Notes under the pieces: model-generated
What the model saw: the letters and a program-made list of their open reading frames with translations, nothing else
What the model was told of the DNA's origin: nothing
The model's database searches: none
From: Bacteroidia bacterium
GTDB taxonomy: Bacteria; Bacteroidota; Bacteroidia; B-17B0; Aurantibacillaceae
Direction of reading: 5' to 3'
Length of the DNA: 64,000 nt
Assembly: GCA_044229775.1 (NCBI GenBank)
Contig: JBGASH010000001.1
Span: 10,409 to 74,408, forward strand
In this document: positions 1 through 64,000 of the stretch, piece after piece
Numbering within the stretch: position 1 is the first letter of the stretch
How the letters are laid out: each line of letters begins with the position of its first letter
Position numbers and translations under genes: made by a program

Positions 1-850
1 CCGCCGCTTTTTGGCGTGTTACGCCTCCAAACAACGAAACCCCTACTTTATTTTTACGCTTCGCATAATAACCGTTTATGTTACTTTCAAATAAAGTGGA
101 TTGGTTAAGGGTAAGAATCGCTTCCGGTTCGTCTTTTGGCTGTTTAGAAACAAAATTAATTACGCCTCCAATGGCGCCCCCTCCAAATAACGTAGAGGCG
201 GAACCTTTCACGATTTCTACCTGCTTTAGGTCGAGCGGCGGAATTTGCATCACACCAAATCCCCCAGAAAACCCGTCGTAAAGCGGCAAACCATCACGCA
301 TCATTTGTGTGTATTTTCCGCCGAGGCCCTGTATTCTTACGTTGCTGTTTGCACTAACAGCCGAACTCTGTTGAATTTGAATGCCCGAAATATCTCCCAA
401 AATACTGGCCACGCTACCGGGCTTAATGGTGTTCTCTTCATCCATATCGTCGCTGCCCAGTACTTCTACTTTTAAAGGCGTGTCGTCCAAACGCGAATTG
501 GTTCGGGTAACCGAAACGATCACTTCGTCAAGCTCGCCTTCGGGAGTGAGCAGAACCACATGCTCTTTTGCGCCTGAAGGAAGTGAAAAGATAACGGACC
601 TGTTCTTATATCCTACAAAACTGAAAACGATCTCTTGTTCTCCATCGGGAATATTACTCAGCGAAATAACACCATCAGCGCCCGACGACCCTCCGCCTTT
701 GGTGCTTTTAACGAATGCTGCTGCCCCAATAATCTGTTCGCCGGTAATACTATCTTTTATCACAATTTTCAAAGAATTTTGTGCCACCGCCCCACTTATC
801 ATTAGCGTTACAAGAAAAAGAAGGATCGAGATTTTTCTAATGGCGCTCAT
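1..850 (-). CDS. TonB-dependent receptor, N-terminal part (gene continues past window start)
   Basis: Hand translation of the minus strand from the ATG at 850 gives a signal peptide (MSAIRKISILLFLVTLMISGAVAQ). A carboxypeptidase-regulatory-like segment follows (DGVISLSNIPDGEQEIVFSFVGY). Plug-domain motifs follow that (IQGLGGKYTQMMRDGLPLY, VEIVKGSASTLFGGGAIGGVINF). It is absent from the ORF track because it runs off the edge. Plus-strand ORFs 78-902 are its shadows. Confidence 0.8.
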   Translation of the reverse strand, partial: MSAIRKISILLFLVTLMISGAVAQNSLKIVIKDSITGEQIIGAAAFVKSTKGGGSSGADGVISLSNIPDGEQEIVFSFVGYKNRSVIFSLPSGAKEHVVLLTPEGELDEVIVSVTRTNSRLDDTPLKVEVLGSDDMDEENTIKPGSVASILGDISGIQIQQSSAVSANSNVRIQGLGGKYTQMMRDGLPLYDGFSGGFGVMQIPPLDLKQVEIVKGSASTLFGGGAIGGVINFVSKQPKDEPEAILTLNQSTLFESNINGYYAKRKNKVGVSLFGGVTRQKAA

Positions 851-852
851 GA

Positions 853-2097
853 CTAAAATTTATATTCAAAACGGTGCATGCCGCCGGCGTAACTGTATTT
901 AACACTGTGTTTGTGAATAGCGGCAACCTGTTGTACTAGGGCAAGACCAAGCCCCGTTGACTCTGAATTTTCTTTATAGAAGCGTTCAAATATATTTTCG
1001 GAAGAGCTAAGGGCGGCACCGAGATTTGAAACCACAAAAGCGTTTTTGGTTAACTCAACTTTTATCACTCCGCTCCCCGAAGTATATTTGATAGCATTGG
1101 ATAAGAGATTTGAAACCACCACATCGCCTAAAACTGGATGTATATGAAGAAAAATATTTTTTTCTATGTTGGCATCAACAACCAGATCTTTCATGGCTAT
1201 AAGTTCCTCAAACATTGCCAGCTTTTCATTGACCAACAGCGAAAAATCAATTTGTTCACTAGCCCTGAACTGATTGTTCTCAATTTTAGTGAGTTAAAGT
1301 AATGTTTGGTTTAATTTAGAGAGACGACCCGCCGCCGAATGAATCTCTATTAACTGTTTGGCTAAAGCTTCATTAAGATTTTCGGTTTGCAATAAATTCT
1401 CTGTTTTATTTTTAATGATGGATAATGGCGTTTGGATCTCGTGCGAAGCATTTTCGGTAAAGGCTTTGAGGCTTTGAAAATCAGACGAGATCTTAGCTGT
1501 CATTTTTTGAATGGCGTAATTGAGTTTTTGAAATTCTAATGTATTCGACTTATCGGGATTTAAGGCCTGATGTTTGGCTATATCGTATTCATCAAGGGCC
1601 GAAACGGTTTTGAAAAAAGGTTTCCATATATTTTTTGAAAAAAAGTAATTTACGCTTAGCATAATTACCAAAAGCACCAACGAAATGATCATTAAAGTAA
1701 AAGTAACGGCCTCTATCAGGTCTTCTGATTCTAAAAGCGGAGCTCGCACACTTGCCTTATAATTTTGTCCCGCAAGCGTTACAGGAAAACTAAGCTCACG
1801 ATAAGGGAGGGTTTCCTCTTCGTAGCTGTTGTAAAGAAAAGTGTCTTTAAGGGTTTCTTTAAAAACACCGCTTATTGGTTCAAATGAAAGCAATTCGCTT
1901 TGAAGAGAGCCATCCGGTAATTTTTTATTTTGACTGATGTAAGAAAAGATCCTTCCCTTTTTTAAAAACAACCCCTCGTTGGTCTCATCATTGGTAAGTT
2001 GCTTAAGCTCCTGATAAAAAACAAGTCCGCCCAATAGAAAAACAACTACTGTTACCAGCAAATAAACCAATGTATTTTTAGTGAGCAATCTCATCAT
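853..2097 (-). pseudogene. Sensor histidine kinase interrupted by one in-frame TAA (1294-1296)
   Basis: ORF 1294-2097 carries the TM segments and the HisKA H-box (SHEIQTPLSII). ORF 853-1236 carries the HATPase_c domain (NLLSNAIKYT, GLGLALV). Hand translation shows both are in the same frame, reading ...LSKLNQTLL*LTKIENNQFRASEQIDFSLLVNEKL... with a single stop. Confidence 0.75.
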
Positions 2098-2765
2098 GCA
2101 AACTTATATCCCATGCCATAAACGGTTTTTATGTAATCTTCGCAACCGGCATCAATTAATTTTTTGCGGAGGTTTTTAATATGCGTATAAATGAAATCAA
2201 AAGAGTCGGCCATGTCCATGTTATCGCCCCATAAATGTTCAGCGATACTTTCTTTTGTGATCACGCGGCTTTTATTGCTGACAAAGAACATTAAAAGGTC
2301 GAATTCTTTTTTAGTGAGCGCCAGTTCTTTTTTACCGATCAAAACGGAATTATTTTCGGGCGTTATTTTAATTTCGTTAAAAACAATTTCATTATCGCCG
2401 GCAAAATTACGGCGGCGCAAAACAGATTTTAAACGCGAATTAAGTTCGGCTAAATTAAAGGGCTTGGCCAGATAGTCGTCGGCGCCAAGATCGAGTCCGG
2501 CGATCTTATCGTCTACCGAATTTTTTGCGGAGATAATAATGATGCCTGATTTGCCTTTGGCTTTTTTAATGGTTTTAACCAGATCCAATCCGCTGCCCCC
2601 CGGAAGGGTAATATCTACGAGGATACAATCATACTGGTACATAGAAATTTTTTCATCGGCCGCCAAAAAATCTTTAGCATATTCGCACACAAAGCCCTCT
2701 TTCTTTAAAAAACTGAGGATCGACTCCGCCAATTCCTTTTCGTCTTCTATAAGCAATACCTTCAC
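2094..2765 (-). CDS. OmpR-family response regulator (receiver plus winged-helix DNA-binding domain)
   Basis: MKVLLIEDE...DCILVDITLPGGSGLDL...KPF receiver motifs. C-terminal LTKKEFDLLMFF...VYGMGYKF winged helix. Overlaps the kinase start by 4 nt. Confidence 0.9.
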   Translation of the reverse strand: MKVLLIEDEKELAESILSFLKKEGFVCEYAKDFLAADEKISMYQYDCILVDITLPGGSGLDLVKTIKKAKGKSGIIIISAKNSVDDKIAGLDLGADDYLAKPFNLAELNSRLKSVLRRRNFAGDNEIVFNEIKITPENNSVLIGKKELALTKKEFDLLMFFVSNKSRVITKESIAEHLWGDNMDMADSFDFIYTHIKNLRKKLIDAGCEDYIKTVYGMGYKFA

Positions 2766-2820
2766 GATACAAATATTGTAATTAATTCTGAAGAAAACCT
2801 GAACTTAAAAGTTGTTAATT

Positions 2821-3501
2821 TTAAAGGCTAAGCGCGTATTGAAGTCCCAGAATATAATTGTTTTCAGGCGAAGAGAGATAAAACTCGCGTTGGATCAAAT
2901 AGTATACCCCAAAACTGTTTCGATCATTGATCTTATAGTCAAAACCGGCAGCATATCGCACGCGATGGATTTCGCCATTATATTGAGCCTGTTTGCCCCT
3001 GGGCACATCTATTTGATATCGCGCTTCAACCGAAACATAAGGCGTAATTTTTTTATTTAGATCGAGTTTCATCTCAACTTTATAACGCAAAAAGTGCTCG
3101 GGATATTGCCCGCTTTGTGAGATCAAATAATCCCTTACTTCCGTTTGATAACGTAGCCGGTTAGAAAAGATGATCTTCGAGAATTTTTTCTTGTAGGCAA
3201 TATCAAGCATTAGCCTGTGGCGAAAGCTAAAAACATTTTCGGTTTGAAATTTTTGGATGGTACGATAAGTTAGCTCGGCTTTAAATCCTTTCTTGAACTT
3301 ATAACCCATTCCGAAATTAGTATATAACAAATTAAGCCTCGAAAAATTTTCCCTTAGCCGGAGCTCCTGATCAAACGTTAAAAAGAAATTCTTATTGAGA
3401 TTCTTCTGAACCGAAAAAGTATTCCACATTCCGGCATCATTATAGTTCTGCGCAAGCAGCGCAGCAGGCAAAAAATAGAGAATGAAAAAATACCGCTTCA
3501 A
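2821..3501 (-). CDS. DUF2490-like outer-membrane protein
   Basis: Signal peptide, then alternating beta-strand pattern. Paralogous to ORF 7515-8207. Confidence 0.55.
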   Translation of the reverse strand: MKRYFFILYFLPAALLAQNYNDAGMWNTFSVQKNLNKNFFLTFDQELRLRENFSRLNLLYTNFGMGYKFKKGFKAELTYRTIQKFQTENVFSFRHRLMLDIAYKKKFSKIIFSNRLRYQTEVRDYLISQSGQYPEHFLRYKVEMKLDLNKKITPYVSVEARYQIDVPRGKQAQYNGEIHRVRYAAGFDYKINDRNSFGVYYLIQREFYLSSPENNYILGLQYALSL

Positions 3502-3503
3502 CC

Positions 3504-4154
3504 TTATTCGAAATAATAAATTTTTATCTGAGCCGAATCCCTTAAAAAATCAATTTTTTGAATAGAGATCCGATGAACGTTTATGCCAGTTCTTTTTTTG
3601 ATGTCCTCGATCAATTCAGGATGGCGGTCTTCGCTTATCAGTTCAATGTTCTCGTAATTGATCAATTTCACCACTTCCTTTTTAATGAGCAATTTACTCT
3701 CCAATAAGAAGGCCAGCAACACAATAACGCCGTTGATCAAAGCCAGAAACACCACCTCGTAATTTTCGCTGGCGTCTTTTACTTTTGTTACCGCCGATAT
3801 GAGGCCGATGGCAATGACCAAAAACAAATAGGTCATGTCTTTAATGCTAATATCCTCGGTGCGGTATCTAAGCATACTGAATACAGCAAATAAACCAAAA
3901 GCGGCGCCCATGCTTAACTCCACTTTATTTAAGAGGAAACAAATAAAGAAAATGATAATGTTAAAGATGAAGAATGTAAAAAACAACTCGCGCTTTTTAT
4001 AGGCAGGGAAGTACACCAGGCGAATCAGCGCGAATACGGCTGCAAAATCTATAAGAAGGCGAAGGCCTATTTTGCCCGATATTTTTTGTATGGCCTCAAA
4101 GCCATTGCTTACAACCGACTCATCGGCTGCCTGCAAGAGAAACGCGTGTATCAT
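3504..4154 (-). CDS. DUF4956-like integral membrane protein
   Basis: Several TM helices. The FGLFAVFSMLRYRTE block is typical of the family that partners bacterial VTC-domain proteins. Confidence 0.6.
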   Translation of the reverse strand: MIHAFLLQAADESVVSNGFEAIQKISGKIGLRLLIDFAAVFALIRLVYFPAYKKRELFFTFFIFNIIIFFICFLLNKVELSMGAAFGLFAVFSMLRYRTEDISIKDMTYLFLVIAIGLISAVTKVKDASENYEVVFLALINGVIVLLAFLLESKLLIKKEVVKLINYENIELISEDRHPELIEDIKKRTGINVHRISIQKIDFLRDSAQIKIYYFE

Positions 4155-4896
4155 GCAATATGTGGTTTAAATATAAAAGTTTAGGTTTAAAATTATTCTT
4201 TTTGATGCCATCGCACAAAGCGGTAACGCCGAGACAATATTTACTTATGGCCCCATCGCGAATATGCAATTGTTTCATTATTTTTAAAAAGGGCGACACG
4301 ATCTTTTTATCTTGTTTAGCTTCTGCGATCACTAGTGCATTATAGTTTTTAGACCGATCGTTTTTTACAAATTCCAATCCTAAGTCGATCGTTATTCGCT
4401 CAGGACCAGTTTTATTCACAAAAGTAACACGACTATAATTTACCCAAAGGGCCGGAATAAGCGAGCCCGGATCTAATGACGTTTTTTGTTCCAAAAACGT
4501 CAACGAATTATTTTCCCATTTTAATGGCGTGTCATTTTGCCTGACTCGCGTTTTAATGGTGCGCTCTTTATTGTTCTTTAATTTCACTTCTAAAAAACCA
4601 ATATTGCTTTCCACATAGGCACGATGACGGATCTTGTACCGATTTAATTGCCCGTTATGATGAGCAAGGTAAAGGCTAAAATTGGACGTATCGTAGTAAA
4701 GGGTTTTATATCTGCTTATTCTTTTTCCGTCTACCTCCAAAACACGGTAATGTTCTAACATCATGGAAAAAACCGTTTCTAGTTTTGAACGATTAAAATT
4801 AAATTTGGTATCGGTCCTGTCCATTAGTTTAACTTTGTCCATTTCGCTCAGCGCGATGGACTCAAATCTTTTCAATATTTTTTCTGTTTCGTCCAA
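4120..4896 (-). CDS. VTC-domain (polyphosphate polymerase-like) protein
   Basis: MDRTDTKFNF...YKTLYYDTSNFSLYLAHHNGQLNRYKIRHRAY...FLEVKLKNNKERTIKTR matches the tunnel-fold VTC/CYTH-like pattern. Confidence 0.6.
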   Translation of the reverse strand: MDETEKILKRFESIALSEMDKVKLMDRTDTKFNFNRSKLETVFSMMLEHYRVLEVDGKRISRYKTLYYDTSNFSLYLAHHNGQLNRYKIRHRAYVESNIGFLEVKLKNNKERTIKTRVRQNDTPLKWENNSLTFLEQKTSLDPGSLIPALWVNYSRVTFVNKTGPERITIDLGLEFVKNDRSKNYNALVIAEAKQDKKIVSPFLKIMKQLHIRDGAISKYCLGVTALCDGIKKNNFKPKLLYLNHILHDTRVSLAGSR

Positions 4897-4897
4897 G

Positions 4898-5371
4898 CTA
4901 CTTTGTTACGTAAATATGTTTTTTAACTGAGATTAGTTTATTTTCTGCATCGTAGGTTTTTCGCTCGGTTTTAAGTCCTTTCGAATCGTAAGTATAAACA
5001 TTCTTCTTAAAAAGTTTTTGATCCTTATCGTAAATAAGCTCTTCGGTTTTCTCGCCCAGGCTGTTATATTTTATCACGCGTTTTTCTATTAAATTGTTTT
5101 TTGGATCATATTCTGCTTCTTCAATGCAATCGCCTTCGTTATTGTATTTGTATTTTTTTATAGATTTTAACTCGCCATCCTTATTATAATTTGTCTCTTC
5201 AATGGGATTTCCCTTACTGTCAAATACCGTTTTTCCTTCATTAAACGTTTTTCCGTTCTCGGTAATAGTGGTAGAAGAAGATTTTATTTTATGTTGTTTA
5301 ACAGCTTTTTTGCTTTGCGACGAACCGTTTAACGCGAGTAACACAAAGATGAATAAAACAAATAGGCGCAT
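4898..5371 (-). CDS. Secreted protein with YD/RHS-like short repeats
   Basis: Signal peptide, then repeated Y.YD..G/K...E motifs (YNKDGELKSIKKYKYNNEGD, YTYDSKGLKTERKTYDAENK). Confidence 0.45.
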   Translation of the reverse strand: MRLFVLFIFVLLALNGSSQSKKAVKQHKIKSSSTTITENGKTFNEGKTVFDSKGNPIEETNYNKDGELKSIKKYKYNNEGDCIEEAEYDPKNNLIEKRVIKYNSLGEKTEELIYDKDQKLFKKNVYTYDSKGLKTERKTYDAENKLISVKKHIYVTK

Positions 5372-5374
5372 TAT

Positions 5375-5782
5375 CTACTTTTTAATATTTAAAGTTCCAA
5401 CGTCAACCACTTGTTTTTTGTCGGTAATGTTTACAGAAGCGTCAACCGCAATGGTGCCCGAAGGATTTTGACTGTTTTGAAGTGTTTTACTATAAACGGT
5501 AATTTTGTATTTCCCTTTTCTTAAATACAGAAATTCAAATTCCCCATTGGCGTTGGTTTTAACGTTTTCGTCGGGAGAAATATTGTCACCAAACGTAAGT
5601 TCAACAGTAACGTTAGGCCCAAAATATTCCTGTTCAAGTATGGTAAAAAAGGGATCGTATTGCTGAACCCACACTTTTCCTTTTATTGAAGCGTTACCGC
5701 CCTGGCCCGGTGTTTTTTTGCACGACCAAAAAACACACGAAAAAAGAACAGCAAAAAGTAAAGTAATTAAATTTTTATTCAT
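5375..5782 (-). CDS. Lipoprotein with carboxypeptidase-regulatory-like beta-sandwich
   Basis: Lipobox-like LFSCVFWSC, then IKGKVW...TNANGEFEFLYLRKGKYKITV. Confidence 0.5.
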   Translation of the reverse strand: MNKNLITLLFAVLFSCVFWSCKKTPGQGGNASIKGKVWVQQYDPFFTILEQEYFGPNVTVELTFGDNISPDENVKTNANGEFEFLYLRKGKYKITVYSKTLQNSQNPSGTIAVDASVNITDKKQVVDVGTLNIKK

Positions 5783-5784
5783 AA

Positions 5785-7440
5785 TTATTTTATGTAGATA
5801 AAACGACCGTTATGAGCGGCCTGATTGCCAGATAAATTTACAGAATAAAAATAACATCCCGGTTCTAATTTTTCGGAAGGGATGTGGTAGTCATTATTAG
5901 CGCTTATGTTTTGATGATCTATTAACGAGCCGAAGCTGTTGTAAACCGTTACTTCGAAAGGAAGAGTATTGTTATTAAGTCGGATGACTGAGCCTTCCTT
6001 TATCGGATTAGGATAACAAAGCACCGAAGAAATGACATTTGAAGATTCTATTATCCCAACAAAGGCCATTCCGTTATAATAAAGATGATGCGCGTAAATG
6101 TCGTAATCGTTGGTGTTTCGGTGATCGTCCCACGCAAATACCGCGCCGCCGTTACCATCACAAACTTGTGCCACATTAATTTGGTTATCTGTAGCAATAC
6201 AAACATCCGCTCCGCCAGGGGTCCATGAAAGCGCACCTGAAGAGGTCATTTTTTGCGACCGGATCTGCCATTCGCCGGCCACCGAATCCTGCCAGGCTAT
6301 AATAGCGACTCCCTGTCCGTCTGAAACAGCATTCGGATTAATGGAATTCGGGGCGGAGGATAGCATCACGCCGTTAGTGGCTAATTGAACAACGCCCGAC
6401 ATGTTCATTAGTTGAGAATAGATCCCGTAACCGGAACCGCTTCTTTTATCTTTCCAAGAAACCACAAATCCGGCAGCACCAATATATTTCATGTCGATCG
6501 CGCTTTGATTGGATGTAGCGCCACAAACCAAAACCCCGTTGACAGTCCATTGCACCGCACCCGAGGCGTTTACACGTTGTAAATAAATATCGTAATCCAA
6601 ACCATTCCTTTTGTCTTCCCAGGCAATGGCCGCGCCTCCCGAACCATCAGGATCGATCCGTGGATTATTTTGTGTGTTAATGGCATTGCAAATAACAACG
6701 CCGTCTGCAGTCCATTGCGGTACGCCGGAAGCGTTTAGCCGTTGAGCGTAAATATCGTAATCGGTATTATTTCTTTTATCCTGCCAGGTGATAATTCCTC
6801 CACCAGCATTATCAATATCTATTTTAGGATTATTTTGTGTGTTAGGTGCCGAACAAACAGTAACACCATTGGCTGCCCAAACTGCGGTACCGGAAGAACT
6901 GATCCTTTGGGCGCAAATATCCCAATAGAAATTAAGCGAGTCTTCCCATACAATGATAGCACCACCAGCATTATCACTGATGATCTTAGGACTTTTTTGC
7001 GCGGTGGTTTTATTACAAACCGGAATACCATCAAGAGCCCAAAGACTATTTCCTAACGAATCGATCTTTTGCGCGTAAATGTCACTATTCCCATTTCTTG
7101 TATCTTCCCAGGTAATAATGGCATTGCCTCCAGGAACTTCGGTAACAGAAATATTTTTTTGGATCAAAGACGCAGAACAAACCGAAAGTCCGTTGGCGTT
7201 CCACTTCGCAATTCCGGAGGCATTCATTCGTTGAGCATATATATCCCAGGAAGTAGAGGTTGAATTTCTATTATCTTCCCAAACAATGATGGCGCCACCG
7301 CTGGCGTCGGGAACCATATGTGTATTTTGTTGCGCTTTTGTAGCAGTAGCCACGGCAGTATTAATAGCGGCATTGGAATTCCACTGCGAAAAAGAAATAA
7401 ATGGGAAAATAATAAGCAAGAGTATAAACAGCGGCTTCAT
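5785..7440 (-). CDS. Secreted repeat protein (about 8 repeats of about 50 aa) with T9SS C-terminal sorting domain
   Basis: Repeats of GGAII.WED.R....DIYAQR.N.SG...W..NGV.VC. C-terminus is CYPNPIKEGSVIRLN...VTVYNSFGSLI...GCYFYSV, a Por secretion tail pattern. Confidence 0.65.
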   Translation of the reverse strand: MKPLFILLLIIFPFISFSQWNSNAAINTAVATATKAQQNTHMVPDASGGAIIVWEDNRNSTSTSWDIYAQRMNASGIAKWNANGLSVCSASLIQKNISVTEVPGGNAIITWEDTRNGNSDIYAQKIDSLGNSLWALDGIPVCNKTTAQKSPKIISDNAGGAIIVWEDSLNFYWDICAQRISSSGTAVWAANGVTVCSAPNTQNNPKIDIDNAGGGIITWQDKRNNTDYDIYAQRLNASGVPQWTADGVVICNAINTQNNPRIDPDGSGGAAIAWEDKRNGLDYDIYLQRVNASGAVQWTVNGVLVCGATSNQSAIDMKYIGAAGFVVSWKDKRSGSGYGIYSQLMNMSGVVQLATNGVMLSSAPNSINPNAVSDGQGVAIIAWQDSVAGEWQIRSQKMTSSGALSWTPGGADVCIATDNQINVAQVCDGNGGAVFAWDDHRNTNDYDIYAHHLYYNGMAFVGIIESSNVISSVLCYPNPIKEGSVIRLNNNTLPFEVTVYNSFGSLIDHQNISANNDYHIPSEKLEPGCYFYSVNLSGNQAAHNGRFIYIK

Positions 7441-7514
7441 CAGGTAAATTTACTGAAAATTCACATAAATTTTACATAAATTTAAACTCCAAAGACGGAT
7501 CAGTCAGTAAAAAT

Positions 7515-8207
7515 TTGTTGAAACGTATAAAATATTTCTATTGCCTATTGATGATCGTGCTTTTTACAAATGCGAAAGCGCAGAAAGCAGAACAAGATTT
7601 CCAATTATGGGCCAATGCCGAAATAGAATCGCCTATCAATAAAAGATGGATGATCCATTTGCAGCATCAGTCAAGGATAACCGAAAACGCTTCGGCCTAT
7701 AGCTATTATTATTTCGATGGCGGATTCTTATACCGTATCGGGAGAAACCTGCGATTTAATTTTAATTACATTTTTGTTGATAAGGGACGAATGGATCACG
7801 CCGCCAGCTATCGCGATCAGTTTGAAGGGTATTTTACCTATAGAAAAAAAGTGGGAAAATTTGTTTTCTTTGATCGCTTTCTTGGCGATATGCAGTTTAA
7901 AGACTACAATGCCGATCCGCAAGGCAATCATCTGAGGGATTTTTATGTTAGAAATAAATTTACCATTAGGTATAAATTACCTCATAAGTTTACGCCGTAC
8001 GTGGCACAGGAAACCTATTATAAATTTGACGGGATGTACTATGAAAAAGGATTTAACAGAATAAGATTATTTGGCGGACTGCTATACAACCTAACGGATA
8101 ATTGGCTTGCGGAGGTTTGTTACATTTTGGAGATGAACCACGACGCAAAAATTCCTACCAACAATTACATCATTAGTTTTGGCGTTGTAAGAACCTTTTT
8201 TCAATAA
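7515..8207 (+). CDS. DUF2490-like outer-membrane protein (paralog of 2821-3501)
   Basis: Signal peptide, QLWANAE...RWM..LQHQSR pattern, beta-barrel-like alternation. Confidence 0.55.
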   Translation: MLKRIKYFYCLLMIVLFTNAKAQKAEQDFQLWANAEIESPINKRWMIHLQHQSRITENASAYSYYYFDGGFLYRIGRNLRFNFNYIFVDKGRMDHAASYRDQFEGYFTYRKKVGKFVFFDRFLGDMQFKDYNADPQGNHLRDFYVRNKFTIRYKLPHKFTPYVAQETYYKFDGMYYEKGFNRIRLFGGLLYNLTDNWLAEVCYILEMNHDAKIPTNNYIISFGVVRTFFQ

Positions 8208-8208
8208 T

Positions 8209-9006
8209 TTAATTGGGAGATTGTTTTCGGATCAGTTTAGAAAAGAGTTTTGGAAAGAAGCGTTTTACTTTTATAGCCCGCAATTCGGAACCTCCTATAA
8301 AGATCTCTTCAGCATTATTTAAAATTCCTTTTATGATCTGATCGGCACATTCGGCCGCGCTCATGGCGTTCTCATGACTTTCTTCCATTTTACCATTCAA
8401 ATTTCCATTCGCAGAAGTGGCATTAATGGAAATATTGGTTTTAATTTTACCCGGACAAACCATCAACACCTTTATTCCTTTCGGCTCATTCTCTAAACGA
8501 AGACTTTCAAAGTAACCATGCAAAGCGTGTTTGGCAGCCGAGTAGGAGGAGCGCAGAAAAAAACCAAATTTTCCGGCAATACTGCTTATAATAACAATGT
8601 GACCGTTTTTAGCCCGTAACATATAAGGCAAAACCGCTTTTGAAATATTTACAGCGCTAAAATAATTTACTTCCATTAATTTTCTTTCAGTGGCCTCATC
8701 GGTTTCGATAGCCAAAGCGCGCTGACTTTGTCCGCCATTATTAATGAGAATATCTATTTTACCGAATTTATTTATTACTTGAGCCGCAAGTCCGGAGGCT
8801 TTTGAGGTATCGTTAAGATCGAACGGCAAAATTAAAAGATCAAGCGGCGGTAATTTGGTGAGCGCTCCCACGCGCTTCAACTCTTCTTCGCGCCGGGCAG
8901 ATAAGATCAAACGCGCCCCTTTTTGCGCCAGTTGCAAAGCAAGGGCTTCGCCAATGCCGGAAGAGGCACCGGTGATCCAAATAACTTTATCTTTAAAGGC
9001 CGACAT
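8209..9006 (-). CDS. Short-chain dehydrogenase/reductase (SDR)
   Basis: ITGASSGIGEA Rossmann motif and YSAAKHAL catalytic motif. I place the start at the internal ATG at 9006, which overlaps the upstream stop by 1 nt (TAATG), not at 9063. Confidence 0.85.
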   Translation of the reverse strand: MSAFKDKVIWITGASSGIGEALALQLAQKGARLILSARREEELKRVGALTKLPPLDLLILPFDLNDTSKASGLAAQVINKFGKIDILINNGGQSQRALAIETDEATERKLMEVNYFSAVNISKAVLPYMLRAKNGHIVIISSIAGKFGFFLRSSYSAAKHALHGYFESLRLENEPKGIKVLMVCPGKIKTNISINATSANGNLNGKMEESHENAMSAAECADQIIKGILNNAEEIFIGGSELRAIKVKRFFPKLFSKLIRKQSPN

Positions 9007-9983
9007 TAATTTTCTAACAAATCTACAACTTCTTTTACTGTAATTTCCTTTATGCAATGACAATTATTATTTTTTCTGCAATCACTGCATGTTTTGTTCA
9101 ATACCAAATGGTGCGCATTCTTTCCCAATGGCATCCATCTTCCGGGATGTATGGGTCGCATTGGCGCAAATAGCCCAATGGCTTTTTTCCCTAAAGCGGC
9201 GGCAATATGCAAAGGCCCTGTGCTGGCGGCCACCAACGCATCGGCACTATTGATAAATGAAATAAATTGTTTTAAACTTAATTTGCCGGTAAGATCAACG
9301 ATGTCGTTATGTTCTTCAAATAACAACCGGGCTTGCGCTCCTTCCTCTTTGGTTCCACTGATAAATATTTTGAATTTACTTTTTGGCAATGCCGAGATAA
9401 GGTTGGAATAATTTCCCAAACCCCATTCGCGTGCACTTCCCTTTGATTTAGGATGTAAGATGAGATTGATCTTATCCTTATCAAGAAGCTTCTCCCACTC
9501 TTCGTCTAAAGCCTTCACTTTAGAAAAGCCGTAGTAATTTTTAATACCGTTTACTTCAACATCTATGGGAATATTCAGGAACTCCAACAATTTAATATTC
9601 AGTTGCGCTTCATGAAGATCAGAATTTTTACGTGAAAGCTTTATCAATTTATTGCAGTTGCCCCAATGAAATAAACGGTTAGTGGTTCCAACGCGTAAAG
9701 CAATGCCGGCTTTTTTCGCTGCAACTGCAATGTCTTTAACAGGAAAAACATGAATGATCACATCCGCTTTTGGTAGCGTTTTGGTTTCGTCCCAATTAAT
9801 AAAATCGTCAACGTGTTCACTTAAAGCTACAACGTCTTTGGTATAGCTACGCCCCAAAAAACTGATCTTACAATTGGGAAAATGTTTTTTAATATAACCT
9901 GCCATGGGCAAAGTAAGAACCACATCGCCAATACTGTCGGTACGACTTAAAATGACCGAAAAATTATCAGGAAGTTTTTGCAT
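9006..9983 (-). CDS. Glycosyltransferase family 9 (LPS heptosyltransferase-like)
   Basis: SRTDSIGDVVLTLP N-terminus. C-terminal ALVAASTGPLHIAAALGK motif typical of GT9. Confidence 0.8.
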   Translation of the reverse strand: MQKLPDNFSVILSRTDSIGDVVLTLPMAGYIKKHFPNCKISFLGRSYTKDVVALSEHVDDFINWDETKTLPKADVIIHVFPVKDIAVAAKKAGIALRVGTTNRLFHWGNCNKLIKLSRKNSDLHEAQLNIKLLEFLNIPIDVEVNGIKNYYGFSKVKALDEEWEKLLDKDKINLILHPKSKGSAREWGLGNYSNLISALPKSKFKIFISGTKEEGAQARLLFEEHNDIVDLTGKLSLKQFISFINSADALVAASTGPLHIAAALGKKAIGLFAPMRPIHPGRWMPLGKNAHHLVLNKTCSDCRKNNNCHCIKEITVKEVVDLLEN

Positions 9984-10731
9984 GATATAGATCCCTGAGC
10001 TTTTTATATTTTAAATAAGTGGCGTAAGCAGAAATTTTTGAAATGGAAAATCCAGCCGTCCCGTCTAAAAATCCTAAATGCAAAAGGTAATGATCAATGA
10101 ATTTTGCCACAGGATTTAAAAATAATTTATAGAATGGCGCGCCAATGCCCTTTTCAAAATAAGCCTTAGAAGCAATGTTGGTAAAATATTCTACTTGTTT
10201 ATAATGATCTTCTATGCTGTAATAACTGTAATGTAGAATATCGCCCTTTAAAAAATCGGTGTTCTTGTCGCCATCAAATAATTCATATTTATCGTGCGGA
10301 TTAATGCCGGTCCATTTTCCTTTGGTGCTGTTCCATAATCGCAATTTGGTATCGGGATACCAATTGCAATGCTTCACCCAATGGCCGCAATAATTGGTTA
10401 GACGGTTCATATAATACCCATCCTTATCCATGTTTTTTTTAAGCTCGAGTATGGATCGTTTCAAAGCATCATCCAATGCCTCATCGGCGTCGAGCGACAA
10501 AACATAGGGGTATTTGGCATAAGTAATGGCGCGGTTCTTTTGTTCAATGTGTCCGTCGAACGCGTGTTCAAAAAAACGGGCGCCTTTTGAGAGACAGATC
10601 TCTTTGGTTTTGTCGTTGCTGAACGAATCGAGTATCACCACATCGTCGGCCACCTCTTTTACTGAATCGAGGCAGCGACCAATGTTTTTCTCTTCGTTAA
10701 AGGTTATTATTACGACCGAAATGGGAGACAT
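9967..10731 (-). CDS. Glycosyltransferase family 2
   Basis: SVVIITFNEEKNIGRCLDS...LSLDADE (DxD). Confidence 0.85.
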   Translation of the reverse strand: MSPISVVIITFNEEKNIGRCLDSVKEVADDVVILDSFSNDKTKEICLSKGARFFEHAFDGHIEQKNRAITYAKYPYVLSLDADEALDDALKRSILELKKNMDKDGYYMNRLTNYCGHWVKHCNWYPDTKLRLWNSTKGKWTGINPHDKYELFDGDKNTDFLKGDILHYSYYSIEDHYKQVEYFTNIASKAYFEKGIGAPFYKLFLNPVAKFIDHYLLHLGFLDGTAGFSISKISAYATYLKYKKLRDLYHAKTS

Positions 10732-10775
10732 TTTGTAAATTTAGCGTACTAAATTCATATTTTAAAGGAATAACT

Positions 10776-10783
10776 TACTTTTG
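10776..10783 (+). promoter_or_regulatory. Candidate Bacteroidota -7 promoter box TACTTTTG
   Basis: Matches the TAnnTTTG consensus, just upstream of the GTG start at 10788. This implies a very short leader or a leaderless mRNA. Confidence 0.3.
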
Positions 10784-10787
10784 TTTT

Positions 10788-12623
10788 GTGTTAAACGCCT
10801 TTCTTAAAAATAAAACCAATGCCATATTGTTTGTTATCATTGCTGTGGCAACCAGTTTAGCCTATATAAACGTATGGAGGGCAGGATTTATCAGTTGGGA
10901 CGATGCCGATTTTACAATTGATAACAGCGATGTAAGGACTTTTAATTTGAAAGCCTTCTTCACTAACTTTTATCTGGGAAATTATCCGCCCCTTACCATG
11001 TTTAGTTTTGCGGTGGATTATATGCTGGGAAAGAATAACCCTTCGGTTTACCATTTCACAAATATTACGCTTCATATCATAAACGCAGGATTGGTGTTTT
11101 TATTATTTATTAAGCTACAGCCTAACCGTTATCTGGCGTTCTTTACAGCGCTTATTTTTGCATTGCACCCAATGCAAACCGAAAGTGTTTCATGGATCTC
11201 GGAACGAAAAAATGTATTGTGCGCGTTGTTCTATTTTTTGTCGCTTTTATTATATATACGGTATACAAAGAACAGGAACCAAAAAAATTATCTTCTGGTA
11301 ATGTTGGCGTTTGTAGCCGCTCTTTTTTCAAAAGGAATGGCTGTAAGCTTACCCGTTTCGCTATTGGCTTTGGACCTCTGGATGAAACAGCCGATCAACA
11401 AAAAAGTATTGATCGAAAAAATACCATTTTTTGTGCTCTCGTTTATTTTTGGAGTGATAGCAGTAAAGGCACAGTCATCCTCGGGATTTTTAAAGCCCGA
11501 AGACCATTATGGGATCTTACAAAAATTCCTTTTTTCGGGAGAAGCATTTTTATCTTATTTTCTTAAAATAATTATTCCCTATAAATTGTCGGCGCTATAT
11601 CCTTATCCCACCGGAATAACGGTTTTGCAGGTGGCCGGTCTTTTATTTTTTGTTGGAGCAATTGTAGCGCTAATTCTTTTTATGCGGCGACAAAATTATT
11701 TAATGGCTGGTGCCATTCTGTTTTTTGCCGGTAATGTTATTTTTGTTTTACAGTTTGTTGCCTTTGGCGCCGTTTTAATGGCCGATCATTATATTTATAT
11801 TGCTTGTCTCGGCGTTATTTATCCTATAATGGTTCTTATTTTTTCGGTACTGAAACAGAACAAAGCTTCTTCAGCCGTGATCATCATCATCTGCCTTTTC
11901 TTTGGTTTATATACATTTAAACGTAACAGTATCTGGCAAAACGAAATAAATTTTTGGTCGGATATAGCTACAAAATATCCCACCTCACACATTGCATTAA
12001 ATAGTTTAGGAGCGGCTTATATGCAAAAAGGACGCTATGCCGAGGCACACGAATGTGTTGGAAGAGCCATTTCTTTAGCGCCGACTTTTTACAAAGCCTA
12101 TTATAATAATGGATTAATTTATGCCCGCGAGAATAAATTTTTGGAAGCGATGAAAAATTTTGATCAGGCCATAAAAATAAATAATTACCCAAAAGCTATT
12201 GTGGCAAGAGGCGGGATCTATTACGAAGTAAAGGATTTTTCAAAAGCGATGAACGACGCGCAAACAGTTATTTCGATAGAACCCAACAACGCACGAGCCT
12301 ATTTTTTAATGGGCAATTGTCTTAACGACCTCAATCAACTCGACAAAGCTTTAGAGAGCTATTCAAAAGCCATTGAAATAAAAAGCAACGAGCCGGTATT
12401 TTTTCTGAATAGAGCCATTGTTTTTGGTAAATTGCAGCACTATGACAACAGCCTTAATGATCTGGAAGCGGCTCTAAGAATTGATCCGCAATACGCCGAA
12501 GCGTATTACTGGAAAGCGGTTGTAAGAATAAATTTAAAGCAAAGCCCTTGTGAAGATCTCCAGAACGCTGTTAAATTTGGTTTTGAACAAGCGCGGGGAC
12601 CATTAAATAAATATTGTAATTGA
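10788..12623 (+). CDS. Polytopic membrane protein with C-terminal TPR repeats (PMT/GT-C-like with TPR)
   Basis: About 380 aa of TM helices, then TPR repeats (ALNSLGAAYMQKGRYAEA..., AYYNNGLIYAREN..., AYFLMGNCLNDL...). Confidence 0.7.
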   Translation: MLNAFLKNKTNAILFVIIAVATSLAYINVWRAGFISWDDADFTIDNSDVRTFNLKAFFTNFYLGNYPPLTMFSFAVDYMLGKNNPSVYHFTNITLHIINAGLVFLLFIKLQPNRYLAFFTALIFALHPMQTESVSWISERKNVLCALFYFLSLLLYIRYTKNRNQKNYLLVMLAFVAALFSKGMAVSLPVSLLALDLWMKQPINKKVLIEKIPFFVLSFIFGVIAVKAQSSSGFLKPEDHYGILQKFLFSGEAFLSYFLKIIIPYKLSALYPYPTGITVLQVAGLLFFVGAIVALILFMRRQNYLMAGAILFFAGNVIFVLQFVAFGAVLMADHYIYIACLGVIYPIMVLIFSVLKQNKASSAVIIIICLFFGLYTFKRNSIWQNEINFWSDIATKYPTSHIALNSLGAAYMQKGRYAEAHECVGRAISLAPTFYKAYYNNGLIYARENKFLEAMKNFDQAIKINNYPKAIVARGGIYYEVKDFSKAMNDAQTVISIEPNNARAYFLMGNCLNDLNQLDKALESYSKAIEIKSNEPVFFLNRAIVFGKLQHYDNSLNDLEAALRIDPQYAEAYYWKAVVRINLKQSPCEDLQNAVKFGFEQARGPLNKYCN

Positions 12624-13417
12624 TGAAAGCAACTATTGTACAAACCTCCTTGTTTTGGGAAGACCGGGAAAAAAACCTCGAACACTTTAACAAAATTATT
12701 ACGGCTATTCCAGAAAAGACCGATCTTATTGTGCTTCCCGAAATGTTCACCACTGGTTTTACCATGGATCCAAAAAAAAATGCGGAGCCTGCCAATGGTT
12801 ATACGGTAAGCTGGTTAAAGCAAAAGGCCAAATCAAAAAATGCTGTAATTATAGGGAGCGTGGCGGTTGAGGAGAATAAGAAATATTACAACCGACTGTT
12901 TTGGGTAGAGCCCAATGGAAATGTGCGTTCGTATAACAAACGCCATTTATTCCGAATGGCAAAAGAAGAACAGCACTACACCATGGGCACCGAAAAAATA
13001 ATAGGACAAATTAGCGGGTGGAATATTTGTCCGCTGGTATGTTACGATCTGCGTTTCCCTTTATGGAGCAGAAATGGGTTTAAAAAAGAGAATGGATCTT
13101 ACACAGCGGCCTACGATGTTTTAATTTATGTTGCCAATTGGCCCGAAGCACGTAGCTATGCGTGGAAGCAATTATTAATTGCACGGGCCATTGAAAATCA
13201 GGCTTACGTAATAGGCGTTAATCGCATTGGTAGCGACGGCAACAACATTTCGCATTCGGGCGATAGTATGATCATAAATCCACGAGGAGAGATCATCAGC
13301 AAAACAAAAGCTAATGAAGAAAGCGTTGAAACGGTTTCGTTAGATAAAACATACCTCGAAGAATACCGGAAAACTTTTCCCGTGGGATTGGATGCGGATG
13401 AATTTAAAATCCTTTAA
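12620..13417 (+). CDS. Nitrilase-superfamily amidohydrolase (omega-amidase YafV-like)
   Basis: Glu-Lys-Cys triad context: LPEMF, NKRHLF, ICPLVCYDLRFP. Confidence 0.85.
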   Translation: MMKATIVQTSLFWEDREKNLEHFNKIITAIPEKTDLIVLPEMFTTGFTMDPKKNAEPANGYTVSWLKQKAKSKNAVIIGSVAVEENKKYYNRLFWVEPNGNVRSYNKRHLFRMAKEEQHYTMGTEKIIGQISGWNICPLVCYDLRFPLWSRNGFKKENGSYTAAYDVLIYVANWPEARSYAWKQLLIARAIENQAYVIGVNRIGSDGNNISHSGDSMIINPRGEIISKTKANEESVETVSLDKTYLEEYRKTFPVGLDADEFKIL

Positions 13418-13914
13418 TGTCCACCCACTTTTACATAGGCATATTCCCTATGATCGGAACTTATTAAAAAGAGTTTATCATTCTTTTCGTCGTAACGATA
13501 ACTAAGTATAATTTCCTTTGCCGCTGCAATACCACCTTCTGATTTAACGATGTGCAATTTCAATTTTCCTTTTCCGGCTAACATCCAGTGAAAATAGTGC
13601 GCCATTTTTGAATTACCGTCTTTGTCTTTTAAGCTAATAATAAAATCTTCGTGATGAGAGGTAAGCGTAGTGGCCGGAGTTTCTGATTCGTCGGCCGAAA
13701 AACTCACGTGTAAAATCTCAAATTGTGCTTTACCATCTTTAAATTTGGCCGCCTTTGTTTCGGCATCCCAATCGGCTTCTAATTTTTTAAGATCCGCATC
13801 CTGTGCCATGATCGAACAGGTTCCAAAAAGACAGATCGCACAACATAAAATAAGACGTAAATTTTTCATAAACAACAGTGTTTTTATAGTACAAATATAG
13901 CTATTCGTAAGCAT
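13414..13914 (-). CDS. Hypothetical secreted protein
   Basis: ORF with a signal-peptide-like N-terminus. I recognise no family. Confidence 0.4.
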   Translation of the reverse strand: MLTNSYICTIKTLLFMKNLRLILCCAICLFGTCSIMAQDADLKKLEADWDAETKAAKFKDGKAQFEILHVSFSADESETPATTLTSHHEDFIISLKDKDGNSKMAHYFHWMLAGKGKLKLHIVKSEGGIAAAKEIILSYRYDEKNDKLFLISSDHREYAYVKVGGH

Positions 13915-13921
13915 AATACAT

Positions 13922-13929
13922 TATCTTTG
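13922..13929 (+). promoter_or_regulatory. Candidate -7 promoter box TATCTTTG upstream of leuS
   Basis: Matches TAnnTTTG. It lies about 140 nt upstream of the leuS ATG, implying a long leader. Confidence 0.35.
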
Positions 13930-14068
13930 TAAATGAACATTGCGTTAGGGATTGAGGCTTTGTTTGAGCTCTTTTTTATTGAGCATTTAGCGAAATAAAA
14001 AAAGCGAGTGCCGAAAGCCCGACCGCGAGTGAACGAAGTGAACCTCGGGGTAACGCCCAAAGAATAAA

Positions 14069-17000
14069 ATGGAATACAACTTTAGAAAAATAGAAGAAAA
14101 GTGGCAAGCTATCTGGAAGGATAAAAAATCTTTCAAAACAGATAATAATTCAAGCAAACCGAAATATTATGTACTCGACATGTTTCCATATCCTTCGGGT
14201 GCCGGATTGCATGTGGGTCACCCATTAGGTTATATTGCCTCCGATATTATAGCGCGGTATAAACGCCATAAAGGATTTAATGTATTACACCCTATGGGGT
14301 ACGATAGTTTTGGATTACCGGCCGAACAGTATGCTATACAAACAGGACAACATCCTAAAATTACAACCGAACAAAACATTGCCCGTTACCGCGAGCAATT
14401 AGATAAAATTGGATTTTCGTTTGATTGGGATAGAGAAGTAAGAACATCTGACCCGTCGTATTACAAATGGACACAATGGATCTTTATACAATTATTTAAT
14501 TCGTGGTACGATCTTAAAAGCAATAAGGCCGAGAAGATAGAGACCCTAATTGCCGAATTTGAAAAAAGTGGCAATGGTAATATAAACGCACATTGTGAAG
14601 AAGGTACAAAAACATTTTCGGCAGAAGAGTGGAAAAACTATTCTGAAAAAGAAAGATCAGACGCCTTGATGCAATACCGCATTGCTTATTTGGGAGAAGC
14701 GTATGTGAATTGGTGTCCTGCTATGGGAACCGTATTAGCCAATGACGAAGTAAAGGATGGCGTAAGCGAACGCGGTGGTTATCCGGTTGAACGGAAATTA
14801 ATGAAGCAATGGAGCATGCGTATAACGGCCTACGCACAGCGGCTTTTGGATGGTTTGGATAAGATTGACTGGACCGAAAGTTTGAAGGAATCGCAACGCT
14901 ATTGGATAGGAAAAAGCGAGGGAACGAGTTTGAAGTTTAGGGTCCAGGACCTATCCCCGGCCCTTTCCAAAGGAAAGGGAGAAGAGGCAGCCGAAGGCAT
15001 TGACCCGGGTTATTTTACCACCGACGAGTTTACCTATAGGTTGTTACATGATAGAGCAGTGGAAATGAGAAAAAATCCAACCCCGGCAGAATCTGCGTTG
15101 TGGAAATCTTTAAAAGGAAATAAACTGGATGTTCATTTCAGGCAGCAACAAATAATAGGAAAATACATTGTAGATTTTGTTTGTTTGTCAAAAAAACTTG
15201 TGGTTGAGGTGGATGGAGATATACATGATCATCAAAAAGAAGAGGACGAACAAAGAACACGGGAATTGACACTTACGGGTTACAAAGTGATTCGATTCAA
15301 AAACGAAAAGGTATTAAATGAAATTGATGGTGTCCTGAGAGAAATTAGTTCCGAATTAGAAACGCAAAGTAAAGTCCTCCCCAAAGGGGAGGATTTAGGA
15401 GGGGTCATAGAGGTTTTCACAACACGACCCGATACCATCTTTGGCGTATCATTTGTTACTCTTGCTCCGGAGCATGAGTTAGTTGATAAAATTACAACGC
15501 CCGAACAAAAAGCGGCGGTGGATGATTACGTTAACAAATCAAAGAGCAGAAGTGAGCGTGAGCGACAAGCCGACGTGAATAAAGTGAGCGGCGTTTTTAC
15601 AGGTGCTTATGTAGAACACCCTTTTACAAAAAAACAAATTCCTATTTGGGTGGGCGATTATGTGTTGGCAGGTTATGGAACCGGAGCTGTTATGGCCGTA
15701 CCGGCGCACGATGAACGAGATTTTAAATTTGCCACGCATTTTGGTTTAGCAAAACCACAAGTGATTGTTCCGCCAACAGAACATGATCTTGAAAAGGCGT
15801 CGTGGGATGAAAAAGAAGGAAAGTTAATTAACTCCGATTTTTTAAACGGTCTCGAGGTAAAAGCAGCCATAAAAAAAGCCATTGAAGAAATTGAAAAGAA
15901 TAATTTAGGAAAAGGAAAAATAAATTACCGCCTGCGCGACGCGGTTTTTGGCCGTCAGCGTTATTGGGGAGAACCGATCCCTATCTTTTATAAAGATGGA
16001 ATTCCACATGCATTACCCGAAAGCGAATTACCATTGGTGTTACCCGAAGTAGATAAGTATTTACCAACCGAAGACGGCGAACCGCCTTTGGCCCGCGCTA
16101 CCAACTGGAAGTACACCCCTCTCCTTGGGAGAGGGGACGGGGGTGAGGCTTCTTACCCCTACGAATTAACCACCATGCCCGGTTGGGCTGGGAGCTCTTG
16201 GTATTTTTTGCGCTATATGGATGTGCATAACGACAAAACTTTTGCCGATAAAAAATTAATGGACTACTGGAAAAATGTAGACCTATACATTGGTGGCAGC
16301 GAACATGCTACCGGACATTTATTATATGTGCGTTTCTGGACCAAGTTTTTGCACGACTTAAATTATATTTCTATTGACGAACCTGCGCAGAAACTGATCA
16401 ATCAAGGGATGATACAGGGGCTGAGCGAGAAAATAATTAGATTAACGGCAAGGAATCCTAAAATAATTGATGGACATGAAAATTTGGATGAGGCTCTAGC
16501 AAATATTGAAAATAAAAGTGTTTCAATTCCTGAGGGAATTTCAAATGTGTTTATTAGTGCTGACGTAGTAGAAAGTCATAGAAGCCCTTTCTTGTCAACG
16601 GACAAACACGCAAGAGTTGATGATGTTGAGAATGGGGTATTGAATATTAGAAAGCATTTAAAATTTTGGAAAGAAGATAGTGACGCGGCTTTTGTTTGTT
16701 TAGGAGGGTATTGGAGAAATGGAGAATTCCATGGGAATGGCTCAGATCAATTCAAGACAATACAAGAAGTAGAAAAAATGTCTAAATCGAAACACAACGT
16801 TGTTTCACCTGACAATAAATTCGACGAATCTACTGGAGAAATTGTTCCCGGCATAATTGAAAAATTCGGCGCGGATACTTTGCGTTTGTACGAAATGTTT
16901 TTGGGTCCCCTTGAGCAAAGTAAACCCTGGAACACTAATGGTATTACCGGCGTTTCGGGTTTTTTGAAAAAATTGTGGAGACTGTTCTATATGTCCCCCG

Positions 17001-17518
17001 CTGGCGGGGGTGGCGAGACGGGGGTGGACATTACCGTAAGCTCAGCCGAACCGACCAAGCCCGAACTAAAAGCGCTACACAAAACCATTAAAAAAATTAC
17101 CGAAGACATAGAGCGTTTTTCGTTCAACACCTCGGTAAGTAATTTTATGATCTGTGTAAATGAATTAACCGACCTTAAATGTAATAAGAGAGCTATACTT
17201 GAACCGTTATTAATTATTTTATCGCCTTACGCGCCGCACATTACCGAAGAACTGTGGGAGAAACTAGGCCATAAAGAAAGCATAGCTTATGCTGAGTTTC
17301 CTATTTGTAACGAGAGTTATTTGGTAGAGAGTAATTTTAATTATCCTATTTCGTTCAATGGTAAAACCCGTTTCAATATCGAAATGCCCGCAACGTTAAG
17401 CATTCCCGAAATTGAGAAACTGGTAATGGAAGCCGAACAAACACATAAGTATTTAGAAGGTAAGCAACCTAAAAAGGTGATCGTGGTTCCTAAAAAAATT
17501 GTGAATATTGTAGTTTGA
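14069..17518 (+). CDS. leuS: Leucyl-tRNA synthetase carrying several in-frame insertions
   Basis: HIGH motif ([10 protein letters not shown]), editing-domain motif (TTRPDTIFG), KMSKS motif, [11 protein letters not shown]. At 1149 aa it is much longer than typical bacterial LeuRS. Confidence 0.95.
14951..15403 (+). mobile_element. DUF559/Vsr-like nuclease cassette translated in-frame within leuS
   Basis: About 151 extra codons lie between the [13 protein letters not shown] and TTRPDTIFG blocks. The core is homologous to ORF 62012-62449 (KYIVDF.C, V.E.DGDIH, I.RFKNE.VL). It is bounded by hairpins at 14961-14979 and 15376-15392. Boundaries are approximate. Confidence 0.65.
14961..14988 (+). repeat. 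GC-rich hairpin plus purine tail (left boundary of the leuS cassette)
   Basis: ccctttcc-aaa-ggaaaggg followed by agaagaggc. Confidence 0.6.
15376..15404 (+). repeat. GC-rich hairpin plus tail (right boundary of the leuS cassette)
   Basis: cctcccc-aaa-ggggagg followed by atttaggagggg. Confidence 0.6.
16116..16149 (+). repeat. Solo hairpin-tail element translated in-frame in leuS
   Basis: cccctctcc-ttg-ggagagggg followed by acgggggtgaggc. Encodes [12 protein letters not shown]. Nearly identical to the intergenic copy at 38197-38228 (opposite strand). Confidence 0.75.
16995..17028 (+). repeat. Solo hairpin-tail element translated in-frame in leuS
   Basis: cccccgc-tg-gcggggg followed by tggcgagacgggggtgga. 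Encodes [11 protein letters not shown]. Shares the acgggggtg tail with 16137-16145. Confidence 0.6.
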
Positions 17519-18078
17519 AAAAAATAGTTTTCATAAGTGCAGTTATCATTTTCTCTGCGTTTGCGAAACAGGAGAGTAAAGATGTTATTTTGTGGGATGA
17601 GAACAGGCTGTTGACCTGGGACGATTTTAAAGGAAAGCCCGAACGGCGATTTGCCGCCGCCTCAACGGCCTACGATATTTTAAAGAGCGTTATTAAAAAA
17701 GATGAAGCGGCTGCACAAATTACCATAAAGGCGGTGTTCTTTTGTAAGACCTCCTGGAAAAACAGTTATTGGGCCGAGAGTACAATATTGGCACACGAAC
17801 AAAGGCACTTTGATATTGTAGAATTGTTTTCGCGGAAACTCCGCAAATTGTTGCAGGAAACAAAATATAAAAGTCATGCCGATGTAGAAACCAAAGCCGA
17901 TTCGCTTTACGCAATAATAGATAAAGAAATGGATGCTTACCAGGATGTATACGATGAGGAGTCGGATGGTTCGATGGACGGCGATAAACAAAGAGTGTGG
18001 AATAAAAAAGTAGCAGCCGAATTAAAAGCACTAGAGCAATATAATAACATCCAATTTGTGGTGGCCATAAATAAATAA
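17515..18078 (+). CDS. DUF922-like secreted Zn-dependent protease
   Basis: Signal peptide, W.DF.GKP, and [11 protein letters not shown] (HExxH-like) motif. Confidence 0.6.
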
Positions 18079-19322
18079 TGAAATTAACGAAGTATATACT
18101 TGTTCTGTGTGTTTTGGTTCCGGCCACTTTATTTTCTTCTATGAAGATAAAGCAGGGGATCTGGCGAGGCGTTTTAACGTTGGACAAAGAGAAGAAACTG
18201 GAGCTTCCTTTCAATTTTAATGTTGAACGGGTAGAGGACAAAATTTACATCATCATAAAAAATGCCGGTGAAGAAATTACTATAGATGAAATTAAATTCA
18301 AGGGCGACTCTTTAATTTTTAAAATGCCGGTATTTGATTCGGAGTTTCGCACAAAGATCACGAACGAGAATACATTAGACGGCTACTGGATCAATTATGC
18401 GCGCAAAGACAAGAACGTTATTCCTTTTAAAGCTGTTGCGGGAAAAACGGCACGCTTTGATTTTCTTCCGGGCAAACCCCTGACTTTTTACGAGGGAAAA
18501 TGGGAATGTGATTTTAGTCCGGGCACAGCCGACAGCAGCAAAGCCATTGGTGTATTTAAACACGAAAACAATTCGGTATACGTGACCGGAACATTTTTAA
18601 CCGAGACGGGTGATTACCGCTATTTAGAAGGCATGATGTTTCAGGGAAAATTATATTTATCCTGTTTCGATGGCGCCCATGCGTTCTTGTTCATAGCCGA
18701 ATCGGGTAATGGTACGTCTATTACCAAAGGCGATTTTTATTCAGGCATGCATCATCACGAAAATTGGATAGCGAAAAGAAACGATAATTTTAAATTAAGA
18801 GATCCGGAAAGCATTACTTATATGGTAAGTCCTAAAGGAAAACTGGATTTTGGTTTTCCCGATTCTGAAAAAAAGATAGTTAGTCTGCACGACGAGAAAT
18901 ACAAAGGAAAAGTGGTCATTATTCAGATAATGGGAACCTGGTGCCCTAATTGTATGGATGAAACAAAATACCTGGCCGGCATTTACAAAAAATATAAAAA
19001 AGATGGATTGGAAATTATCGCTTTAGATTATGAACGAACGGATAATTGGGAAAAGTCGAAAAGCAATGTGGCGCGGTTAAAAAGTAAATTTGGGGTAGAG
19101 TACGATATTTTAATCACCGGTTTAACCGGAAAAGAAAAAGCGTCGGAAAGCTTACAATTTTTAAATGGCATAACCGCCTTTCCTACTACCTTGATCTTAG
19201 ACCGTGACCATAAAGTAAGAACGGTGTATACGGGGTTTAGCGGTCCTGCTACGGGAAAGGAATACGAAAATTACACCGCAAAAACCCAAAGTTTATTAGA
19301 GGAATTATTATTAAAGAAATAA
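18078..19322 (+). CDS. TlpA-family thiol:disulfide oxidoreductase with N-terminal extra domain
   Basis: Thioredoxin-fold active site WCPNC in the C-terminal half. Confidence 0.8.
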   Translation: MKLTKYILVLCVLVPATLFSSMKIKQGIWRGVLTLDKEKKLELPFNFNVERVEDKIYIIIKNAGEEITIDEIKFKGDSLIFKMPVFDSEFRTKITNENTLDGYWINYARKDKNVIPFKAVAGKTARFDFLPGKPLTFYEGKWECDFSPGTADSSKAIGVFKHENNSVYVTGTFLTETGDYRYLEGMMFQGKLYLSCFDGAHAFLFIAESGNGTSITKGDFYSGMHHHENWIAKRNDNFKLRDPESITYMVSPKGKLDFGFPDSEKKIVSLHDEKYKGKVVIIQIMGTWCPNCMDETKYLAGIYKKYKKDGLEIIALDYERTDNWEKSKSNVARLKSKFGVEYDILITGLTGKEKASESLQFLNGITAFPTTLILDRDHKVRTVYTGFSGPATGKEYENYTAKTQSLLEELLLKK

Positions 19323-19333
19323 AGAAGAAAAGC

Positions 19334-19921
19334 ATGTTCACAGGAATAATTGAAACAATAGCTAAAGTGGTGAAGATAGAAAAAGAGGGAACGAATGTGC
19401 ATTTCACCTTTTCTTCCTCAATGGCCCCCGAATTAAAAATAGACCAAAGCGTATCGCATAATGGCGTTTGTTTAACGGTGGTTGAAGTAAAAGGAAACAA
19501 CTACAAGGTTACGGCCATTGATGAAACACTGAAGCGCTCAAATTTAGGAAATATAAAAGTGGGGGATGAGGTGAATTTAGAACGATGCATGGTGGCTAAT
19601 GGAAGATTTGACGGACATATTGTTCAGGGACACGTTGACACAACGGGCGTTTGTAAAAGCGTGAAAGACCTGAAGGGCAGCTGGGAGTTTGTGTTTGAAC
19701 ATCCTCACAACGAAAAATTCATAACGGTTGAAAAAGGCAGCATCACCATAAACGGGGTAAGTTTAACGGTGGTTGAATCTTCCAGCGACACTTTTTCGGT
19801 TCATGTGATTCCGTACACCTTTGAGCATACCAATTTAGGAAAATTAAAAGTGGGCGATAAGGTGAATTTAGAATTTGATATTGTAGGAAAATATCTGGCC
19901 AAAATATTAAAACTTTACTAG
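19334..19921 (+). CDS. ribE: Riboflavin synthase alpha chain
   Basis: MFTGIIE start. Duplicated lumazine-binding repeats (SVSHNGVCLTV and SITINGVSLTV). Confidence 0.9.
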   Translation: MFTGIIETIAKVVKIEKEGTNVHFTFSSSMAPELKIDQSVSHNGVCLTVVEVKGNNYKVTAIDETLKRSNLGNIKVGDEVNLERCMVANGRFDGHIVQGHVDTTGVCKSVKDLKGSWEFVFEHPHNEKFITVEKGSITINGVSLTVVESSSDTFSVHVIPYTFEHTNLGKLKVGDKVNLEFDIVGKYLAKILKLY

Positions 19922-19972
19922 ATGTAAATCGGCTTATTTTTTGGTTCGTTCAACCCCATTCATATAGGACAT

Positions 19973-20497
19973 ATGGTAATTGCCAATTACATGGTAGAGT
20001 TTACCGATATGGAACAGATCTGGTTTGTTATCTCGCCGCATAATCCATTAAAGGAAAAAGCGGGACTCATAAATCAGAACCAGCGCTTGTATATGGTGAA
20101 TTCGGCTATTGAGGATTTTAATAAATTTCGCAGTAGCAGTATCGAATTTAATTTACCGCAACCAAGTTATACCATTAATACCTTAGCGCATCTTAAAGAA
20201 AAATATCCCGAGCACACATTTAGTTTAATAATGGGACAAGATAACCTTACCACCTTTGATAAATGGAAGAATTACGAGGAGATCATTTCGCGGCACAAAA
20301 TTTATGTTTATCCTCGGCCCGAAGCAAAGTCATCGCCATTCGATAACCATCCCAATGTTATTTTAACGCAAGCGCCCATGATGGATATTTCTTCCACTTT
20401 TATCCGAAAGGCCATTAAAGAAAAAAAGAACATGATGTTCTTTCTACCGGGTAAGGCCTGGGAATACGTGGATGGTTTAAATTTATACCAAAAATGA
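19973..20497 (+). CDS. nadD: Nicotinate-nucleotide adenylyltransferase; the intact ORF lacks the N-terminal HxGH motif
   Basis: VISPHNPLK...IEFNLPQPSYTINTL...ISSTFIR are NadD motifs. The expected N-terminus (IGLFFGSFNPIHIGH) is encoded in-frame upstream at 19928-19972, but it follows ATG-TAA at 19922-19927. Confidence 0.8.
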   Translation: MVIANYMVEFTDMEQIWFVISPHNPLKEKAGLINQNQRLYMVNSAIEDFNKFRSSSIEFNLPQPSYTINTLAHLKEKYPEHTFSLIMGQDNLTTFDKWKNYEEIISRHKIYVYPRPEAKSSPFDNHPNVILTQAPMMDISSTFIRKAIKEKKNMMFFLPGKAWEYVDGLNLYQK

Positions 20498-20814
20498 GTT
20501 ATGACCTGAATGGTCTTTTGGCCGGACTTATTTTTGTGGGTATGGGAGGCGTAGCGCTTCTTTTAATGATCGTTGCTTTGCCCATTCGTTTTGTTGGAAA
20601 AAATAAAGTTTGGTTCGTGAAACTATCTATGTGCGCTATTACTTTTTTTGTAATAGGATTAGCGGGTGTTTCTGTCTTATGGATCTGCGACGGGTCTTAT
20701 TCTTCAAAAGCATTTAGAAAGCTGATGGACGAAATATTTGGTTGGGTAGCGCTAGTGATTGCGCTGGGAGTTAGTGTTTTTATTTTTATGAAAAAACCTT
20801 CTTCTCCAGAATAG
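20494..20814 (+). CDS. Small hypothetical membrane protein
   Basis: Three predicted TM helices. I recognise no family. Confidence 0.4.
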   Translation: MSYDLNGLLAGLIFVGMGGVALLLMIVALPIRFVGKNKVWFVKLSMCAITFFVIGLAGVSVLWICDGSYSSKAFRKLMDEIFGWVALVIALGVSVFIFMKKPSSPE

Positions 20815-21955
20815 AGGCGCTCATCTTTTTTAAGAAGTCAATAAAGAAACTAAAGAACACTATAAATAAGCCCACCAGAATAGAAAAGGCGCTGAGCGCG
20901 GTTGTACGTACATGAACAGGATCTAAATTTCCAAAGCCCACGTTCGACCACTTAAACACCTCCGATAAAAATAAAATTACCCCGGCCGCAATAACCGTGG
21001 ATCCTAAAATTAGTCCAAAACCCAAAGTAAATTTTTTACGGATCCAATCAATATTATACCTAATGCGTTTTACGCCTGATATACTAGAAAGTGTATCGGC
21101 GAGTAAACCAAATCCAAAAATAAAAACAGAAGCGGCCAGCATCATTACGCCCATCACAAAACTATTATTATCTAAATAAACATTATCGGTTATTTCAAAA
21201 TGTCCCGATCCGGTTAAAATGACTAATGTTGAACCAAAAACAAAAAAGAAAAGGGCGGGGATCCAATACAACCAAAAGGGCGCAAACATTAAAAGAAATT
21301 GCAAATGCCGCCAACCATCCGACCAGGTTTTTAAATGTGGCGCTCTGTCACGCCCGTCTTTGCGCAAGATAATAGGCACTTCGTCCATGCTTAAACCGGC
21401 AATAGAAGCTTTTACGATCATTTCAGAAGCGAACTCCATTCCGGTTGCACTTAAGTGGAGACGTTCTCTGATGTCTGTTTTAAAGCCGCGAAGTCCGCAA
21501 TGAAAATCTTTTGTTTTAAGATCAAAGAATAAACGGCCCAAAAAAGAAAGCACTGGGTTTCCAAGGTACCGATGCAAAAATGGCATAGCGCCTTTTTCAA
21601 TTCCTCCCTTAAAACGATTGCCTATAACCAGATCATTACCGTCACGTAATTTTTCTAAGAAGGGTTCTAACTTTGAAAGGTCGTACGATTGATCGCTATC
21701 GGCCATAATGCAATATTTACCTTTAGCATTTTCTATTCCCGTAATGAGGGCGGCACCATAACCGCGTTTTTCAACATGTATTACCCGAGCGCCTGCTTCG
21801 TTTGCTATCTTAATACTGTTATCGGTACTCCCGTTATCGGCAACAATGATCTCGGCAACATAACCGTTTTTGGAAATGCAATTTTGCGCGTCTTTAATAC
21901 AGGCGCCAAGGGTGCGATCTTCGTTAAGGCAGGGCAAAATAATGCTTAATTCCAT
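20786..21955 (-). CDS. Glycosyltransferase family 2 with C-terminal TM domain (polyprenyl-phosphate sugar transferase-like)
   Basis: LSIILPCLNE...VADNGSTD...MADSDQSYD, followed by several TM helices. Confidence 0.8.
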   Translation of the reverse strand: MELSIILPCLNEDRTLGACIKDAQNCISKNGYVAEIIVADNGSTDNSIKIANEAGARVIHVEKRGYGAALITGIENAKGKYCIMADSDQSYDLSKLEPFLEKLRDGNDLVIGNRFKGGIEKGAMPFLHRYLGNPVLSFLGRLFFDLKTKDFHCGLRGFKTDIRERLHLSATGMEFASEMIVKASIAGLSMDEVPIILRKDGRDRAPHLKTWSDGWRHLQFLLMFAPFWLYWIPALFFFVFGSTLVILTGSGHFEITDNVYLDNNSFVMGVMMLAASVFIFGFGLLADTLSSISGVKRIRYNIDWIRKKFTLGFGLILGSTVIAAGVILFLSEVFKWSNVGFGNLDPVHVRTTALSAFSILVGLFIVFFSFFIDFLKKMSASILEKKVFS

Positions 21956-22066
21956 ATTGACCTAACGAAGTTAGAAAAACAGGAGGAAGCGGCAAACTTA
22001 TTTTGTAAGGTTTTGGTAAAACAGAAGAGATAATTGGTAAAAATGCATATTTTTATATTTTAATAA

Positions 22067-23383
22067 ATGTTGACAAGCCCACACCCAAAAAGCATAAAAC
22101 TTCTGTTAAGAGGTTATGGCCTGTACATTTTTACATTTTGTTTTTGCTACCTGATCTTATATTTTTTTGATGTATTTGATTTCCTTCCTGCCAACGATAA
22201 TATTTTAAAATGGGACGCCTTTTGGTACACCTCCATTAAAACTAACGGCTACTATTACCATTGGTACGAGCCCTCTAACAGCGCGTTTTTCCCCTTATTC
22301 CCATACCTATGGAAATTTTTGTTCTTAAGCAACGCTGGGATAGCGCTTTTTAATTTTGTGTTGCTGTTGTTAAGTTTAGGCCTGTTGTATTTTAACTTTG
22401 ATCTTAATTCGCGTCAGCTTTTTATTTATCTTTCAATTCCATCTTCCATCTTCTTCTTTTTACCCTTCTCCGAATCGCTCTTCTTTTTATTTGGAACAAT
22501 TATGCTGACAGGGTTTCATAAGAATAATTTGAAACTCATTCTTATAGGATTATTTTTTACCTCTCTTACAAGAGCTACAGCCATGTTCTTTGTTCCAGCC
22601 ATAATTCTTATGGAATTTATGAACTCAGAGAAACTGTTCGACAAAAAAATGCTGAAGAACATTGCGCTTTATTCGCTCATGGCAATAGCAGGACTTTTGG
22701 TAGTGGTGTTATTTCAATATGCGCAAACCGGCGAGTGGTTTGCTTTTGCCAAGCAACAGGTTAAATACTGGCAGCATCATTTTTCGTTACCGGGTTTTCC
22801 GCTTATTTCATTAGGAGGCAAACGCATCTTGTGGATTGACCTGACGGCCTTTCTTTTTTCGGTTACGGCCCTTGTTGTAACAATAGTATTTGCGCTTAAA
22901 AAATTCTTAAAGAAAAAGAGCGATATCAATAAGCAAAAGGCTTTCTGGTTTTCGACGGGTTATTTATTGATGACGGTATTGTATGGCTTGTTCTTTAACC
23001 CTAAACAACTCGATATGCAGACCACCATTGAGGGTACTAACCGGTACGTGTTGGCCAGCGTTTTTTTTCTGATATTTTTCACAGGAGCCATAAAAAATTT
23101 TAAACCCCGGATCTTCAATTTCATTTGTTTTGGAGTTATTGCGGTAGTAACGTTCTTATTTTTTGGCTTGGGTGGCGAAGGCTTGTTGTTTTTGGAAAAA
23201 AGCAAGAGTAATGATTTCCGTAACGGCATTTTCTTTTTTTGCCTCTTTATTTACGCGGCCCTCTATTATTTATCGGGCAGCCGTAAATATGGTGTTGTCT
23301 TTTCTTATATTTTGATCTGCATTAATATTCTTTTATCAGCCTTGGTACTATACGATTATACTAATGGTGTTTTTATAGCGTGA
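22067..23383 (+). CDS. Polytopic membrane protein, possible GT-C-type glycosyltransferase
   Basis: About 12 TM helices. Divergent from the GT2 gene. Assignment rests on architecture only. Confidence 0.45.
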   Translation: MLTSPHPKSIKLLLRGYGLYIFTFCFCYLILYFFDVFDFLPANDNILKWDAFWYTSIKTNGYYYHWYEPSNSAFFPLFPYLWKFLFLSNAGIALFNFVLLLLSLGLLYFNFDLNSRQLFIYLSIPSSIFFFLPFSESLFFLFGTIMLTGFHKNNLKLILIGLFFTSLTRATAMFFVPAIILMEFMNSEKLFDKKMLKNIALYSLMAIAGLLVVVLFQYAQTGEWFAFAKQQVKYWQHHFSLPGFPLISLGGKRILWIDLTAFLFSVTALVVTIVFALKKFLKKKSDINKQKAFWFSTGYLLMTVLYGLFFNPKQLDMQTTIEGTNRYVLASVFFLIFFTGAIKNFKPRIFNFICFGVIAVVTFLFFGLGGEGLLFLEKSKSNDFRNGIFFFCLFIYAALYYLSGSRKYGVVFSYILICINILLSALVLYDYTNGVFIA

Positions 23384-24381
23384 AGCAACTTGTTAACATA
23401 TTCATTTTTACTGGCCTGCTGTGTTCGTGTTATCACAAGGAAAAGGAAACGCTTAAAACTATTTTTATGGCCGAAACCAATTTTAGCGATTCGTGTACAA
23501 CCAATAAAGTGAAAACGATTAACGATGATTATTTTACACGAGTTGATGGTAAGAATGTTTTTAGTGCGGGCATTGTGTATTACATTCCTGTTAAAATGCC
23601 CACCACTATGATGCGGGTATACGTTGATTTTGATTGCCGTAAGGGAGGAGAGGATTTCGGACAAAGTTTAATTGTGTCGCTGCAAAAAGGCGATTCGATA
23701 GTGGAGTGGAAAAAATTTCCTTTGGCTGGAATGGACATAGGAGAAAAAGTTTGGGTACACATTTCGGATAGCACGCAGTTTTTATATAAGAATCCGTTCC
23801 ATAAGCCTATGCAGGTGAAGGTATTTGCGTTTGACCGACATAAGAAATCTTACATGGAAATGAATAAACTTAAGGTGGTAATAAAGGAAGTTAACGGAAC
23901 CGAAGGAAAGAAAGAGCCACAGAATAAAAATATTGTTTTTTCAAAATTCATTGATTTTGAAGATTCACTTATCAAGCCCAGAACAACTGGCTGCGCGTTT
24001 AGCGGCAAATATTTTGCACGTGTTGACGGAAAAATTATTTACGGAGGCGGGACCATGTACGAATTACCGGCGGAGCTCAATACCAAGAAATTGGTAGCCC
24101 GTCTAAATTATTTTTGTCGAACCGTTGGTCCCGATTCGCTTATCAAAATGATCGTGGCGGTTCAAAACGACGACACCCTTTTGGTATGGAAAGATTTTTC
24201 GATCAGGAAATATAAAATGCGACCGGGTACCTGGACAAACATAACCGATACGGTACAATTTAACTACGATGCCGGAACAAAAAAGAACATGCAGCTAAGG
24301 GTGTTTGCTTACAACCTAAGTAAAGAAGCTTTTATTGATATTGACGATCTTTATGTTGAATTAGAAAAGAAAAGTAAGTAG
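23380..24381 (+). CDS. Lipoprotein with an internally duplicated domain of about 120 aa
   Basis: Lipobox LLCSC. Two homologous halves (F.RVDGK...Y.P......VFA(F/Y)...). Confidence 0.45.
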   Translation: MKQLVNIFIFTGLLCSCYHKEKETLKTIFMAETNFSDSCTTNKVKTINDDYFTRVDGKNVFSAGIVYYIPVKMPTTMMRVYVDFDCRKGGEDFGQSLIVSLQKGDSIVEWKKFPLAGMDIGEKVWVHISDSTQFLYKNPFHKPMQVKVFAFDRHKKSYMEMNKLKVVIKEVNGTEGKKEPQNKNIVFSKFIDFEDSLIKPRTTGCAFSGKYFARVDGKIIYGGGTMYELPAELNTKKLVARLNYFCRTVGPDSLIKMIVAVQNDDTLLVWKDFSIRKYKMRPGTWTNITDTVQFNYDAGTKKNMQLRVFAYNLSKEAFIDIDDLYVELEKKSK

Positions 24382-24869
24382 TGAAAATTAGTTTTAGGCC
24401 TATAGAGAAAAAAGACAACGCTGCAATGGCGGATGTGATACGGGTTATTTTTAGGGAAATGAATATCATACAGGAAGGCACCGTTTATACCGACCCCACA
24501 ACCGACAACTTATATGAGCTTTTTAAAACGCCCAATTCCAAATATTTTGTAGCAGAAGAAAACGGAAAAGTCATAGGAGGTTGCGGCATTTTTCCTTCTC
24601 AGGGTTTACCGGAGGGCTGCACAGAATTGGTTAAACTGTATTTATCGTCGCACGCTCAGGGAAAAGGTATAGGAAATGAACTGATGCAAAAAAGTATTAA
24701 CACGGCAAGGGAATTAGGTTATAAGCAAATATATTTGGAAAGTTTTCCTGAATTTGCCAAGGCCGTGGAAATGTATGAAAAGTCGGATTTTAAAAGACTA
24801 AAAGCACCGTTGGGAAACACCGGGCATTTTTCGTGCAACGTTTGGATGGTAAAAGATCTAACTAAATAA
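24381..24869 (+). CDS. GNAT-family N-acetyltransferase
   Basis: Acetyl-CoA binding pattern (HAQGKGIGNELMQ). Confidence 0.8.
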   Translation: MKISFRPIEKKDNAAMADVIRVIFREMNIIQEGTVYTDPTTDNLYELFKTPNSKYFVAEENGKVIGGCGIFPSQGLPEGCTELVKLYLSSHAQGKGIGNELMQKSINTARELGYKQIYLESFPEFAKAVEMYEKSDFKRLKAPLGNTGHFSCNVWMVKDLTK

Positions 24870-24881
24870 AAATTATATAAT

Positions 24882-25595
24882 ATGTCGCATCAACATCATC
24901 ATGAAGAGGGCCATTTAAAAAGCTCAGAGTTCATTACCGATATTGTAATTGGTATGAGCGATGGATTAACCGTTCCTTTTGCCTTAGCGGCCGGCTTAAG
25001 CGGCGCGGTAAGCAACAATACCATTGTAATTACCGCTGGCATTGCTGAGATCGTTGCGGGCTGTATCGCTATGGGATTAGGTGGTTATCTGGCAGGAAAA
25101 ACCGAGCAAGAACATTACGAAAGTGAATTGAAACGCGAATACAAAGAAGTGGAAGTAGTGCCAGAGCGCGAGATGCAGGAAGTAAGAGACGTGTTTGCCG
25201 AGTACGGAATAAGCGCGGAAGGACAAAACATGATCGCTAACGAATTATCGAAAGACAAAAAGAAATGGGTGGATTTTATGATGAAATTTGAATTGGGGTT
25301 GGAGGAACCGCACCCCGATCGTGCACGGAATTCGGCTTTGACCATTGGAGCTGCCTATTTCGTAGGCGGACTTTTACCTTTGTCGGCCTATTTTTTTACA
25401 GATACACCACATAACGGTTTGATAGTCTCTATCGTTTTTACAACAATATGTTTGTTTGTATTCGGTTATTTTAAAAGTAAAGTAACCGGTCAGCCTAAAC
25501 TCAAAGGCGCACTAAAAGTAACTGCCATTGGACTTGTAGCCGCCGCCGCAGCGTATTTTGTAGCGGTGAGCTTTGATAAGATGTTTGGAAGCTAA
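24882..25595 (+). CDS. VIT1/CCC1-family iron/manganese transporter
   Basis: GMSDGLTVPFALAAG motif, central acidic cytoplasmic loop, C-terminal TM helices. Confidence 0.8.
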   Translation: MSHQHHHEEGHLKSSEFITDIVIGMSDGLTVPFALAAGLSGAVSNNTIVITAGIAEIVAGCIAMGLGGYLAGKTEQEHYESELKREYKEVEVVPEREMQEVRDVFAEYGISAEGQNMIANELSKDKKKWVDFMMKFELGLEEPHPDRARNSALTIGAAYFVGGLLPLSAYFFTDTPHNGLIVSIVFTTICLFVFGYFKSKVTGQPKLKGALKVTAIGLVAAAAAYFVAVSFDKMFGS

Positions 25596-25603
25596 TGCAA
25601 AAA

Positions 25604-27481
25604 TTAATAAGGAATTAAAGGCGTTACTTTTTCCTGTTCTTCCTCGGTTGACAAGGCTTTGATATCGGCAGCAGTGAGCTTTGCTTTTTGACTGTAAAGC
25701 TTGAATATTTCAGCGTTTGCCGGCATACCACAACCTGCGCATTTGGTGTACCCAAAATCGGTTTGGCTTGGCGTAATTTTACTGCCACAGTTAAAGCCCC
25801 CAAAGGCATTGTTTTTTTCCGCTTTAGCGGCACCACTAAGCGCAACGCGCGACATTACCTTTCCGGTTTCGGTATCAATGATCACGTAATTAACCGCGTG
25901 ATTAAATGCTTCAACTTTTATATACACGTTATTTTTGGCACGCTTATCGGCGAGCATTGCAATTTCTTCTGCCGTAGTAACTTTGTAAGAATAAGGATAA
26001 ACCGCTTTGATCTCGTCTTCAGTTGCAGAGGTCAATTCTTTATCAATGAGCAATCGTTTGTCTTTTAAAACATTTACCAGTTCACCGCGGTCAAATTCGG
26101 TATCTAGGTTATAGAATGTTTTTATTTTTTCGATCACATATGATAGTTCGCCATTAGAAGGAACATCATTTTGTAAGGCCACCTTAAATTTATTTTCGTA
26201 CAACTTGGTATCGTTCTTACCATCTTTACCATCTACGTAAGCCATAGAGATATTATAAACCAAAAACGGCACTTGTTCCATTTCTTTTTTACCCGGAAGC
26301 AAAAAGATCACCTTATCATAATTCTCGTCAAAATTTAACGCTTTGGCTTTTGTTTCAGTAATAAACTCAAAAGGCGTTTCTTTCCACTGGTCATTGATGG
26401 CTTTAGAAAGATTGTCGTTATACTTTTTAATATTCTGTTTGTACTGCTCCAGTTGTTGCGCGTTCTTAGATATTTTTGCTACTTCCTCAGGGTTTTCTTC
26501 AAGCAATACCACAAGTAATTTGCGTTTTTTAAATTCGTCAAGGTGAAAGAAAGGCACGGCCTCTTTTGGCTTTGCTACTACTACCGGTTTGGTTTCGGTA
26601 GTTTCTTTTTTAGGATCTTCTTTCTTTTTATCGTCAACTTTTTTTGGCTTCTCTGCCTCTTTCTTTTCTGCAGGTTTAGCCTCTTCTTTTTTCTTTTTAT
26701 CAGTTTCTTCTTTTTTTTCTTTTTCTACGTCTTTGTTAGCTTCTTTCTTTTTCTTTTCGATCTCTTTTAGTTTGTCTTCCAATTCTTTTTTGGCTTTCTC
26801 CAGCTCTTGTTCCTCTTTGCTTAATTCTTTATTTACTTTAGCGCTTTCTTCCTTTTTCTTGGCTTCTTCTTCTTTCTTCTTTTTATCTTCTTCCGCTTTT
26901 TTCTTAGCCTCTTCTTCTTTTTTAGCTTTTTCTATTTCCTTCGAATCTTTTTCAAGATCTTTTTGTTCTTTTTCAAGCGCTTTTTGTTTTTCGGCCAATT
27001 CTTTTTTCTTCTGTTCTAGTTCTTTCGCTTTTTTGTCAGCCTCATCCTGTTTCGCTTTGTTCGGATCTTCTTTTTTGTTGTCTTTCTTTTTAACTTCAGG
27101 TTCAACAGCGCCGGTTGGTTTATAAATAATATCTACTACTTTTAATTTATCGGGATCAGATACTTTAAAGGTTGTTGGTTCGCCAAGGGTGAACATAACG
27201 CGTGCGCGGCCCCGTAAAGCGTCGTTTACTTCATTGGTTCGGTCGGCGGCTATTTTTTTAAATTCTGATTTGTGATAATAACTTATAACAGTTGCGTCGG
27301 TTGGAACGCCTCCTAATTTAGCAATGAAAGCGTCAATTTTTTTGCTGGTGGTATCGGGCAAGCCGGTTAGTTGCGAAAAGTGAAAATATAAATGCAGGGT
27401 ATCCGCTTTCTGACCATTCAGATAAGATCCGGTTGATCCTGCAAAAAGCAGAAGAAATAATGTTCTTTTTATAGCTTTCAT
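25604..27481 (-). CDS. Secreted protein with a Lys/Glu-rich low-complexity region of about 180 aa
   Basis: Signal peptide (MKAIKRTLFLLLFAGS). I place the start at ATG 27481, in an ATGA overlap with the upstream GNAT stop. K/E-rich coiled region. The C-terminal domain has a CGSK...CAGCG cysteine motif. Confidence 0.5.
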   Translation of the reverse strand: MKAIKRTLFLLLFAGSTGSYLNGQKADTLHLYFHFSQLTGLPDTTSKKIDAFIAKLGGVPTDATVISYYHKSEFKKIAADRTNEVNDALRGRARVMFTLGEPTTFKVSDPDKLKVVDIIYKPTGAVEPEVKKKDNKKEDPNKAKQDEADKKAKELEQKKKELAEKQKALEKEQKDLEKDSKEIEKAKKEEEAKKKAEEDKKKKEEEAKKKEESAKVNKELSKEEQELEKAKKELEDKLKEIEKKKKEANKDVEKEKKEETDKKKKEEAKPAEKKEAEKPKKVDDKKKEDPKKETTETKPVVVAKPKEAVPFFHLDEFKKRKLLVVLLEENPEEVAKISKNAQQLEQYKQNIKKYNDNLSKAINDQWKETPFEFITETKAKALNFDENYDKVIFLLPGKKEMEQVPFLVYNISMAYVDGKDGKNDTKLYENKFKVALQNDVPSNGELSYVIEKIKTFYNLDTEFDRGELVNVLKDKRLLIDKELTSATEDEIKAVYPYSYKVTTAEEIAMLADKRAKNNVYIKVEAFNHAVNYVIIDTETGKVMSRVALSGAAKAEKNNAFGGFNCGSKITPSQTDFGYTKCAGCGMPANAEIFKLYSQKAKLTAADIKALSTEEEQEKVTPLIPY

Positions 27482-28023
27482 AGTATGGTATTTTGCCATT
27501 GCTGGTAATTTAGCCTAAAGATAAAAACTTTCATGTTTCTCCACAAAGTTTCTTTTTGGAGGGTCATTCCATTGTGTTTGGCCACATTTTGAGAGGGAAT
27601 GTTCTCTGGATGTATGATAGAAACGAGCGATTCGCTTAGGTTATTGCTAAAGGCGTAATTTTTGAAGAATCCGGCGGCTTCTGCAGCGTATCCTTTACCC
27701 CGGTATTCGGGAAAAAGGTGATAGCCTATTTCCAGCTCGGTTTTATCGTCAACTATTTGTGTCATTAATCCACACTGACCAATAAAGGCACCTGTTGTTT
27801 TATCTAATAAGGCATGAAGGCCGTATTCTTTATCTTCGTAACGCTTCATGGTTTTTTCTACCCAGGCCTTTGCTCTTTCTTCATTGGTTTCAAGACCGGT
27901 ATTTGGAAAGAATTTACGGGTAGCATCATCTTCGAAAAAACGTGCCCATATTTTTTGATCATCAATAACCAGTTTTCTGGTTTTCAATCGGGGCGTGACA
28001 AAACTGTCCGGATAGAAATACAT
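27478..28023 (-). CDS. GNAT-family N-acetyltransferase (RimJ/RimL-like)
   Basis: EIGYHLFPEYRGKGYAAEAA motif. Confidence 0.8.
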   Translation of the reverse strand: MYFYPDSFVTPRLKTRKLVIDDQKIWARFFEDDATRKFFPNTGLETNEERAKAWVEKTMKRYEDKEYGLHALLDKTTGAFIGQCGLMTQIVDDKTELEIGYHLFPEYRGKGYAAEAAGFFKNYAFSNNLSESLVSIIHPENIPSQNVAKHNGMTLQKETLWRNMKVFIFRLNYQQWQNTIL

Positions 28024-28029
28024 TAAAGT

Positions 28030-29424
28030 TTAAAACGAAAACATTTCGGCAACAAAGCCGGGAACGAGACCTAAGGCCAAAGTAATAAGCGTTGTTAATA
28101 ACACCACCATTTTGCCAGATAGTTCCATAGGAACAGGTTCAGTTTCGGCTGCAGGTTTAAAATACATGGCAATAATTATTTTGAAATAGTAATAAGCCCC
28201 AACGGCCGAAGTTAAAATGGCCAGTATCAAGAGCCATTTATAAGATGTGCCAATCATAATGGTAAAAACAAAATACTTGGCAAAGAAACCTGCCGTAACC
28301 GGAATTCCAGCTAACGATAACATGGCAACCACCATGCAAGCGGCCATCATGGGATTACGTTTACCCAAGCCATTGAAGGCGTCAAATGTTTCGTCGCCTT
28401 TTTTGGTGACATTATATAAAACCGTAAAGCCTGCAATAGATCCAATAGAATAAGCAAGCGAATAATACAATAAGGCGCCTAAGGTTGCATTTGAACGCTG
28501 ATTGGCCAGTACCAGCATTAACATAAAGGCGGCATGGCTAATACTTGAATAGGCCAACATGCGTTTGGCGTTGGTTTGCATGGCCGCGCTGAAATTGGAG
28601 ATGATCAATGATAGGGCAATGATGACCGAGAGAATAACGGTCCACAGATCGCTAACGCTGCCAAAACCAATTAAGAACAACCGTAAAATAGCAGCGAAAG
28701 CCGCCGTTTTTACAATGGTGCTCATTAACGCGGTAATTACGGTAGGAGAACCTTGATACACATCAGGTGCCCAAAAGTGAAAAGGAGCAGCCGATACTTT
28801 AAAACACATAGCGATTAAAAGCATTATAATGCCTGCGTAAAAGAACAACGGCATGGTGCCTGGCGCATAAGAAGAAATTTTGGCGCGAATTTCCATGATA
28901 TCAAAACTTCCGGTAGCGCCATAGATCAATGCAATTCCAAATAATAAGAACCCACTGGCAAAAGACCCCATTATTAAATATTTGAAGCCCGCTTCGTTTG
29001 AAGCTACATCTTTCTTTTTGCTTGCGGCCAATACATAAAGCGGAATACTCATGATCTCTATTCCTAAAAATAAAGTGGTCATGTTCTTAAACGCGGTAAG
29101 CATTAAAGCGCCGGTAATAGCGAACAACACAAGGGCGGTATGATCAACAATGCTTGTTTCGTTCTCAAAATAATCGTTGGCCATAATGAACCAGAAGAAA
29201 GCAGTTGCTAAAATTACTCCGCTAAAAGCGATGGCCATCTTATCAAATGCGATCATGTTGTTAAATGCAGCAATGCTAAAGCCGTTGTTCCATTCCATAA
29301 AATTGGCAACGTATGCACCAATAACACCCAACAGTACGAGCGGAAGTAATATTTTTTTGAATTTGAATATTTCAGCCAGCATGGCTAAAATCCCTAATCC
29401 GCTTATAATAAGTAATCCTTTCAT
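28030..29424 (-). CDS. nuoN: NADH-quinone oxidoreductase subunit N
   Basis: Polytopic antiporter-like subunit. Last gene of the nuo cluster. Confidence 0.85.
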   Translation of the reverse strand: MKGLLIISGLGILAMLAEIFKFKKILLPLVLLGVIGAYVANFMEWNNGFSIAAFNNMIAFDKMAIAFSGVILATAFFWFIMANDYFENETSIVDHTALVLFAITGALMLTAFKNMTTLFLGIEIMSIPLYVLAASKKKDVASNEAGFKYLIMGSFASGFLLFGIALIYGATGSFDIMEIRAKISSYAPGTMPLFFYAGIIMLLIAMCFKVSAAPFHFWAPDVYQGSPTVITALMSTIVKTAAFAAILRLFLIGFGSVSDLWTVILSVIIALSLIISNFSAAMQTNAKRMLAYSSISHAAFMLMLVLANQRSNATLGALLYYSLAYSIGSIAGFTVLYNVTKKGDETFDAFNGLGKRNPMMAACMVVAMLSLAGIPVTAGFFAKYFVFTIMIGTSYKWLLILAILTSAVGAYYYFKIIIAMYFKPAAETEPVPMELSGKMVVLLTTLITLALGLVPGFVAEMFSF

Positions 29425-29428
29425 AATC

Positions 29429-30892
29429 CTATTTCATATTGCTTAATAAAGCTTTAACGGCTGGTTCAGCAAGATCGTTCAATGGTTTTGGATATACGCC
29501 AAATGCAATTATAACGGCGCAAATAATTAATAACACAACCTTATCGCTGCCGGCTAATGAACCAAAGGCATCCAAATTAATATTCTTCTCCCCTAACATT
29601 ATGCCCTGATAACCGCGCAACATATAAACGGCTCCAAGTATAACGGTTAATCCCGCGAAAGCCGCCACCCATGCACTGTATTGGTAAACGCCATTAATTA
29701 ATAAAAATTCGCCAACGAAACCATTTGTAAGAGGAAGTGCAACAGCGCCTAATAAAACAATTAAGAAAAGAACAGCGAATTGCCCGTTCATATTTCTTAT
29801 GCCGCCCAATTTATCTATGTCACGCGTTCCGGTATGGCGCATCAAAATATCGGTGATCAAAAATAATCCTACTACGTTAACACCGTGGGCCAGCATTTGC
29901 ATCACCGCGCCTTGCACGCCTTGCTGGTTGGCCGATAAAATTCCCGCCGCAATTAAACCAACGTGCGCAATGGATGAATAAGCGATCATACGTTTAAAAT
30001 CTTTTTGTACGATGGCAATACAGGAAGCGTAAACAATTCCTACGGCCGACATACCTATTGCTAAATAACCCCATTTTTCTAAAGCTAATGGCACAATTGG
30101 TAATAGCCATTTAATAACCCCAAAGGTTCCCATCTTAAGCATAATGCCCGATAATAACATGGTGCCTTGCGTTGGCGCCACAACATACGTATCGGGTTGC
30201 CATGTGTGAAAAGGGAACACCGGCATTTTTATGGCGAACGCTAAAAAGATCATCCAGAAAACAGCGCTTTGCTGATTAACATCTAATCCACGGCCGGCAG
30301 CATACAGATCTTGAATAGCCCACGATTTTACGCCACTTCCGAAACCGGTATTGTTGTACAAATAGATCAAGCCGATCAACATAAACAACGAACCTAATAA
30401 AGTGTATACAAAAAATTTGAAAGTGATCTTGCCTCTGTTCTCGCCACCCCAAAGCAAACAAATAAAATAAATAGGTATAAGCGCCAATTCCCAGAATACA
30501 TAAAATAAAAATCCGTCGTTAGCTACAAACACACCAACAAGCGCCATTTGCATTAACAGTATAAGTCCGTAAAACGCATTGGGCTTTTCGTAAGTAGTGG
30601 TAAAAGAAGAAAGAATGATCAAGGGAACCAGGAAGGTGGTTAGCAACACTAACAATAATCCCATGCCATCGAGTCCCACCGAAAAATGAATGCCCAACGA
30701 TCTAACCCAGGTACAGTTTAAGGAGAAATCGGTTGAATACGGATGGTGACGATAAACAAAATAGATATAAAGCGATAAGGCAAATTCAGCAACAGCTGCT
30801 CCAAGCGCTAATGTACGCGCCATGTTTCCTTTGGTAAGGAACACCAGAAGCGAAGCAACTAAAGGAATTATAATTAATAAACCGGTTAACAT
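29429..30892 (-). CDS. nuoM: NADH-quinone oxidoreductase subunit M
   Basis: Antiporter-like subunit (FPFHTWQPDTYV motif). Position in the operon fits. Confidence 0.9.
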   Translation of the reverse strand: MLTGLLIIIPLVASLLVFLTKGNMARTLALGAAVAEFALSLYIYFVYRHHPYSTDFSLNCTWVRSLGIHFSVGLDGMGLLLVLLTTFLVPLIILSSFTTTYEKPNAFYGLILLMQMALVGVFVANDGFLFYVFWELALIPIYFICLLWGGENRGKITFKFFVYTLLGSLFMLIGLIYLYNNTGFGSGVKSWAIQDLYAAGRGLDVNQQSAVFWMIFLAFAIKMPVFPFHTWQPDTYVVAPTQGTMLLSGIMLKMGTFGVIKWLLPIVPLALEKWGYLAIGMSAVGIVYASCIAIVQKDFKRMIAYSSIAHVGLIAAGILSANQQGVQGAVMQMLAHGVNVVGLFLITDILMRHTGTRDIDKLGGIRNMNGQFAVLFLIVLLGAVALPLTNGFVGEFLLINGVYQYSAWVAAFAGLTVILGAVYMLRGYQGIMLGEKNINLDAFGSLAGSDKVVLLIICAVIIAFGVYPKPLNDLAEPAVKALLSNMK

Positions 30893-30905
30893 AAATGCTT
30901 TCTTA

Positions 30906-32792
30906 CTATATAATAAACGTAAATAATAAAATCAAAATAACGCCAAGTACCATGCTCACCACATAAAATCCAATATTTCCGGTTTGCAACTGACGTATTA
31001 AACTTCCTAATCCTGTAACGCCACTTCCTACACCATTTACCAAGCCGTCTATCAATTGTGTATCAAAAAATTTATACAAAGCTTTGGATACCATGTCAAG
31101 CGGCTTGCGTATCACGGCATCATAGAACTCATCCACATAATATTTATTATAAATGATCTTTTGCCAAGGCTTTAATTTTTCTTCTTTGTTTTCTGGTAAC
31201 ACGCCATTAGTAACGAACATGGAATAGGCAAAATAAATGACTGCTCCTGCGGCAACAACGGCCAAGCCCATTAGCATCCACTCTGTATCGTGTTCCATGA
31301 TGCTAGGGTTTTTATAAGCGATAATGGGATTTAAGTTATCGGCCATCCAGTTATGTTGATGCCAGAATTCAGGTAAGCCCAACAAGCCACCCAATACCGA
31401 GAGCGCCGCTAACACCATTAATGGAATGGTCATTGATTTTGGCGACTCGTGCAAATGATGTTCTTGTTCGTGCGTGCCGCGGAAACTTCCCCAAAAGGTT
31501 AAGAACAACATCCGGAACATATAGAACGCGGTTAACATGGATGTCACCGTCCCGAAGAACCACAAAACCTTGCTGTGTTCGTAAACATGGGCTAGGATCT
31601 CATCTTTACTGAAGAATCCGGAGAACGGTGGAATACCACTGATGGCAATTGTGCCGAGCAACATGGTAATGTAAGTGATCTTTATTTTTCCTTTTAATCC
31701 GCCCATCTTTCTAACGTCCTGCTCACCTCCCATAGCGTGAATAACCGAACCGGCGCCGAGGAATAGTAAGGCTTTAAAGAAAGCGTGAGTAGTTACGTGA
31801 AATACCGAAGAGCTGTAGGCGCCAACCCCTAACCCTAAAAACATTAATCCTAATTGAGAAACGGTAGAGTAGGCCAGAATTTTTTTAATATCGTTTTGAA
31901 GCAAGCCAATGGTTGCAGCGAATAACGCTGTGGCTACACCAACGATGGCAACAACTTCTGAAGCGGTTTCGGAAATGGAATAAAAAACATTGGAGCGCAC
32001 CACCATGTAAATACCGGCAGTAACCATTGTAGCGGCGTGGATCAAAGCAGAAACCGGAGTAGGACCCGCCATGGCATCAGGTAACCAGGTGTATAATGGG
32101 ATCTGGGCGCTTTTACCCATGGCACCAATAAATAATAATAAGGCAATGGTTGTTACGGTAGCATGACTACTAACGCCTGCCTTAGAAAACACTTCGCCAA
32201 ATGAAATGCTGCCGTAAGTGATAAAAATTAAAATGATACCTAACAAAAACCCAAGATCACCAATGCGGTTCATCACAAAAGCTTTTCGCGCTGCGTTGTT
32301 GTAAGCGGTATTCTTGAACCAGAATCCGATCAACAAATAAGAGCAAAGTCCAACACCTTCCCAACCCACAAATAATATTAAGTAGTTGTTGCCTAAAACC
32401 AACAACAACATAAAGAACACGAATAAGTTTAAGTAGGTAAAGAAGCGTGAAAAACCGTCATCATCATGCATGTAACCGGTAGAGTAAATGTGAATTAAAA
32501 AACCAATACCGGTAATGATGAGCAAGAATACGGAAGACAAAGGATCAAATAAGAACTCAAACGGAATTTTTAAGGTATCGGAATTGATCCACGAAAACAA
32601 AGTAATGATGTGTGTTTTATTGGCAGAATGCTGCAACTCAACAAAAGCAAGTACAGCAACAATGAAAGATGCCAGCACCGAAAGACAGGCAATAGTGCCC
32701 GACATTCCTTTACTCATTTTTTTCCCAAAAAAACCATTGATCAAAAATCCGATCAGTGGAAACAAGGGAACAAGGCCAATTAATTTGATCAT
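30906..32792 (-). CDS. nuoL: NADH-quinone oxidoreductase subunit L
   Basis: Antiporter-like subunit with C-terminal extension (WLPDAMAGPTPVSALIHAATMV). Confidence 0.9.
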   Translation of the reverse strand: MIKLIGLVPLFPLIGFLINGFFGKKMSKGMSGTIACLSVLASFIVAVLAFVELQHSANKTHIITLFSWINSDTLKIPFEFLFDPLSSVFLLIITGIGFLIHIYSTGYMHDDDGFSRFFTYLNLFVFFMLLLVLGNNYLILFVGWEGVGLCSYLLIGFWFKNTAYNNAARKAFVMNRIGDLGFLLGIILIFITYGSISFGEVFSKAGVSSHATVTTIALLLFIGAMGKSAQIPLYTWLPDAMAGPTPVSALIHAATMVTAGIYMVVRSNVFYSISETASEVVAIVGVATALFAATIGLLQNDIKKILAYSTVSQLGLMFLGLGVGAYSSSVFHVTTHAFFKALLFLGAGSVIHAMGGEQDVRKMGGLKGKIKITYITMLLGTIAISGIPPFSGFFSKDEILAHVYEHSKVLWFFGTVTSMLTAFYMFRMLFLTFWGSFRGTHEQEHHLHESPKSMTIPLMVLAALSVLGGLLGLPEFWHQHNWMADNLNPIIAYKNPSIMEHDTEWMLMGLAVVAAGAVIYFAYSMFVTNGVLPENKEEKLKPWQKIIYNKYYVDEFYDAVIRKPLDMVSKALYKFFDTQLIDGLVNGVGSGVTGLGSLIRQLQTGNIGFYVVSMVLGVILILLFTFII

Positions 32793-32800
32793 AAATTATT

Positions 32801-33112
32801 TTACTGTTTCAATTTACTTAATAGATCCGTATCAATACTTTTAATGTTTCTGTAGATCATACTTAATATCGCTAAACCCACCGCTACTTCAGCGGCAGCT
32901 ACTGCCATAACGAAAAACACAAATACTTGTCCTGACGCATCGTTGTGTAAAGTAGAGAACGCTACCAATAATAAATTAACGGCATTCAGCATTAGCTCAA
33001 TACACATAAAGATAATAATGGAGTTACGGCGTGCCATTACCCCAACCGCGCCAATGATGAATAATACTGCGCTAAGCAGTAAGTAATAATTTATGGATAT
33101 TCCGTTTAACAT
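32801..33112 (-). CDS. nuoK: NADH-quinone oxidoreductase subunit K
   Basis: About 100 aa, three TM helices, [12 protein letters not shown] motif. Confidence 0.9.
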
Positions 33113-33124
33113 TTTTCGTTCAAT

Positions 33125-33640
33125 TTACTTTGCATCTTTTTTCCCGATCATAATAGCACCTACTAATGCGGCAAGCAAAAGTATAGAGGCAATTTCGAAC
33201 GGGAATAAAAAATCCTTAAACAATACCATTCCTAAATTTTTAACCAGGCCTATTTGCCCGTGGCCGTATTGGCTAATTTGTAATTCGCCAGCACCTTTTA
33301 AGGAACCTACCATTACAAACAACAACATGCCTCCAGCAACAGCGGCAATGATCTTACTAAGCCAAGTGCGCTGAGGTTCTGTATCCTCATTTAAATTCAT
33401 AAGCATGATCACAAAGAGGAAGAGCACCATGATGGCACCTGCGTAAACCACAATGTGTACAACTGCTAAAAATTGCGCATTCAATAATAAATAATGTCCG
33501 GCAATACAAAAGAAGGTGAGCACTAAATACAACACGCTATTAACGGGGTTACGACTGAATACCACCATCAAGGCAAATAAAATGGCTAAGAAGGAGAGAA
33601 CCCCAAATAACCATTGTGTAATTGTATAACCTAGTAACAT
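33125..33640 (-). CDS. nuoJ: NADH-quinone oxidoreductase subunit J
   Basis: Size, TM pattern and position in the operon. Confidence 0.85.
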   Translation of the reverse strand: MLLGYTITQWLFGVLSFLAILFALMVVFSRNPVNSVLYLVLTFFCIAGHYLLLNAQFLAVVHIVVYAGAIMVLFLFVIMLMNLNEDTEPQRTWLSKIIAAVAGGMLLFVMVGSLKGAGELQISQYGHGQIGLVKNLGMVLFKDFLFPFEIASILLLAALVGAIMIGKKDAK

Positions 33641-33645
33641 ACTTG

Positions 33646-34251
33646 TTAATGCTTTTTACCTTTGTTTAATTTTTTATCGTCAAATAACTCATTGTGTTTT
33701 AGTCCCGTAATTTTTTTGAATTCCGCTACTTCCAATGTTTGTCTCTTGCTTACGTCGATACGCTCAGCCATTTTTTCTACCAATTTATCTTTGCCATATA
33801 CAAAATCTTCGCGCTCATATTCGGTATCCACAATTCTGTCGGTTAAAAATATAGCTTCTTTCGGACAAGCTTCTTCGCACAAACCACAAAAGATACAACG
33901 CAACATGTTTATTTCGTATGTGCGTGCGTATTTTTCTTCTCTGTATAAATGCTCTTCGCCTTTTTTACGCTCGGCGCTTTCCATGGTAATGGCTTCAGCC
34001 GGACAAGCAACCGCGCATAAACCACAGGCAGTACATCTTTCAGCACCATTATCATCGCGTTTTAAAACATGTTGTCCGCGATAAACCTCCGCCCTGGGGC
34101 GTTGTTCATCGGGATATTTTACCGTAGCTCTTCTTTTGAAAAGATGGCTTAAGGTAATTAACATGCCTTTAGCAATTCCGGGCAAGTATAATCTTTCCGA
34201 GAACGATTGTTCTTTGTTAGAAACTACTTTACTTCTGTTGGTTAACTGCAT
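33646..34251 (-). CDS. nuoI: NADH-quinone oxidoreductase subunit I
   Basis: Two 4Fe-4S ferredoxin motifs, CTACGLCAVACP and CIFCGLCEEACP. Confidence 0.92.
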   Translation of the reverse strand: MQLTNRSKVVSNKEQSFSERLYLPGIAKGMLITLSHLFKRRATVKYPDEQRPRAEVYRGQHVLKRDDNGAERCTACGLCAVACPAEAITMESAERKKGEEHLYREEKYARTYEINMLRCIFCGLCEEACPKEAIFLTDRIVDTEYEREDFVYGKDKLVEKMAERIDVSKRQTLEVAEFKKITGLKHNELFDDKKLNKGKKH

Positions 34252-34253
34252 GC

Positions 34254-34361
34254 TTATTTTTTAAATATGGATATGATCGAAATAATTAAAATAAAATAGA
34301 ACTCACCCGCTTCTAACATACTCATGGCCGCCATTCCTATGATTTTTAATGCCTTTTTCAT
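34254..34361 (-). CDS. Candidate 35-aa hydrophobic small ORF between nuoH and nuoI
   Basis: Hand translation gives MKKALKIIGMAAMSMLEAGEFYFILIISIISIFKK. The ATG lies 2 nt after the nuoH stop and the TAA lies 2 nt before the nuoI ATG. It is below the ORF-track size cutoff. Confidence 0.3.
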   Translation of the reverse strand: MKKALKIIGMAAMSMLEAGEFYFILIISIISIFKK

Positions 34362-34362
34362 C

Positions 34363-35418
34363 TTAAAATGTAATATGCCCTCTAAAGTATTCAACCACCA
34401 CGGTAATGGCTAAGTTCAATAACGACAGAGGCAATAAAATTTTCCAACCTAAATTCATTAATTGATCGTAACGGAAACGCGGCAAGGTCCAGCGTACCCA
34501 CATGAACAAACAAATGAATAAGAATATTTTTGTGAAATAAGCGCCAAAGCCGATGATGCCTATCCATTTAGAACCATCCTGTAATCCCATGGCATCGTAA
34601 AGTTCCGCGGCGAAAGGGAAATTATATCCGCCAAAATAAAATCCGGCCATGATAGCCGAAGAAATGAACATGTTGATGTATTCAGCAAATAAGAATAATC
34701 CTAATTTCATGGAGGAATACTCGGTATGATAACCACCTACTAATTCACTTTCGCACTCCGGCAGGTCAAAAGGCGCGCGATTGGTCTCCGCTAAAGCGCA
34801 TATGAAGAAAATTAAAAAGCCTAAAGGTTGATACACAAAATTACACCAGCCAGCATCTTGTTGCTCAATGATCTCTCGTAAGCTAAGGGTGCCGCCGGCA
34901 GTAATAATTAAAGCGATCAATGAAATACCCATGGCGATCTCATAAGAGATCATTTGTGATGACGCGCGAATGGCGCCGAGCAAGGCAAATTTATTATTGG
35001 AAGCCCAGCCTCCGATCATGATGCCATAAACGCCAATAGAAGCAACACCTAACAAATACAAAGCGCCAATATTAATATCGGTGATCTGCATAGAATAAAC
35101 TTTTCCGGCAATGCTCACGTCTTTACACCATGGAATAACAGAGCCGGTCATTAACGAGGTGACCATGAACAAACTTGGACCTAATATGAATAAGAAACGA
35201 TTGGATACATTTGGAATGATCTCTTCTTTAAAGAACATTTTACCACCATCAGCTAAAGGTTGTAATAATCCCCATGGGCCGGCCTTATCGGGACCAACAC
35301 GATCTTGTAAGAATGCAGCGAACTTTCTTTCCCATAACGTTGCATACGCTGCAACGCCGAGCGAAAGTCCGAATACACAAACGCAAATTATTCCTTTATA
35401 TATTAAAAATGTCAACAT
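34363..35418 (-). CDS. nuoH: NADH-quinone oxidoreductase subunit H
   Basis: ND1-like (RAPFDLPECESELVGGYHTEYS). Confidence 0.92.
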   Translation of the reverse strand: MLTFLIYKGIICVCVFGLSLGVAAYATLWERKFAAFLQDRVGPDKAGPWGLLQPLADGGKMFFKEEIIPNVSNRFLFILGPSLFMVTSLMTGSVIPWCKDVSIAGKVYSMQITDINIGALYLLGVASIGVYGIMIGGWASNNKFALLGAIRASSQMISYEIAMGISLIALIITAGGTLSLREIIEQQDAGWCNFVYQPLGFLIFFICALAETNRAPFDLPECESELVGGYHTEYSSMKLGLFLFAEYINMFISSAIMAGFYFGGYNFPFAAELYDAMGLQDGSKWIGIIGFGAYFTKIFLFICLFMWVRWTLPRFRYDQLMNLGWKILLPLSLLNLAITVVVEYFRGHITF

Positions 35419-35424
35419 ATATAA

Positions 35425-36408
35425 TTATGGTCTCTTATCTATAGGCATAAACCCTAAAGCTTTTTGATGCTTCATGGCTTCTACCTTAAGTTGATTTAAA
35501 TGTTCGTAATGATTTTGAGAAATAACGGAATGGCGATTGATATGTGAAGGCCCTTCTATTACCCAGTCAGATTTCTTTTTATGATCGAAACGGCAAGAAT
35601 TACAAATGAATTCTTCAACCTCATCCCACTGATCTTTACGGGCGGTAACGCGAAGCACTTCTTCGCCTTTTAACCACACGCGTGTTTTACCGGAACACTT
35701 ATCGCACTTACGGTGGGCATCTACCGGCTTGGTAAACCATACACGCTGTTTAAAGCGGAATGTTTTATCGGTTAAGGCCCCAACCGGACAAACATCGATC
35801 ACGTTACCTGAAAAATCGTTATTAATGGCTTTTTCAATATAAGTAGAGATCTCAGCTGCATCACCTCTGTGAATGGCGCCGTGTACGCGGTTATCGGTAA
35901 TTTGTTCGGCCACCTTTACACAACGGTAACATAAAATGCAACGCGTCATGTGTAATTTAATTTTGTCGCCTATGTCGATCATCTCGTACTCCCGGCGTTT
36001 AAATTCGTAACGTGTTTTAGCTGATCCATTCTCGTAACCAAGATCCTGCAATTTACATTCACCCGCCTGATCACAAACCGGACAGTCGAGCGGGTGATTG
36101 ATCAATAAAAATTCCACAACACCTTTACGCGCTTCAACAATTTCGGGAGAAGTAAAATTTTGCACCTCCATACCATCCATTACTTCTGTACGGCACGAAG
36201 CAACCGGTTTAGGCATTGGGTTTGGATTAGCAGTAGAGCCTTTAGATACTTTTACAATACAAGTACGGCAATAACCACCGCTTGTTTTTAATTTGGTATA
36301 ATAACACATGGCAGGCGGAGCAACCTCCGGACCGATCATGCGCGCCGCCTGAAGAATGGTGGTACCTTTTGGTACATCAATTTCTATTCCGTCGATCGTA
36401 ACTTTCAT
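35425..36408 (-). CDS. nuoG: NADH-quinone oxidoreductase subunit G (short form)
   Basis: 2Fe-2S and 4Fe-4S motifs (CYYTKL...CRTCIV, HPLDCPVCDQAGECKLQ, CILCYRCV). I prefer the ATG at 36408 (MKVTIDGIEI). The 11 codons up to 36441 are encoded by the flanking repeat. Confidence 0.85.
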   Translation of the reverse strand: MKVTIDGIEIDVPKGTTILQAARMIGPEVAPPAMCYYTKLKTSGGYCRTCIVKVSKGSTANPNPMPKPVASCRTEVMDGMEVQNFTSPEIVEARKGVVEFLLINHPLDCPVCDQAGECKLQDLGYENGSAKTRYEFKRREYEMIDIGDKIKLHMTRCILCYRCVKVAEQITDNRVHGAIHRGDAAEISTYIEKAINNDFSGNVIDVCPVGALTDKTFRFKQRVWFTKPVDAHRKCDKCSGKTRVWLKGEEVLRVTARKDQWDEVEEFICNSCRFDHKKKSDWVIEGPSHINRHSVISQNHYEHLNQLKVEAMKHQKALGFMPIDKRP

Positions 36409-36448
36409 CGTTAAGTCAAAAGTTTTTAAGTCAAAATTCAAAAGAGGG

Positions 36449-36802
36449 CTACTCCTTTTTTAAATTGACTATTATTTTTGCTAATACTTTTTCAATTTGT
36501 TCTAATTCCTTTATTATTTCCTGTTCCTTTTTGGAACTATAATCATATCCTTTTTTAATAACTGCCATCCAATAACCTGTTTCGTTTGCCGATCTAAGGG
36601 CAATATCGTAAAACCGGGTCAGTTCTTTTCTTGAACTACTTGCTTTTGCTTCTCGCACATTCGCTCCAATTGATGTTCCGCTTCTTCTGACTTGCGATAT
36701 TACATCAAAATCAACATTATTCTTTTTTAATTCTATCGAAAACTTTACCATCAATACGGCAAAATCCAGCGTCCAATCCTTTATATCTTTATCATACCCC
36801 AT
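36449..36802 (-). CDS. Four-helix-bundle protein (23S rRNA intervening-sequence protein / Avd family)
   Basis: 117 aa. SIGANVREAKASSSRKE...FYDIALRSANETGYW is the hallmark pattern of this family. It sits co-oriented between nuoF and nuoG. Confidence 0.8.
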   Translation of the reverse strand: MGYDKDIKDWTLDFAVLMVKFSIELKKNNVDFDVISQVRRSGTSIGANVREAKASSSRKELTRFYDIALRSANETGYWMAVIKKGYDYSSKKEQEIIKELEQIEKVLAKIIVNLKKE

Positions 36803-36853
36803 TTGAAAGAACGTTCAACCTTTTGACTTTTGAATTAACTTCTCTTGACTTTA

Positions 36854-38194
36854 TTAAGCCATTACTTTTTTATACTTCTTATCATAATGACTTACGTCAT
36901 TGAACTTTTTACTCTTAGCTATTTCCAGAAACTCGTGTTTAAAATGGCGGATAGCCGCGGCTACCGGCCAGGCCGCTGCTTCACCCAATGGACAAATGGT
37001 TTTTCCTTCTATCTTACTTTGTATATCCCAAAGCAATTCAACATCGGCCTCGGTAGCTGTCCCATTTAAAAACTTCTTTAATATTTTCTCCATCCATCCA
37101 GTTCCCTCGCGGCAAGGCGAACATTGTCCGCAACTTTCGTGATGATAGAAACGCGTGAACGTAAATAAATTCTTTACAATGCTAGTATCCTCATCCATTA
37201 CAATGAATCCACCTGAACCTAACATGGTGCCGGTTTGAAATCCGCCATCCGATAAACTTTCGTAAGTCATTAAACGCGGTTCGCCTTTGGCAGTTTTTAA
37301 AATTAATTCGGTAGGTAGAATAGGAACGGAAGAACCACCGGCCACCACTGCTTTTAATTTTTTACCATGACGGATACCGCCGCAATATTCTTCACTATAA
37401 ATAAATTCCTCAACCGGAATTCCTAATTCAATTTCGTATGTACCCGGTTTATTGATGTGTCCCGAAGCAGAGATCAATTTTGTACCGGTTGATTTACCAA
37501 TTCCGATCTTCGCGTATTCTTCGCCACCCATCATTACAATAGGGCAAACTGCCGCTATGGTCTCAACGTTATTAACCACAGTAGGACAACCCCATAATCC
37601 GGCAACAGCAGGGAAGGGTGGTTTGATGCGTGGATTACCGCGCTTACCTTCTAACGATTCTAACAATCCGGTTTCTTCGCCGCAAATATAAGCGCCGCCT
37701 CCCACTTGCACGTAACAATCATGCGAGAAATTAGTTCCTAAAATATTTTTTCCTAACCATCCCGCCGCGTAAGCTTCTTTGATGGCGGTTTCTAAAATGC
37801 GCGCCACATAAAAATATTCGCCACGTATGTAGATGTAAGAGGTTTTTGCGCCGAGTGCATAAGAAGAAGTGATCATTCCTTCAATCAAAGCATGAGGGAT
37901 CACTTCCATTAAATAACGGTCTTTAAATGTGCCCGGCTCCGACTCATCCGCATTACAAACCAAATATCTTGGAACGCCTTCCGGTTTTGCGAGGAAACTC
38001 CATTTTAATCCGGTAGGGAAACCGGCACCACCTCGTCCGCGTAAACCCGATTTTTTTACTTCATCGGTCACCTGATCGGGGGTCATGTTTTTCAATGCTT
38101 TCTCCACCGAAGCGTAACCACCATGTGCGCGGTACACTTCCAGCGTGTGAATGTTTGGAACCTTATCGTTATGTATTAAAAGTTTTTTCCCCAT
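36854..38194 (-). CDS. nuoF: NADH-quinone oxidoreductase subunit F
   Basis: [20 protein letters not shown] site and [12 protein letters not shown] 4Fe-4S motif. I prefer the ATG at 38194. The GTG at 38203 lies inside the hairpin repeat. Confidence 0.92.
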
Positions 38195-38196
38195 TA

Positions 38197-38228
38197 GCCT
38201 CACCCCCCGCCCTCTCCTTTGGAGAGGG
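38197..38228 (-). repeat. Solo hairpin-tail element in the nuoE-nuoF spacer
   Basis: The minus strand reads ccctctcc-aaa-ggagaggg followed by cggggggtgaggct. Same family as 16116-16149. Confidence 0.75.
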
Positions 38229-38243
38229 AGCTGGATTTATTTT

Positions 38244-38825
38244 TCATAATGTGTTTTTATAATCTCTGTCGGTATAACTTCTTAACCGGTTCTCGCTTCT
38301 GTATTTTTCAATGAGAGCGTCCACTTTTTCGAAAGTAAGATTTTCGTGATAACTCGCGCCACACTGTAACATGGGGGCGGTACCGCAAGAACCTAAACAT
38401 TCGGCTGTTTTTAAAGTGAACATACCGTCTTTAGTGGTTTCTCCTACTTTAATATTTAATTTTTTCTCAATGTGTTTTACAATGTCTTCGGCGCCATTTA
38501 ACCAGCACGAGGAAGTTTGACATACTTCGAAAGTACATTTTCCTACGGGCTTTAAATGGAACATGGTATAAAAAGAAGCTACTTCAAAAACCTCTATGGG
38601 TTTTATTTTTAAAACTTCGGCTACGTAATCCATTGTTTCAGGACTTAACCATCCGCCAAATTCGGCCTGCGCAATGTGTAATACAGGAAGCAAAGCAGAT
38701 TTTATTTTTTCAGGAGGATAGTGAGAAATAATTTCTTTCACGTCTGCCATAGCGGCATCGCTGAACTTTAATTCTGTTCTCTTCTTTTTATCAAATGTTT
38801 GTGTTCCGTGTACTTCTGCTCCCAT
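38244..38825 (-). CDS. nuoE: NADH-quinone oxidoreductase subunit E
   Basis: 2Fe-2S thioredoxin-like motifs (CQTSSCWLNG, CLGSCGTAP). Confidence 0.9.
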   Translation of the reverse strand: MGAEVHGTQTFDKKKRTELKFSDAAMADVKEIISHYPPEKIKSALLPVLHIAQAEFGGWLSPETMDYVAEVLKIKPIEVFEVASFYTMFHLKPVGKCTFEVCQTSSCWLNGAEDIVKHIEKKLNIKVGETTKDGMFTLKTAECLGSCGTAPMLQCGASYHENLTFEKVDALIEKYRSENRLRSYTDRDYKNTL

Positions 38826-38905
38826 GTTAGTTCGTAGTTGGGGGTTCGGAGTTCGTAGATCCGGTACCCTAACAATATTAATTTTAATTCAACATTCTTA
38901 ATTCT

Positions 38906-40120
38906 TTAAGCATCTAATTCTCCTGCAATAACGTTCATACTACTCATGGTAATAATGGCATCACTCAACATGCTTCCTTTTATCATTTCGGGATAGGCCT
39001 GATAATAAATAAAACAAGGCCTGCGGAAATGTAAACGGAATGGCGCGCGGCCACCATCACTTACTAAATAAAATCCTAATTCACCGTTACCACCTTCCAC
39101 ACAATGATAAACTTCCCCTTTTGGAACATCTGTTTCACCCATCACAATTTTAAAATGATAGATCAAAGCTTCCATGTTGTTATAAACTTCTTCTTTAGGC
39201 GGCAAATAAAAATCGGGAATATCGGCATGTGGTTTTCCATCGGGAATATTTTTGATGGCCTGCTCAATAATTTTAAGCGACTCCCACATTTCCTGTTGTC
39301 TTACCATAAAACGATCGTACGTATCGCCGCTGGTACCAACCGGAACAATGAATTGAAAATCTTCATAAGAAGAATACGGATTCATCACTCTAACATCATA
39401 ATCCACGCCAGCTGCACGAAGATTTGGTCCGGTAAAACTGTATTGCAAGGCCATATCGGCGCTGATAGGCCCGCAATTAACGGTGCGGTCCATAAAAATT
39501 TTATTGCGCTCTAATAAATTGGTGAATTCAGTAAGCGCTTTAGGATATTCTTTTACAAATGACTTAATAAGATCCCATGTTTTCGGCGACCAGTCTTTAT
39601 CCCATCCGCCAATGCGACCAATGTTTGTGGTTAATCGGGCACCGCAAATGGATTCAAAAATGTCGTAAACCTTTTCGCGCCATTGGAAAATATATAAAAA
39701 ACCGGTCATAGCTCCGGTATCTACGCCAATAACAGAATTACAAATAAGGTGATCGGCAATACGCGATAGTTCCATAATGATGACACGCATGTACTGTGCA
39801 CGTTTTGGAATTTCGGCTTTAATTAATTTTTCAACCGTCATGTGCCATCCCATATTATTAATAGGGGAAGAACAATAGTTTAGACGATCGGTAAGTGTTG
39901 TAATTTGATAATACGGACGACGCTCAGCTAATTTTTCAAATGCACGGTGGATATAACCTACGGTTGGCGTAGCTTCATGAATGATCTCGCCATCCATTTT
40001 CAGAATATTCTGAAAGATACCATGCGTAGCCGGATGCGTTGGCCCAAGATTAAGCGTAGAATATTCTTTTTCTTCTATATCCTCGGCAGTAATATTTTTT
40101 ATGTTCTCTTTCTTGCTCAT
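38906..40120 (-). CDS. nuoD: NADH-quinone oxidoreductase subunit D
   Basis: 49-kDa subunit pattern (LNLGPTHPATHG..., C-terminal VIAGELDA). Confidence 0.92.
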   Translation of the reverse strand: MSKKENIKNITAEDIEEKEYSTLNLGPTHPATHGIFQNILKMDGEIIHEATPTVGYIHRAFEKLAERRPYYQITTLTDRLNYCSSPINNMGWHMTVEKLIKAEIPKRAQYMRVIIMELSRIADHLICNSVIGVDTGAMTGFLYIFQWREKVYDIFESICGARLTTNIGRIGGWDKDWSPKTWDLIKSFVKEYPKALTEFTNLLERNKIFMDRTVNCGPISADMALQYSFTGPNLRAAGVDYDVRVMNPYSSYEDFQFIVPVGTSGDTYDRFMVRQQEMWESLKIIEQAIKNIPDGKPHADIPDFYLPPKEEVYNNMEALIYHFKIVMGETDVPKGEVYHCVEGGNGELGFYLVSDGGRAPFRLHFRRPCFIYYQAYPEMIKGSMLSDAIITMSSMNVIAGELDA

Positions 40121-40624
40121 TTATCTTCCAAACATTTTATCGCTTTTATCATCGCGGCTCTGATCTTCTAAAGGATATTCTTTTCTCAATGGGAAAATAT
40201 CCATCTCATCCACATTTAAAATGCGTTTTAAGTTAGGATGCCCTTTGAATTTTACACCAAAAAAATCGTAGGTCTCTCTTTCCATCCAATTGGCGCCGGC
40301 CCAAAGATCAACGGCGGTTGGAATTTCGGGATGAGTGATTGGGAAAAAAGCTTTAACTCTGATCCGATAATTCTTTGGCATGTTGTGTAAATGATAGATC
40401 ACGCCTAAATGTTTTTCGTCGGGTGTTTGTATGCCGGTTAGATCAGTAAGAAAATGAAAATTCAGCTCTGGGTCATTTTTTAAGAAAGAAAGTACCTCGT
40501 GAATTTTTTCTTTATTAATTGTAAAAACAGGAAAATCATAAGATAATTCAGTGTGTTCTACGCTTCCGTGGAACTGTTCGGTTAACTTTTGATTGATATT
40601 ATTTAATAACTCCTGTTTATCCAT
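40121..40624 (-). CDS. nuoC: NADH-quinone oxidoreductase subunit C
   Basis: 30-kDa subunit motif ERETYDFFGVKFKGHP. Confidence 0.9.
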   Translation of the reverse strand: MDKQELLNNINQKLTEQFHGSVEHTELSYDFPVFTINKEKIHEVLSFLKNDPELNFHFLTDLTGIQTPDEKHLGVIYHLHNMPKNYRIRVKAFFPITHPEIPTAVDLWAGANWMERETYDFFGVKFKGHPNLKRILNVDEMDIFPLRKEYPLEDQSRDDKSDKMFGR

Positions 40625-41187
40625 TACTCAATGCCGTAACTATTCATCAGTTTTCTATACTCTTCCGAATTTCTTCTTCGAAGCGATTCGTTCTTTGCTA
40701 ATTCTTTAATTTTTAATAGTCCTTCAATGATTTGTTCAGGACGTGGTGGACAACCTGGCACGTAAACATCTACCGGAATAATACGGTCGATGCCTTGTAA
40801 CACACTGTAAGTGTCAAAAATGCCACCACTACTGGCGCAAGCGCCAACCGATAAAACCCAACGGGGTTCGGCCATTTGCTCATATACTTGTCGTAAGGTT
40901 GGTCCCATTTTTTTGGCGATGGTGCCCATTACCATTAACATATCCGCTTGGCGGGGAGAAAAACTTAAACGCTCAGAACCAAAACGGGCAAGATCGTAAT
41001 CGCTGGCCATGGTTGCCATAAATTCAATTCCACAACAGGAAGTGGCAAAAGGCAACGGCCAAAGCGAATTAGCGCGGGCTAAACCGATAACATCGTTTAG
41101 TTTAGTTGCAAAAAAACCAGGGCCTTCCAATCCGGCAGGACTTTTAGCGATCTCAAGTTTTGTGCGTTTTATAATTTCTTTTCCCAT
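40624..41187 (-). CDS. nuoB: NADH-quinone oxidoreductase subunit B
   Basis: N2 cluster ligands CCGIEF ... GACASSGG ... GCPP. Confidence 0.92.
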
Positions 41188-41215
41188 TTTCTAATTCGTA
41201 TTTCGTACTTTCAAA

Positions 41216-41590
41216 TTATTCTTCCCACTTAATGGCTTTTTTTGAAAGCATGTAATAAAATCCAACCAATAACAGAATGATGAAAGAGAAAACCTCTATT
41301 ACGCCGATCATACCCAGCTCTTTAAAATTAACTGCCCATGGATACATAAAAATTACTTCCACATCAAACAACACGAATAAAATAGCCACCAAAAAATATT
41401 TTATGGAAAAAGGGGTACGGGCGTTCCCTTCACTTTCAATACCGCACTCAAAGGAATCAAGCTTGATCTTTGTTTTACGTTTTGGACCTAAGTAATGCGT
41501 GGCAACCATAGTTGTAACCACAAAACCAAGCGCAACAAGAAACATTAAAAAAATTGGTAAATAAGCGGTAGGCGAATTGGTTAATCCCAT
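41216..41590 (-). CDS. nuoA: NADH-quinone oxidoreductase subunit A
   Basis: ND3-like (FECGIE, FDVEVIFMYPW). First gene of the operon. Confidence 0.9.
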   Translation of the reverse strand: MGLTNSPTAYLPIFLMFLVALGFVVTTMVATHYLGPKRKTKIKLDSFECGIESEGNARTPFSIKYFLVAILFVLFDVEVIFMYPWAVNFKELGMIGVIEVFSFIILLLVGFYYMLSKKAIKWEE

Positions 41591-41665
41591 AACACGATCA
41601 TTAAAATCAAGATGTAAGATTAACTATTTTTATGTAAATCATCAAAGATTTTAGCTAAAAAAAAG

Positions 41666-44600
41666 CTATTGTTTAATAAATTTATATTTAACCGAAATCT
41701 CATCAGATGAAAGGCTTAAGATATACGCCCCATCCGTTAGTCCGTCTAAAAATAACCTGTTCTTTTCACCTTTTAAAGGCACTATTTTTCCGCTTTTAAG
41801 GGTTTGACCAAACATATTGTTAATGTTATAACTTACTTCCTTATCGAAACCAGCTTTAAAACCAATATTTAATGCGTCTTTAGCAGGATTAGGAGAAATT
41901 TCGAGTCCGCTAAAAACCACAAATTCCTTTATGCCCGAAAGACTTACGAAAAATGGCGTTAACGAGGCTTTACATCCAAAACCATTATCTACCCAAACGC
42001 TGTACCAACCATCGCTGGTAATAGTATATGACTGGCCCGTAGCGCCTAATATGGGTCCGCCATTAAAATACCACTGATACCCGGCCGCAAAGTTGCAAGT
42101 TAAAACACTGCCTGTAATAACAACCGTTGGTGTAGGCGGAACAGGCGTAGCAACTACGGTTGCACTACCAATAACCTCACAGGCGCCAATTGCGGCTGTA
42201 TAATTATAAGCCGTTGTAACAGTAGGGGTAAAAAGTGGAGTTGGTCCGGTTTGTCCATCGGGCCAGGTGATCAAAGTAGCATTGGTGTTTACAGTAGGAG
42301 ACCCAACACTTCCAATACAAATACTATCATTGACCGAAGTAGCGGTTGGCGGATTAAAAACCGAAATGGTTTCAGTGTAGGGAGTACTTGTGCCAACAGT
42401 ATTGGTTGAAACCAAAGTAATAGTATATATCCCGGTAGCGGTATAAGTTACACTTGGAATTTGCACCGTAGAAGACGCCGGCGATCCACCCGGAAAACTC
42501 CATGCCCAACTGGTTGGAGAATTGGAAGAAACATCTTTAAATTGAAACGGCACGTTGATACAAGCACTTTTATAAGAATTGGTGAAAAATGCTGTTGGTG
42601 GAGCCCCTGGATTACTATAAAGATCTGTTTCCCATGTTCCACGACCATAGGTTGCCGCCCTTAGTTTCTTTGTTGGATAATAGATCTCCAGATCGTCAAC
42701 AATTACATTGGGAAGTCCGGCCATAAACGGAATCCACGAACCCATACTCATTTCACGGTAATAAACACCAAGATCCGTTCCAACATAAACAATACCCGGA
42801 CTGTTCTTTTGATAAACAATACAATTTGTATGAATATTAGGCAAACCCGTAGAGTAATTGGTCCAGGTTGCGCCACCATTGTTAGAATAAAATACTTTGT
42901 TGCCTGCAGAATAGCCCGATAAAGTGATATATACATTATTAGGATTGGTGTTATCGATCGCGATTCCTGTAATTTCGGCCGTGCCTACCGGTAAGTTTGA
43001 GGTAATATTTCCCCAGGTAATTCCGCCGTTGTTTGTTTTGAATAATGAACTGAATCGAGCGGCATAAATGTAATTGGTGTTTGACGGTGAAACAGCAATG
43101 TGTTTAATAGGTCCTCCGCCATTAATTGTACCCAGTTGGGTCCACGAAGCACCCTGACTATTAGTTTTAAAAACCTGTTCGTACCCACAATAAAATACCG
43201 TTTGACTTAATGGATCCTGAACAATTGGCGCGATCCAGTCGGCAGAGCCGCTTAAACCATTTGTGATCTGGCTAAAGTTAGCACCACCATCATTTGAAAA
43301 ATAAAAAGCGCCATAATATATAGATGCAACCAGGTTATTATTATTGCCCCAGTCCACAAAACAATCCATCCCATCACCGCCATAAACTTCTGTCCAGGTA
43401 GTGCCATTTAATAAATTACTACCATTATCCTGATGACCTGTAATAATAACAGAAGGTGAAGAAGCAGAAAGTCCCATTCGGTATTGCTGAGAAATATTCA
43501 TTGTGCCGTTAATCGTGGTCCAGGTTGTGCCGCCATTGGTTGTTCTGGCAATTCCACCATCGGTTCCTGCGTAGCACGTAGTGCCATTTACATAGATAAT
43601 GTCGTGGCAATCGGCATGAACGTAAGGTTTGCCGCCACCGCCATACCAATGTGTGTTAAGTGTCCAGTTAACACCGGCGTCGGTAGATTTCCAGGTATTG
43701 ACGCCCGAACAGATAATTTCATTTTTATTGGTAGGAGAAGCCCCAATAGCCAGATCATACCATCCTTGTCCACCGGTGCCGGATCCGTTGGTGCTCCAAT
43801 CGAAGATATTGGGCGTATTTGACATTATTGTAAATGATGTGGCTGAATTATTGGAAAGGTACAAGCCTCCAAAACCATTACTATTATCACTACCCAACAC
43901 ATAAACGTAATTTTGATCGGCAGGGGTTACGGCTATAGCTGTGCGATTAAGAAATTGAGAGAATGGCAATGCTACGCCCGAAAAACTGGCGCCGCCATTA
44001 GTGGATTTGTAAAAATTTCCACCACCGCAAACGTAAATGGTAGTGGTATCACCCGGGCGGTATTCGGCATCGGTAAAACCTCCCGATAAGGTGAGGCTCC
44101 AGGTTACACCGGCATTCAATGTGCGATAAACACCTATAGAAGTTGCCGCAATAACTTCGTTGGCATTTAACGGGTTGGTTAAAAGTCGCGCGATCTTATT
44201 TGCCTGCATAACGGCCCAGCTTAATCCGGTGGTGTTCCATGTATTGCCTCCATCAGTTGATTTTAAAACGCCCACTGATTTGGTATCGCCCGCATCGTTA
44301 TCGCCGGTAGCCAAATACATAACGTTAGTATTGGTAGGAACAACGGCAATATCCGAAACCCCCAGCGATGGTAACTGATCGGTGTTGGTGGTCCAGGTGG
44401 CGCCGTTATCAACCGAACGCCATAAGCCGCCGGCAGCGGTTCCCACAAAAATTATATTGGAATTACCGGGCATAAAACGAATGCACTGCAAACGGCCGGC
44501 ATCGCCGTTAACCGGAGAGCCATAAGGACCTAACGGTGTCCAGTTAGCAGTTGTGGAACTTGGTGTAGCGGTTTGGTATTTTCCGTGTGGCTGGGCGAGC

Positions 44601-44872
44601 AAATATTTTTGAAATTCTTCGTAAGCTTTGGCCCGGGAAGCATTTTCCATATTACCACTTGGATAAACGCGTGGTTCAACCATGTGCGCCCAGCGTAAAA
44701 ATTGTTTATAACCATGGCCGCGTTCGTAAGGCTGGTCTTTCCAATAAGCATCAAATTCCTTTTTAATATCGTAAAAATTAGCTTTAGGGTCCAGCATCAT
44801 ATCCACCCACTTTTGAGCACTGATCTGAAAAAAACTAATCGTAAAAAGACTCAACAGAACAACCCTTTTCAT
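41666..44872 (-). CDS. Large secreted BNR/Asp-box (sortilin-like) beta-propeller protein with PKD-like domain and T9SS sorting tail
   Basis: Many S.DGG.TW Asp-box repeats. A PKD-like segment (FKDVSSNSPTSWAWSFPGGSP...YTITLV). C-terminus is ISPNPAKDALNI...GAYILSL. Confidence 0.7.
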   Translation of the reverse strand: MKRVVLLSLFTISFFQISAQKWVDMMLDPKANFYDIKKEFDAYWKDQPYERGHGYKQFLRWAHMVEPRVYPSGNMENASRAKAYEEFQKYLLAQPHGKYQTATPSSTTANWTPLGPYGSPVNGDAGRLQCIRFMPGNSNIIFVGTAAGGLWRSVDNGATWTTNTDQLPSLGVSDIAVVPTNTNVMYLATGDNDAGDTKSVGVLKSTDGGNTWNTTGLSWAVMQANKIARLLTNPLNANEVIAATSIGVYRTLNAGVTWSLTLSGGFTDAEYRPGDTTTIYVCGGGNFYKSTNGGASFSGVALPFSQFLNRTAIAVTPADQNYVYVLGSDNSNGFGGLYLSNNSATSFTIMSNTPNIFDWSTNGSGTGGQGWYDLAIGASPTNKNEIICSGVNTWKSTDAGVNWTLNTHWYGGGGKPYVHADCHDIIYVNGTTCYAGTDGGIARTTNGGTTWTTINGTMNISQQYRMGLSASSPSVIITGHQDNGSNLLNGTTWTEVYGGDGMDCFVDWGNNNNLVASIYYGAFYFSNDGGANFSQITNGLSGSADWIAPIVQDPLSQTVFYCGYEQVFKTNSQGASWTQLGTINGGGPIKHIAVSPSNTNYIYAARFSSLFKTNNGGITWGNITSNLPVGTAEITGIAIDNTNPNNVYITLSGYSAGNKVFYSNNGGATWTNYSTGLPNIHTNCIVYQKNSPGIVYVGTDLGVYYREMSMGSWIPFMAGLPNVIVDDLEIYYPTKKLRAATYGRGTWETDLYSNPGAPPTAFFTNSYKSACINVPFQFKDVSSNSPTSWAWSFPGGSPASSTVQIPSVTYTATGIYTITLVSTNTVGTSTPYTETISVFNPPTATSVNDSICIGSVGSPTVNTNATLITWPDGQTGPTPLFTPTVTTAYNYTAAIGACEVIGSATVVATPVPPTPTVVITGSVLTCNFAAGYQWYFNGGPILGATGQSYTITSDGWYSVWVDNGFGCKASLTPFFVSLSGIKEFVVFSGLEISPNPAKDALNIGFKAGFDKEVSYNINNMFGQTLKSGKIVPLKGEKNRLFLDGLTDGAYILSLSSDEISVKYKFIKQ

Positions 44873-45108
44873 AGCAAGATCAATTTTTAGAGCATTAAAG
44901 CTAGCAATAAAGCAATGAAAAACCTATTTAGGCATCTCAACTTTAGCTTAAAGAGGGTTTTAAAGCCACCAATTTCTCAATGTGTTGAAAAACAGGCAGC
45001 AGCGAATTATAGAAAGTTGATTTAACAAAGGCATGTTTATTAAAAAAGGAGAATGCAAAAAATGCAAGCAATTAATAAAATAGTTTTATTGAAATTATTA
45101 TTTAAAGC

Positions 45109-46461
45109 ATGGTAAAAAGTCCCGCTGCTAAAAGTACTGAGAACAGAAAAATATTTGTACTCGACACTTCAGTAATCATCTACGACCACACGGCCATTAA
45201 GAACTTTAAGGAACACGATGTGGTAATTCCGATCACAGTTTTAGAAGAACTGGATAATTTTAAAAAAGGTAACGATACCAAGAATTTTGCCGCGCGCGAA
45301 TTTACCAGGTATCTCGACCGGTTATCAGGAAAAAATTCGTTACAGGACTGGACCAACATTAATGGTAAGTCGCACGGGTATTTTAAGATAGAACTTAAAC
45401 AGCATTCGAAAATTGATGCTTGTAAGGTGTTTGATGAAAAAAAGGCCGATCACCGTATATTAAATACCGCATTATATTTGGCCGAAACCCATCCCGGGAG
45501 GAAAGTGGTGCTTATTACCAAAGATGTTAATTTAAGAATTAAGGCAAAATCGCTGAATTTGCACGCCGAAGATTACGAGACCGGAAAAATTAAAACGGTT
45601 GATGAATTATATACCGGAAAAAGCGAAGTGCAAAAAGTGGCTCACGATAAGATAGCCAATATTTATCAAAAAGGAACGAGTGGTGCTAAGGAAATTTTGA
45701 AAAGGAACGCGGCCCTTCCAAATCATTATTATGTTTTAAAGAACGGATCGCAATCGGTTTTGGCACGCTATAACAAAGAAGATGAAAGTTTCAAGCGCGT
45801 AGTAAAGACCGCAGCCTTTGGCGTCATTCCAAAAAATGCCGAGCAGGCTTTTGCATTAGACGCGATCATGAATCCCGATATAAAACTGGTGAGCATACAA
45901 GGCGTTGCCGGTACCGGAAAAACGTTATTATCATTAGCGGGCGCATTGGAACAACGCCGGAATTATCATCAGATCTATTTGGCAAGACCTATAGTACCGT
46001 TAAGCAACAAAGACATTGGCTATTTACCGGGCGATGTGAATTCGAAATTAAACCCATATATGGAGCCGCTTTGGGATAATTTAAAATACATTCGCAGTTT
46101 ATTTAATGAAAAAGACAAAGAGCACAAGCAACTTAATGAAATGGTAGAGAGTCAGAAGCTGGTGGTTTGTCCTTTAGCTTATATTCGCGGACGAAGTTTA
46201 AGTAACGTGTTCTTTATAGTGGACGAAGCACAGAATTTAACCCCTCACGAAGTAAAGACCATTATTACCAGAGCGGGCGAAAACACGAAGATCATTTTTA
46301 CCGGCGATGTTCACCAAATTGATACGCCTTATCTTGACGCACAAAGTAACGGCTTAAGTTATTTGATAGAAAAAGTAAAAGGTCGGGAGTTATACGCTCA
46401 CATTACCCTTGAAAAAGGCGAAAGAAGCGAGCTGGCAAATCTGGCCAACGACCTGTTATAA
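45109..46461 (+). CDS. PhoH-like ATPase with N-terminal PIN domain
   Basis: PIN-like N-terminus (FVLDTSVIIYD), Walker A GVAGTGKT, DEAQN Walker B. Confidence 0.85.
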   Translation: MVKSPAAKSTENRKIFVLDTSVIIYDHTAIKNFKEHDVVIPITVLEELDNFKKGNDTKNFAAREFTRYLDRLSGKNSLQDWTNINGKSHGYFKIELKQHSKIDACKVFDEKKADHRILNTALYLAETHPGRKVVLITKDVNLRIKAKSLNLHAEDYETGKIKTVDELYTGKSEVQKVAHDKIANIYQKGTSGAKEILKRNAALPNHYYVLKNGSQSVLARYNKEDESFKRVVKTAAFGVIPKNAEQAFALDAIMNPDIKLVSIQGVAGTGKTLLSLAGALEQRRNYHQIYLARPIVPLSNKDIGYLPGDVNSKLNPYMEPLWDNLKYIRSLFNEKDKEHKQLNEMVESQKLVVCPLAYIRGRSLSNVFFIVDEAQNLTPHEVKTIITRAGENTKIIFTGDVHQIDTPYLDAQSNGLSYLIEKVKGRELYAHITLEKGERSELANLANDLL

Positions 46462-46503
46462 AAGTTTTTTTAAACCGGTAAAACGGGCGTATCAAATAAA
46501 TAG

Positions 46504-46511
46504 TATATTTG
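46504..46511 (+). promoter_or_regulatory. Candidate -7 promoter box TATATTTG upstream of gcvH
   Basis: Matches TAnnTTTG, 16 nt before the ATG at 46527. Confidence 0.4.
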
Positions 46512-46526
46512 CCAAAACTATTTAAT

Positions 46527-46907
46527 ATGAATTTTCCGGCAGATCTAAAATACACCAAAGACCACGAGTGGGTAAAAGTAAATGGTAAAGAAGCCTTGGT
46601 GGGCATTACCGATTTCGCGCAAAAAGAATTAGGGGATATTGTTTACGTTGATATTACCGGTCTTGGTGAAACCATCGCAAAAGAACAAGTATTTGGAACA
46701 ATTGAAGCGGTTAAAACCGTTTCGGATCTTTTCATGCCAATAAGCGGTAAGGTGATCGAAGCAAATAAAGACATTGATTCGGCGCCCGAAAGCGTTAATA
46801 ACGATCCTTACGGAAAAGGATGGCTTATTAAAATGAGCGTTGATAATCCTGCTGAGGTAAACGATCTTTTATCGGCCGATGCTTATAAAAAACTAATAGG
46901 AGCATAA
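46527..46907 (+). CDS. gcvH: Glycine cleavage system H protein
   Basis: [10 protein letters not shown] and the lipoyl-lysine context [11 protein letters not shown] prefer the ATG at 46527 over the upstream alternative start. Confidence 0.9.
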
Positions 46908-46941
46908 GCGGCTGGGACCTTTTCCTGCCAATAAAATATAG

Positions 46942-46968
46942 CCCTTTCTGAAACGGAAGGGTTTTTTT
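46942..46968 (+). terminator. Candidate intrinsic terminator after gcvH
   Basis: ccctttc-tgaaac-ggaaggg imperfect stem followed by a run of seven T. Confidence 0.5.
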
Positions 46969-47367
46969 ATGATTAGAAAATTAATAACGCATCATCCTTA
47001 CAAACTCACCTTTATTTGGGCTTTGATCATTTTTGGTTTGTGTTCAATGCCCGGAAGATTTATTCCATCGCCATCGTGGTTGGAGTTATTGAGTTTCGAC
47101 AAATGGGTACATGCCGGAATATTTTTTGTGTTGGTTAGTTTAGCTTGCGCTGGTATTTTTTTGCACCAACATCCGGGCTATTTTGTATTCGTATACGGTG
47201 TTGCAGCTATAATTTATGGCGGGCTCTTAGAGGTAATGCAGGCAAAAGTTTTTAGCGAACGCAGTGCCGATTGGCAGGATTTTGTTGCCAATTCGTTCGG
47301 TTGTTTAATGGCATTGATCTTTCACAAGAAAATAAACCGCTTTATTTTTAAGGATAGAACTAGTTAA
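46969..47367 (+). CDS. VanZ-family membrane protein
   Basis: Four TM helices. DKWVHAGIFF and LLEVMQ motifs. Confidence 0.65.
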   Translation: MIRKLITHHPYKLTFIWALIIFGLCSMPGRFIPSPSWLELLSFDKWVHAGIFFVLVSLACAGIFLHQHPGYFVFVYGVAAIIYGGLLEVMQAKVFSERSADWQDFVANSFGCLMALIFHKKINRFIFKDRTS

Positions 47368-47522
47368 ATAGAACCTTTAGAACTCCTTCTCACTTTTTTC
47401 TTTTTCATCATACCCGGACAACCAAAACACTTGTTTTTGGTATGGCATTCAGAAAAAAGTATAGCGCCACCCATTAAGCAGGCAAAAAGCAAGATCTTAT
47501 ATCTAAATAGGGGTTTTAACAT
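47364..47522 (-). CDS. Candidate 52-aa small secreted or lipoprotein ORF
   Basis: Hand translation gives MLKPLFRYKILLFACLMGGAILFSECHTKNKCFGCPGMMKKKKVRRSSKGSI. Below the ORF-track cutoff and otherwise unsupported. Confidence 0.2.
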   Translation of the reverse strand: MLKPLFRYKILLFACLMGGAILFSECHTKNKCFGCPGMMKKKKVRRSSKGSI

Positions 47523-47578
47523 GGCGCTTTATTAATTCAAATTTACGCAATTTCTTAGTAACTTAGTAGCATATAAAG

Positions 47579-48322
47579 ATGAACCCGTTTTTCCATATTG
47601 GGCGTTATTTTATGCTGTTGGCTAAGGTTTTTCGGAAGCCCGAAAAATTTTCCATGTACTTCCGGCAGATCATTTACGAGATGAATAGTCTGGGTATTGG
47701 CTCTCTATGGCTCATTGCGGTAATTTCGGTTTTTATGGGAGGCGTACTAACTATTCAGGCTGCTTACAACTTTACTAGCCCCTTAATACCGCTTTACGCG
47801 GTTGGATTAGGAACAAGAGAAGGAATTGTTCTTGAATTTTCGCCAACCATTGTCAGTTTAATCCTAGCAGGGAAAGTAGGCTCAAATATTGCCTCCGAAA
47901 TTGGTACTATGCGCATCAGCGAACAAATTGACGCTTTAGAAATAATGGGAATAAATTCGGCCGGATATTTAATTCTTCCAAAAATAGCCGCCGCCATGTT
48001 CATCAATCCTTTCCTAATTATCATTAGCATGTTTTTGGGAATTTTAGGCGGTTATATTATGGGAATTGGCACCGGCGCTTGTACCTCATACGAATATATT
48101 TATGGTATACAATCCTTTTTTATTCCGTTTAACATTGTTTACGCGTTAACTAAAACCGTTGTGTTCGCGTTTATTATCACTTCTGTTTCGGCTTATCATG
48201 GCTACCATACAGTAGGAGGGGCGTTAGAAGTTGGAAAATCAAGCACCAAATCGGTGGTATATAATAGTATTTTGATCTTAACGTCTAACCTGGTAATTAC
48301 ACAATTAATGTTGGTTAAATGA
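47579..48322 (+). CDS. MlaE-family ABC transporter permease
   Basis: REGIVLEFSPTIVSLILAGKVGSNIASEIGTMRISEQIDALE is the MlaE signature region. Confidence 0.85.
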   Translation: MNPFFHIGRYFMLLAKVFRKPEKFSMYFRQIIYEMNSLGIGSLWLIAVISVFMGGVLTIQAAYNFTSPLIPLYAVGLGTREGIVLEFSPTIVSLILAGKVGSNIASEIGTMRISEQIDALEIMGINSAGYLILPKIAAAMFINPFLIIISMFLGILGGYIMGIGTGACTSYEYIYGIQSFFIPFNIVYALTKTVVFAFIITSVSAYHGYHTVGGALEVGKSSTKSVVYNSILILTSNLVITQLMLVK

Positions 48323-49083
48323 TAGAGATTAAGAACATAACTAAGAGTTTTGGCCCGCGAACCATTGTAGAGGATATTTCATTTAATTTTTACGAAGGGA
48401 AGACCAATCTAGTGATCGGAGAAAGCGGTTCGGGAAAAACCACCATTTTGAAATTAATGGTAGGATTGCATCAGCCTAATAGCGGTTCGGTGCTATACGA
48501 TAACCGTGATTTTACAGCAATGGATTCTAAACAAAAGCAGGAAGTAAGAAAAGAAATTGGCATGCTGTTTCAGGGTGGCGCATTATTTGATTCGTTGACA
48601 TTGGAAGAGAATGTGAAATTTCCGCTCGATATGTACACGCACTTAAGTGAAGAAGAAAAAGAGGAACGGGTTAATTTTTGTTTATCAAAAGTAAAATTGG
48701 AAAACCGTAATTCGCTTTACCCTGCCGAGCTTAGTGGTGGTATGAAAAAACGCGCGGCATTGGCAAGAGCTATTTCCAACAATCCTAAATATTTGTTTTG
48801 CGATGAACCCAACTCGGGTCTCGACCCAAAAACATCCATTGTTATTGATAATTTGATAAAAGATATTACCGAAGAGTTTAAGATCACCACCATCGTTATT
48901 ACGCACGACATGAATTCGGTTTTAGAGATCGGCGATAATATTTTATTTGTACATCAGGGAAGAAATTGGTGGACCGGCACCAAAAAGGATATTTTGCATT
49001 CGGACAATGAAGAGCTGAATAACTTTGTTTTTGCTTCCGATTTTATGCAGCAAGTGTTTAAGGGCAATAACTCAAAACCCTAA
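48319..49083 (+). CDS. ABC transporter ATP-binding protein (MlaF-like)
   Basis: Walker A GESGSGKTT, signature LSGGMKKR, Walker B LFCDEP. Confidence 0.9.
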   Translation: MIEIKNITKSFGPRTIVEDISFNFYEGKTNLVIGESGSGKTTILKLMVGLHQPNSGSVLYDNRDFTAMDSKQKQEVRKEIGMLFQGGALFDSLTLEENVKFPLDMYTHLSEEEKEERVNFCLSKVKLENRNSLYPAELSGGMKKRAALARAISNNPKYLFCDEPNSGLDPKTSIVIDNLIKDITEEFKITTIVITHDMNSVLEIGDNILFVHQGRNWWTGTKKDILHSDNEELNNFVFASDFMQQVFKGNNSKP

Positions 49084-49578
49084 TTCCTTTTTTACTTTCT
49101 CGGTGATCTTTAGAACAGCAGGACAAACCAATGTGTTCTTATAGGTCAGATCGGCCAATTGTACCATTTTTTTGCGATCAGTGTGCGGATATTCGCGACA
49201 TGCGTTAGGGCGGCTTTCGTAAATGGAACAGTAATTATCCGATCCTAAGAATGGACAAGGCGCGCTCTGTAAAACATAATCTTTGTCGGCATCTATTTTC
49301 AAATATTTTTCAGTGAACGAACCGGGCTTTAAGCCAACTGCTTTAGCGGCGCGCTCAATATCTTTTTCATAAAAAATAGGCGATGTGGTTTTACAACAAT
49401 TGGCGCAAGTAAGACAATCTATTTCTTCAAATACTTCTTTGTGGGCCTCGTGAAATAATTCATCAAGGTTATTAGGCTTACGCAATTTAAGCTTATCAAA
49501 AAATCGGCGATTTTCTTTTTTTAAATTTTGCGCTTGTTTATTGAATTGTTGAAGATCCATTGACGTAAAGGTAATCAA
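49072..49578 (-). CDS. YkgJ-family cysteine-cluster protein
   Basis: CLTCANCCKT and CPFL...CSIYESRPNACREYP motifs. Confidence 0.7.
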   Translation of the reverse strand: MITFTSMDLQQFNKQAQNLKKENRRFFDKLKLRKPNNLDELFHEAHKEVFEEIDCLTCANCCKTTSPIFYEKDIERAAKAVGLKPGSFTEKYLKIDADKDYVLQSAPCPFLGSDNYCSIYESRPNACREYPHTDRKKMVQLADLTYKNTLVCPAVLKITEKVKKELGF

Positions 49579-49632
49579 AAGGAGAAGATAATTAATCCGA
49601 CAAAAAGCAAACGAAAATAAATGGAAAGGAAA

Positions 49633-49917
49633 TTATTTCTGAACAATAACGTAAACGTCCTCATTGTCCTTCTTCATCAGGTATTTTTCTCTCGCAAATT
49701 TTTCAAGACTTTCTTTATTCGTGGCCAGCTCTTTTATATCGCTTTTGTTGCGCTGAATTTCGGTGATGTAGTAATCGCGATCGCTTTCGAGCTTGTTTAA
49801 TTTTTGAATGAGCTCACGTTGTGTGAAAACATCGTTCTTGTCAAAAAACAAAAGCCAAACAACAATCCCAATTGTTGTTAAAAAATACTTGTTCTTTATG
49901 AGCTTTAATAAAAACAC
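49633..49917 (-). CDS. Septum formation initiator (FtsB/DivIC-like)
   Basis: Single N-terminal TM helix plus coiled coil. REKYLMKKDNEDVYVI C-terminal motif. Confidence 0.65.
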   Translation of the reverse strand: MFLLKLIKNKYFLTTIGIVVWLLFFDKNDVFTQRELIQKLNKLESDRDYYITEIQRNKSDIKELATNKESLEKFAREKYLMKKDNEDVYVIVQK

Positions 49918-49960
49918 CTTAATTTTATTATACCAAATTTAATCCATAATCCTACTGCTA

Positions 49961-50719
49961 TTGGCGCCTAAAAGAACAATTATTAATACCGCATTGTTAA
50001 TTCTATTCTTGACTTTTTCATTGGTAAAAGGTCAGGGTCAGGCTTCTTTTAAAGCCAAACAAATGACCAACAGCAGGGTTAAGGAAGCGTATACCTCTAA
50101 CTGGCCGGCCCTTGAAAAAGAGATCAAGGCCATAGGCATTGACCCCAATAATTTTGATCTCTTTATAAGGATATTTAAAACGGAAGACGAGGTGGAACTC
50201 TGGCTTAAGAACAAAGGGGATTCAAAATATACTTTATTAAAAAAAATTGCCGTTTGTGCCAAGAGTGGTGACCTTGGACCTAAACGGAGAGAAGGCGATC
50301 GCCAAGTACCTGAAGGTATTTATGAGATCTCGGTTTTTAATCCCAACTCCGATTATTTTTTGGCCGTGAAAGTAAGTTACCCCAATAAAAGCGATAAAAT
50401 TTTAGCGAAAGGACCAATGGGGGGCGACATTATGATACATGGTAATTGTGTAACAATTGGTTGTATTCCTTTGCAGGATGTTCCTGTTAAAGATCTGTAT
50501 ATGTTGTGTGTGGAAGCACGAAACCGTAAATCGCCTATACGCTGCGAAATTTATCCTTGCCGATTTACCCCAAAAAATTTAAAGGCGTTGGAAAGTTATA
50601 ATGAAGAGAAAAATCTTTTTTGGAGTGGAATAATTCCCGCTTATGAATATTTTGAAACCAATAAAGTTCCGGTAAAATATAAGATCAACGAAAAGGGCGC
50701 TTATATTTATGAGAAGTAA
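49961..50719 (+). CDS. L,D-transpeptidase-family protein
   Basis: Signal peptide, then IMIHGNCVTIGCIPL (His ... Cys catalytic motif of the YkuD fold). Confidence 0.7.
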   Translation: MAPKRTIINTALLILFLTFSLVKGQGQASFKAKQMTNSRVKEAYTSNWPALEKEIKAIGIDPNNFDLFIRIFKTEDEVELWLKNKGDSKYTLLKKIAVCAKSGDLGPKRREGDRQVPEGIYEISVFNPNSDYFLAVKVSYPNKSDKILAKGPMGGDIMIHGNCVTIGCIPLQDVPVKDLYMLCVEARNRKSPIRCEIYPCRFTPKNLKALESYNEEKNLFWSGIIPAYEYFETNKVPVKYKINEKGAYIYEK

Positions 50720-50768
50720 AATGTAATCTCCAGTTCGTTACCCTGATCTGACACTTTTGCAGTTTCTC

Positions 50769-50993
50769 TTAAGAAAGTTTTATCGATAAAGCGATGGCAA
50801 TGATCACTGCGGCAAAAATTAAAATCGACACGGGATTTGCAAAATTAATGGTCCAGCCCAAATAGGAAAGTCTTTTAGAAACCAGGATCCTTTTGTCTTT
50901 CTTATTATAATAAAAAACGCCCCACACCCAGTTAGAGGGATCTTTATGCCACTCTTCTAAGGTTTCTTTTCTGGGGGTTTCGTCGTCAAACAT
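50769..50993 (-). CDS. Small membrane protein (DUF5808-like)
   Basis: WVWGVFYYNKKDKRILV...GWTINF, then a C-terminal TM helix. Confidence 0.4.
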   Translation of the reverse strand: MFDDETPRKETLEEWHKDPSNWVWGVFYYNKKDKRILVSKRLSYLGWTINFANPVSILIFAAVIIAIALSIKLS

Positions 50994-51003
50994 TCAAATA
51001 AAA

Positions 51004-51537
51004 TTATTTACCGTTATCGGCACCTTTTTTATTACCACCACCGCCTGCTGCGGCAAAAGTTTCGAGGTCGCGGTCAAAAAAGTAAAGACCCCCTTTGTCG
51101 TCACTTATTAATTTTAATTTGTCAACGATCTGGCGGGCCAAAGCTTCTTCTTCAATTTGTTCGCTCACGTACCACTGAAGGAAATTATGCGTGGTATAAT
51201 CTTTTTCTTTCAAGGTAATTTCCACCAAATTATTTATTTCGGAAGTAACTTTTATTTCGTGTTTTAATATTTCTTCGAAAACCGCTTTAACCGATTTAAA
51301 TTTGTGCGGCGGATTTTTAAGAGAAGGAACAATTCCATGTCCGCCACGTTCGTTAACGAATTTTATTAGTTTAAGCATGTGCATGCGTTCTTCATCGGCA
51401 TGCGTATATAAAAATCCCGCAACACCATTAAGGCCTTCGGTTTCGGCCCAGCTGGCCATTGCTAAATAATATTGAGAAGAGGAGGCTTCCAGTTCTATTT
51501 GCTTATTTAAAGCTTCAGATACTTTTTTAGATAACAT
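51004..51537 (-). CDS. Ferritin
   Basis: MLSKKVSEALNKQIELEASSSQYYLAMASW...EERMHMLK ferroxidase-centre residues. I prefer the internal ATG at 51537, which avoids an overlap with the divergent gene. Confidence 0.85.
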   Translation of the reverse strand: MLSKKVSEALNKQIELEASSSQYYLAMASWAETEGLNGVAGFLYTHADEERMHMLKLIKFVNERGGHGIVPSLKNPPHKFKSVKAVFEEILKHEIKVTSEINNLVEITLKEKDYTTHNFLQWYVSEQIEEEALARQIVDKLKLISDDKGGLYFFDRDLETFAAAGGGGNKKGADNGK

Positions 51538-51614
51538 AATGTGTAATTTTATGATAAATTTAAGGGTTTTATATCTAAATAAAAAATGTGGCAAAGCGCC
51601 TGTTGAAGAAATAA

Positions 51615-52160
51615 ATGAGTTCAAAACAAAAATATTTTTTAGCCATTGTTCCCGGCGAACCGGTGTTTTCGCAAGCCGAAGCCATTAAAAAAGAAGTTTC
51701 CGAAAAGTATAATAATAAAAGTGCCTTACGTTCGCCCGCTCATATTACCCTGCACATGCCGTTTGAGTGGGAGGTAAAAAAAGAACCCTTCTTAATAGAT
51801 ACCTTTAGTAAATTCAAATTTAACCAACACCTAAAAATAAATTTGAAAAATTTTGGCTGGTTCGAGCCCAAAGTGGTGTTTATTGATGTAGAAAAGAACG
51901 AAGATTTAAATGCGTTGCAAAAAGAAATTGTGCAACACGTAAAACAACATTTACAAATATTTAATGAGGCCGATTCTTTAAGGGCCTATCATCCGCACGT
52001 TACAGTTGCTTTTCGCGACCTAAAAAAAAGTGATTTTTATTTGATGAGAGAAGAGTACAAAACAAAAAATTTTGAAGCATCGTTTATTGCAGATCATTTT
52101 TGTTTGTTGAAACACAATGGGAAGCGGTGGGATGTGATGGAGCGCTTTAAGCTAGGTTAG
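51615..52160 (+). CDS. 2'-5' RNA ligase / 2H phosphoesterase family protein
   Basis: Two H-x-T motifs (PAHITLH and HPHVTVA). Confidence 0.75.
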   Translation: MSSKQKYFLAIVPGEPVFSQAEAIKKEVSEKYNNKSALRSPAHITLHMPFEWEVKKEPFLIDTFSKFKFNQHLKINLKNFGWFEPKVVFIDVEKNEDLNALQKEIVQHVKQHLQIFNEADSLRAYHPHVTVAFRDLKKSDFYLMREEYKTKNFEASFIADHFCLLKHNGKRWDVMERFKLG

Positions 52161-54577
52161 ATCTTTATCAATAATTGCAACATTTGCATTCGTGGGGGAC
52201 GAACATCGCCGGGTCGGGTCGAGTATTCTACATTCGTGAGATTATTAACAATGTAAGAGAGTTTCACGGTTTTGCTTAATTTAAATCCTATTCTTAGATC
52301 GTGTACCCAATATCCTTTGTTGAATTTTTCGCGGTATTTTTTTACACCGGGTAAGATGTAAAAGTAATCGATGTTATCGAAATTGGTAGTGGGTGTGTTA
52401 TACTCATGTAAAATACTTTGGGTAAAACGGCGATCGATATTTTCCATAAAACTTTGATAACGCGTGCTAAATCCAATCGACAAAAATTTGTAATCGAACT
52501 GAATATCATTTTTGAAAACGTGGCGACTGCGGTATTTTAAAACGTTTAAACCAGGTAATCCCAAAGTATCGGTGGTTGGGTTGTAATCGGGTTTAATAGG
52601 ATCTATATACGTGTACCCCGAATGCAGGGTCACATTAACCGGGCCAATTTTTCCGGTACCGGTAGCGCTTACTTCAAATCCTTTTATTTGTGCTCTTCCT
52701 GTATTTTGCGATTTAAATCCGGCGTATTTAAGATCGTTTACAAAAACGCCTGTTAACGGCACGCCGGCAGGATGGTAAAAATCAAAAACAAATTCCACAT
52801 TGTTGCGATATTCGGTCCAGAATCCGGCCACATCAAAAAAGCCTTTGAATTTTGAAATGCTGAATCCTTGTTTGATGCCAAACTCCGCGCTCCAACCACG
52901 CTCGGGTTGTAAAGAGGTATTTGGAAAAATACTCAACGAACTAACATTGGTGTTCACAAATTTTTCGGCTACACTCGGAAAGCGGTAACCTTGTCCGAAC
53001 GATGAACGCAAAAACGTATACTGAAATAATTGATAATTTGCTCCCGCTCTTAACACAGGTTGAAAAGGTAAATTGGCTTTACTGTTTCCAAAAGAGCCAC
53101 GCGTATAGGCCGTATCTACTTTATAATATTCACCCCGCATGCCCAACGACAACGTAAGCTTTTGGATCTTTTTATCTAGCTGTAAATAACCCGCGTAATT
53201 TTTACCGGTGTGTCGCCCGTAAAGCGAATCAGAAAAAATTTGCTGCAGCATGTGCACAAATCCTGTTGTTAATGTAAGATCTTTCTTGAAACGTTTTTGG
53301 TACTGCAGCTCCCCGTAATTTAATTCGGCGCGCGCTTCCTGATTTTTATCATTAGTGTTTAGTGTAGCATAATATCTGAAACGATAGCTTAATTTATTGC
53401 CATTACCATAATGATAAGTCACAAAAGGATCAACGTTAAAGCGATTGTTTTTATAATTCTGTACGCTGCTGGTTAATGGTAAGTGGGTTAAGGTATCAAT
53501 GGTTCCTGAAGGTAAATAGGCCGAATCGGCATTATGCCATAAAAAAAACAATCCTCCTTTTACTTCCATCATGTTGGTGTTAACGCCCACCGATAAACCG
53601 GGTATTTTTTTAAAATTATAACGAACATTCGCGTTGAAACGTCCGCGACTTTCGGTTTCCAAAAAGCGGTAACCTTCATCGTTGTACATGTGTCCGCCAA
53701 ACACCAGATCAAAATTGCCAATCTTTTCGGCATGCGAAAAGTTGATGCCGCGTTGTGTTTGCGACGAACCCTTCCACCATTTGTATTGGTATTTTGGCGC
53801 GTCATAAATTCCATAAAAAGACGAAACGGTTGTGGTGGGTTTATCTTTAGCGTAAGCGGTTCGTAAATTAATAACGCCATTTAATGCCGATGAACCAAAG
53901 AGGGCAGAGGAGGCGCCTTTAATAACTTCAACTTGAGATAAATTTTCTATTGGTAAATAATTCCATTTCACATCGCCGGCATCGGCACTTAACATTGGCA
54001 TTTCATCAACCAGCACCAACACACGACTTCCTGCACCATACGCAAAACCGCTACCACCTCTTATACTCGCTTGTCCGTCGGTCATAGTTACGCCGGGTAC
54101 CTGATTCATGATGAGGTCGAGCGAAGTGGTGTTTTTATTTTCGAGTAAGGAGGGTTTTATCACATCCATACTAACAGTAACGTCCGATAATTTTTGTTCA
54201 AATTTGGTAGCCGAAACAACTACTTCATCTAAAACTTTATTGCCGTCTTCCAAAACAAAATTTACAAATGTGGTGTCATTATCCGTAACCGTTATTTCTT
54301 GCTTCTCATTTTTATATCCCGTTAAACGGCACTCAAGTGTGTGTTTTCCGGATGTGGCATTAATAATAAATGTTCCATACACATCCGTATTGGTTCCGTT
54401 CTTTGAATCTAGTACTATAAGGGCTCCCGGTAGCGACTCGCTATGGGTTTTGTCGGTTACCTTTCCTTTAATGATCCCTTGCCCCTGCCCGAACGCAACG
54501 TTCTGGTACGGGCAGGCGTAAAAATTAATTTTTAACAGCAGTAAGGAAAGTATAAAAAGTGTCGTAGTTTTGTTCAT
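52157..54577 (-). CDS. TonB-dependent receptor with carboxypeptidase-regulatory-like N-domain
   Basis: Signal peptide, IKGKVTD...GTFIIN, plug motifs (IRGGSGFAYGAGSRVLVLVDEMP, VEVIKGASSALFGSSALNGVINL), long beta-barrel. Confidence 0.85.
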   Translation of the reverse strand: MNKTTTLFILSLLLLKINFYACPYQNVAFGQGQGIIKGKVTDKTHSESLPGALIVLDSKNGTNTDVYGTFIINATSGKHTLECRLTGYKNEKQEITVTDNDTTFVNFVLEDGNKVLDEVVVSATKFEQKLSDVTVSMDVIKPSLLENKNTTSLDLIMNQVPGVTMTDGQASIRGGSGFAYGAGSRVLVLVDEMPMLSADAGDVKWNYLPIENLSQVEVIKGASSALFGSSALNGVINLRTAYAKDKPTTTVSSFYGIYDAPKYQYKWWKGSSQTQRGINFSHAEKIGNFDLVFGGHMYNDEGYRFLETESRGRFNANVRYNFKKIPGLSVGVNTNMMEVKGGLFFLWHNADSAYLPSGTIDTLTHLPLTSSVQNYKNNRFNVDPFVTYHYGNGNKLSYRFRYYATLNTNDKNQEARAELNYGELQYQKRFKKDLTLTTGFVHMLQQIFSDSLYGRHTGKNYAGYLQLDKKIQKLTLSLGMRGEYYKVDTAYTRGSFGNSKANLPFQPVLRAGANYQLFQYTFLRSSFGQGYRFPSVAEKFVNTNVSSLSIFPNTSLQPERGWSAEFGIKQGFSISKFKGFFDVAGFWTEYRNNVEFVFDFYHPAGVPLTGVFVNDLKYAGFKSQNTGRAQIKGFEVSATGTGKIGPVNVTLHSGYTYIDPIKPDYNPTTDTLGLPGLNVLKYRSRHVFKNDIQFDYKFLSIGFSTRYQSFMENIDRRFTQSILHEYNTPTTNFDNIDYFYILPGVKKYREKFNKGYWVHDLRIGFKLSKTVKLSYIVNNLTNVEYSTRPGDVRPPRMQMLQLLIKI

Positions 54578-54615
54578 TCAAATAAAAGCTAAAGTAATAA
54601 GATATTTTTTATAAA

Positions 54616-55737
54616 ATGGACAGGGGCGAGTTAATATATCAAATCCAATTAACAACAATTGAAGGAGTGGGCGATATTGCGGCAAAGAATTTACTGGCAT
54701 ATTGCGGAAGTGCCAAAGCAGTTTTTGGCGCTAAAAAGCAGGAGCTGATGAAAATTCCGGGCATAGGAGAAATTGTGGCCACCGCGGTTGTAAACGCTAA
54801 CACAGATTTTGATAGGGCCGAAAAAGAAGCGGCTTTTGTTGAAGAAAATAATATTGAAACACTATTTTTTACTGATAGTAACTATCCCCGCCGATTAAAA
54901 TACTGTGCCGATAGTCCGGTTTTATTATACCACAAAGGAAACGCTGATTTTAATACCGAAAAAGTGGTAGCCGTTGTTGGAACACGACAACCAACGGAAT
55001 ACGGAAGAGAGCAAACACAAAAATTTATTTCTGAATTAAGGGGAAGCGGCATTTTGGTAGTAAGCGGTTTAGCCTATGGTATAGATGTGTTGGCGCATAA
55101 GTGCGCATTAGAGTGTGATCTGGATACAGTAGGTGTTGTGGCGCATGGGCTCGACCGATTATATCCGGAAGCCAATAGCGGCATTGCTGCAAAAATGCTT
55201 AAGAAAGGCGGACTGCTTACCGATTTTAAAAGTGGAACAAATCCGGATGCGGTAAATTTTCCGAAGCGAAACCGCATTGTAGCGGGTATTTGCGATGCGT
55301 TAGTGGTAATGGAAAGTAAACGCGAAGGCGGAAGTTTAATTACTGCCACTATTGCTAACAGTTATAATAAAGATGTTTTTGCTTTTCCGGGTCGCGTAAC
55401 CGATCCTTACAGTGATGGTTGCAATGGCTTAATAAAAATGAATAAGGCGGTTTTAATAGAAAGTGCCGCTGATCTTTTTTATGTAATGGGATGGCATCAA
55501 AACAAAACGCCGAATGCAAAGAAAAAAGAAACAAAACAAATTCCGTTGTTGATAGATCTTAACGACGACGAACAAAAAATAGTAAAAGCCTTTGGTGAGA
55601 AAAAGCAATTGCATATGGATGAAATAAGTTACGTGAGTAATTTTCCTATTAGTAAAGTGGCATCTACGCTGCTTCAATTAGAATTTTCGAACATCATTAA
55701 ATCTCATCCGGGGAAAATGTTCTCGCTGGTGGTTTGA
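54616..55737 (+). CDS. dprA: DNA-processing protein DprA
   Basis: VAVVGTRQPTEYG, SGLAYGIDVLAHK, GGSLITA motifs. C-terminal winged-helix-like tail. Confidence 0.9.
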   Translation: MDRGELIYQIQLTTIEGVGDIAAKNLLAYCGSAKAVFGAKKQELMKIPGIGEIVATAVVNANTDFDRAEKEAAFVEENNIETLFFTDSNYPRRLKYCADSPVLLYHKGNADFNTEKVVAVVGTRQPTEYGREQTQKFISELRGSGILVVSGLAYGIDVLAHKCALECDLDTVGVVAHGLDRLYPEANSGIAAKMLKKGGLLTDFKSGTNPDAVNFPKRNRIVAGICDALVVMESKREGGSLITATIANSYNKDVFAFPGRVTDPYSDGCNGLIKMNKAVLIESAADLFYVMGWHQNKTPNAKKKETKQIPLLIDLNDDEQKIVKAFGEKKQLHMDEISYVSNFPISKVASTLLQLEFSNIIKSHPGKMFSLVV

Positions 55738-55870
55738 GGTTCGAGGTTTCTCGTTTCTGGTTAAAGGTTTGACGCGCCATCTTTCGTATCCTATCTTAAT
55801 ATCCGAAAAAACCTTTCAATTATTAGCAAAAACAAGGAACCAGAAACCTCAAACTAGAAACATCGAACTT
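55736..55870. repeat. Imperfect inverted repeat of about 135 nt in the dprA-holB spacer
   Basis: Left arm is gaggttcgaggtttctcgtttctggtt (55736-55762). Right arm is aaccagaaacctcaaactagaaacatcgaactt (55838-55870). An inner aaaggtt/aaccttt pair is also present. Confidence 0.45.
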
Positions 55871-55919
55871 TTAACGAAATTCTCACTGCAAAAACCAATT
55901 CTTCCATTATCTTTACACT

Positions 55920-57041
55920 ATGTTAATGCGCGACATAGTTGGTCAGGCTGAGGTAAAAAACCGCCTTTTAAAAATGGTAAGCGATAAGCGCTTACCGCAC
56001 GCCATGTTATTTTCGGGACCGGATGGCAGCGGTAATTTAGCAATGGCACTCGCGTTTTCGCAAATGCTGTTGTGTCCCGATAAAAAAAACGATGACGCTT
56101 GCGGTGTTTGCCCCGCTTGTTTAAAAAATAATAAACTGGTTCATCCCGATGTGCATTTGGTTTTTCCTATTGCTAAAAGTAAAGATGTAAAAACCAGTAC
56201 CGATCTGTTACCCGAATTCAGAGAAGCTTTTTTAGAAAACCCGTATTTATCGCTTCATAATTGGTTTAACGAAATAAGCGCCGAAAATAAACAGCCCATT
56301 ATTCCGGTAGAGGAAAGTGGCAACATCATTAAGCAATTAAGCTATACCAGTTTTAGCGGCTCTTATAAAATAATGATCGTTTGGCAGCCCGAAACCATGA
56401 ATGTGGCGGCCGCCAACAAGTTATTAAAGGTATTGGAAGAACCCCCTGAAGAAACCTTGTTTTTTTTAGTAAGTGAAAATCCTGATCAGCTGCTTGCAAC
56501 AATTATTTCCCGTGTACAACAAATTCCGTTCTATAAAATTGCCGAGAAAGATATCGTGAAAGCATTAATGGATACTTACAAAGTGAACGAAACCGTGGCG
56601 CAGCAATCGGCATTGTTAGCGGATGGAAATTATAACGAGGCCAAACATTTATTGACGCAAAACGACGATCAGTTAAGTTTTTTGCAGCACTTTCAAACCT
56701 TTATGCGATTGGCTTTAAAATTTGATTGTAATAAAGTTTTAGAGTGGGTTGACAGTAATGCCGCTACAGGAAGAGAAAAACAAAAGCAATTTTTGCAATA
56801 TTCTTTAGAGATCTTCAGAGACAGCTTAATGTATAATTACGGCGAGCGAAATTTGGTACGCTTAAGCGGAAACGAAAAACAGTTTTTAGAAAAATTCTCA
56901 CCATTTATTTCCCAAAAAAATTATGAGAAGTTAGTGGAAGAATTCAACAACTCTTACTATTACATTGAGCGTAATGCCAATCCTAAAATATTATTTACCG
57001 ACCTCCTTTTAAAAACAAACGAATTAATTAATTTAAAATGA
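55920..57041 (+). CDS. holB: DNA polymerase III delta-prime subunit
   Basis: LPHAMLFSGPDGSGN, zinc module CGVCPACLK, LLKVLEEPP, ISRVQ sensor motif. Confidence 0.8.
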   Translation: MLMRDIVGQAEVKNRLLKMVSDKRLPHAMLFSGPDGSGNLAMALAFSQMLLCPDKKNDDACGVCPACLKNNKLVHPDVHLVFPIAKSKDVKTSTDLLPEFREAFLENPYLSLHNWFNEISAENKQPIIPVEESGNIIKQLSYTSFSGSYKIMIVWQPETMNVAAANKLLKVLEEPPEETLFFLVSENPDQLLATIISRVQQIPFYKIAEKDIVKALMDTYKVNETVAQQSALLADGNYNEAKHLLTQNDDQLSFLQHFQTFMRLALKFDCNKVLEWVDSNAATGREKQKQFLQYSLEIFRDSLMYNYGERNLVRLSGNEKQFLEKFSPFISQKNYEKLVEEFNNSYYYIERNANPKILFTDLLLKTNELINLK

Positions 57042-59902
57042 AAAAAGCAATCCTAACTCTTATCGTACTTGCTACACTAACCTCTAACGCCCAGATCGGC
57101 GGATTTTTAAAAGACAAGGTCAAACAAAAGACCGACAACGTGGTAAACAAAGTGGATAACGCGCCACAGAATTTGGAAAACAAAGCCAAGAACGAAGCGC
57201 GTAACAGAATGTACAGTTCGCTCGATAACGCTCGAAAAGAATTTGATGCCAGCAATTTTAATTACGCCATTTCATTTATTGACAACAGCGGAACCTTTGA
57301 AGCCGATGAAAAAGGAAATAGGATAGGCGGCACTGTTAAGAACGGACAAAATTTTGCCAACGATAATACCAAATCGTTCGAAGAACGGGCCTATACCAAT
57401 AACAGGAACGGCGAATTATTAATGGCCTCTAATAAATATGCTTTGGCCGAGCAAAGTTTTAAATTGGCTATTGTTAATTATAGTTTAGCAAATATCACTT
57501 CAGGATTAAATTACGCGCAAGCCATCAGTAATCTGGGATTGCTTTATCAATCGAACGGAAGATTGAACAAAGCGAAGGCGCGTAATGACAAAGCGCTGGA
57601 GTTAAGAAAGAATGAAAGCAATAAAGGAATGATAGCGGTATCGTTAAACAACAAAGGCGTTTTATTAAAAGACCTGGGGGATTATACCGGGGCCGAAAAA
57701 TTATTAAAGGAAGCCATCGACATTTTACAAGGCGATACCAACACCAATGTGAGTTTAGCGTTAATTCATAATAATCTGGCAATGGTTTATGCCGATATGG
57801 CTAAATTAGGAAATGCCGAAACTGAAATGAAAACCTCGATAGATCTGGCGGCAAAAGAATTGAAAGACGACGCTTCTAACTTTATTAAACTGGAGATCAA
57901 TCAAGCCAACATTTTTCGTTTACAAAAAAAATATACCGAAGCGGAAACCTTATACTTAAAAGCCATAAAAATAAAAGAGAAAAAATTAGGCGCGCATCCC
58001 GATCTTGCTTCTTTAAAACGCGGATTGGCGGCGTTGTATATGGAAATGAACAAACCGGCCGAGGTAGAAAAATTACTCACCAGCGCGGTGGATATCAATA
58101 AGAAAAAGTTGGGAGAAAAAAATCCTTCTACATTAGCCGCTATGCAAGATCTTGGTAATTACTATCGCATCAACGGTAACGCGGCTAAATCGCTGGAGTT
58201 ATTAAATACGGTAGTACAAACCAAAAAAGTAATTTACGGAGAGGCCCATCCTAATTACATTCAAGCGTTGGAAGACCTGGCGCTTACCCAATGGCAAAAT
58301 GCGCAAATTGCGGAAGCAAAAACCAATTACAATACCGTAATTGGCAATACGCAAACATACATCAACACGTTTTTTAATTCATTGAACGAAAATGAAAAAA
58401 CATTGTATTGGGAAAAAACCAATAACCGTTTGCACCGTTACTATTCGTTTGTGGTTTCTAATTATGCGAAGAATCCTGATCTGGTTACTGCCTTATACAA
58501 TACATTAATTAATACCAAAGGTTTTTTATTAAGCAACTCCAGCAAGATCAGAAATGTTATTTCGCAAAGTAACGATCCGGAGTTGCAAACAGCATATAAC
58601 GATTGGCTCGAGACCAAAGAGAATTTGAACGCCGCTTATTCCTTATCCAAAGAAGAGATCGCCGCCGAGCACATCAATGTTGATAGTTTACAAAATAAAG
58701 CCAATGAATTGGAAAGGACCTTATCGCAAAAAAGCGCCTTGTTCAGCGAAAGTCAGAATGTAAAGACATTGGTTACGGCTGATATTTCAAAAAACTTGGG
58801 TGCTGATGAAGCGGCCGTTGAAATAGAAGAGATAAATGAATACACTTCTTTTTTCACCGGAAAATCAAAATACATTGCGCTGGTGGTGAGCTCTAACTCG
58901 GTAAGTTTAGTGGAATTGGGAAATTCGGAAAGCATTCAAACGGCTATTAAAGATTTCAGAGACAAAACCATTAACCGGAAGGCCGAGAATGAGGCCTATG
59001 CTTTAACCTGGAAATTGTTGGATGAGAAGTTAGGTGGATACAAGAAGATCTATCTGGCATTGGATGGGTTATACCATCAGTTAAGTATTAACGCGCTAAA
59101 AGACGAGAAAGGCGCATACTTGATCGATAAATACAATATACAATTTGTGGGCAACACCAAAGATCTTATTAATGTAAAACAAAACGCGGCAGCAGCTAAA
59201 AAACCGGCATCAGCATTTTTAATTGGTAACCCTACTTATGGTAAGAACGAATTAATAGCGCAATTGCCGGGAACAGAAGCTGAAGTAAATAACATAAAAA
59301 AAATACTGAACGCGTCGGGTGTAAAAAACACGGTGTTGATCGGTGATAAAGCTACAGAAACAGAGGTAAAGAAAATAAATTCACCTTCGGTTTTACACAT
59401 TGCCACGCATGGTTATTTTTTGGCCGATCTTAGCGAAGTAGAAACCAATAAAGTGTTGGGGGTAGATGTGGCGGTTGCCAAACAAAATCCTTTATTGCGA
59501 AGCGGCGTACTATTGGCTAATTGCGAAAATGTTTTTGACGAAACTTATCGGTCGAGCGAAGCGGATAACGGCATTTTAACGGCCTATGAAGCGTTAAGTT
59601 TACATTTGGATAATACCGACATGGTAGTGTTAAGCGCCTGCGAAACCGGATTAGGAAGTGTGAAACAAGGTGAAGGGGTTTTTGGTTTGCAGCGTTCGTT
59701 CTTAATTGCGGGTGCAAAATCCATCATTATGAGTTTGTGGAGCGTGAGCGATGAAGCGACGATGGAACTAATGACGTTGTTCTATACCAATTATTCTAAA
59801 TCGGGCAACAAACAAGCGGCTTTTGCCGCCGCGCAAAAACAACTCAAAACAAAATACAAAGAACCTTTTTATTGGGCGGCCTTTGTGATGTTGAGTAAGT
59901 AG
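57038..59902 (+). CDS. Secreted TPR-repeat protein with C-terminal CHAT (caspase-like) protease domain
   Basis: Signal peptide MKKAILTLIVLATLTSNAQ. Multiple TPR units (NLGLLYQSNGRLNKA, NNLAMVYADM...). The CHAT dyad context is HIATHGYF and VVLSACETGLG. The start overlaps the holB stop (ATGA). Confidence 0.85.
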   Translation: MKKAILTLIVLATLTSNAQIGGFLKDKVKQKTDNVVNKVDNAPQNLENKAKNEARNRMYSSLDNARKEFDASNFNYAISFIDNSGTFEADEKGNRIGGTVKNGQNFANDNTKSFEERAYTNNRNGELLMASNKYALAEQSFKLAIVNYSLANITSGLNYAQAISNLGLLYQSNGRLNKAKARNDKALELRKNESNKGMIAVSLNNKGVLLKDLGDYTGAEKLLKEAIDILQGDTNTNVSLALIHNNLAMVYADMAKLGNAETEMKTSIDLAAKELKDDASNFIKLEINQANIFRLQKKYTEAETLYLKAIKIKEKKLGAHPDLASLKRGLAALYMEMNKPAEVEKLLTSAVDINKKKLGEKNPSTLAAMQDLGNYYRINGNAAKSLELLNTVVQTKKVIYGEAHPNYIQALEDLALTQWQNAQIAEAKTNYNTVIGNTQTYINTFFNSLNENEKTLYWEKTNNRLHRYYSFVVSNYAKNPDLVTALYNTLINTKGFLLSNSSKIRNVISQSNDPELQTAYNDWLETKENLNAAYSLSKEEIAAEHINVDSLQNKANELERTLSQKSALFSESQNVKTLVTADISKNLGADEAAVEIEEINEYTSFFTGKSKYIALVVSSNSVSLVELGNSESIQTAIKDFRDKTINRKAENEAYALTWKLLDEKLGGYKKIYLALDGLYHQLSINALKDEKGAYLIDKYNIQFVGNTKDLINVKQNAAAAKKPASAFLIGNPTYGKNELIAQLPGTEAEVNNIKKILNASGVKNTVLIGDKATETEVKKINSPSVLHIATHGYFLADLSEVETNKVLGVDVAVAKQNPLLRSGVLLANCENVFDETYRSSEADNGILTAYEALSLHLDNTDMVVLSACETGLGSVKQGEGVFGLQRSFLIAGAKSIIMSLWSVSDEATMELMTLFYTNYSKSGNKQAAFAAAQKQLKTKYKEPFYWAAFVMLSK

Positions 59903-59975
59903 CTCTCCTCTAATTTTAGGGTGAAGACCATCGGTAAGATACCTCAAACCCTATAATAATTCTTATTTTCTTGAA

Positions 59976-59996
59976 ATTGCTACAAATCGTAGCAAT
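59976..59996 (+). terminator. Hairpin downstream of the CHAT gene (weak terminator candidate)
   Basis: attgctac-aaatc-gtagcaat 8-bp stem. No clear T-run follows. Confidence 0.3.
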
Positions 59997-60015
59997 CAAT
60001 CCTTTGATCTTACCA

Positions 60016-60023
60016 TAACTTTG
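60016..60023 (+). promoter_or_regulatory. Candidate -7 promoter box TAACTTTG
   Basis: Matches TAnnTTTG. It lies 27 nt before the left inverted repeat of the GxxExxY cassette and about 530 nt before the radA start. Confidence 0.4.
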
Positions 60024-60049
60024 TATTATAAATAAGGAAACAATACAAT

Positions 60050-60524
60050 AACCGCAGAGACGCGAAGTTTAACGCAAAGTGACGCAGAGAAAGGAAAAAA
60101 ATGGAGGAGAATGAGATTTCGGGAAAAATTATAGGATGTGCTATTAAAGTTCATAATTTTCTGGGACCAGGATTATTGGAATCGGCATATTTGGAGTGTT
60201 TGCATTATGAACTGATTCAAGTAGGGTTAAGAGCTGAAAAGGAAAAACCACTACCGCTCATTTACGAAGAGGTTAAACTAAATGTTGGATATAGAATTGA
60301 TCTTTTAGTAGAGGGTAAAGTAATTGTAGAAGCAAAGGCGGTTGAGGCATTAAATGATGTGCATTTGGCTCAGGTATTGACGTATTTGCGATTAACCGAA
60401 ACCAAATTAGGCCTGCTTATCAATTTTAATGTTTCAAGGATAAAAAACGGACTAAGGCGGGTCGTCAATAATATTTGAATTTACCTCTGCGGGACTCAGC
60501 GAATAACTCTGCGTCTTTGCGGTT
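60050..60524 (+). mobile_element. GxxExxY-gene cassette bounded by 41-nt imperfect terminal inverted repeats
   Basis: Left repeat, 60050-60090: aaccgcagagacgcgaagtttaacgcaaagtgacgcagaga. Reverse complement of the right repeat, 60484-60524: aaccgcaaagacgcagagttattcgctgagtcccgcagagg. About 30 of 41 positions match by hand alignment. Confidence 0.6.
60101..60478 (+). CDS. GxxExxY-family protein (PD-(D/E)XK nuclease-like fold)
   Basis: GPGLLESAYLECL (GxxExxY), RIDLLVEGKVIVEAKAV (D...E.K), LAQVLTYLR, LLINFN motifs. Confidence 0.8.
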   Translation: MEENEISGKIIGCAIKVHNFLGPGLLESAYLECLHYELIQVGLRAEKEKPLPLIYEEVKLNVGYRIDLLVEGKVIVEAKAVEALNDVHLAQVLTYLRLTETKLGLLINFNVSRIKNGLRRVVNNI

Positions 60525-60551
60525 AAATAGATAAACATAATTAGAAAGCAA

Positions 60552-61931
60552 GTGGCTAAAACTAAAACAACCTTTTTCTGCCAAAGCTGCGGTACACAAT
60601 CGCCCAAATGGGTGGGTCGTTGTACCAGTTGCAACGAGTGGAATACCTATGTAGAAGAAGTTATTTCAAAAGAAACAAAGAACGACCGGTTACAAAATTT
60701 TAGTAGTACCGCACAACGCGCCCCAAAGCCGGTTTTGATAAACGATATTGGCATGGCCGATTATCCGCGACACAAAATTGAGGATTCGGAATTGTCAAGA
60801 GTTTTAGGTGGTGGTATCGTTCCCGGGAGCTTGGTGTTATTTGGCGGCGAGCCCGGCATAGGCAAATCCACTCTCATGCTGCAATTAGCGCTAACCTTAA
60901 AAAACCTAAAGGTATTATATGTAAGTGGCGAAGAAAGTGAACAGCAAATTCGCATGCGTGCGGATAGGCTGGACCTTAAAAGTGACGATTGTTTTATTTT
61001 ACAGGAAACCAATACTCAAAACATTTTTAAACAGATCGAGTTGTTGAATCCTGAGTTTGTTATTATAGATTCCATTCAAACATTACACACCTCTTACATT
61101 GAAAGTTCTCCCGGTTCGGTATCGCAGGTTCGCGAATGCGCTTCGGAATTGATGCGTTTTGCGAAAGAAAGTAGTATTCCGGTTTTTATGATAGGCCATA
61201 TTACAAAAGACGGAAGTTTGGCTGGACCAAAAGTTTTAGAACACATGGTAGATACGGTTTTGCAATTTGAAGGCGACCGTAATCATGTTTACCGTTTACT
61301 AAGAACCACTAAAAATAGGTTTGGAAGCACCAACGAATTAGGCATATACGAAATGCAAGGGGCGGGGTTACGACAGGTAAGCAACCCATCAGAAATATTA
61401 ATTACGAACCGGGAAACGCCTACCAGTGGGGTAGCTATATCGGCTACGTTAGAGGGTAACCGCCCTATTTTAATTGAAACACAGGCGTTAGTAAGTAGTG
61501 CAGCTTATGGTGTGCCACAGCGGTCATCAACGGGATTCGATCTGCGGAGGTTATCGATGCTATTAGCGGTTTTAGAAAAACGCTGTGGGTTTCGACTGGC
61601 CGTAAAGGACGTATTCATTAACATAGCCGGTGGAATAAAAGTAGAGGATCCGGGAATTGACATGGCCCTGGTATGTGGAATTTTATCAAGTAATGAAGAT
61701 CTTCCAATACCACAAAATGTTTGTTTTGCTGGTGAGGTAGGATTGACGGGCGAGATCCGTCCGGTTAACCGAATTGAGCAACGCATCTCTGAAGCTCAAA
61801 AATTGGGTTTCGAAAAAATATTCATTTCTTCTTACAATAAAAAGGGCCTCGATCTGAAGCAATTCAGCATCGAGATCGTTACCGTTAGTAAAATGGAAGA
61901 GGTATTTCAGAAGTTGTTCGGGGGGAGTTGA
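60552..61931 (+). CDS. radA: DNA repair protein RadA
   Basis: N-terminal zinc finger CQSCG...CTSCNEWN, Walker A GGEPGIGKST, KNRFG motif, Lon-protease-like C-terminus. GTG start. Confidence 0.95.
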   Translation: MAKTKTTFFCQSCGTQSPKWVGRCTSCNEWNTYVEEVISKETKNDRLQNFSSTAQRAPKPVLINDIGMADYPRHKIEDSELSRVLGGGIVPGSLVLFGGEPGIGKSTLMLQLALTLKNLKVLYVSGEESEQQIRMRADRLDLKSDDCFILQETNTQNIFKQIELLNPEFVIIDSIQTLHTSYIESSPGSVSQVRECASELMRFAKESSIPVFMIGHITKDGSLAGPKVLEHMVDTVLQFEGDRNHVYRLLRTTKNRFGSTNELGIYEMQGAGLRQVSNPSEILITNRETPTSGVAISATLEGNRPILIETQALVSSAAYGVPQRSSTGFDLRRLSMLLAVLEKRCGFRLAVKDVFINIAGGIKVEDPGIDMALVCGILSSNEDLPIPQNVCFAGEVGLTGEIRPVNRIEQRISEAQKLGFEKIFISSYNKKGLDLKQFSIEIVTVSKMEEVFQKLFGGS

Positions 61932-61967
61932 CGCAGGGAAGTTTAATCATAGATGACGCTCTCTATT

Positions 61968-62443
61968 CCCTCTCCCTTGGGAGAGGGTAGGGTGAGGGTT
62001 AGAATTCAATAATGAAAACGAAAAGCTTACATCACTACAGTGCTCCCAAAAGCGCCTTTGAAAACGCTAAAATCCTTAGAAAAAATCAAACTAAAGCGGA
62101 ATGGTTATTTTGGCGGATAGTTTCAGGAAGAAAAATTCTGGGATTTAAATTCCGAAGACAACATCCAATTAGTAAGTATATTGTCGATTTTTATTGTCAG
62201 GAGGTTTTATTAGTGATAGAATTGGATGGGGATATTCACTATATTGAAAGCGTTAAAAGGTATGATAAAAAAAGAGAGGATGATTTGAAAAAACTTGGAC
62301 TAGAGATCATTAGGTTCAAAAATGAGGAGGTGCTTTTTGATACCGATAGAACAATTGAAAAATTAAAAGGAATTTTGAATACCTCGATGAAAGAGGAACC
62401 CTCATCCTCGATCCTTCTCCCATCGGGAGAAGGATGTGATCAC
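61968..62443 (+). mobile_element. Free-standing DUF559 cassette bounded by inverted hairpin-tail repeats
   Basis: Left end is ccctctcc-cttg-ggagaggg plus tagggtgaggg (61968-61998). Right end is ccctcatcc-tcgat plus ccttctccc-atc-gggagaagg (62409-62443), the same module in inverted orientation. Confidence 0.65.
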
Positions 62444-62449
62444 TGTTGA
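62012..62449 (+). CDS. DUF559 / Vsr-like endonuclease-domain protein
   Basis: RKNQTKAEWLFW, KYIVDFYC, VIELDGDIH, IIRFKNEEVL. The last ~15 codons (EEPSSSILLPSGEGCDHC) are encoded by the right terminal repeat. Confidence 0.8.
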   Translation: MKTKSLHHYSAPKSAFENAKILRKNQTKAEWLFWRIVSGRKILGFKFRRQHPISKYIVDFYCQEVLLVIELDGDIHYIESVKRYDKKREDDLKKLGLEIIRFKNEEVLFDTDRTIEKLKGILNTSMKEEPSSSILLPSGEGCDHC

Positions 62450-62496
62450 CGAAAGCTGAAACATTTTAACAATACTTATCAATCCAACATTGTTAA

Positions 62497-63585
62497 TTGT
62501 TTATTAATTTCAGCCAATTGAAAAAATTACAATTTTTTATATTTGGCTTTGCTGTATTATTTGTAACTTATATCACTTATAAAATTGTGAAAGCCTTTGT
62601 CGCCATATCGTTAATTTCCGGATTCTTTTCAGTTCCGCCCGACACCAGTAAGCGGGTTAAGACGGAAGAAAAACCGGTTGAAACCTTATGCAGTAATGTG
62701 ATAGGAGTTTGCAATCCACAAACAAAATACAACGGCAATTATATTTTTGATAAACAGATCTATGAATTCAGGTGTGATACACTGTCGCAGGTAAAATTCT
62801 GGCGTCAGGTAATGACCCTGCATGAAGATTCACTTGTTGTAAGCTTGGGGCATAACCGAAAGGTCATCAATAAATTTCATCATAAAGAATGGAAAGTGAA
62901 GAACGATAGCATCCGACAAGCGTATCGCGATAGTGTAAGATGTCAGCATAATTTGGATACAAACGCCCATGTGCTGGTTACAGGCAGTAAAAAATTCTTT
63001 TACGATTTCGATAAAGCCTTTAATAATTTTGACAAAGGCATCAATTGTTTTGTGAATAACGGCGTAGATCCCTGGTACGCGCAGGCTATCTTATTAATAG
63101 AAAGTCCTAATAAATTGCAAAAATCAAACGCCGGGGCCTATGGACCTTTTCAGTTAATGAAAGAAGTGGCGCGTTTGTTTGGATTAAAAGTGAATCGTCA
63201 TATAGATGAGCGGGCCGATTTTGACCGCTCGGCTTTCGCAGCATCGAGCCTCATAAAATATATCTGCATTCCAAATACAAAAAAGATGCTCGACTCATTG
63301 CATATTACCTATAATGAAACGGATCTCTGGTTTCGCTTAATGGTAATGCACTCTTACCATGCCGGTGCGGGCAATGTACAAAAAGCCTTATTTAGTTTTA
63401 AGCCCGAAAAGGGCGGAATGGATGTGATCTATACCTTGTGGCATACCGAAACGCGGCATTTTAAAACCGCTTCACAAAATTATTCGCAGTTGGTACTGGC
63501 GGCCATGCTCGAAATGAATGACCGCATAAAACTTACCACGCAAGAGCAAAAACTTTCAGCTACCGAAACAGCCAAGAGGAATTAA
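62497..63585 (+). CDS. Membrane-anchored protein with lytic transglycosylase (SLT-like) domain
   Basis: N-terminal TM helix. LLIESPNKLQKSNAGAYGPFQLM resembles the E-S ... AGA.G.MQ SLT catalytic motif. Confidence 0.65.
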   Translation: MFINFSQLKKLQFFIFGFAVLFVTYITYKIVKAFVAISLISGFFSVPPDTSKRVKTEEKPVETLCSNVIGVCNPQTKYNGNYIFDKQIYEFRCDTLSQVKFWRQVMTLHEDSLVVSLGHNRKVINKFHHKEWKVKNDSIRQAYRDSVRCQHNLDTNAHVLVTGSKKFFYDFDKAFNNFDKGINCFVNNGVDPWYAQAILLIESPNKLQKSNAGAYGPFQLMKEVARLFGLKVNRHIDERADFDRSAFAASSLIKYICIPNTKKMLDSLHITYNETDLWFRLMVMHSYHAGAGNVQKALFSFKPEKGGMDVIYTLWHTETRHFKTASQNYSQLVLAAMLEMNDRIKLTTQEQKLSATETAKRN

Positions 63586-63587
63586 AT

Positions 63588-63785
63588 TTATTTTTTGATT
63601 TTTTCTACCACCACATTTTTTCCAAGGGTCTTAAACCGCTCGCCGTTCTTTTGCACAACGGTAATAGTGATATGACCGGTTTTACTGGTGTTTATATCGC
63701 GAACGGTGCCCGATTTTCCGGCGTGTGTTCCCCCAACAACTTTGCATTGATCGCCATCTTTTAATTTTATTGAAGCTGTTTTCAT
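63588..63785 (-). CDS. Small KOW-motif-like protein
   Basis: 65 aa. DGDQCKVVGGTHAGKSGTV resembles a KOW motif. Confidence 0.35.
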   Translation of the reverse strand: MKTASIKLKDGDQCKVVGGTHAGKSGTVRDINTSKTGHITITVVQKNGERFKTLGKNVVVEKIKK

Positions 63786-63812
63786 GAAGAGATGCAGTTA
63801 AAAAACGATAAC

Positions 63813-64000
63813 TTATTGTAAATTGATCCTTAAGCTAAATCCACCATTGGTATTGGAAGTAGGGAATGAAGCGGTTGTTTTAGGAATGGTTTTAACCCAA
63901 TCATAGAAGAAACGTAAATTGATCTGAGGCGTTAATTGATAATCTATTGAAGAACGCAATGAAATAATATCGGTACCGCCTGTTGGTGTGCTGATCTCAT
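63813..64000 (-). CDS. C-terminal end of a probable outer-membrane beta-barrel protein (partial)
   Basis: Hand translation of the minus strand ends ...FFYDWVKTIPKTTASFPTSNTNGGFSLRINLQ*. The open frame runs to the window edge. Confidence 0.3.
   Translation of the reverse strand, partial: EISTPTGGTDIISLRSSIDYQLTPQINLRFFYDWVKTIPKTTASFPTSNTNGGFSLRINLQ

Follow-up and report, generated by a model that had tools for sequence, protein, structure and literature searches.

To our knowledge, selfish nuclease genes are thought to persist inside essential genes only by way of self-splicing introns or inteins. Other kinds of inserted sequence are known: Rickettsia palindromic elements reportedly lie in frame inside protein-coding genes, REPs lie outside genes and owe their mobility to HUH (RAYT) transposases, and the gap that is bypassed by ribosomes in T4 gene 60 is 50 nt long. 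The known homing genes for Vsr-like (EDxHD) nucleases are housed by group I introns or inteins or lie between the halves of split inteins, and the host protein is restored by splicing (PMC3239194, PMC2677866). The ShiLan domain of phage methylase genes, a 'hidden HNH' insertion, could not be assigned to introns or to inteins (PMC11855218). Here we compare with these systems a nuclease cassette that lies in frame inside leuS, the gene of leucyl-tRNA synthetase (LeuRS), in a stretch of 64,000 nucleotides from a Bacteroidia bacterium (the window); its features are collected in Table 1.

Table 1. Features of the leuS cassette and of related elements in the window.
Feature	Position	Strand	Basis
leuS, host gene, 1149 aa	14069-17518	+	ORF list; Pfam tRNA-synt_1, editing and anticodon-binding domains; TIGR00396
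Whole in-frame cassette, type A1, 459 nt (153 codons), LeuRS D294-V446	14948-15406	+	Terminal repeats; A1 junctions
Outer cassette ends: 5' starts GACCTATCC..., 3' finishes ...GGAGGGGTC	14948-15406	+	
5' terminal hairpin CCCTTTCC-aaa-GGAAAGGG, arms 14961-68/14972-79, translated as part of a linker	14961-14979	+	
DUF559/Vsr-like PD-(D/E)XK nuclease core, LeuRS aa 327-430, residues D..E-x-D-G-x-x-H..D..R..R-F-x-N	15047-15358	+	Pfam, PDB matches, AF2/Foldseek
3' terminal hairpin (AAG)TCCTCCCC-aaa-GGGGAGGA(TTT), translated as a linker	15372-15396	+	
Solo hairpin plus GGGGGTGAGG tail at site B of leuS, in frame; relatives have a full DUF559 cassette at this loop	16116-16148	+	
Short GC hairpin at site C, a third leuS loop, in frame; relatives have inserted solo hairpins there	16995-17010	+	
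Solo copy of the site-B-type hairpin-plus-tail, between minus-strand ORFs 36854-38203 and 38244-38825	38198-38230	-	
Hairpin-plus-tail element directly 5' of the free-standing DUF559 gene	61966-61999	+	
Free-standing DUF559 gene, 145 aa, own ATG and stop; 3' hairpin 62411-62435 inside its C-terminal codons	62012-62449	+	

The product of the host gene scores 919 bits against a cutoff of 548 with the NCBIfam equivalog model for bacterial leuS (leuS_bact, TIGR00396), and HIGH, KMSKS, the editing-site TTRPDT and a further editing-site motif are visible in the translation. According to Pfam, the cassette follows the N-terminal part of tRNA-synt_1 and precedes the editing domain (PF13603); it sits at the tip of a beta-hairpin loop 3' of SLKF and adjoins a highly conserved stretch of leuS. 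In cassette-free relatives (for example L032) only 16 residues separate WIG(K/R)SEG from FTTRPDT. In the ORF list of the window leuS is a single uninterrupted reading frame, cassette included, with no second ORF of at least 80 aa overlapping the cassette, and within the cassette we found neither a promoter-like site nor a plus-strand terminator. The cassette contains no stop codon and, like every copy compared, keeps the frame across both of its junctions, so it would be transcribed and translated as part of LeuRS. Together with the dN/dS values given below, this conservation of frame suggests that a LeuRS-nuclease fusion is made. The AF2 model of full-length LeuRS is poor (pLDDT 64, pTM 0.39), with a confident cassette core (77-88) and unconfident flanking linkers, and we draw no domain geometry from it.

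The limits of the cassette were set by comparing its 5' end with the reverse complement of its 3' end and with the junctions of other A1 cassettes (the types are introduced below). The junctions read ...RVQ|DLSP... on the 5' side and ...LGGV|IEVF... on the 3' side. Each end carries a perfect hairpin; the arms of the 3' one (15375-82/15386-93) can be extended to 15372-96. GC-rich polypyrimidine/polypurine hairpins of this kind number six in the window, which is 39% GC, against 0.06 expected (at most one in 100 shuffles), and four of the six are inside leuS. Besides this shuffle control, the hairpins are supported by the perfect stems found at nearly every orthologous cassette end, where the stem sequence itself varies. 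With only pyrimidines in one arm and only purines in the other, the arms are free of stop codons in any frame on either strand. The peptides that they encode are rich in Pro, Ser, Gly and Glu. The ends of the A1 cassette in the window are weakly inverted repeats; cassettes of a second type, A2, have terminal inverted repeats of 35-45 nt, whose loop is aaa at one of the ends and ttt at the opposite one. No target-site duplication was recognised at the cassette junctions, and A2 alleles have not duplicated the original loop but lack most of it.

Between the hairpins lies a domain with a strong family match. Pfam assigns LeuRS 327-430 to DUF559 (PF04480) with 118 bits against a cutoff of 20.6 (E=1.8e-34), and the nuclease core matches the PDB entries 3hrl (3e-18) and 3r3p (3e-3) by sequence. 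The cassette modelled alone by AF2 reaches a pLDDT of 83, and Foldseek matches this model to the DUF559 structure 3hrl (TM 0.88, E 2e-7), to 3r3p_B, the catalytic domain of the homing endonuclease I-Bth0305I (TM 0.78), and to 1vsr/1cw0 (probability 0.97). The D, E-x-D-G-x-x-H, D, R and R-F-x-N columns are 97-100% conserved in 86 LeuRS-embedded copies, as they are in free-standing copies, and the copy in the window has all of these residues. The cassette is thus a member of the Vsr-like DUF559 PD-(D/E)XK family with predicted nuclease activity. The window also holds a free-standing relative, itself a DUF559 match (E=5e-32), which is 43% identical to the leuS insert over 119 aa (E=1e-25) and has hairpins at 61968-87 and 62411-35.

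A preliminary description of this DNA had proposed most of this anatomy: a stop-free, in-frame nuclease cassette of about 151 extra codons inside leuS, of Vsr-like PD-(D/E)XK fold, with its acidic D...E-x-D-G-x-x-H pattern retained, bounded by hairpins and homologous to the free-standing ORF. Each of these points is borne out: the segment then delimited gives a DUF559 match by itself (E=6.6e-36), the insertion amounts to about 150 codons relative to the cassette-free spacing, and hairpin repeats bound essentially all copies. Compared with the limits proposed at the time (14951-15403), the terminal repeats make the insert one codon wider on each side.

How is this architecture distributed? We compared the 120 closest LeuRS proteins (as protein clusters) and found a cassette at site A, the loop occupied in the window, in 62, at a second loop (site B) in 20, at both in two and at neither in 36. 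The architecture seen in the window recurs in 33 independent genomes, and the reading frame is uninterrupted in 32 of the 33 cassette-bearing loci. Even the sister pairs P0027/P0101 and P0033/P0065 differ in whether they have a cassette. On the host tree the pattern is very patchy, with at least 24 changes at site A by Fitch parsimony, or 33 when the type of cassette is counted; the trees were built by neighbour-joining from about 120 columns, and their deep branches are poorly resolved. Three cassette lineages can be told apart, A1, A2 and B, each bound to one site: among 242 DUF559 domains the A1 clade (13) and the B clade (22) are pure, and the A2 clade contains its 50 members and two others. 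Two lineages can occupy the same loop in almost identical hosts, as in P0014 (A1) and P0056 (A2), whose cassettes are about 40% identical. Unrelated small repeats also land in the site A loop, and the hairpins of leuS are grouped in about six discrete loops.

This distribution bears on what had first been taken for a permanent insertion, with a lineage-wide native domain or an assembly chimera as the alternatives. The expected empty-site alleles exist, and they are clean and found in close relatives, which speaks against a native domain. 'Permanent' is too strong a word for a site whose occupancy changes from lineage to lineage, with either of two cassette types, a remnant or an empty allele, although the cassette is old in the lineage of the window. 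The leuS insertion is one case from a widespread family that also fills the second LeuRS loop and many other proteins. A chimeric assembly or a dead copy of the gene is scarcely credible: the window does come from a metagenome-type assembly, but the architecture is shared by 33 independent genomes and 84 of 120 protein clusters, the host parts are under strong purifying selection, and the leuS score lies far above its cutoff.

Recent movement is visible as well. In two Dokdonia genomes (L017 and L028) the cassettes are 96-100% identical from hairpin to hairpin, in agreement with the limits given in Table 1, whereas the leuS genes around them are about 85-88% identical; the dS is 0.048 for the cassette and 0.76 for the host. 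At the level of sequence comparison, this pair shows one recent lateral movement of the cassette. In the few pairs examined no co-conversion of flanking leuS is visible, and the blocks of identity end sharply at the hairpins. The cassette of the window differs from that of its nearest relative (L016) by a dS of about 1.8, and in this lineage it looks old and vertically inherited. As read from the parsimony count, the A1/A2 pair in near-identical hosts and the Dokdonia pair, the history of the cassette is discordant with that of its host. Within cassettes, dN/dS in the host frame is 0.06-0.2, compared with 0.03-0.10 for the host, and there are hardly any full-length cassettes whose active site is broken.

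The family reaches well beyond LeuRS. Related cassettes, in frame and with the same linker peptides, occur in RecJ, Tgt, MetH, CinA, adenine deaminase, epimerases and SpoIIE phosphatases, where they likewise adjoin highly conserved motifs. For finding these homologues an exhaustive search of representatives was more informative than a word-indexed search, which gave 18 matches. In phage and plasmid collections we saw a few distant, mostly free-standing DUF559 genes and no sign that cassettes are carried. Reduced forms are known as well: two-hairpin remnants (L045, P0090, P0108), a collapsed cassette (P0091) and solo hairpins (L073, L074 and site B of the window itself). One- or two-hairpin remnants are common among the relatives, and the leuS of the window has two.

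We consider it probable that the cassette is a selfish, autonomous, homing-type nuclease cassette that does not splice and is translated as part of LeuRS. The mobile unit would be about 460 bp long, with GC-rich polypyrimidine-loop-polypurine hairpins at its ends and, in the commoner subtype, true terminal inverted repeats. Because the peptides encoded by the hairpins would act as flexible linkers, the nuclease could fold on its own and leave the synthetase undisturbed. Most likely the cassette spreads in the manner of a homing endonuclease gene: made as a fusion to LeuRS, the nuclease would cut a cassette-free leuS at the loop or close to it, and repair templated by a leuS with the cassette would install the cassette. 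Once activity was lost, internal deletion would leave a two-hairpin element, then a single hairpin and finally an ordinary loop. Some observations sit less comfortably with this reading. Sharp block ends without co-conversion are explained no less well by insertion in the manner of a transposon than by classical homing, and classical homing would predict some full-length cassettes with broken active sites, which are nearly absent. The old, vertically inherited look of the cassette in the lineage of the window also counts against it. Furthermore, since the unrelated lineages A1 and A2 and many small repeats share the site A loop, tolerance of the loop, and not specificity of the nuclease, may explain part of the 'site specificity'.

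An alternative that we judge unlikely is that the cassette is a small DNA transposon. Its DUF559 nuclease would be a structure- or sequence-specific PD-(D/E)XK enzyme, like TnsA of Tn7, with the terminal hairpins or inverted repeats as the sites that it recognises and cuts. Insertion would then be nearly random, and survival of only those events that are in frame, free of stops and in surface loops of essential genes that tolerate them would mimic site specificity. The long inverted repeats of A2, the solo and two-hairpin derivatives (intergenic DNA included), the many unrelated hosts and the identity blocks that stop at the hairpins without co-conversion all agree with such an element, as do a site A loop that collects unrelated small repeats and may simply be permissive and the occurrence of hairpins in about six discrete leuS loops. 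It accords poorly with the lack of a recognised target-site duplication, with A2 alleles that have lost most of the original loop, with the weakly inverted ends of the window's A1 cassette and with the confinement of every cassette lineage to one site; moreover, a single nuclease of about 110 aa has no obvious strand-transfer activity.

It is much less probable that a once mobile domain has been domesticated and is now kept for a benefit to LeuRS or to the cell, such as Vsr-type DNA repair, nucleic-acid binding or regulation. Such a role would account for the strong purifying selection, for an active site that stayed invariant over long divergence, in the lineage of the window too, and for the lack of full-length copies with an inactivated active site; a free-standing DUF559 protein of Caulobacter does have a cellular DNA-damage phenotype (PMC12907096). 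Against this, close relatives do well without a cassette or with remnants, two cassette lineages replace each other in nearly identical hosts, the same cassette occurs in unrelated enzymes, one copy is recent and lateral, and the insertion site has no relation to the active sites of LeuRS beyond being a loop.

Removal of the cassette before the enzyme matures, by an unrecognised intron, an intein-like process or ribosomal bypass, would give a LeuRS of normal size; we hold it to be very improbable. Stable hairpins at both ends invite the idea, and odd insertions have precedents in the bypassed gap of T4 gene 60 and in ShiLan (PMC11855218). An intein was rejected: there is no Hint-family match in Pfam, and the junctions lack the Cys/Ser/Thr...His-Asn residues. 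So was a group I or group II intron, with no Rfam match to any RNA family at E<=1 in 14700-15700. The early remark that intein and intron features are absent therefore stands. As for bypass, the cassette (459 nt) is some nine times as long as the T4 gap. Every copy keeps the frame at both junctions, and dN/dS in the host frame is low; removal needs neither.

Taken together, the DUF559 cassettes suggest a third solution for a nuclease gene in an essential gene: to stay in the protein, bring its own linkers and use tolerant surface loops. It is possible, and we put it forward tentatively, that they form an undescribed class of autonomous mobile elements, widespread in Bacteroidota, that colonise essential proteins in frame as inteins do but without splicing. 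The hairpins would serve twice, as recognition or recombination ends of the element in DNA and as linkers in protein; the fusion of host and nuclease would itself be the active homing enzyme; and cassettes, as they decayed, would keep supplying housekeeping proteins with new loops and linkers. Our literature search (DUF559, Vsr-like mobile elements, in-frame palindromic elements, LeuRS insertions) returned no published description of an in-frame DUF559 cassette, with coverage incomplete enough for an earlier one to exist. If confirmed, the class would extend the catalogue of mobile elements by a new lifestyle, account for many mis-annotations of housekeeping enzymes as 'DUF559 domain-containing', and map naturally the sites at which LeuRS, RecJ, Tgt, MetH and PP2C phosphatases permit insertions; it may also be a source of compact, site-specific nucleases that function as internal fusions. 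The cassettes also show that essential enzymes of uncultured Bacteroidia undergo remodelling through repeat insertion, and at a high rate.

With the Vsr-like EDxHD homing genes (I-Bth0305I, PMC3239194; 'fractured genes', PMC2677866) the cassette shares superfamily and fold, insertion beside conserved motifs of essential genes, a patchy distribution and, in one pair, a cassette more similar than its host. Presence or absence at a defined site with clean empty alleles, as expected of homing genes, is also found here. The cassette differs in lacking a splicing apparatus, its nuclease being read through, and in its hairpin or inverted-repeat ends, which those homing genes lack. Inteins, which often carry a homing endonuclease, are likewise in frame, translated with the host and located at conserved sites of essential genes, but the cassette has neither the Hint domain nor splice-junction residues, and presumably stays in the mature protein. 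Rickettsia palindromic elements and MITEs resemble it as palindromic repeats in frame and tolerated in surface loops, and the solo and two-hairpin derivatives look just like them. Those elements, however, are non-autonomous and encode nothing, whereas the full cassette carries the gene of a conserved nuclease and only its deletion derivatives fit a non-coding element. Terminal inverted repeats of the MITE kind are clear in A2 and weak in the A1 cassette of the window. REP/BIME hairpins are similarly short, GC-rich and scattered in the genome, whereas the cassette hairpins are often intragenic, in frame and tied to a DUF559 nuclease. ShiLan (PMC11855218) is likewise an insertion that does not splice; it can be read through in the frame of its host gene and evolves in a homing-like manner. 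Its HNH nuclease, however, is encoded out of frame within the insertion and its hosts are phages, whereas the PD-(D/E)XK nuclease of the cassette stands in the host frame, between hairpin ends, in bacterial housekeeping genes.

The leuS product of the window is a bona fide bacterial LeuRS (TIGR00396, 919 bits against a cutoff of 548), in whose translation HIGH, KMSKS, TTRPDT and one further 12-residue motif are all intact. Between its N-terminal catalytic part and its editing domain, residues 327-430 are a DUF559 domain (Pfam PF04480, E=1.8e-34); the only other DUF559 copy in the window is a free-standing gene. GC-rich hairpins of the form polypyrimidine-loop-polypurine number six in the window, where 0.06 are expected, and four of the six lie inside leuS. 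The preliminary description had proposed an in-frame, hairpin-bounded DUF559 insert in leuS with a free homologue elsewhere in the window, and the ORF, the Pfam match, the 43% identity and the hairpins confirm it in every particular. The features are collected in the table.

Features of the window connected with the leuS cassette
Feature	Position	Strand	Remarks
leuS	14069-17518	+	single uninterrupted ORF, 1149 aa
Whole cassette	14948-15406		153 codons; limits set from terminal repeats
Hairpins around leuS insert	14961-79 and 15375-93		perfect
Solo hairpin with GGGGGTGAGG tail	16116-48		leuS site B; relatives have a full cassette or solo hairpin
Hypervariable leucine-specific-domain region	16420-16775		LeuRS aa ~785-902, between NQGMIQG and KMSKS
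Short hairpin insert	16995-17010		leuS site C (third loop), in frame like the site B hairpin; solo hairpins in relatives
Solo tailed hairpin element (GGGGGGTGAGG tail)	38198-38230	-	in 40-bp gap between - strand ORFs 36854-38203 and 38244-38825
Hairpins around free DUF559 copy	61968-87 and 62411-35		
Free-standing DUF559 gene	62012-62449		43% identical to leuS insert

The window's cassette belongs to a large and mobile family. Of the 120 LeuRS proteins nearest to the window's (63-75% identity; most come from 'Bacteroidia bacterium' MAGs), 62 carry a cassette only at the loop occupied in the window (site A), 20 only at a second loop ahead of the invariant 12-residue LeuRS motif (site B), two at both, and 36 at neither. 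A host tree of 854 cassette-free columns shows an extremely patchy presence of the cassette: Fitch parsimony requires at least 24 changes at site A and at least 8 at site B, and in the sister pairs P0027/P0101, P0033/P0065, P0004/P0099 and P0087/P0109 a full cassette faces a clean empty loop. Public annotation calls some of these LeuRS merely 'DUF559 domain-containing protein'.

Site A is shared by two quite different cassette lineages: A1, the window's type, which reads ...SKVLPxGEDLGG, and A2, with ...IPNPSPKEKG-HWQTADP...SPSPLERGQGGEA. When 242 DUF559 domains are placed in a tree, the clades of A1 (13 members) and of lineage B, found at site B (22 members), contain no foreign sequence; that of A2 takes in two further sequences besides its own 50, one of the two being a further LeuRS fragment. 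A1 stands closer to RecJ, Tgt and SpoIIE cassettes than to A2; identity of the window's insert is 53% with the one in RecJ and about 41% with A2. Two relatives, P0014 (A1) and P0056 (A2), hold different lineages in hosts that are nearly identical outside variable regions: most 40-residue bins of the host differ at 0-2 positions, and the one right after the cassette at 5. The clearest sign of recent movement comes from sequence comparison of two Dokdonia genomes, L017 and L028: their leuS genes are ~85-88% identical (dS 0.76) and their cassettes 96-100% (dS 0.048), the near-identical block running from the 5' hairpin to the 3' hairpin.

Similar insertions are found in other host proteins. Of 1.84 billion representative proteins searched exhaustively, 22,745 were DUF559 relatives, and among the top 150 many sit within longer proteins; by Pfam the hosts are LeuRS, RecJ, Tgt, the MetH activation domain, adenine deaminase, CinA, NAD-epimerases and SpoIIE/PP2C phosphatases (n=4). 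Their junctions have similar linker peptides and mostly adjoin highly conserved motifs. In P0127, P0135, P0154, P0163 and P0269 (four Pfam-confirmed as SpoIIE/PP2C, P0163 sharing the flanking motifs) the cassette occupies one position, between SGDFYW and (A/C)DCTGHGVPGAF, an apparent second hot spot in another protein family. Two LeuRS of another lineage, P0142 and P0155, have a site A cassette and also a NUDIX domain after the editing domain (residues ~520-643).

Judging from its sequence, the predicted nuclease is maintained in a functional state. In the host frame the cassette's dN/dS is 0.06-0.2 (host, 0.03-0.10), and it is 0.11 between the window's cassette and its nearest relative, locus L016. 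The D, E-x-D-G-x-x-H, D, R and R-F-x-N columns show 97-100% conservation, whether the copy is embedded or free. An AF2 model of the cassette alone (pLDDT 83) matches the DUF559 structure 3hrl (TM 0.88) and the catalytic domain of the homing endonuclease I-Bth0305I (TM 0.78), both also found by sequence search, with Vsr lower in the list. The full-length LeuRS model is poor outside a confident cassette core; in it the insert would hang between host strands 286-293 and 446-451, and the segments coded at and around the hairpins (294-318, 435-444) are not confident. Foldseek also matched several Toxoplasma and Tetrahymena mitoribosomal proteins (9i05, 9g6k, 6z1p) as resembling the DUF559 fold, at a probability of about 1.0.

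Nearly all cassettes carry a perfect stem of 6-10 bp at either end. The stems vary in sequence among cassettes (CCCTTCTCC, CCCCTCTCC, CCCTTTCC, TCCCCC, TCCTCCCC and others) and complementarity is kept. The A2 ends are terminal inverted repeats of 35-45 nt, GCCTCACCCC-nnn-CCCCTCTCC-aaa-GGAGAGGGG and its complement opposite; their loop is aaa on the 5' side and ttt on the 3' side, proof of the inversion. The window's A1 ends follow a related, weakly inverted pattern. Because one hairpin arm is wholly pyrimidine and the other wholly purine, no stop codon is possible within either arm in any frame. Conceptually translated, the ends would give Ser/Pro...Gly/Glu peptides and would be well suited to life inside ORFs.

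Sites A and B of the relatives form a graded series from cassette through remnants to empty loops. Two hairpins with the nuclease deleted are found in L045, P0090 and P0108, a collapsed cassette ('RPLSGSPQGGEG') in P0091, solo hairpins in L073 and L074 and, as 'SPLLGRGAGGEA', in many relatives, and finally degenerate and clean empty loops. Such hairpins, 107 in 81 leuS genes, are concentrated in about six loops. The deletion derivatives are similar to the palindromic elements of Rickettsia. In the window, the tailed element on the minus strand overlaps the listed GTG start of ORF 36854-38203, and another lies upstream of the free DUF559 gene. Free-standing DUF559 genes no more than 1-2 kb from leuS in several genomes (L027 3001-3327, L063 3001-3327, L067 3001-3324, L028 7442-7753) inflated the apparent leuS match length. 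The leucine-specific domain holds unrelated 110-150-aa sequences in LeuRS that are otherwise ~96% identical (P0014/P0056, P0006/P0055, P0033/P0065), which resembles an exchange of modules at yet another site, DUF559 not involved.

The model with the best support is that of a selfish nuclease cassette that would be translated within its host protein and would spread through homing-type gene conversion. Site-bound lineages, sites beside conserved motifs, the patchy distribution, the Dokdonia transfer and kinship to a proven homing endonuclease support homing. Against its simple form, identity blocks stop exactly at the hairpins with no co-conversion, and two lineages occupy one loop that also holds unrelated repeats; for these reasons the main rival is transposition via the hairpin ends, with selection then favouring loops that tolerate the insert, although no target duplication is visible and the original loop is largely replaced in A2 alleles. 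The site A loop is a general sink for repeat insertions; the unrelated in-frame repeats seen there include 'PFDSAQGD' (CCCTTCGACTCCGCTCAGGGTGAC), a double hairpin 'HPELVSGS...MLKQVQHD' and short tandem repeats (loci L048, L058, L064, L077, L069, L038, L050, L075 and L057).

Domestication may apply to the window's own lineage, in which an old cassette continues under selection, but is unlikely as a general explanation because cassettes turn over across relatives. Full-length cassettes with a dead active site are nearly absent; dead copies may be removed fast by deletion from one hairpin to the other, or selection may act against loss. An intein is rejected (no Hint/intein domain in LeuRS by Pfam, wrong junction residues), as are an intron (no Rfam family at E<=1 in 14700-15700) and an artefact, the ORF being continuous through the cassette in 32 of 33 independent genomes with cassette-bearing leuS; in the exception, L008, a long-read assembly, it is broken inside the cassette, either by a frameshift error or by true pseudogenisation. 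The cassette region contains no promoter-like site, no plus-strand terminator and no rival ORF of at least 80 aa on either strand. The insertion itself is real, and the earlier interpretation was essentially right.

A nuclease gene living inside essential proteins is a widespread, apparently undescribed way of life, and because it exemplifies this the case outranks a single odd gene; our literature search on in-frame DUF559 cassettes found no describing paper. A free-standing DUF559 protein provokes DNA damage in Caulobacter (PMC12907096). The cassette nuclease falls in the Vsr/DUF559 clade of PD-(D/E)XK enzymes, whose members include I-Bth0305I and, in 'fractured genes', Vsr-like homing endonucleases (PMC3424549, PMC3239194, PMC2677866); those depend on introns or (split) inteins, whereas the cassette has neither. 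The closest parallel in lifestyle is ShiLan, a phage methylase insertion that is readable in frame, does not splice and hides an out-of-frame HNH (PMC11855218).

Follow-up and report, generated by a model that had tools for sequence, protein, structure and literature searches.

Two short G/C-rich hairpin segments are translated as part of LeuRS in the Bacteroidia DNA analysed here, a stretch of 64,000 nt that we call the window. What kind of element are they, and how did they come to lie in an essential gene? An initial annotation had described both as hairpin-tail repeats read in frame inside leuS, and the sequence and the ORF translation bear this out. The leuS product has the Pfam domains tRNA-synt_1, LeuRS editing domain and Anticodon_1, matches PDB 1H3N at 8e-174, and its ORF stays continuous through every insert in translation. 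Pfam found the LeuRS domains and DUF559 only in this protein, with no splicing domain, and an Rfam search of the whole window gave no match, hence no intron. The features discussed below are the following; elements with the hairpin-plus-tail layout are called TMs.

14069-17518, + strand: leuS (LeuRS, 1149 aa), the host gene with three TM-bearing insertions, from the ORF list, translation, Pfam and PDB match
14950-14979, - strand: left-end TM of the in-frame DUF559 cassette, tail outward, CCCTTTCC-ttt-GGAAAGGG-ccg-GGGATAGG
15026-15364, + strand: DUF559 (PF04480), in-frame nuclease domain, Vsr-like PD-(D/E)XK, located where the LeuRS editing domain starts, Pfam E = 1.8e-34
15375-15404, + strand: right-end TM of the in-frame cassette, tail outward, TCCTCCCC-aaa-GGGGAGGA-ttt-AGGAGGGG
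16116-16148, + strand: solo TM 1, from the strict TM finder; pyrimidine arm CCCCTCTCC, loop TTG, purine arm GGAGAGGGG, turn ACG, mirror strand GGGGTGAGG
16995-17028, + strand: solo TM 2, a probable decayed member of a two-hairpin subfamily; CCCCCGC, loop TG, GCGGGGG, truncated second hairpin TGGCGAGAC, tail GGGGGTGG
38198-38228, - strand: intergenic TM in the nuoE-nuoF spacer, CCCTCTCC-aaa-GGAGAGGG-cggg-GGGTGAGG
61968-61998, + strand: TM 5' of the free-standing DUF559 ORF, tail inward, CCCTCTCCC-tt-GGGAGAGGG-ta-GGGTGAGGG
62012-62449, + strand: free-standing DUF559 ORF (145 aa) between radA and an SLT-domain protein gene, Pfam E = 5.4e-32
62399-62434, - strand: TM 3' of the free-standing DUF559 ORF, tail inward, TCCTTCTCCC-gat-GGGAGAAGGA-tcg-AGGATGAGGG

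Design of the repeats in the window

The first segment, 16116-16149, reads CCCCTCTCC-TTG-GGAGAGGGG-ACGGGGGTGAGGC. Its blocks of 9, 3, 9, 3 and 9 nt show zero mismatches to a three-block layout in which the tail is the mirror image of the hairpin's purine arm, past a 3-nt turn. The insert amounts to 39 nt (16116-16154) and is translated as a 13-residue peptide (aa 683-695). Folded alone, with the third strand left out, the hairpin gave -10 kcal/mol (z = -2.7). Pairing of the tail with the pyrimidine arm as an alternative hairpin was considered and rejected, as it leaves two mismatches and one wobble in nine positions.

Perfect G/C-rich hairpins of 7 bp or more number just five in the 64 kb, and all five belong to the TM family. 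Strict hairpin-plus-mirror-tail copies numbered six in the window, where 60 simulated windows averaged 0.20, and four of the six are the ends of two DUF559 cassettes. The 9-mer GGGGTGAGG by itself had 6 matches in the window against 4.6 expected with one mismatch allowed, which is not significant; significance belongs to the composite motif only, not to the tail 9-mer.

The mirror relation extends to the wider collection, where a full mirror of the purine arm was found within 8 nt in 277 of 337 pyrimidine-arm hairpins (null rate 0.2%). As a check on ascertainment we took 184 hairpins outside our own search pattern, comprising 68 distinct arms. In this set 122 of 170 asymmetric arms were fully mirrored, a 3-nt turn was present in 102 of these 122, and the mirror did better than a direct repeat by 131 to 12. 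Arm and tail also change together (GGAGAGGGG with GGGGTGAGG, GGAGAAGGG with GGGATGAGG, GGAAAGGG with GGGATAGG, and GGGGAGGA with AGGAGGGG), and the turn is variable (ctg, ccg, tta, ttt, caa). Base-by-base co-variation of the A positions led us to reject a G-quadruplex reading. An explicit three-block finder was used in place of a covariance model, since the mirror or triplex relation cannot be encoded in one. As the tail mirrors the purine arm, we assign the window elements, on their sequence, to the intrastrand-triplex-motif repeats of the described BoxC/PIT/TMECO kind. BoxC/PIT repeats were reportedly described by Bergler in 1992 and by Hoyne and Maher in 2000.

The second segment, 16995-17028, reads CCCCCGC-TG-GCGGGGG-TGGCGAGACGGGGGTGGA and is translated as a 13-residue peptide (aa 975-987), but it fails the strict TM rule. 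Its stem, CCCCCGC/GCGGGGG, holds one G.C inversion. We compared it with the elements at the same site in four relatives (L018, L038, L041 and L075): its 9-nt turn is what is left of a second hairpin that L038, L041 and L075 possess, its tail GGGGGTGG mirrors the arm save for one T opposite C, and its stem is kept by a compensatory pair, T.A to G.C, relative to L038 and L075. Solo TM 2 is thus read as a probable decayed member of a two-hairpin subfamily, distinct from the subfamily of solo TM 1.

The copy in the nuoE-nuoF spacer, whose neighbouring genes Pfam identified as nuoE and nuoF, had been called almost identical to solo TM 1. The copy is real, but its identity to solo TM 1 is about 80%, and loop and turn differ. 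The copy at 61968-61998 beside the free-standing DUF559 ORF is likewise real. The proposal that one repeat family occurs both between genes and as coding insertions holds for the family, which is also found at the DUF559 cassette ends; the two solo elements, however, appear to represent different subfamilies.

The DUF559 domain embedded in leuS matches PDB 3HRL at 3e-18 and I-Bth0305I (3R3P), a proven homing endonuclease, at E = 0.002. Across 64 in-frame copies, D369, E380, D382, H386 and other nuclease residues vary hardly or not at all; in the window copy two nearly invariant positions differ from the consensus (R359Q, H361Q). An AlphaFold2 prediction of the window LeuRS was a poor model (pLDDT 65, pTM 0.37), and we used it solely for the local confidence of the TM peptides as against the DUF559 domain: the TM-encoded peptides have pLDDT below 50 and the DUF559 domain has 84-93.

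Occupancy of the leuS sites and occurrence elsewhere

The closest leuS relative (L202, 75% aa identity) carries neither solo element. At the position of solo TM 1 (site 1) it has 9 nt against 39 nt in the window, and at that of solo TM 2 (site 2) it lacks 42 nt relative to the window. The sites are empty in 78 of 120 orthologues at site 1 and in 62 of 120 at site 2. The earlier view that the peptides occupy regions variable among LeuRS orthologues therefore stands: in the alignment both segments are present or absent patchily, missing from L202 and from most orthologues, and the peptides are not conserved in distant LeuRS. Nor is the repeat unique to these loci, as copies occur in metagenome and IMG/VR sequences. 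Both solo peptides are, as far as the alignments indicate, insertions in variable loops. An empty leuS site reads TGGAAATACAAAGGNGAATAC.

At site 1 we observed a TM in forward orientation in 8 loci and reversed in 3 (L014, L015, L045), and the encoded peptides differ with the orientation and frame of the TM. The same site also hosts other subfamilies and, in 22 of 120 proteins, a full DUF559 cassette, so that its occupancy is patchy: a TM either way, a full cassette, or nothing. No full cassette was found at site 2 among the 120 proteins. The type of solo TM 1 is that of the ends of editing-domain cassettes, not the type flanking cassettes at site 1. Per site, 23 to 44 of the 120 comparisons between nearest-neighbour LeuRS pairs (90.6% core identity) showed a difference in state. 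Nucleotide identity is 80-94% in the element against 57-81% in the flanks, and in one locus (L020) the 39 nt of the cassette's right end recur unchanged 414 bp further downstream within that leuS. Comparison with the empty allele gave no target-site duplication and no shared target motif at the two solo sites. In leuS, DUF559 insertions are fixed to two places, site 1 and the beginning of the editing domain, and their distribution among relatives is patchy.

The suggestion that leuS is an insertion hotspot was confirmed. In 80 related genomes the 252 kb of leuS held 107 hairpins and the 1261 kb of flanking sequence held 16, a density about 33 times higher in leuS; for solo TMs the densities were 0.11-0.23 per kb within the gene and 0.004 per kb in the flanks. 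The leuS loci were chosen with a query that itself contained DUF559 and TM peptides, which inflates the in-gene counts and leaves the low flank density unaffected. Solo TMs numbered 0.78 per gene in leuS with DUF559 and 0.33 in leuS without it. The hosts of the related elements and loci are Bacteroidia.

In metagenome sequences, more than 120 stretches carry a TM; among the matches listed about 70% of the copies are non-coding and about 30% lie inside long ORFs, with in-frame copies in MetH, PurL, AspRS and HsdR. Within the collected loci, 47 of 50 DUF559 matches had at least one flanking TM, and the orientation of the tails is fixed: outward in 26 complete in-frame cassettes and inward in 4 complete free-standing ones. 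ORF-less inverted TM doublets with tails outward also exist. When loci were selected by DUF559 alone, flanking TMs were present in 2 of 19 and in none of fifteen high-GC contigs. Viral contigs were considered as vectors and rejected, since 70 IMG/VR stretches have TMs but zero match to DUF559.

In E. coli, the DUF559 gene ycjD lies about 170 bp from a TMECO (BoxC), and the chance of this is about 0.004 by our own estimate; it is the only copy of this gene found per ycjD-bearing E. coli genome. One ST131 strain lacking ycjD was examined as a possible empty site, but the whole sapF-ycjD side is replaced there by other genes, and the strain is uninformative.

Proposed mode of spread and its alternatives

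The best explanation, and one that we consider somewhat probable, is that selfish TM repeats have inserted in leuS and at the ends of DUF559 cassettes, with a spread dependent on DUF559. Single-stranded, a TM would fold to a hairpin plus third strand with G*G.C, A*A.T and T*A.T triads, and the structure would form in transient single-stranded DNA, not in RNA. The solo inserts would be tolerated in an essential gene, and survive in leuS, because their net length is a multiple of three, their frame is free of stops and they fall in variable surface loops, where they would add Pro/Gly/Ser-rich peptides. The most likely way for modules and cassettes to spread would resemble homing, with DUF559-dependent cleavage and then copying through repair; the putative nuclease would be made within LeuRS, as one of its internal domains, with leuS as preferred home, and ORF-less singlets such as both solo elements would be the non-autonomous form. 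In favour of this explanation are the mirror rule, the empty sites in relatives, the recurrent and fast-changing occupation of site 1, the exact cassette-end copy in L020, the TMs beside 47 of 50 DUF559 matches and the position of ycjD. Against it stand the rarity of flanking TMs at loci chosen for DUF559 alone, the two consensus departures of the window's nuclease domain, the TM type of solo TM 1, which is not that of the cassettes at its own site, the absence of a target-site duplication, and the negative result of Holder et al. for a triplex in double-stranded DNA or in vivo; TMs also far outnumber DUF559 genes.

That imbalance is also what gives weight to an independent origin of the singlets, which we regard as unlikely though far from negligible. 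TM singlets would then move or arise without DUF559, by polymerase stalling with template switching or slippage or through an unidentified transposase, and DUF559 would be a passenger homing endonuclease landing on TM pairs. TMs are indeed abundant with no DUF559 nearby, most DUF559 genes of high-GC contigs are free of TMs, and E. coli has 23 TMECOs and one DUF559 gene; the ORF-less doublets, with tails outward or inward (TMECO 1+2), could be the pre-existing target. However, the fixed tail orientation in the 26 in-frame and 4 free-standing cassettes, the greater number of solo TMs in leuS genes that have DUF559 (0.78 vs 0.33 per gene) and the exact copy of a cassette end nearby in L020 argue against independence.

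It is improbable that the solo elements are the remains of full DUF559 cassettes that lost their ORFs in a degeneration phase of a homing cycle. Possible remains of this kind occur elsewhere: L047 retains a hairpin with the left tail and a decayed right one, as if deleted between palindromic hairpins, L074 and L064 retain the left end only, and doublet relics lie at the editing-domain site in P0090 and P0108. Site 1 does hold full cassettes in 22 of 120 orthologues, and the 3' junction of solo TM 1 (GCTTCT TAC CC, AS-YP) is that of the site-1 cassettes. But solo TM 1 has one tail only, its arm type is unlike both site-1 cassette ends, the same TM is reversed at this site in L014, L015 and L045, and site 2 has no full cassette in 120 proteins.

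We give very little credence to retention for host benefit, whether as LeuRS surface peptides or as DNA or mRNA structure tuning leuS expression. The intact hairpin and mirror strand of solo TM 1 and the compensatory pair that maintains the solo TM 2 stem would fit such a role. The inserts are patchy, however, and neither is present in the closest relative; at one site the peptides are unrelated when the subfamily or the orientation changes, conservation is in nucleotides and not in peptides, and the window has no Rfam match. PIT elements also showed neither promoter nor terminator activity, and RNA does not form triplexes of the purine motif (PMC4666352). Finally, chance G/C-rich hairpins or assembly artefacts, which short repeats in a metagenome-assembled genome might bring to mind, are effectively refuted by the six strict copies where 0.2 were expected, by dozens of independent assemblies that have the same elements at the same codons, and by the intact reading frames.

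The DUF559-dependent explanation leads to a broader and more tentative claim, possible but not one that we would rely on. There may be an unrecognised class of mobile element for which BoxC/PIT-type motifs serve as ends and, as singlets and doublets, as non-autonomous forms. Its autonomous form would encode a DUF559 (Vsr-like, EDxHD-related) endonuclease and home into conserved housekeeping genes (leuS, metH and hsdR) with neither intron nor intein; the host protein would contain the nuclease as an internal domain, and the TMs would also serve as Pro/Gly-rich linker codons. If true, this would supply a mobility function for a repeat family known since 1992 and could be tested directly with E. 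coli ycjD. BoxC/PIT/TMECO repeats have gone three decades without a function or a mobility mechanism; experiments can now start from a concrete substrate and a candidate enzyme, for which E. coli YcjD is one choice. In Bacteroidia, the TM module forms the inverted ends of DUF559 cassettes, is translated in essential genes and turns over fast at a few fixed leuS sites, which shows a way for an endonuclease gene to reside in an essential gene without splicing. For annotation, the repeats yield spurious Gly/Pro-rich peptides, mis-set start codons and oversized "LeuRS" in metagenome-assembled genomes.

Comparison with known systems

In the published TMECO a pyrimidine stem and loop 1 are followed by the complementary purine stem; past loop 2, about 3 nt long, comes a purine-rich block that mirrors this stem (G-G, A-A/T). 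The pattern is CCCTCNCCC N3-6 GGGNGAGGG N3 GGGNGAGGG. TMECO forms a triplex in vitro and arrests a polymerase, while Holder et al. found the triplex absent from double-stranded DNA and in vivo (PMC4666352). The repeat family described here shares with BoxC/PIT/TMECO the class II purine motif, TTA and CCG second loops, inverted doublets and the organisation as a multi-copy dispersed family. The copy at 61968-61998 is identical to TMECO type A in all three 9-nt blocks (E. coli Table 1, PMC4666352), and all three match the pattern, yet both its loops are 2 nt. Solo TM 1 has related blocks (CCCCTCTCC, GGAGAGGGG, GGGGTGAGG) in another register, shifted from the consensus CCCTCNCCC. The Bacteroidia set further differs in its many arm variants and its two-hairpin subfamily, and in having copies that are translated inside essential genes and form DUF559 cassette ends.

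In E. coli the 23 TMECOs are reported to be all intergenic and never beside a mobility function, and TMECO 1+2 is an inverted doublet with tails inward (PMC4666352). Not every window copy is intergenic, as solo TM 1, solo TM 2 and both ends of the in-frame cassette are inside leuS. The coding copies and the DUF559 link appear new, because for E. coli only intergenic motifs, none of them close to a mobility gene, had been reported; in the literature searched, no paper tied DUF559 to a tRNA synthetase or to such repeats.

The analogy with Rickettsia palindromic elements, drawn in the initial annotation, holds for in-frame insertion into a housekeeping ORF at a tolerated site. Both are selfish palindromes that lie between genes and, at tolerant loops, in frame in housekeeping genes. 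By description, the Rickettsia elements are set apart by their length (about 100-150 bp, against 33-42 nt for the window elements), their conserved encoded peptide and their restriction to Rickettsia rather than Bacteroidia, and they are without the mirror or triplex design and without an associated nuclease gene. The likeness would thus be one of behaviour only.

REP/REPIN sequences are likewise short G/C-rich palindromes that occur as singlets and inverted doublets with occasional genic copies, and they too can have a single-copy gene between inverted repeats. They differ in the absence of a mirror strand, and no conserved GTAG or CGTC tag of REPs was present in the TM copies listed. In the flanked ORFs examined, the ORF between the TMs is the PD-(D/E)XK DUF559 (PF04480) and not the Y1 transposase of the REP/REPIN-RAYT system. 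Compared with MITEs, TM doublets and cassettes have inverted ends, whereas TM singlets have one end only, and the solo sites are without duplication.

The cassettes also have a parallel in the intron- and intein-borne genes of EDxHD/Vsr-like homing endonucleases such as I-Bth0305I, which share a related nuclease, fixed sites in conserved essential genes, a patchy presence among close relatives and the replacement of one cassette type by another. The DUF559 cassette resembles a homing endonuclease gene, with a putative site-specific nuclease patchily present at a fixed site of a conserved gene; it differs in using no intron and no intein, and is translated as an internal domain between TM-encoded linkers.

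The repeats and their layout

The window has 39% G+C, and its sequence is Bacteroidia-like. The initial annotation had described two hairpin-tail repeats translated in frame within leuS, with a further copy in the nuoE–nuoF spacer and a similar sequence at the left end of a DUF559 cassette. Both sequence and translation bore this out, and the features concerned are as follows.

Features of the window
14069..17518: leuS, encoding a LeuRS of 1149 aa
14950-15404: in-frame DUF559 cassette (leuS aa about 294-446), a complete nuclease domain where the LeuRS editing domain begins
16116-16149: solo 1, CCCCTCTCC-TTG-GGAGAGGGG-ACGGGGGTGAGGC, read in frame as a 13-aa peptide (aa 683-695)
16995-17028: solo 2, CCCCCGC-TG-GCGGGGG-TGGCGAGACGGGGGTGGA, read in frame as a 13-aa peptide (aa 975-987)
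38198-38228, minus strand: repeat in the nuoE–nuoF spacer
62012-62449: free-standing DUF559 ORF, with related repeat copies on both sides

From several hundred copies lined up from related loci, we observed that the tail is the reverse, not the complement, of the purine arm, that the turn between arm and tail is nearly always 3 nt, and that G stands opposite G, and A opposite A or T. A full mirror was present within 8 nt of 277 of the 337 pyrimidine-arm hairpins in all DNA fetched (random sequence, 0.2%). We also used a second set of 184 hairpins (68 distinct arms) outside the search-pattern selection; here 122 of 170 asymmetric arms were fully mirrored, 102 of these 122 with a 3-nt turn, and mirrors outnumbered direct repeats by 131 to 12. 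Arm and tail change together: GGAGAGGGG occurs with GGGGTGAGG, GGAGAAGGG with GGGATGAGG, GGAAAGGG with GGGATAGG, GGGGAGGA with AGGAGGGG and GGGGAGAG with GAGAGGGG. Judged from sequence, this arrangement of arm, turn and mirror tail is that predicted for an intramolecular purine-motif triplex.

The element is of an already described kind, the intrastrand triplex motif repeats (BoxC = PIT elements = TMECO), hereafter TM. TMECOs follow the pattern CCCTCNCCC N3-6 GGGNGAGGG N3 GGGNGAGGG and mark variable loci in E. coli; as single-stranded DNA they form a stable triplex in vitro, which halts polymerase, no triplex was detected for them in duplex DNA or in vivo, and RNA cannot adopt the purine motif (Holder et al. 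2015, PMC4666352).

All five perfect G/C-rich hairpins of ≥7 bp found by scanning the 64 kb belong to the TM family. Strict three-block TMs numbered 6 in the window vs 0.20 in simulations, the tail 9-mer by itself not being significant there, and in the TM at 61968-61998 each of the three 9-nt blocks is identical to its E. coli type A counterpart. Solo 2 does not pass the strict three-block rule; it appears to be a member of a subfamily having a small second hairpin (GTCGC-NNN-GCGAC) in place of the turn, in which the mirror rule is kept (for example, in the compared loci L018, L038, L041 and L075). Solo 2 itself retains only a shortened second hairpin; a compensatory change maintains the stem, and the new C faces a T in the tail.

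In the mechanical ORF list, nuoF starts at a GTG within the tail of the spacer TM (38203; region 38194-38247), the true start being likely the ATG at 38194. A 15-codon ORF overlapping the nuoE stop codon also passes through this TM. Gene starts in annotation can be mis-set by repeats of this type.

Insertion and turnover in leuS

The claim that the inserts lie in variable LeuRS regions held upon alignment of 120 orthologues (61-75% identity), in which both sites were frequently empty. In L202, the nearest relative identified (75% aa identity; it has the same editing-domain DUF559 cassette), site 1, at 16116, has 9 nt (AAA AAC CAA) vs 39 nt in the window, and 42 nt of the window are missing at site 2, at 16995.

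States of the two sites in 120 LeuRS orthologues
Site 1: empty, 78; TM or other short insert, 20; full DUF559 cassette, 22
Site 2: empty, 62; TM or other short insert, 58 (from several subfamilies, and including some unrelated repeats); full DUF559 cassette, 0

These states are scattered across a LeuRS tree, and nearest-neighbour pairs, whose core identity is 90.6%, have different states in 23/120 cases at site 1 and in 31/120 at site 2. Between genomes, nucleotide identity is 80-94% in the element vs 57-81% in the flanking leuS codons. At the DNA level, site 1 holds the solo-1-type TM forward in eight loci and reversed in three, and also other TM subfamilies and left-end cassette relics. No target-site duplication was seen when the window solo sites were compared with the empty allele. 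It is well shown both that the element is a TM and that solo 1 and solo 2 are insertions in leuS.

Five orthologous loci (L076, 12323-12490; L050, L077, L004 and L034) carry a different repeat family at site 2, for instance STPLSVT units in tandem (GCTTCGACTCCGCTCAGCGTGAC-like) or hairpins of the LSGVEG type. The loop at site 2 therefore tolerates several unrelated selfish repeats. A long, poorly conserved insertion ahead of the KMSKS motif (window 16420-16800, LeuRS aa about 786-900) is unrelated to TMs; its length and sequence are variable across nearly all 120 orthologues.

When the inserts were mapped by alignment to the T. thermophilus LeuRS structure 1H3N, site 1 fell in the segment with a CxxC knuckle, which we take to be the zinc module, and site 2 in the linker preceding the anticodon-binding helices. 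In a poor AlphaFold2 model of the window LeuRS (overall pLDDT 65), the four TM-encoded peptides have pLDDT <50 and are without secondary structure; the DUF559 domain has pLDDT 84-93.

That leuS is an insertion hotspot, as first proposed, was confirmed in a set of 80 leuS loci, each taken with 10-kb flanks: we counted 107 pyrimidine-arm hairpins in 252 kb of leuS vs 16 in 1261 kb of flanks. The in-gene counts are somewhat inflated, since DUF559 and TM peptides were part of the query; the low flank density is unaffected. At least six leuS sites are used. Solo TMs average 0.78 per leuS with DUF559 and 0.33 without it, and the flanks have only 5 in 1.24 Mb.

DUF559 cassettes

In the window LeuRS, a TM stands on each side of the in-frame DUF559 domain (PF04480, E = 1.8e-34), both with tails outward; the free-standing ORF also lies between two TMs, here with tails inward. 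Among 50 DUF559 matches in the loci compared, the outward arrangement is complete in 26 in-frame cassettes, and 4 free-standing cassettes show the inward one; TMs are absent from both sides in only 3. Cassette ends are of at least two types, intermixed among close LeuRS relatives, and in one locus (L020) the right end is the same as a solo copy 414 bp downstream, identical over 39 nt. DUF559 lies at the editing-domain start in 64/120 orthologues and at site 1 in 22/120, two proteins of about 1260 aa having it at both. In three genomes (L027, L063, L067; ~10001-10360), a free-standing DUF559 with inward-tailed TMs (arm TCCCCTCT) directly adjoins leuS upstream, so the leuS neighbourhood is used besides the coding sequence.

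Across the 64 in-frame copies, the putative nuclease residues D369, E380, D382, H386, D393, R396 and N412 show no or almost no variation, and the domain matches PDB 3HRL (3e-18) and the homing endonuclease I-Bth0305I (3R3P; 0.002). The window copy carries R359Q and H361Q (FRQQQ vs FRRQH; 15143-15151, aa 359-361) at positions 98% and 94% conserved in these copies, and may be decaying.

The association with TMs is not universal for DUF559: among 19 IMG/VR loci chosen by DUF559 similarity alone, flanking TMs were found in 2, and in none of 15 high-GC contigs. About 15 small IMG/VR contigs (L276-L292; 4-9 kb, 70-73% G+C), in which a DUF559 gene lies close to one end and TMs are absent, may represent a separate family of phages or small replicons.

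We infer that DUF559 is the mobilising enzyme. Most likely, DUF559 would drive homing-like copying of TM elements, and selection would retain solely the in-frame, stop-free copies located in tolerant loops.

Spread beyond leuS and comparison with E. coli

An unbiased pattern scan of metagenomes gave at least 145 TM copies in at least 120 stretches of 30-64% G+C. Among the matches listed, 102/145 copies are non-coding and 43/145 lie within long ORFs; LeuRS hosts only 6 of these 43, and the hosts identified by Pfam include MetH, HsdR, PurL, AspRS, a TonB-dependent receptor and a T9SS-sorted protein. Full cassettes are in frame in MetH and HsdR.

In-frame DUF559 cassettes with outward-tailed TMs
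L085:3424-7683: B12-dependent methionine synthase, activation domain
L180:3-2753: type I restriction R subunit

Inverted TM doublets without an ORF are common in the metagenome stretches listed and likewise in E. coli, and TMs without DUF559 occur in 70 IMG/VR stretches. One viral-classed IMG/VR contig (L252:10425-11881) has TM doublets in a tandem array, about every 330 bp, with no DUF559 match.

Holder et al. (2015, PMC4666352) report that their survey never found mobility functions near TMECOs. In the K-12 ycjD–fabI spacer (L201:16040-16840), we observed a type A TMECO/BoxC ~170 bp from the DUF559 gene ycjD, a degenerate hairpin at the ycjD stop codon and, between the two, a duplicated ycjD 3'-end fragment. 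With 23 TMECOs in 4.64 Mb, our estimate of the probability that one lies this close is ~0.004. The gene is present in 3378/5426 complete E. coli genomes (absent from 38%), as the sole copy found in each genome having it, K-12 included. The literature searched describes neither TMs translated in essential genes nor TMs as DUF559 cassette ends. This is a new setting for triplex motif repeats, which are here translated in essential genes, concentrated in leuS and placed at the ends of DUF559 cassettes.

Follow-up and report, generated by a model that had tools for sequence, protein, structure and literature searches.

REP/RAYT systems (REPINs) consist of a single gene lying between short hairpin repeats, and the same hairpins are scattered singly in the genome. 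Rickettsia palindromic elements (RPEs) were reportedly described in frame in protein genes by Ogata et al. in 2000, and the STRR heptamer tandem repeats of heterocystous cyanobacteria are said to go back to Mazel et al. in 1990. To our knowledge, no published account presents STRR arrays as paired arms enclosing a gene.

ORF-bearing 23S rRNA IVSs occur in Leptospira, Coxiella, Brucella and Xanthomonas, and the IVSs of Coxiella, Leptospira and others have complementary borders, carry an S23p-family ORF and are removed by RNase III (PMC4990558). Vsr-like homing endonucleases of the EDxHD type are also established, with I-Bth0305I and the 'fractured genes' as reference cases (PMC3239194, PMC2677866), and DUF559 has been linked to this family (PMC9403480, PMC3424549). 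The insertion of palindromic repeats in frame in protein genes has been reviewed (PMC10969869), and the term STRR is mentioned in PMC2858038. In the literature on DUF559, GxxExxY and related names we found no description of cassettes like those reported here outside the rRNA IVSs.

The stretch of DNA analysed here, 64,000 nt long, from an uncultured member of the Bacteroidota and referred to as the window, holds four small units. We propose that these are probably selfish cassettes of two architectural kinds, transposase-less and dependent on a host gene for their expression. One kind likely comprises a GxxExxY and a four-helix-bundle (4HB) cassette, both bounded by a stem; the other likely comprises two DUF559 elements, which are bounded by hairpins and resemble homing-type elements.

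Four units in the window

Pfam and NCBIfam profiles identified GxxExxY, a stand-alone DUF559, 4HB and a DUF559 within LeuS (Table 1), and a tblastn search of the window with these sequences gave no further copies. GxxExxY matched TIGR04256 and PF13366 with 146 bits (cut-off 35) and 139 bits (cut-off 22), respectively, 4HB matched TIGR02436 and PF05635 with 79 bits (cut-off 24) and 69 bits (cut-off 33.8), and the stand-alone and LeuS copies of DUF559 matched PF04480 with 110 and 118 bits (cut-off 20.6). Matching PDB structures were 2RLD for 4HB (E 2e-16) and 3HRL, an 'endonuclease-like protein', for the stand-alone DUF559 (E 3.5e-15).

Table 1. Features of the four units, their surroundings and the solo hairpin modules in the window.
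Feature	Position	Strand	Remarks
DUF559 element in frame inside leuS, LeuS residues about 294-445	14948..15403	+	hairpins 14961-14979, 15375-15393
Solo hairpin module CCCCTCTCCttgGGAGAGGGG + GGGGTGAGGC, in frame in leuS, 11 residues encoded	16116..16148	.	second DUF559 insertion site
Downstream arm of 4HB cassette	36413..36444	-	overlaps first codons of mechanically called nuoG ORF
4HB ORF, 23S rRNA IVS protein family, between nuoF and nuoG	36449..36802	-	23S_rRNA_IVP / TIGR02436, E 4e-19
Upstream arm of 4HB cassette, AAGTCAAGAG ... AAGTCAAAAG read on - strand	36820..36851	-	inverted repeat
Solo hairpin module, nuoE-nuoF spacer	38197..38228	.	ends 2 nt before likely nuoF ATG
-7 promoter box of radA TAACTTTG, Bacteroidota-type	60016..60023	+	upstream of cassette
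Left arm of GxxExxY cassette, TAACC + 4 heptamers (CGCAGAG, CGCGAAG, CGCAAAG, CGCAGAG)	60049..60089	+	inverted repeat
GxxExxY / PDDEXK_3 nuclease-fold ORF, 125 aa	60101..60478	+	PDDEXK_3 / TIGR04256, E 9e-41
Right arm of GxxExxY cassette, CTCTGCG ... CTTTGCGGTTA	60485..60525	+	ends 26 nt before radA start
radA, host gene	60552..61931	+	TIGR00416, E 4e-182
Left end module of DUF559 cassette: hairpin CCCTCTCCCttGGGAGAGGG + GGGTGAGGG tail	61968..61999	.	hairpin itself 61968-61987
Stand-alone DUF559 (Vsr-like) ORF, 145 aa	62012..62449	+	Pfam DUF559, E 5e-32
Right hairpin of DUF559 cassette: TCCTTCTCCCatcGGGAGAAGGA	62412..62434	.	pyrimidine-run/purine-run

All four units lie on the strand of their host unit (4/4 co-oriented), none contains a transposase, each adjoins or sits inside a housekeeping gene, and radA is bracketed by GxxExxY on its 5' side and DUF559 on its 3' side. 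Within the window no transposase gene adjoins any unit, and neither an integrase ORF nor rRNA was found. A first-pass annotation had described four repeat-bounded small units, transposase-less, co-oriented and next to or inside housekeeping genes, with radA between two nuclease-fold cassettes; the profile searches, inverted arms and hairpins bear out each of these points. Its further statement that each unit is a single small gene is correct for three units and wrong for the one in leuS, which lacks start and stop codons and is made as an integral part of the LeuS protein.

Integron gene cassettes, which have one attC site 3' of the ORF and are arrayed beside an integrase/attI, were considered and rejected: each unit has two arms, one on each side, the units occur singly in housekeeping operons, and the window contains no integrase ORF. 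A generic detector of short periodic repeats (13 arrays in the window versus 7.6 in shuffles) was too noisy in A+T-rich DNA to reveal additional arms. An exact match to the RadA protein of the window was found in one 2.6-kb contig only, of the same strain.

Stem-bounded cassettes at radA and nuo

From the upstream gene to the radA start, TAnnTTTG occurs only once, at the -7 box listed in Table 1, and the GxxExxY ORF has no -7 promoter box of its own there. Since the cassette sits downstream of this box and ahead of the start of radA, radA would be read through it. The cassette arms are 41 nt long and 76% complementary, and they pair in the predicted RNA fold (MFE and centroid, z = -4.25). The 4HB cassette in nuo has 32-nt arms that are 81% complementary and likewise pair in the predicted fold (z = -2.70); its arm layout is the same as that of GxxExxY, but the repeat units are quite different. 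The GxxExxY protein is about 70% identical across phyla, with G24, E27 and Y30 of the GxxExxY motif and D67, E77 and K79 of the D..ExK triad invariant across 28 homologues, and its search gave at least 8000 matches.

An empty site was found in locus L006, where radA lies 120 nt after the same upstream gene. The block holding the -7 box is conserved there, with the radA ATG within about 10 nt. This is the only empty radA site and it is too diverged to define a target-site duplication. In L015 and L009 it is 4HB that lies directly before radA, and in L105, L093, L150 and L109 it is GxxExxY that lies between NuoF-like and NuoG-like genes. Compared in this way, 4HB and GxxExxY are interchangeable occupants of the junctions 5' of radA and between nuoF and nuoG. 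Among 80 radA loci of relatives, none had a DUF559 beside radA and only one had GxxExxY nearby; these loci held three units in total in 679 kb, compared with four in the 64-kb window.

The arm statistics were obtained from 76 metagenomic GxxExxY loci, with a degenerate heptamer pattern in place of a comparison of top 6-mers, which was swamped by A/T-rich words. The flanks each carry three to four heptamers CRCARAG, 9-12 nt apart and in inverted orientation between the flanks. A unit's own arms had a median inverted-repeat score of 28, compared with 16 for arms combined from different units and 14 for shuffles (76 units; Mann-Whitney p = 1e-15). At least two forward heptamers upstream together with at least two reverse heptamers downstream were present in 41/76 units, against a background of 7.9% per flank, and 25 of these 41 carried the same heptamer variant on both arms (5.9 expected, p < 1e-4). 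A qualifying arm was found on one side only in 18 units, atypical orientations (upstream then downstream) were RF in seven, RR in three and FF in two, and tandem and duplicated arms occur. The outermost heptamer is embedded in TTAACC, and the outer end TTAACCRC is conserved across unrelated host loci. The mismatches, mostly transversions in the spacers between heptamers, had no strand asymmetry of the kind expected of an RNA-level stem (G.U-compatible versus A.C): 60 were G.U-compatible in the sense and 57 in the antisense overall, and 19 versus 14 among isolated mismatches. The cross-host consensus of the arms (CRCARAG, outer TTAACC) looks more like protein recognition than pairing alone.

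For 4HB, whose alignment is too divergent to seed a collection scan, the flanks were sampled from the locus set and plasmids. Complementary arms were present in most cassettes checked (the window, L015, L160, L162, L175, L179 and L180), and in three plasmid copies (L176-L178) the arm scores were no better than those of shuffles. The repeat units are unrelated from copy to copy: TAGACAAG, GAACAAGG, GAAAAGTGAA, (AATTCAA)4, (TAATTCG)4 and GATTAGT. The Nostoc and Dolichospermum cassettes have arms of perfect tandem heptamers, (AATTCAA)4 and (TAATTCG)4, matched by the complementary arrays on the opposite flank.

The arms might be considered as terminal inverted repeats of non-autonomous MITE-like transposons, with a transposase encoded elsewhere and the ORFs as passengers. 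This would fit the conserved outer end and heptamer consensus of GxxExxY, an ORF-less arm pair found just upstream of the GxxExxY ORF in L165, the tandem and duplicated arms and the solo DUF559-type hairpin modules (see below). We nevertheless consider it unlikely. In 4HB it is complementarity that is kept, and since the repeat units are unrelated no single transposase could recognise them all. Furthermore, no target-site duplication can be defined, no transposase gene lies beside any unit in the window, the ORFs are strongly conserved, as the identity of GxxExxY across phyla illustrates, which is unlike passengers, and the replaced flanking codons seen in a pair of strains (L165/L170, below) fit recombination and not cut-and-paste.

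DUF559 elements between genes and inside proteins

A DUF559 unit has one hairpin on each side, with one all-pyrimidine and one all-purine arm, and such hairpins were present around all DUF559 copies examined, namely the two in the window and those of L082, L164 and L165. The window contains six G+C-rich pyrimidine/purine hairpins, four flanking DUF559 and two solo, compared with 0.24 same-stem hairpins expected from block shuffles of the window and 0.65 per 64 kb in about 1.2 Mb of other Bacteroidota loci; the detector used for the shuffle comparison had no G+C filter and also counted a seventh window hairpin, poly-T/poly-A. The hairpin arms are stop-free in every frame on both strands and encode Ser/Pro/Leu followed by Gly/Glu/Arg/Lys, peptides that look like flexible linkers. 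The C-terminus of the stand-alone DUF559 is translated through its right hairpin (LLPSGEG). Stop-free arms that encode such linkers allow DUF559 to be accommodated in frame within the surface loops of essential proteins as well as between genes.

The window LeuS is 1149 aa long (14069-17518), with the DUF559 domain at residues 327-430, and on T. thermophilus LeuRS the insert falls in the segment bounded by residues 237 and 243. In L163 this insertion site is empty. An intein was rejected, as LeuS lacks a Hint/intein domain and the borders of the insert show no HN|C/S/T junction, and an intron was rejected as no intron family was found (Rfam). DUF559 occupies site 1 in 64/120 LeuS homologues and site 2 in 22/120, and the motif E.DG..H is retained in 86/87 inserts. 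The repeated use of few LeuS sites could reflect tolerance (selection) and not target specificity. Among 22,734 cluster representatives found at E up to 1e-3, DUF559 was internal to a longer protein in 40 of the 150 best; the hosts include RecJ, Tgt, MnmE, MetH, TatD, an RsmI-like methylase, a SpoIIE phosphatase, GT2, an epimerase and DegT. Single-protein scans of viral contigs gave one DUF559 locus, L082, and no match to GxxExxY or 4HB.

Two strains that are 98% identical over 7.7 kb differ in the DUF559 of LeuS, which is present in L165 and absent from L170; the two differ by the element and by replaced flanks of about 18 and 12 nt (about 6-10 codons). LeuS pairs that are 92-95% identical are also discordant in occupancy, and the window LeuS and its sister are 73% identical in the host part and 42% in the insert. 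On the LeuS-core tree at least 23 gains or losses are needed at site 1 and at least 8 at site 2, compared with 40 and 20 when tip states are shuffled, which represents phylogenetic signal.

This signal would be expected if the units were ordinary vertically inherited accessory genes, for example for repair or RNA binding and co-regulated with radA, nuo and leuS, with the palindromes serving as regulatory or processing signals. Such genes would also agree with the purifying selection on the proteins, with a co-orientation equal to that of ordinary genes (see below) and with the GxxExxY beside an aldehyde dehydrogenase gene, which persists across strains and species of 92-98% identity. A split of that gene by GxxExxY in L165 was rejected: the upstream ORF is the full-length 489-aa enzyme, and the insertion there is therefore intergenic. 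We regard the accessory-gene explanation as quite improbable, given the near absence of DUF559 and GxxExxY from the radA loci of relatives, the empty syntenic radA site, the occupation of one junction by different families in different genomes, the in-frame DUF559 in many unrelated host proteins, the low identity of inserts in sister LeuS proteins, the strain-level difference between L165 and L170 and the density of units in the window relative to the radA loci.

Two architectures

The three families had been proposed to share one lifestyle. This has to be revised: the ends of DUF559 are two self-complementary hairpins that also occur solo, and of the three families DUF559 alone resides in frame within proteins; we therefore distinguish two architectures. 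The first-pass annotation had tied its proposal to gene-specific flanking repeats and to presence/absence variation, and here it fared better. Own-arm scores exceed those of cross-unit and shuffled arms, and hairpins exceed both the shuffle and the Bacteroidota background; presence/absence variation is seen in the empty radA site, the junction swaps and the 98%-identical strains differing in LeuS DUF559.

An orientation bias had also been suggested. GxxExxY is co-oriented with its upstream neighbour in 85% and with its downstream neighbour in 75% of cases, which is far from random, but adjacent ordinary genes at the same loci reach 72%, and in a middle-gene test GxxExxY (85%) was level with ordinary genes (84%). 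Since its co-orientation is no higher than that of ordinary genes, it gives no proof of dependence on host transcription, and the idea that the units exploit host transcription cannot be taken as proved on this basis; moreover, on two plasmids 4HB, located between cas2 and cas1, runs antisense to these neighbours.

These copies within cas operons, together with plasmid-borne 4HB beside a DNA methyltransferase/helicase gene set, would fit the suggestion that the units are defence or addiction modules, whose nucleases would hit invading DNA or cells losing the cassette and so explain retention by essential genes. Also in its favour, two of the three families retain intact catalytic motifs in a nuclease fold, and PADLOC gave weak matches to Cas4, DpdF and a methyl-directed restriction enzyme. 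These matches are marginal (E 3e-4 to 1e-2; best 2.8e-4) and reflect a shared fold only, each unit has a single ORF with no antitoxin or immunity partner, 4HB lacks a nuclease fold, and the in-frame insertions and paired arms would be left unexplained. An addictive or defensive role thus finds no support, and we give it little credence.

Proposed mechanism and implications

The selfish-cassette reading can be developed separately for each kind, and we infer the mobility of both from sequence comparisons. In the stem-bounded kind, an ORF without a -7 box lies inside inverted arms of 30-45 nt, made of three to four short repeats whose sequence varies between copies with complementarity kept within a copy; the cassettes occupy 5' leaders or intercistronic spacers. 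In the read-through transcript the arms may pair into a long duplex, which could be cut by RNase III or simply loop the cassette out; either way, the cassette message would be freed or insulated, with limited harm to the host operon. Since the PD-(D/E)XK triad of GxxExxY is conserved, nuclease-triggered, recombination-dependent copying is our leading guess for the spread of this kind; 4HB is not a nuclease and would therefore need a helper or a different route. In the hairpin-bounded kind, the Vsr-like (EDxHD-type) nuclease domain may spread by homing-type gene conversion, in which the nuclease would cut an allele lacking the element, and repair templated by a filled one would copy the element with a few flanking codons.

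Taken more broadly, and more tentatively, DUF559 in coding sequences (LeuS, ValS, RecJ, Tgt, MnmE, MetH and others) and IVS-like cassettes in mRNA operons could possibly be two parts of one expression parasitism, transposase-less, widespread and essentially undescribed. If so, they would represent two minimal designs of mobile DNA that have neither transposase nor self-splicing carrier and borrow host transcription, in the case of DUF559 also host translation. The repeated hits on nuoF|nuoG and the radA leader would imply a site- or structure-directed insertion mechanism. Three large 'unknown' families would gain a functional lead, and the oddly oversized aminoacyl-tRNA synthetases and further 'fusion' proteins annotated in Bacteroidota would be explained. 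The elements would also indicate natural permissive insertion sites in essential enzymes, and the stop-free, linker-encoding pyrimidine/purine hairpin would be a design principle reusable for domain insertion. Short periodic repeat arrays would acquire a testable role, and stem-bounded cassettes may explain the purpose of heptamer (STRR-type) arrays.

Comparison with known systems

The 4HB cassette, like the 23S IVS, carries one small ORF, and both ORFs belong to one protein family (S23p = 23S_rRNA_IVP = four helix bundle); the window cassettes also share with the IVS complementary borders that form a predicted stem. The IVS lies in an rRNA gene (helix 9, 25 or 45), whereas the window units lie in protein-coding operons (nuoF|nuoG and the radA leader); their arms consist of short periodic repeats, and a second, unrelated cargo, GxxExxY, has the same layout and junctions. 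The IVS is excised by RNase III without religation, and the window cassettes are likened to it on their sequence.

With the EDxHD homing endonucleases, DUF559 shares the Vsr-like fold, the motif E..D..H(D), site-specific occupancy of conserved genes and patchiness, as well as filled and empty alleles in close relatives with flanks replaced along with the element (L165/L170). Known members are lodged in a group I intron or a (split) intein, unless they are free-standing. The radA-linked DUF559 is free-standing, as are some of these, whereas the DUF559 of LeuS is a plain in-frame insertion, joined to the host protein by hairpin-encoded linkers, and solo hairpins occur at the same sites, unlike in EDxHD members.

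The solo hairpin in leuS is, like an RPE, a short palindrome tolerated in frame in an essential protein. RPEs are 100-150 bp long and gene-less, whereas the palindromes described here measure about 20-35 nt and border a nuclease domain. As in REP/RAYT, DUF559 is flanked by hairpins of a type that also occurs solo, but RAYT is an HUH tyrosine transposase and DUF559 a Vsr-like nuclease, and REPs are extragenic while these hairpins are also found within ORFs. Finally, the 4HB arms of Nostoc and Dolichospermum, like STRRs, consist of perfect tandem heptamers.

Two kinds of repeat-bounded unit

The first-pass annotation described four small units in the window, each a single gene bounded by repeats, and all four were identified with Pfam and NCBIfam. 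Searches with tblastn gave no extra copies of any of them in the window. The boundaries are also borne out, since inverted arms surround the GxxExxY gene and the four-helix-bundle (4HB, TIGR02436) gene, and hairpins lie beside both DUF559 copies. The single-gene description fails for leuS, where DUF559 is read in frame as part of LeuS and lacks start and stop codons of its own; the insert maps between residues 237 and 243 of Thermus thermophilus LeuRS, the entry to the CP1 editing domain. The host of these units, an uncultured member of the Bacteroidota, has its nearest RadA among species-representative genomes at 81% identity, and the best matches are all Bacteroidota/Bacteroidia MAGs.

Positions of the units, their arms and the solo hairpins in the window
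Feature	Position	Strand	Remark
GxxExxY/PDDEXK_3 gene	60101-60478	+	Pfam, NCBIfam
GxxExxY inverted arms	60049-60089 / 60485-60525		41 nt
DUF559 gene	62012-62449	+	Pfam, NCBIfam
4HB gene, 23S_rRNA_IVP family, nuoF/nuoG junction	36449-36802	-	Pfam, NCBIfam
4HB inverted arms	36413-36444 / 36820-36851		32 nt
DUF559 domain, residues 327-430 of 1149-aa LeuS	leuS 14069-17518		Pfam, NCBIfam
Solo hairpin, in frame in leuS	16116-16136 (module 16116-16148)		encodes 11-residue peptide
Solo end module, in frame in leuS	16994-17025		encodes degenerate SPAGGGGE
Solo hairpin, nuoE-nuoF spacer	38210-38228 (module 38197-38228)		module end 2 nt before likely nuoF ATG

Arms of the GxxExxY and 4HB cassettes

Short sub-repeats make up the arms in the window, resembling ACGCAGAG in GxxExxY and AGTCAAAAG in 4HB, and in the predicted RNA folds of the whole units arm pairs with arm in the minimum-energy structure as well as in the centroid (z = -4.25 for GxxExxY and -2.70 for 4HB). 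Nearly all units of 80 metagenomic GxxExxY loci carry heptamer arrays on the 5' side and their reverse complement on the 3' side. Each arm has three to four heptamers (variants include CGCAAAG, CACAGAG, CACAAAG, CGCAGAG and CACAGAT) at a spacing of 9-12 nt, with the outermost within TTAACC. For the 76 units used for arm scoring, with 100-nt flanks, the median inverted-repeat score was 28 for a unit's own flanks versus 16 for flanks taken across units and 14 for shuffles (p = 1e-15). At least two forward heptamers (CRCNRRK) upstream together with at least two reverse heptamers downstream were found in 41/76, the background being 7.9% per flank per strand, and 25 of these 41 had the identical variant in both arms (5.9 expected; p < 1e-4). 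The own-flank scores and the paired heptamers show that the repeats are specific to the gene, as had been supposed.

Most 4HB genes whose flanks could be examined have the same layout, built from mutually unrelated repeat units: TAGACAAG in L015 and L009 (two radA loci), GAACAAGG in locus L160 and GAAAAGTGAA in locus L162. Plasmid copies carry (AATTCAA)4 in Nostoc, (TAATTCG)4 in Dolichospermum and GATTAGT in Bernardetia. Three plasmid copies, L176 (Nostoc sp. TCL26-01), L178 (Anabaena) and L177 (Treponema), have weak arms whose scores do not exceed those of shuffles; L177 has CTCTCCG arrays on both flanks. What is conserved in 4HB arms is complementarity and periodicity, not sequence.

In the contig L165 an ORF-less pair of GxxExxY-type arms (TTAACCGCAAAG, 45 nt, CTTCGCGGTTAA; ~3865-3990) lies directly upstream of a GxxExxY ORF that has an additional reverse arm downstream, which suggests a MITE-like empty derivative or duplicated arms.

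Orientation and shared junctions

GxxExxY shares the strand of its upstream neighbour in 53/62 cases and of its downstream neighbour in 44/59 (80 loci), while 185 of 258 other adjacent gene pairs at the same loci are co-oriented. Random orientation is refuted. Between co-oriented neighbours, the strand is shared by 35/41 GxxExxY cassettes and by 102/121 ordinary genes, so that the reported co-orientation with the host stands, far from 50%, but is the bias of any operon gene. On two different Nostocales plasmids 4HB is antisense between cas2 and cas1 (L176 1498-1854, Nostoc; L178 1495-1842, Anabaena).

The cassette-free radA locus L006 keeps the window's upstream gene and has radA 120 nt further on. 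In the alignment of the two, the conserved block ends in a -7 box of the Bacteroidota type (TAnnTTTG), TAACTTTG at 60016 in the window and TACCTTTG in L006. The radA ATG directly follows this box in L006, and in the window the GxxExxY cassette intervenes between the box and the radA start. Since no further TAnnTTTG is present between the 60016 box and radA, radA would have to be transcribed through the cassette. The motif is likewise absent before the DUF559 and 4HB ORFs of the window, and none of the three ORFs has a -7 box of its own. Upstream of the radA box, a palindrome GCTACAAATCGTAGC followed by a AATCAATC block is conserved (59988-60002 in the window, ~318-332 in L006); the palindrome may be an operator or the terminator of the upstream gene. 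The MAG of L006 (CAYYUS010000084.1) carries the label 'uncultured Akkermansia sp.', yet its RadA is 78% identical to that of the window and synteny holds at the locus, so that the bin was probably mislabelled or contaminated.

Of the 80 radA loci from relatives, one has GxxExxY near radA (L029, downstream of the gene) and none has DUF559 beside it. A 4HB cassette lies directly 5' of radA in L015 and L009, with the arm end 8 nt from the ATG. Conversely, GxxExxY occupies the window's 4HB position in locus L105, between nuoF (65% identity to the window's) and nuoG (70%), and in L093, L150 and L109 it lies between NuoF-like and NuoG-like genes of related complexes; NuoF/NuoG-type junctions thus hold GxxExxY in 4/80 loci. 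This use of shared junctions is the strongest support for families sharing a niche, and it is clean for 4HB and GxxExxY. The proposal that all three families share one lifestyle survives to that extent, the two families exchanging places at radA and at nuoF/nuoG, but DUF559 has a different architecture.

Other neighbours were also seen. On a Bernardetia plasmid (L179 1486-1842) a 4HB cassette with GATTAGT arms precedes recF by 49 nt on the same strand; recF is, like radA, a recombination/repair gene with a cassette in its leader. Judged from translations by eye, the gene downstream of GxxExxY is of the HHH (ComEA-like) family in four (L091, L099, L134 and L144) of the 41 loci with a callable downstream ORF, and cyclase-like (L095, L108) and methyltransferase-like (L133, L146) genes recur twice each. 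Such recurrence may point to additional preferred junctions or to insertions that were inherited.

DUF559 and its hairpins

The ends of DUF559 differ in kind from the GxxExxY and 4HB arms, in that there is a hairpin on each side whose left arm is all pyrimidine and whose right arm is all purine, e.g. CCCTCTCCCttGGGAGAGGG. Six such G+C-rich hairpins occur in the window, against 0.24 with this type of stem when its sequence is shuffled; the detector used there had no G+C filter and also counted a seventh window hairpin, poly-T/poly-A. Elsewhere the density is 0.65 per 64 kb (~1.2 Mb of other Bacteroidota DNA). Four of the six lie beside the two DUF559 copies and two are solo. The solo end modules consist of a pyrimidine/purine hairpin and a GGGGTGAGGC-like tail with no DUF559. 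In all DNA examined, hairpins flank DUF559 in both window copies, L082, L164 (both LeuS sites) and L165.

By its composition, a pyrimidine or purine run precludes a stop codon in any frame on either strand, and the arms translate to Ser/Pro/Leu/Phe followed by Gly/Glu/Arg/Lys, that is, to linker-like peptides. A loose pattern for such peptides (at least two of S/P/L/F/T, then at least three of G/E/R/K/D within five residues) is found at both ends in 85/87 LeuS inserts.

The mechanically called nuoF ORF begins at GTG 38203 (- strand), within a solo module; ATG 38194 (- strand, MGKKLL...) is the likelier start. In locus L038 a solo DUF559-type hairpin lies 14 nt upstream of radA.

Turnover of DUF559 in LeuS and other proteins

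In 120 LeuS homologues DUF559 was found at site 1, the position filled in the window, between KF(L/R) and VFTTRPDT, in 64, at site 2 (about residue 693 of the window LeuS) in 22, at both in 2 and at neither in 36. Site 2 occurs empty (...WKYKGQ/YDYE..., the slash marking the site), full, or, as in the window, with a solo hairpin (...SPLLGRGAGGEA...). On a neighbour-joining tree of 872 core columns, at least 23 changes between full and not full are required at site 1 and at least 8 at site 2, against 40 and 20 for tip-shuffled states, which indicates vertical signal plus many gains and losses. Occupancy is discordant even between LeuS pairs 92-95% identical in the core. The window insert and its counterpart in the sister LeuS P0143 share only 42% identity, compared with 73% for the host part, and the distance is as great as that to site-2 inserts (46-50%). 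The nuclease motif E.DG..H is kept in 86/87 inserts.

The clearest case comes from contigs with an identical GxxExxY protein and 98% identity over 7.7 kb, where site 2 is filled in L165-L167 and unfilled in L170 and L171. Within identical flanks, L170 has 36 nt where L165 has the element, preceded by 18 nt and followed by 12 nt of different codons, the pattern expected of acquisition by recombination with co-conversion. Together with the missing radA cassette of L006, this establishes presence/absence variation. In two assemblies a break falls exactly at DUF559: the L081 contig stops at 2605, at DUF559 after radA, and L168 has an N-run (~7720-7818) at leuS site 2. Breaks of this kind in short-read assemblies fit repeated or polymorphic DNA and mean that metagenomes under-assemble such elements.

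An exhaustive, profile-free insert search returned 22,734 cluster representatives at E up to 1e-3. Among the best 150 of these, DUF559 is internal to a longer protein in 40 and at one end of a longer ORF in 38. In each of the ten examined, DUF559 splits an ordinary enzyme (RecJ, SpoIIE phosphatase, Tgt, an RsmI-like methylase, TatD, GT2, an epimerase, DegT, MetH and MnmE). In P0016, DUF559 comes just before the TTRPET motif of a TTRPET-type synthetase editing domain (PF13603; judged ValS-like by eye), matching the LeuS position. The top match of the representative search, P0261 (377 aa), has three DUF559-matching stretches in one protein, which suggests tandem or nested elements.

Proposed workings

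For the GxxExxY and 4HB cassettes, the arms may form a duplex in the read-through mRNA, which RNase III would process or which would loop the cassette out. We hold this reading tentatively and with some doubt. A strand-bias test for an RNA-level stem in these arms gave no support (60 vs 57 and 19 vs 14), and the conserved heptamer consensus and ~10-nt spacing of GxxExxY are just as compatible with arrays of DNA sites to which a protein binds. Since GxxExxY retains the full PD-(D/E)XK triad, a nuclease-triggered copy step is plausible for its spread; 4HB would require a helper.

For DUF559, the best reading is homing-type gene conversion, which we consider somewhat probable. It draws on the recurrent site-specific occupancy, the replaced flanks of L165/L170, the kept motif and the known EDxHD homing nucleases. 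The recurrence of sites could instead reflect selection for permissive loops and not target specificity. The hairpins account for tolerance of the insertion through stop-free arms and linker peptides, and they may in addition serve as targets for the nuclease or as sites of recombination; solo copies resemble footprints or precursors.

The suggestion of selfish elements exploiting host transcription is partly supported: the units are probably selfish cassettes living off host expression, but with two architectures and not one.

Comparison with known systems

In 7.7 million open-access papers and bioRxiv we found no account of an IVS (23S rRNA intervening sequence) layout in mRNA operons with a second cargo and shared junctions, nor of periodic co-varying heptamer arms, nor of intron- and intein-free DUF559 translated inside many essential proteins via hairpin-encoded linkers, although database curators may know parts of these. 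Rfam has no family for the cassettes, PADLOC gave no significant match, and PHROG has none for GxxExxY or 4HB. The three protein families are already catalogued, and rRNA IVSs and Vsr-like homing nucleases are published. Vsr-like EDxHD homing endonucleases are established (PMC3239194, PMC2677866) and DUF559 has been linked to them (PMC9403480, PMC3424549). The GxxExxY and 4HB cassettes have the layout of ORF-bearing 23S rRNA IVSs, with complementary, stem-forming borders, and the 4HB ORF belongs to the IVS protein family; those IVSs are transcribed within the host unit and excised by RNase III (PMC4990558).
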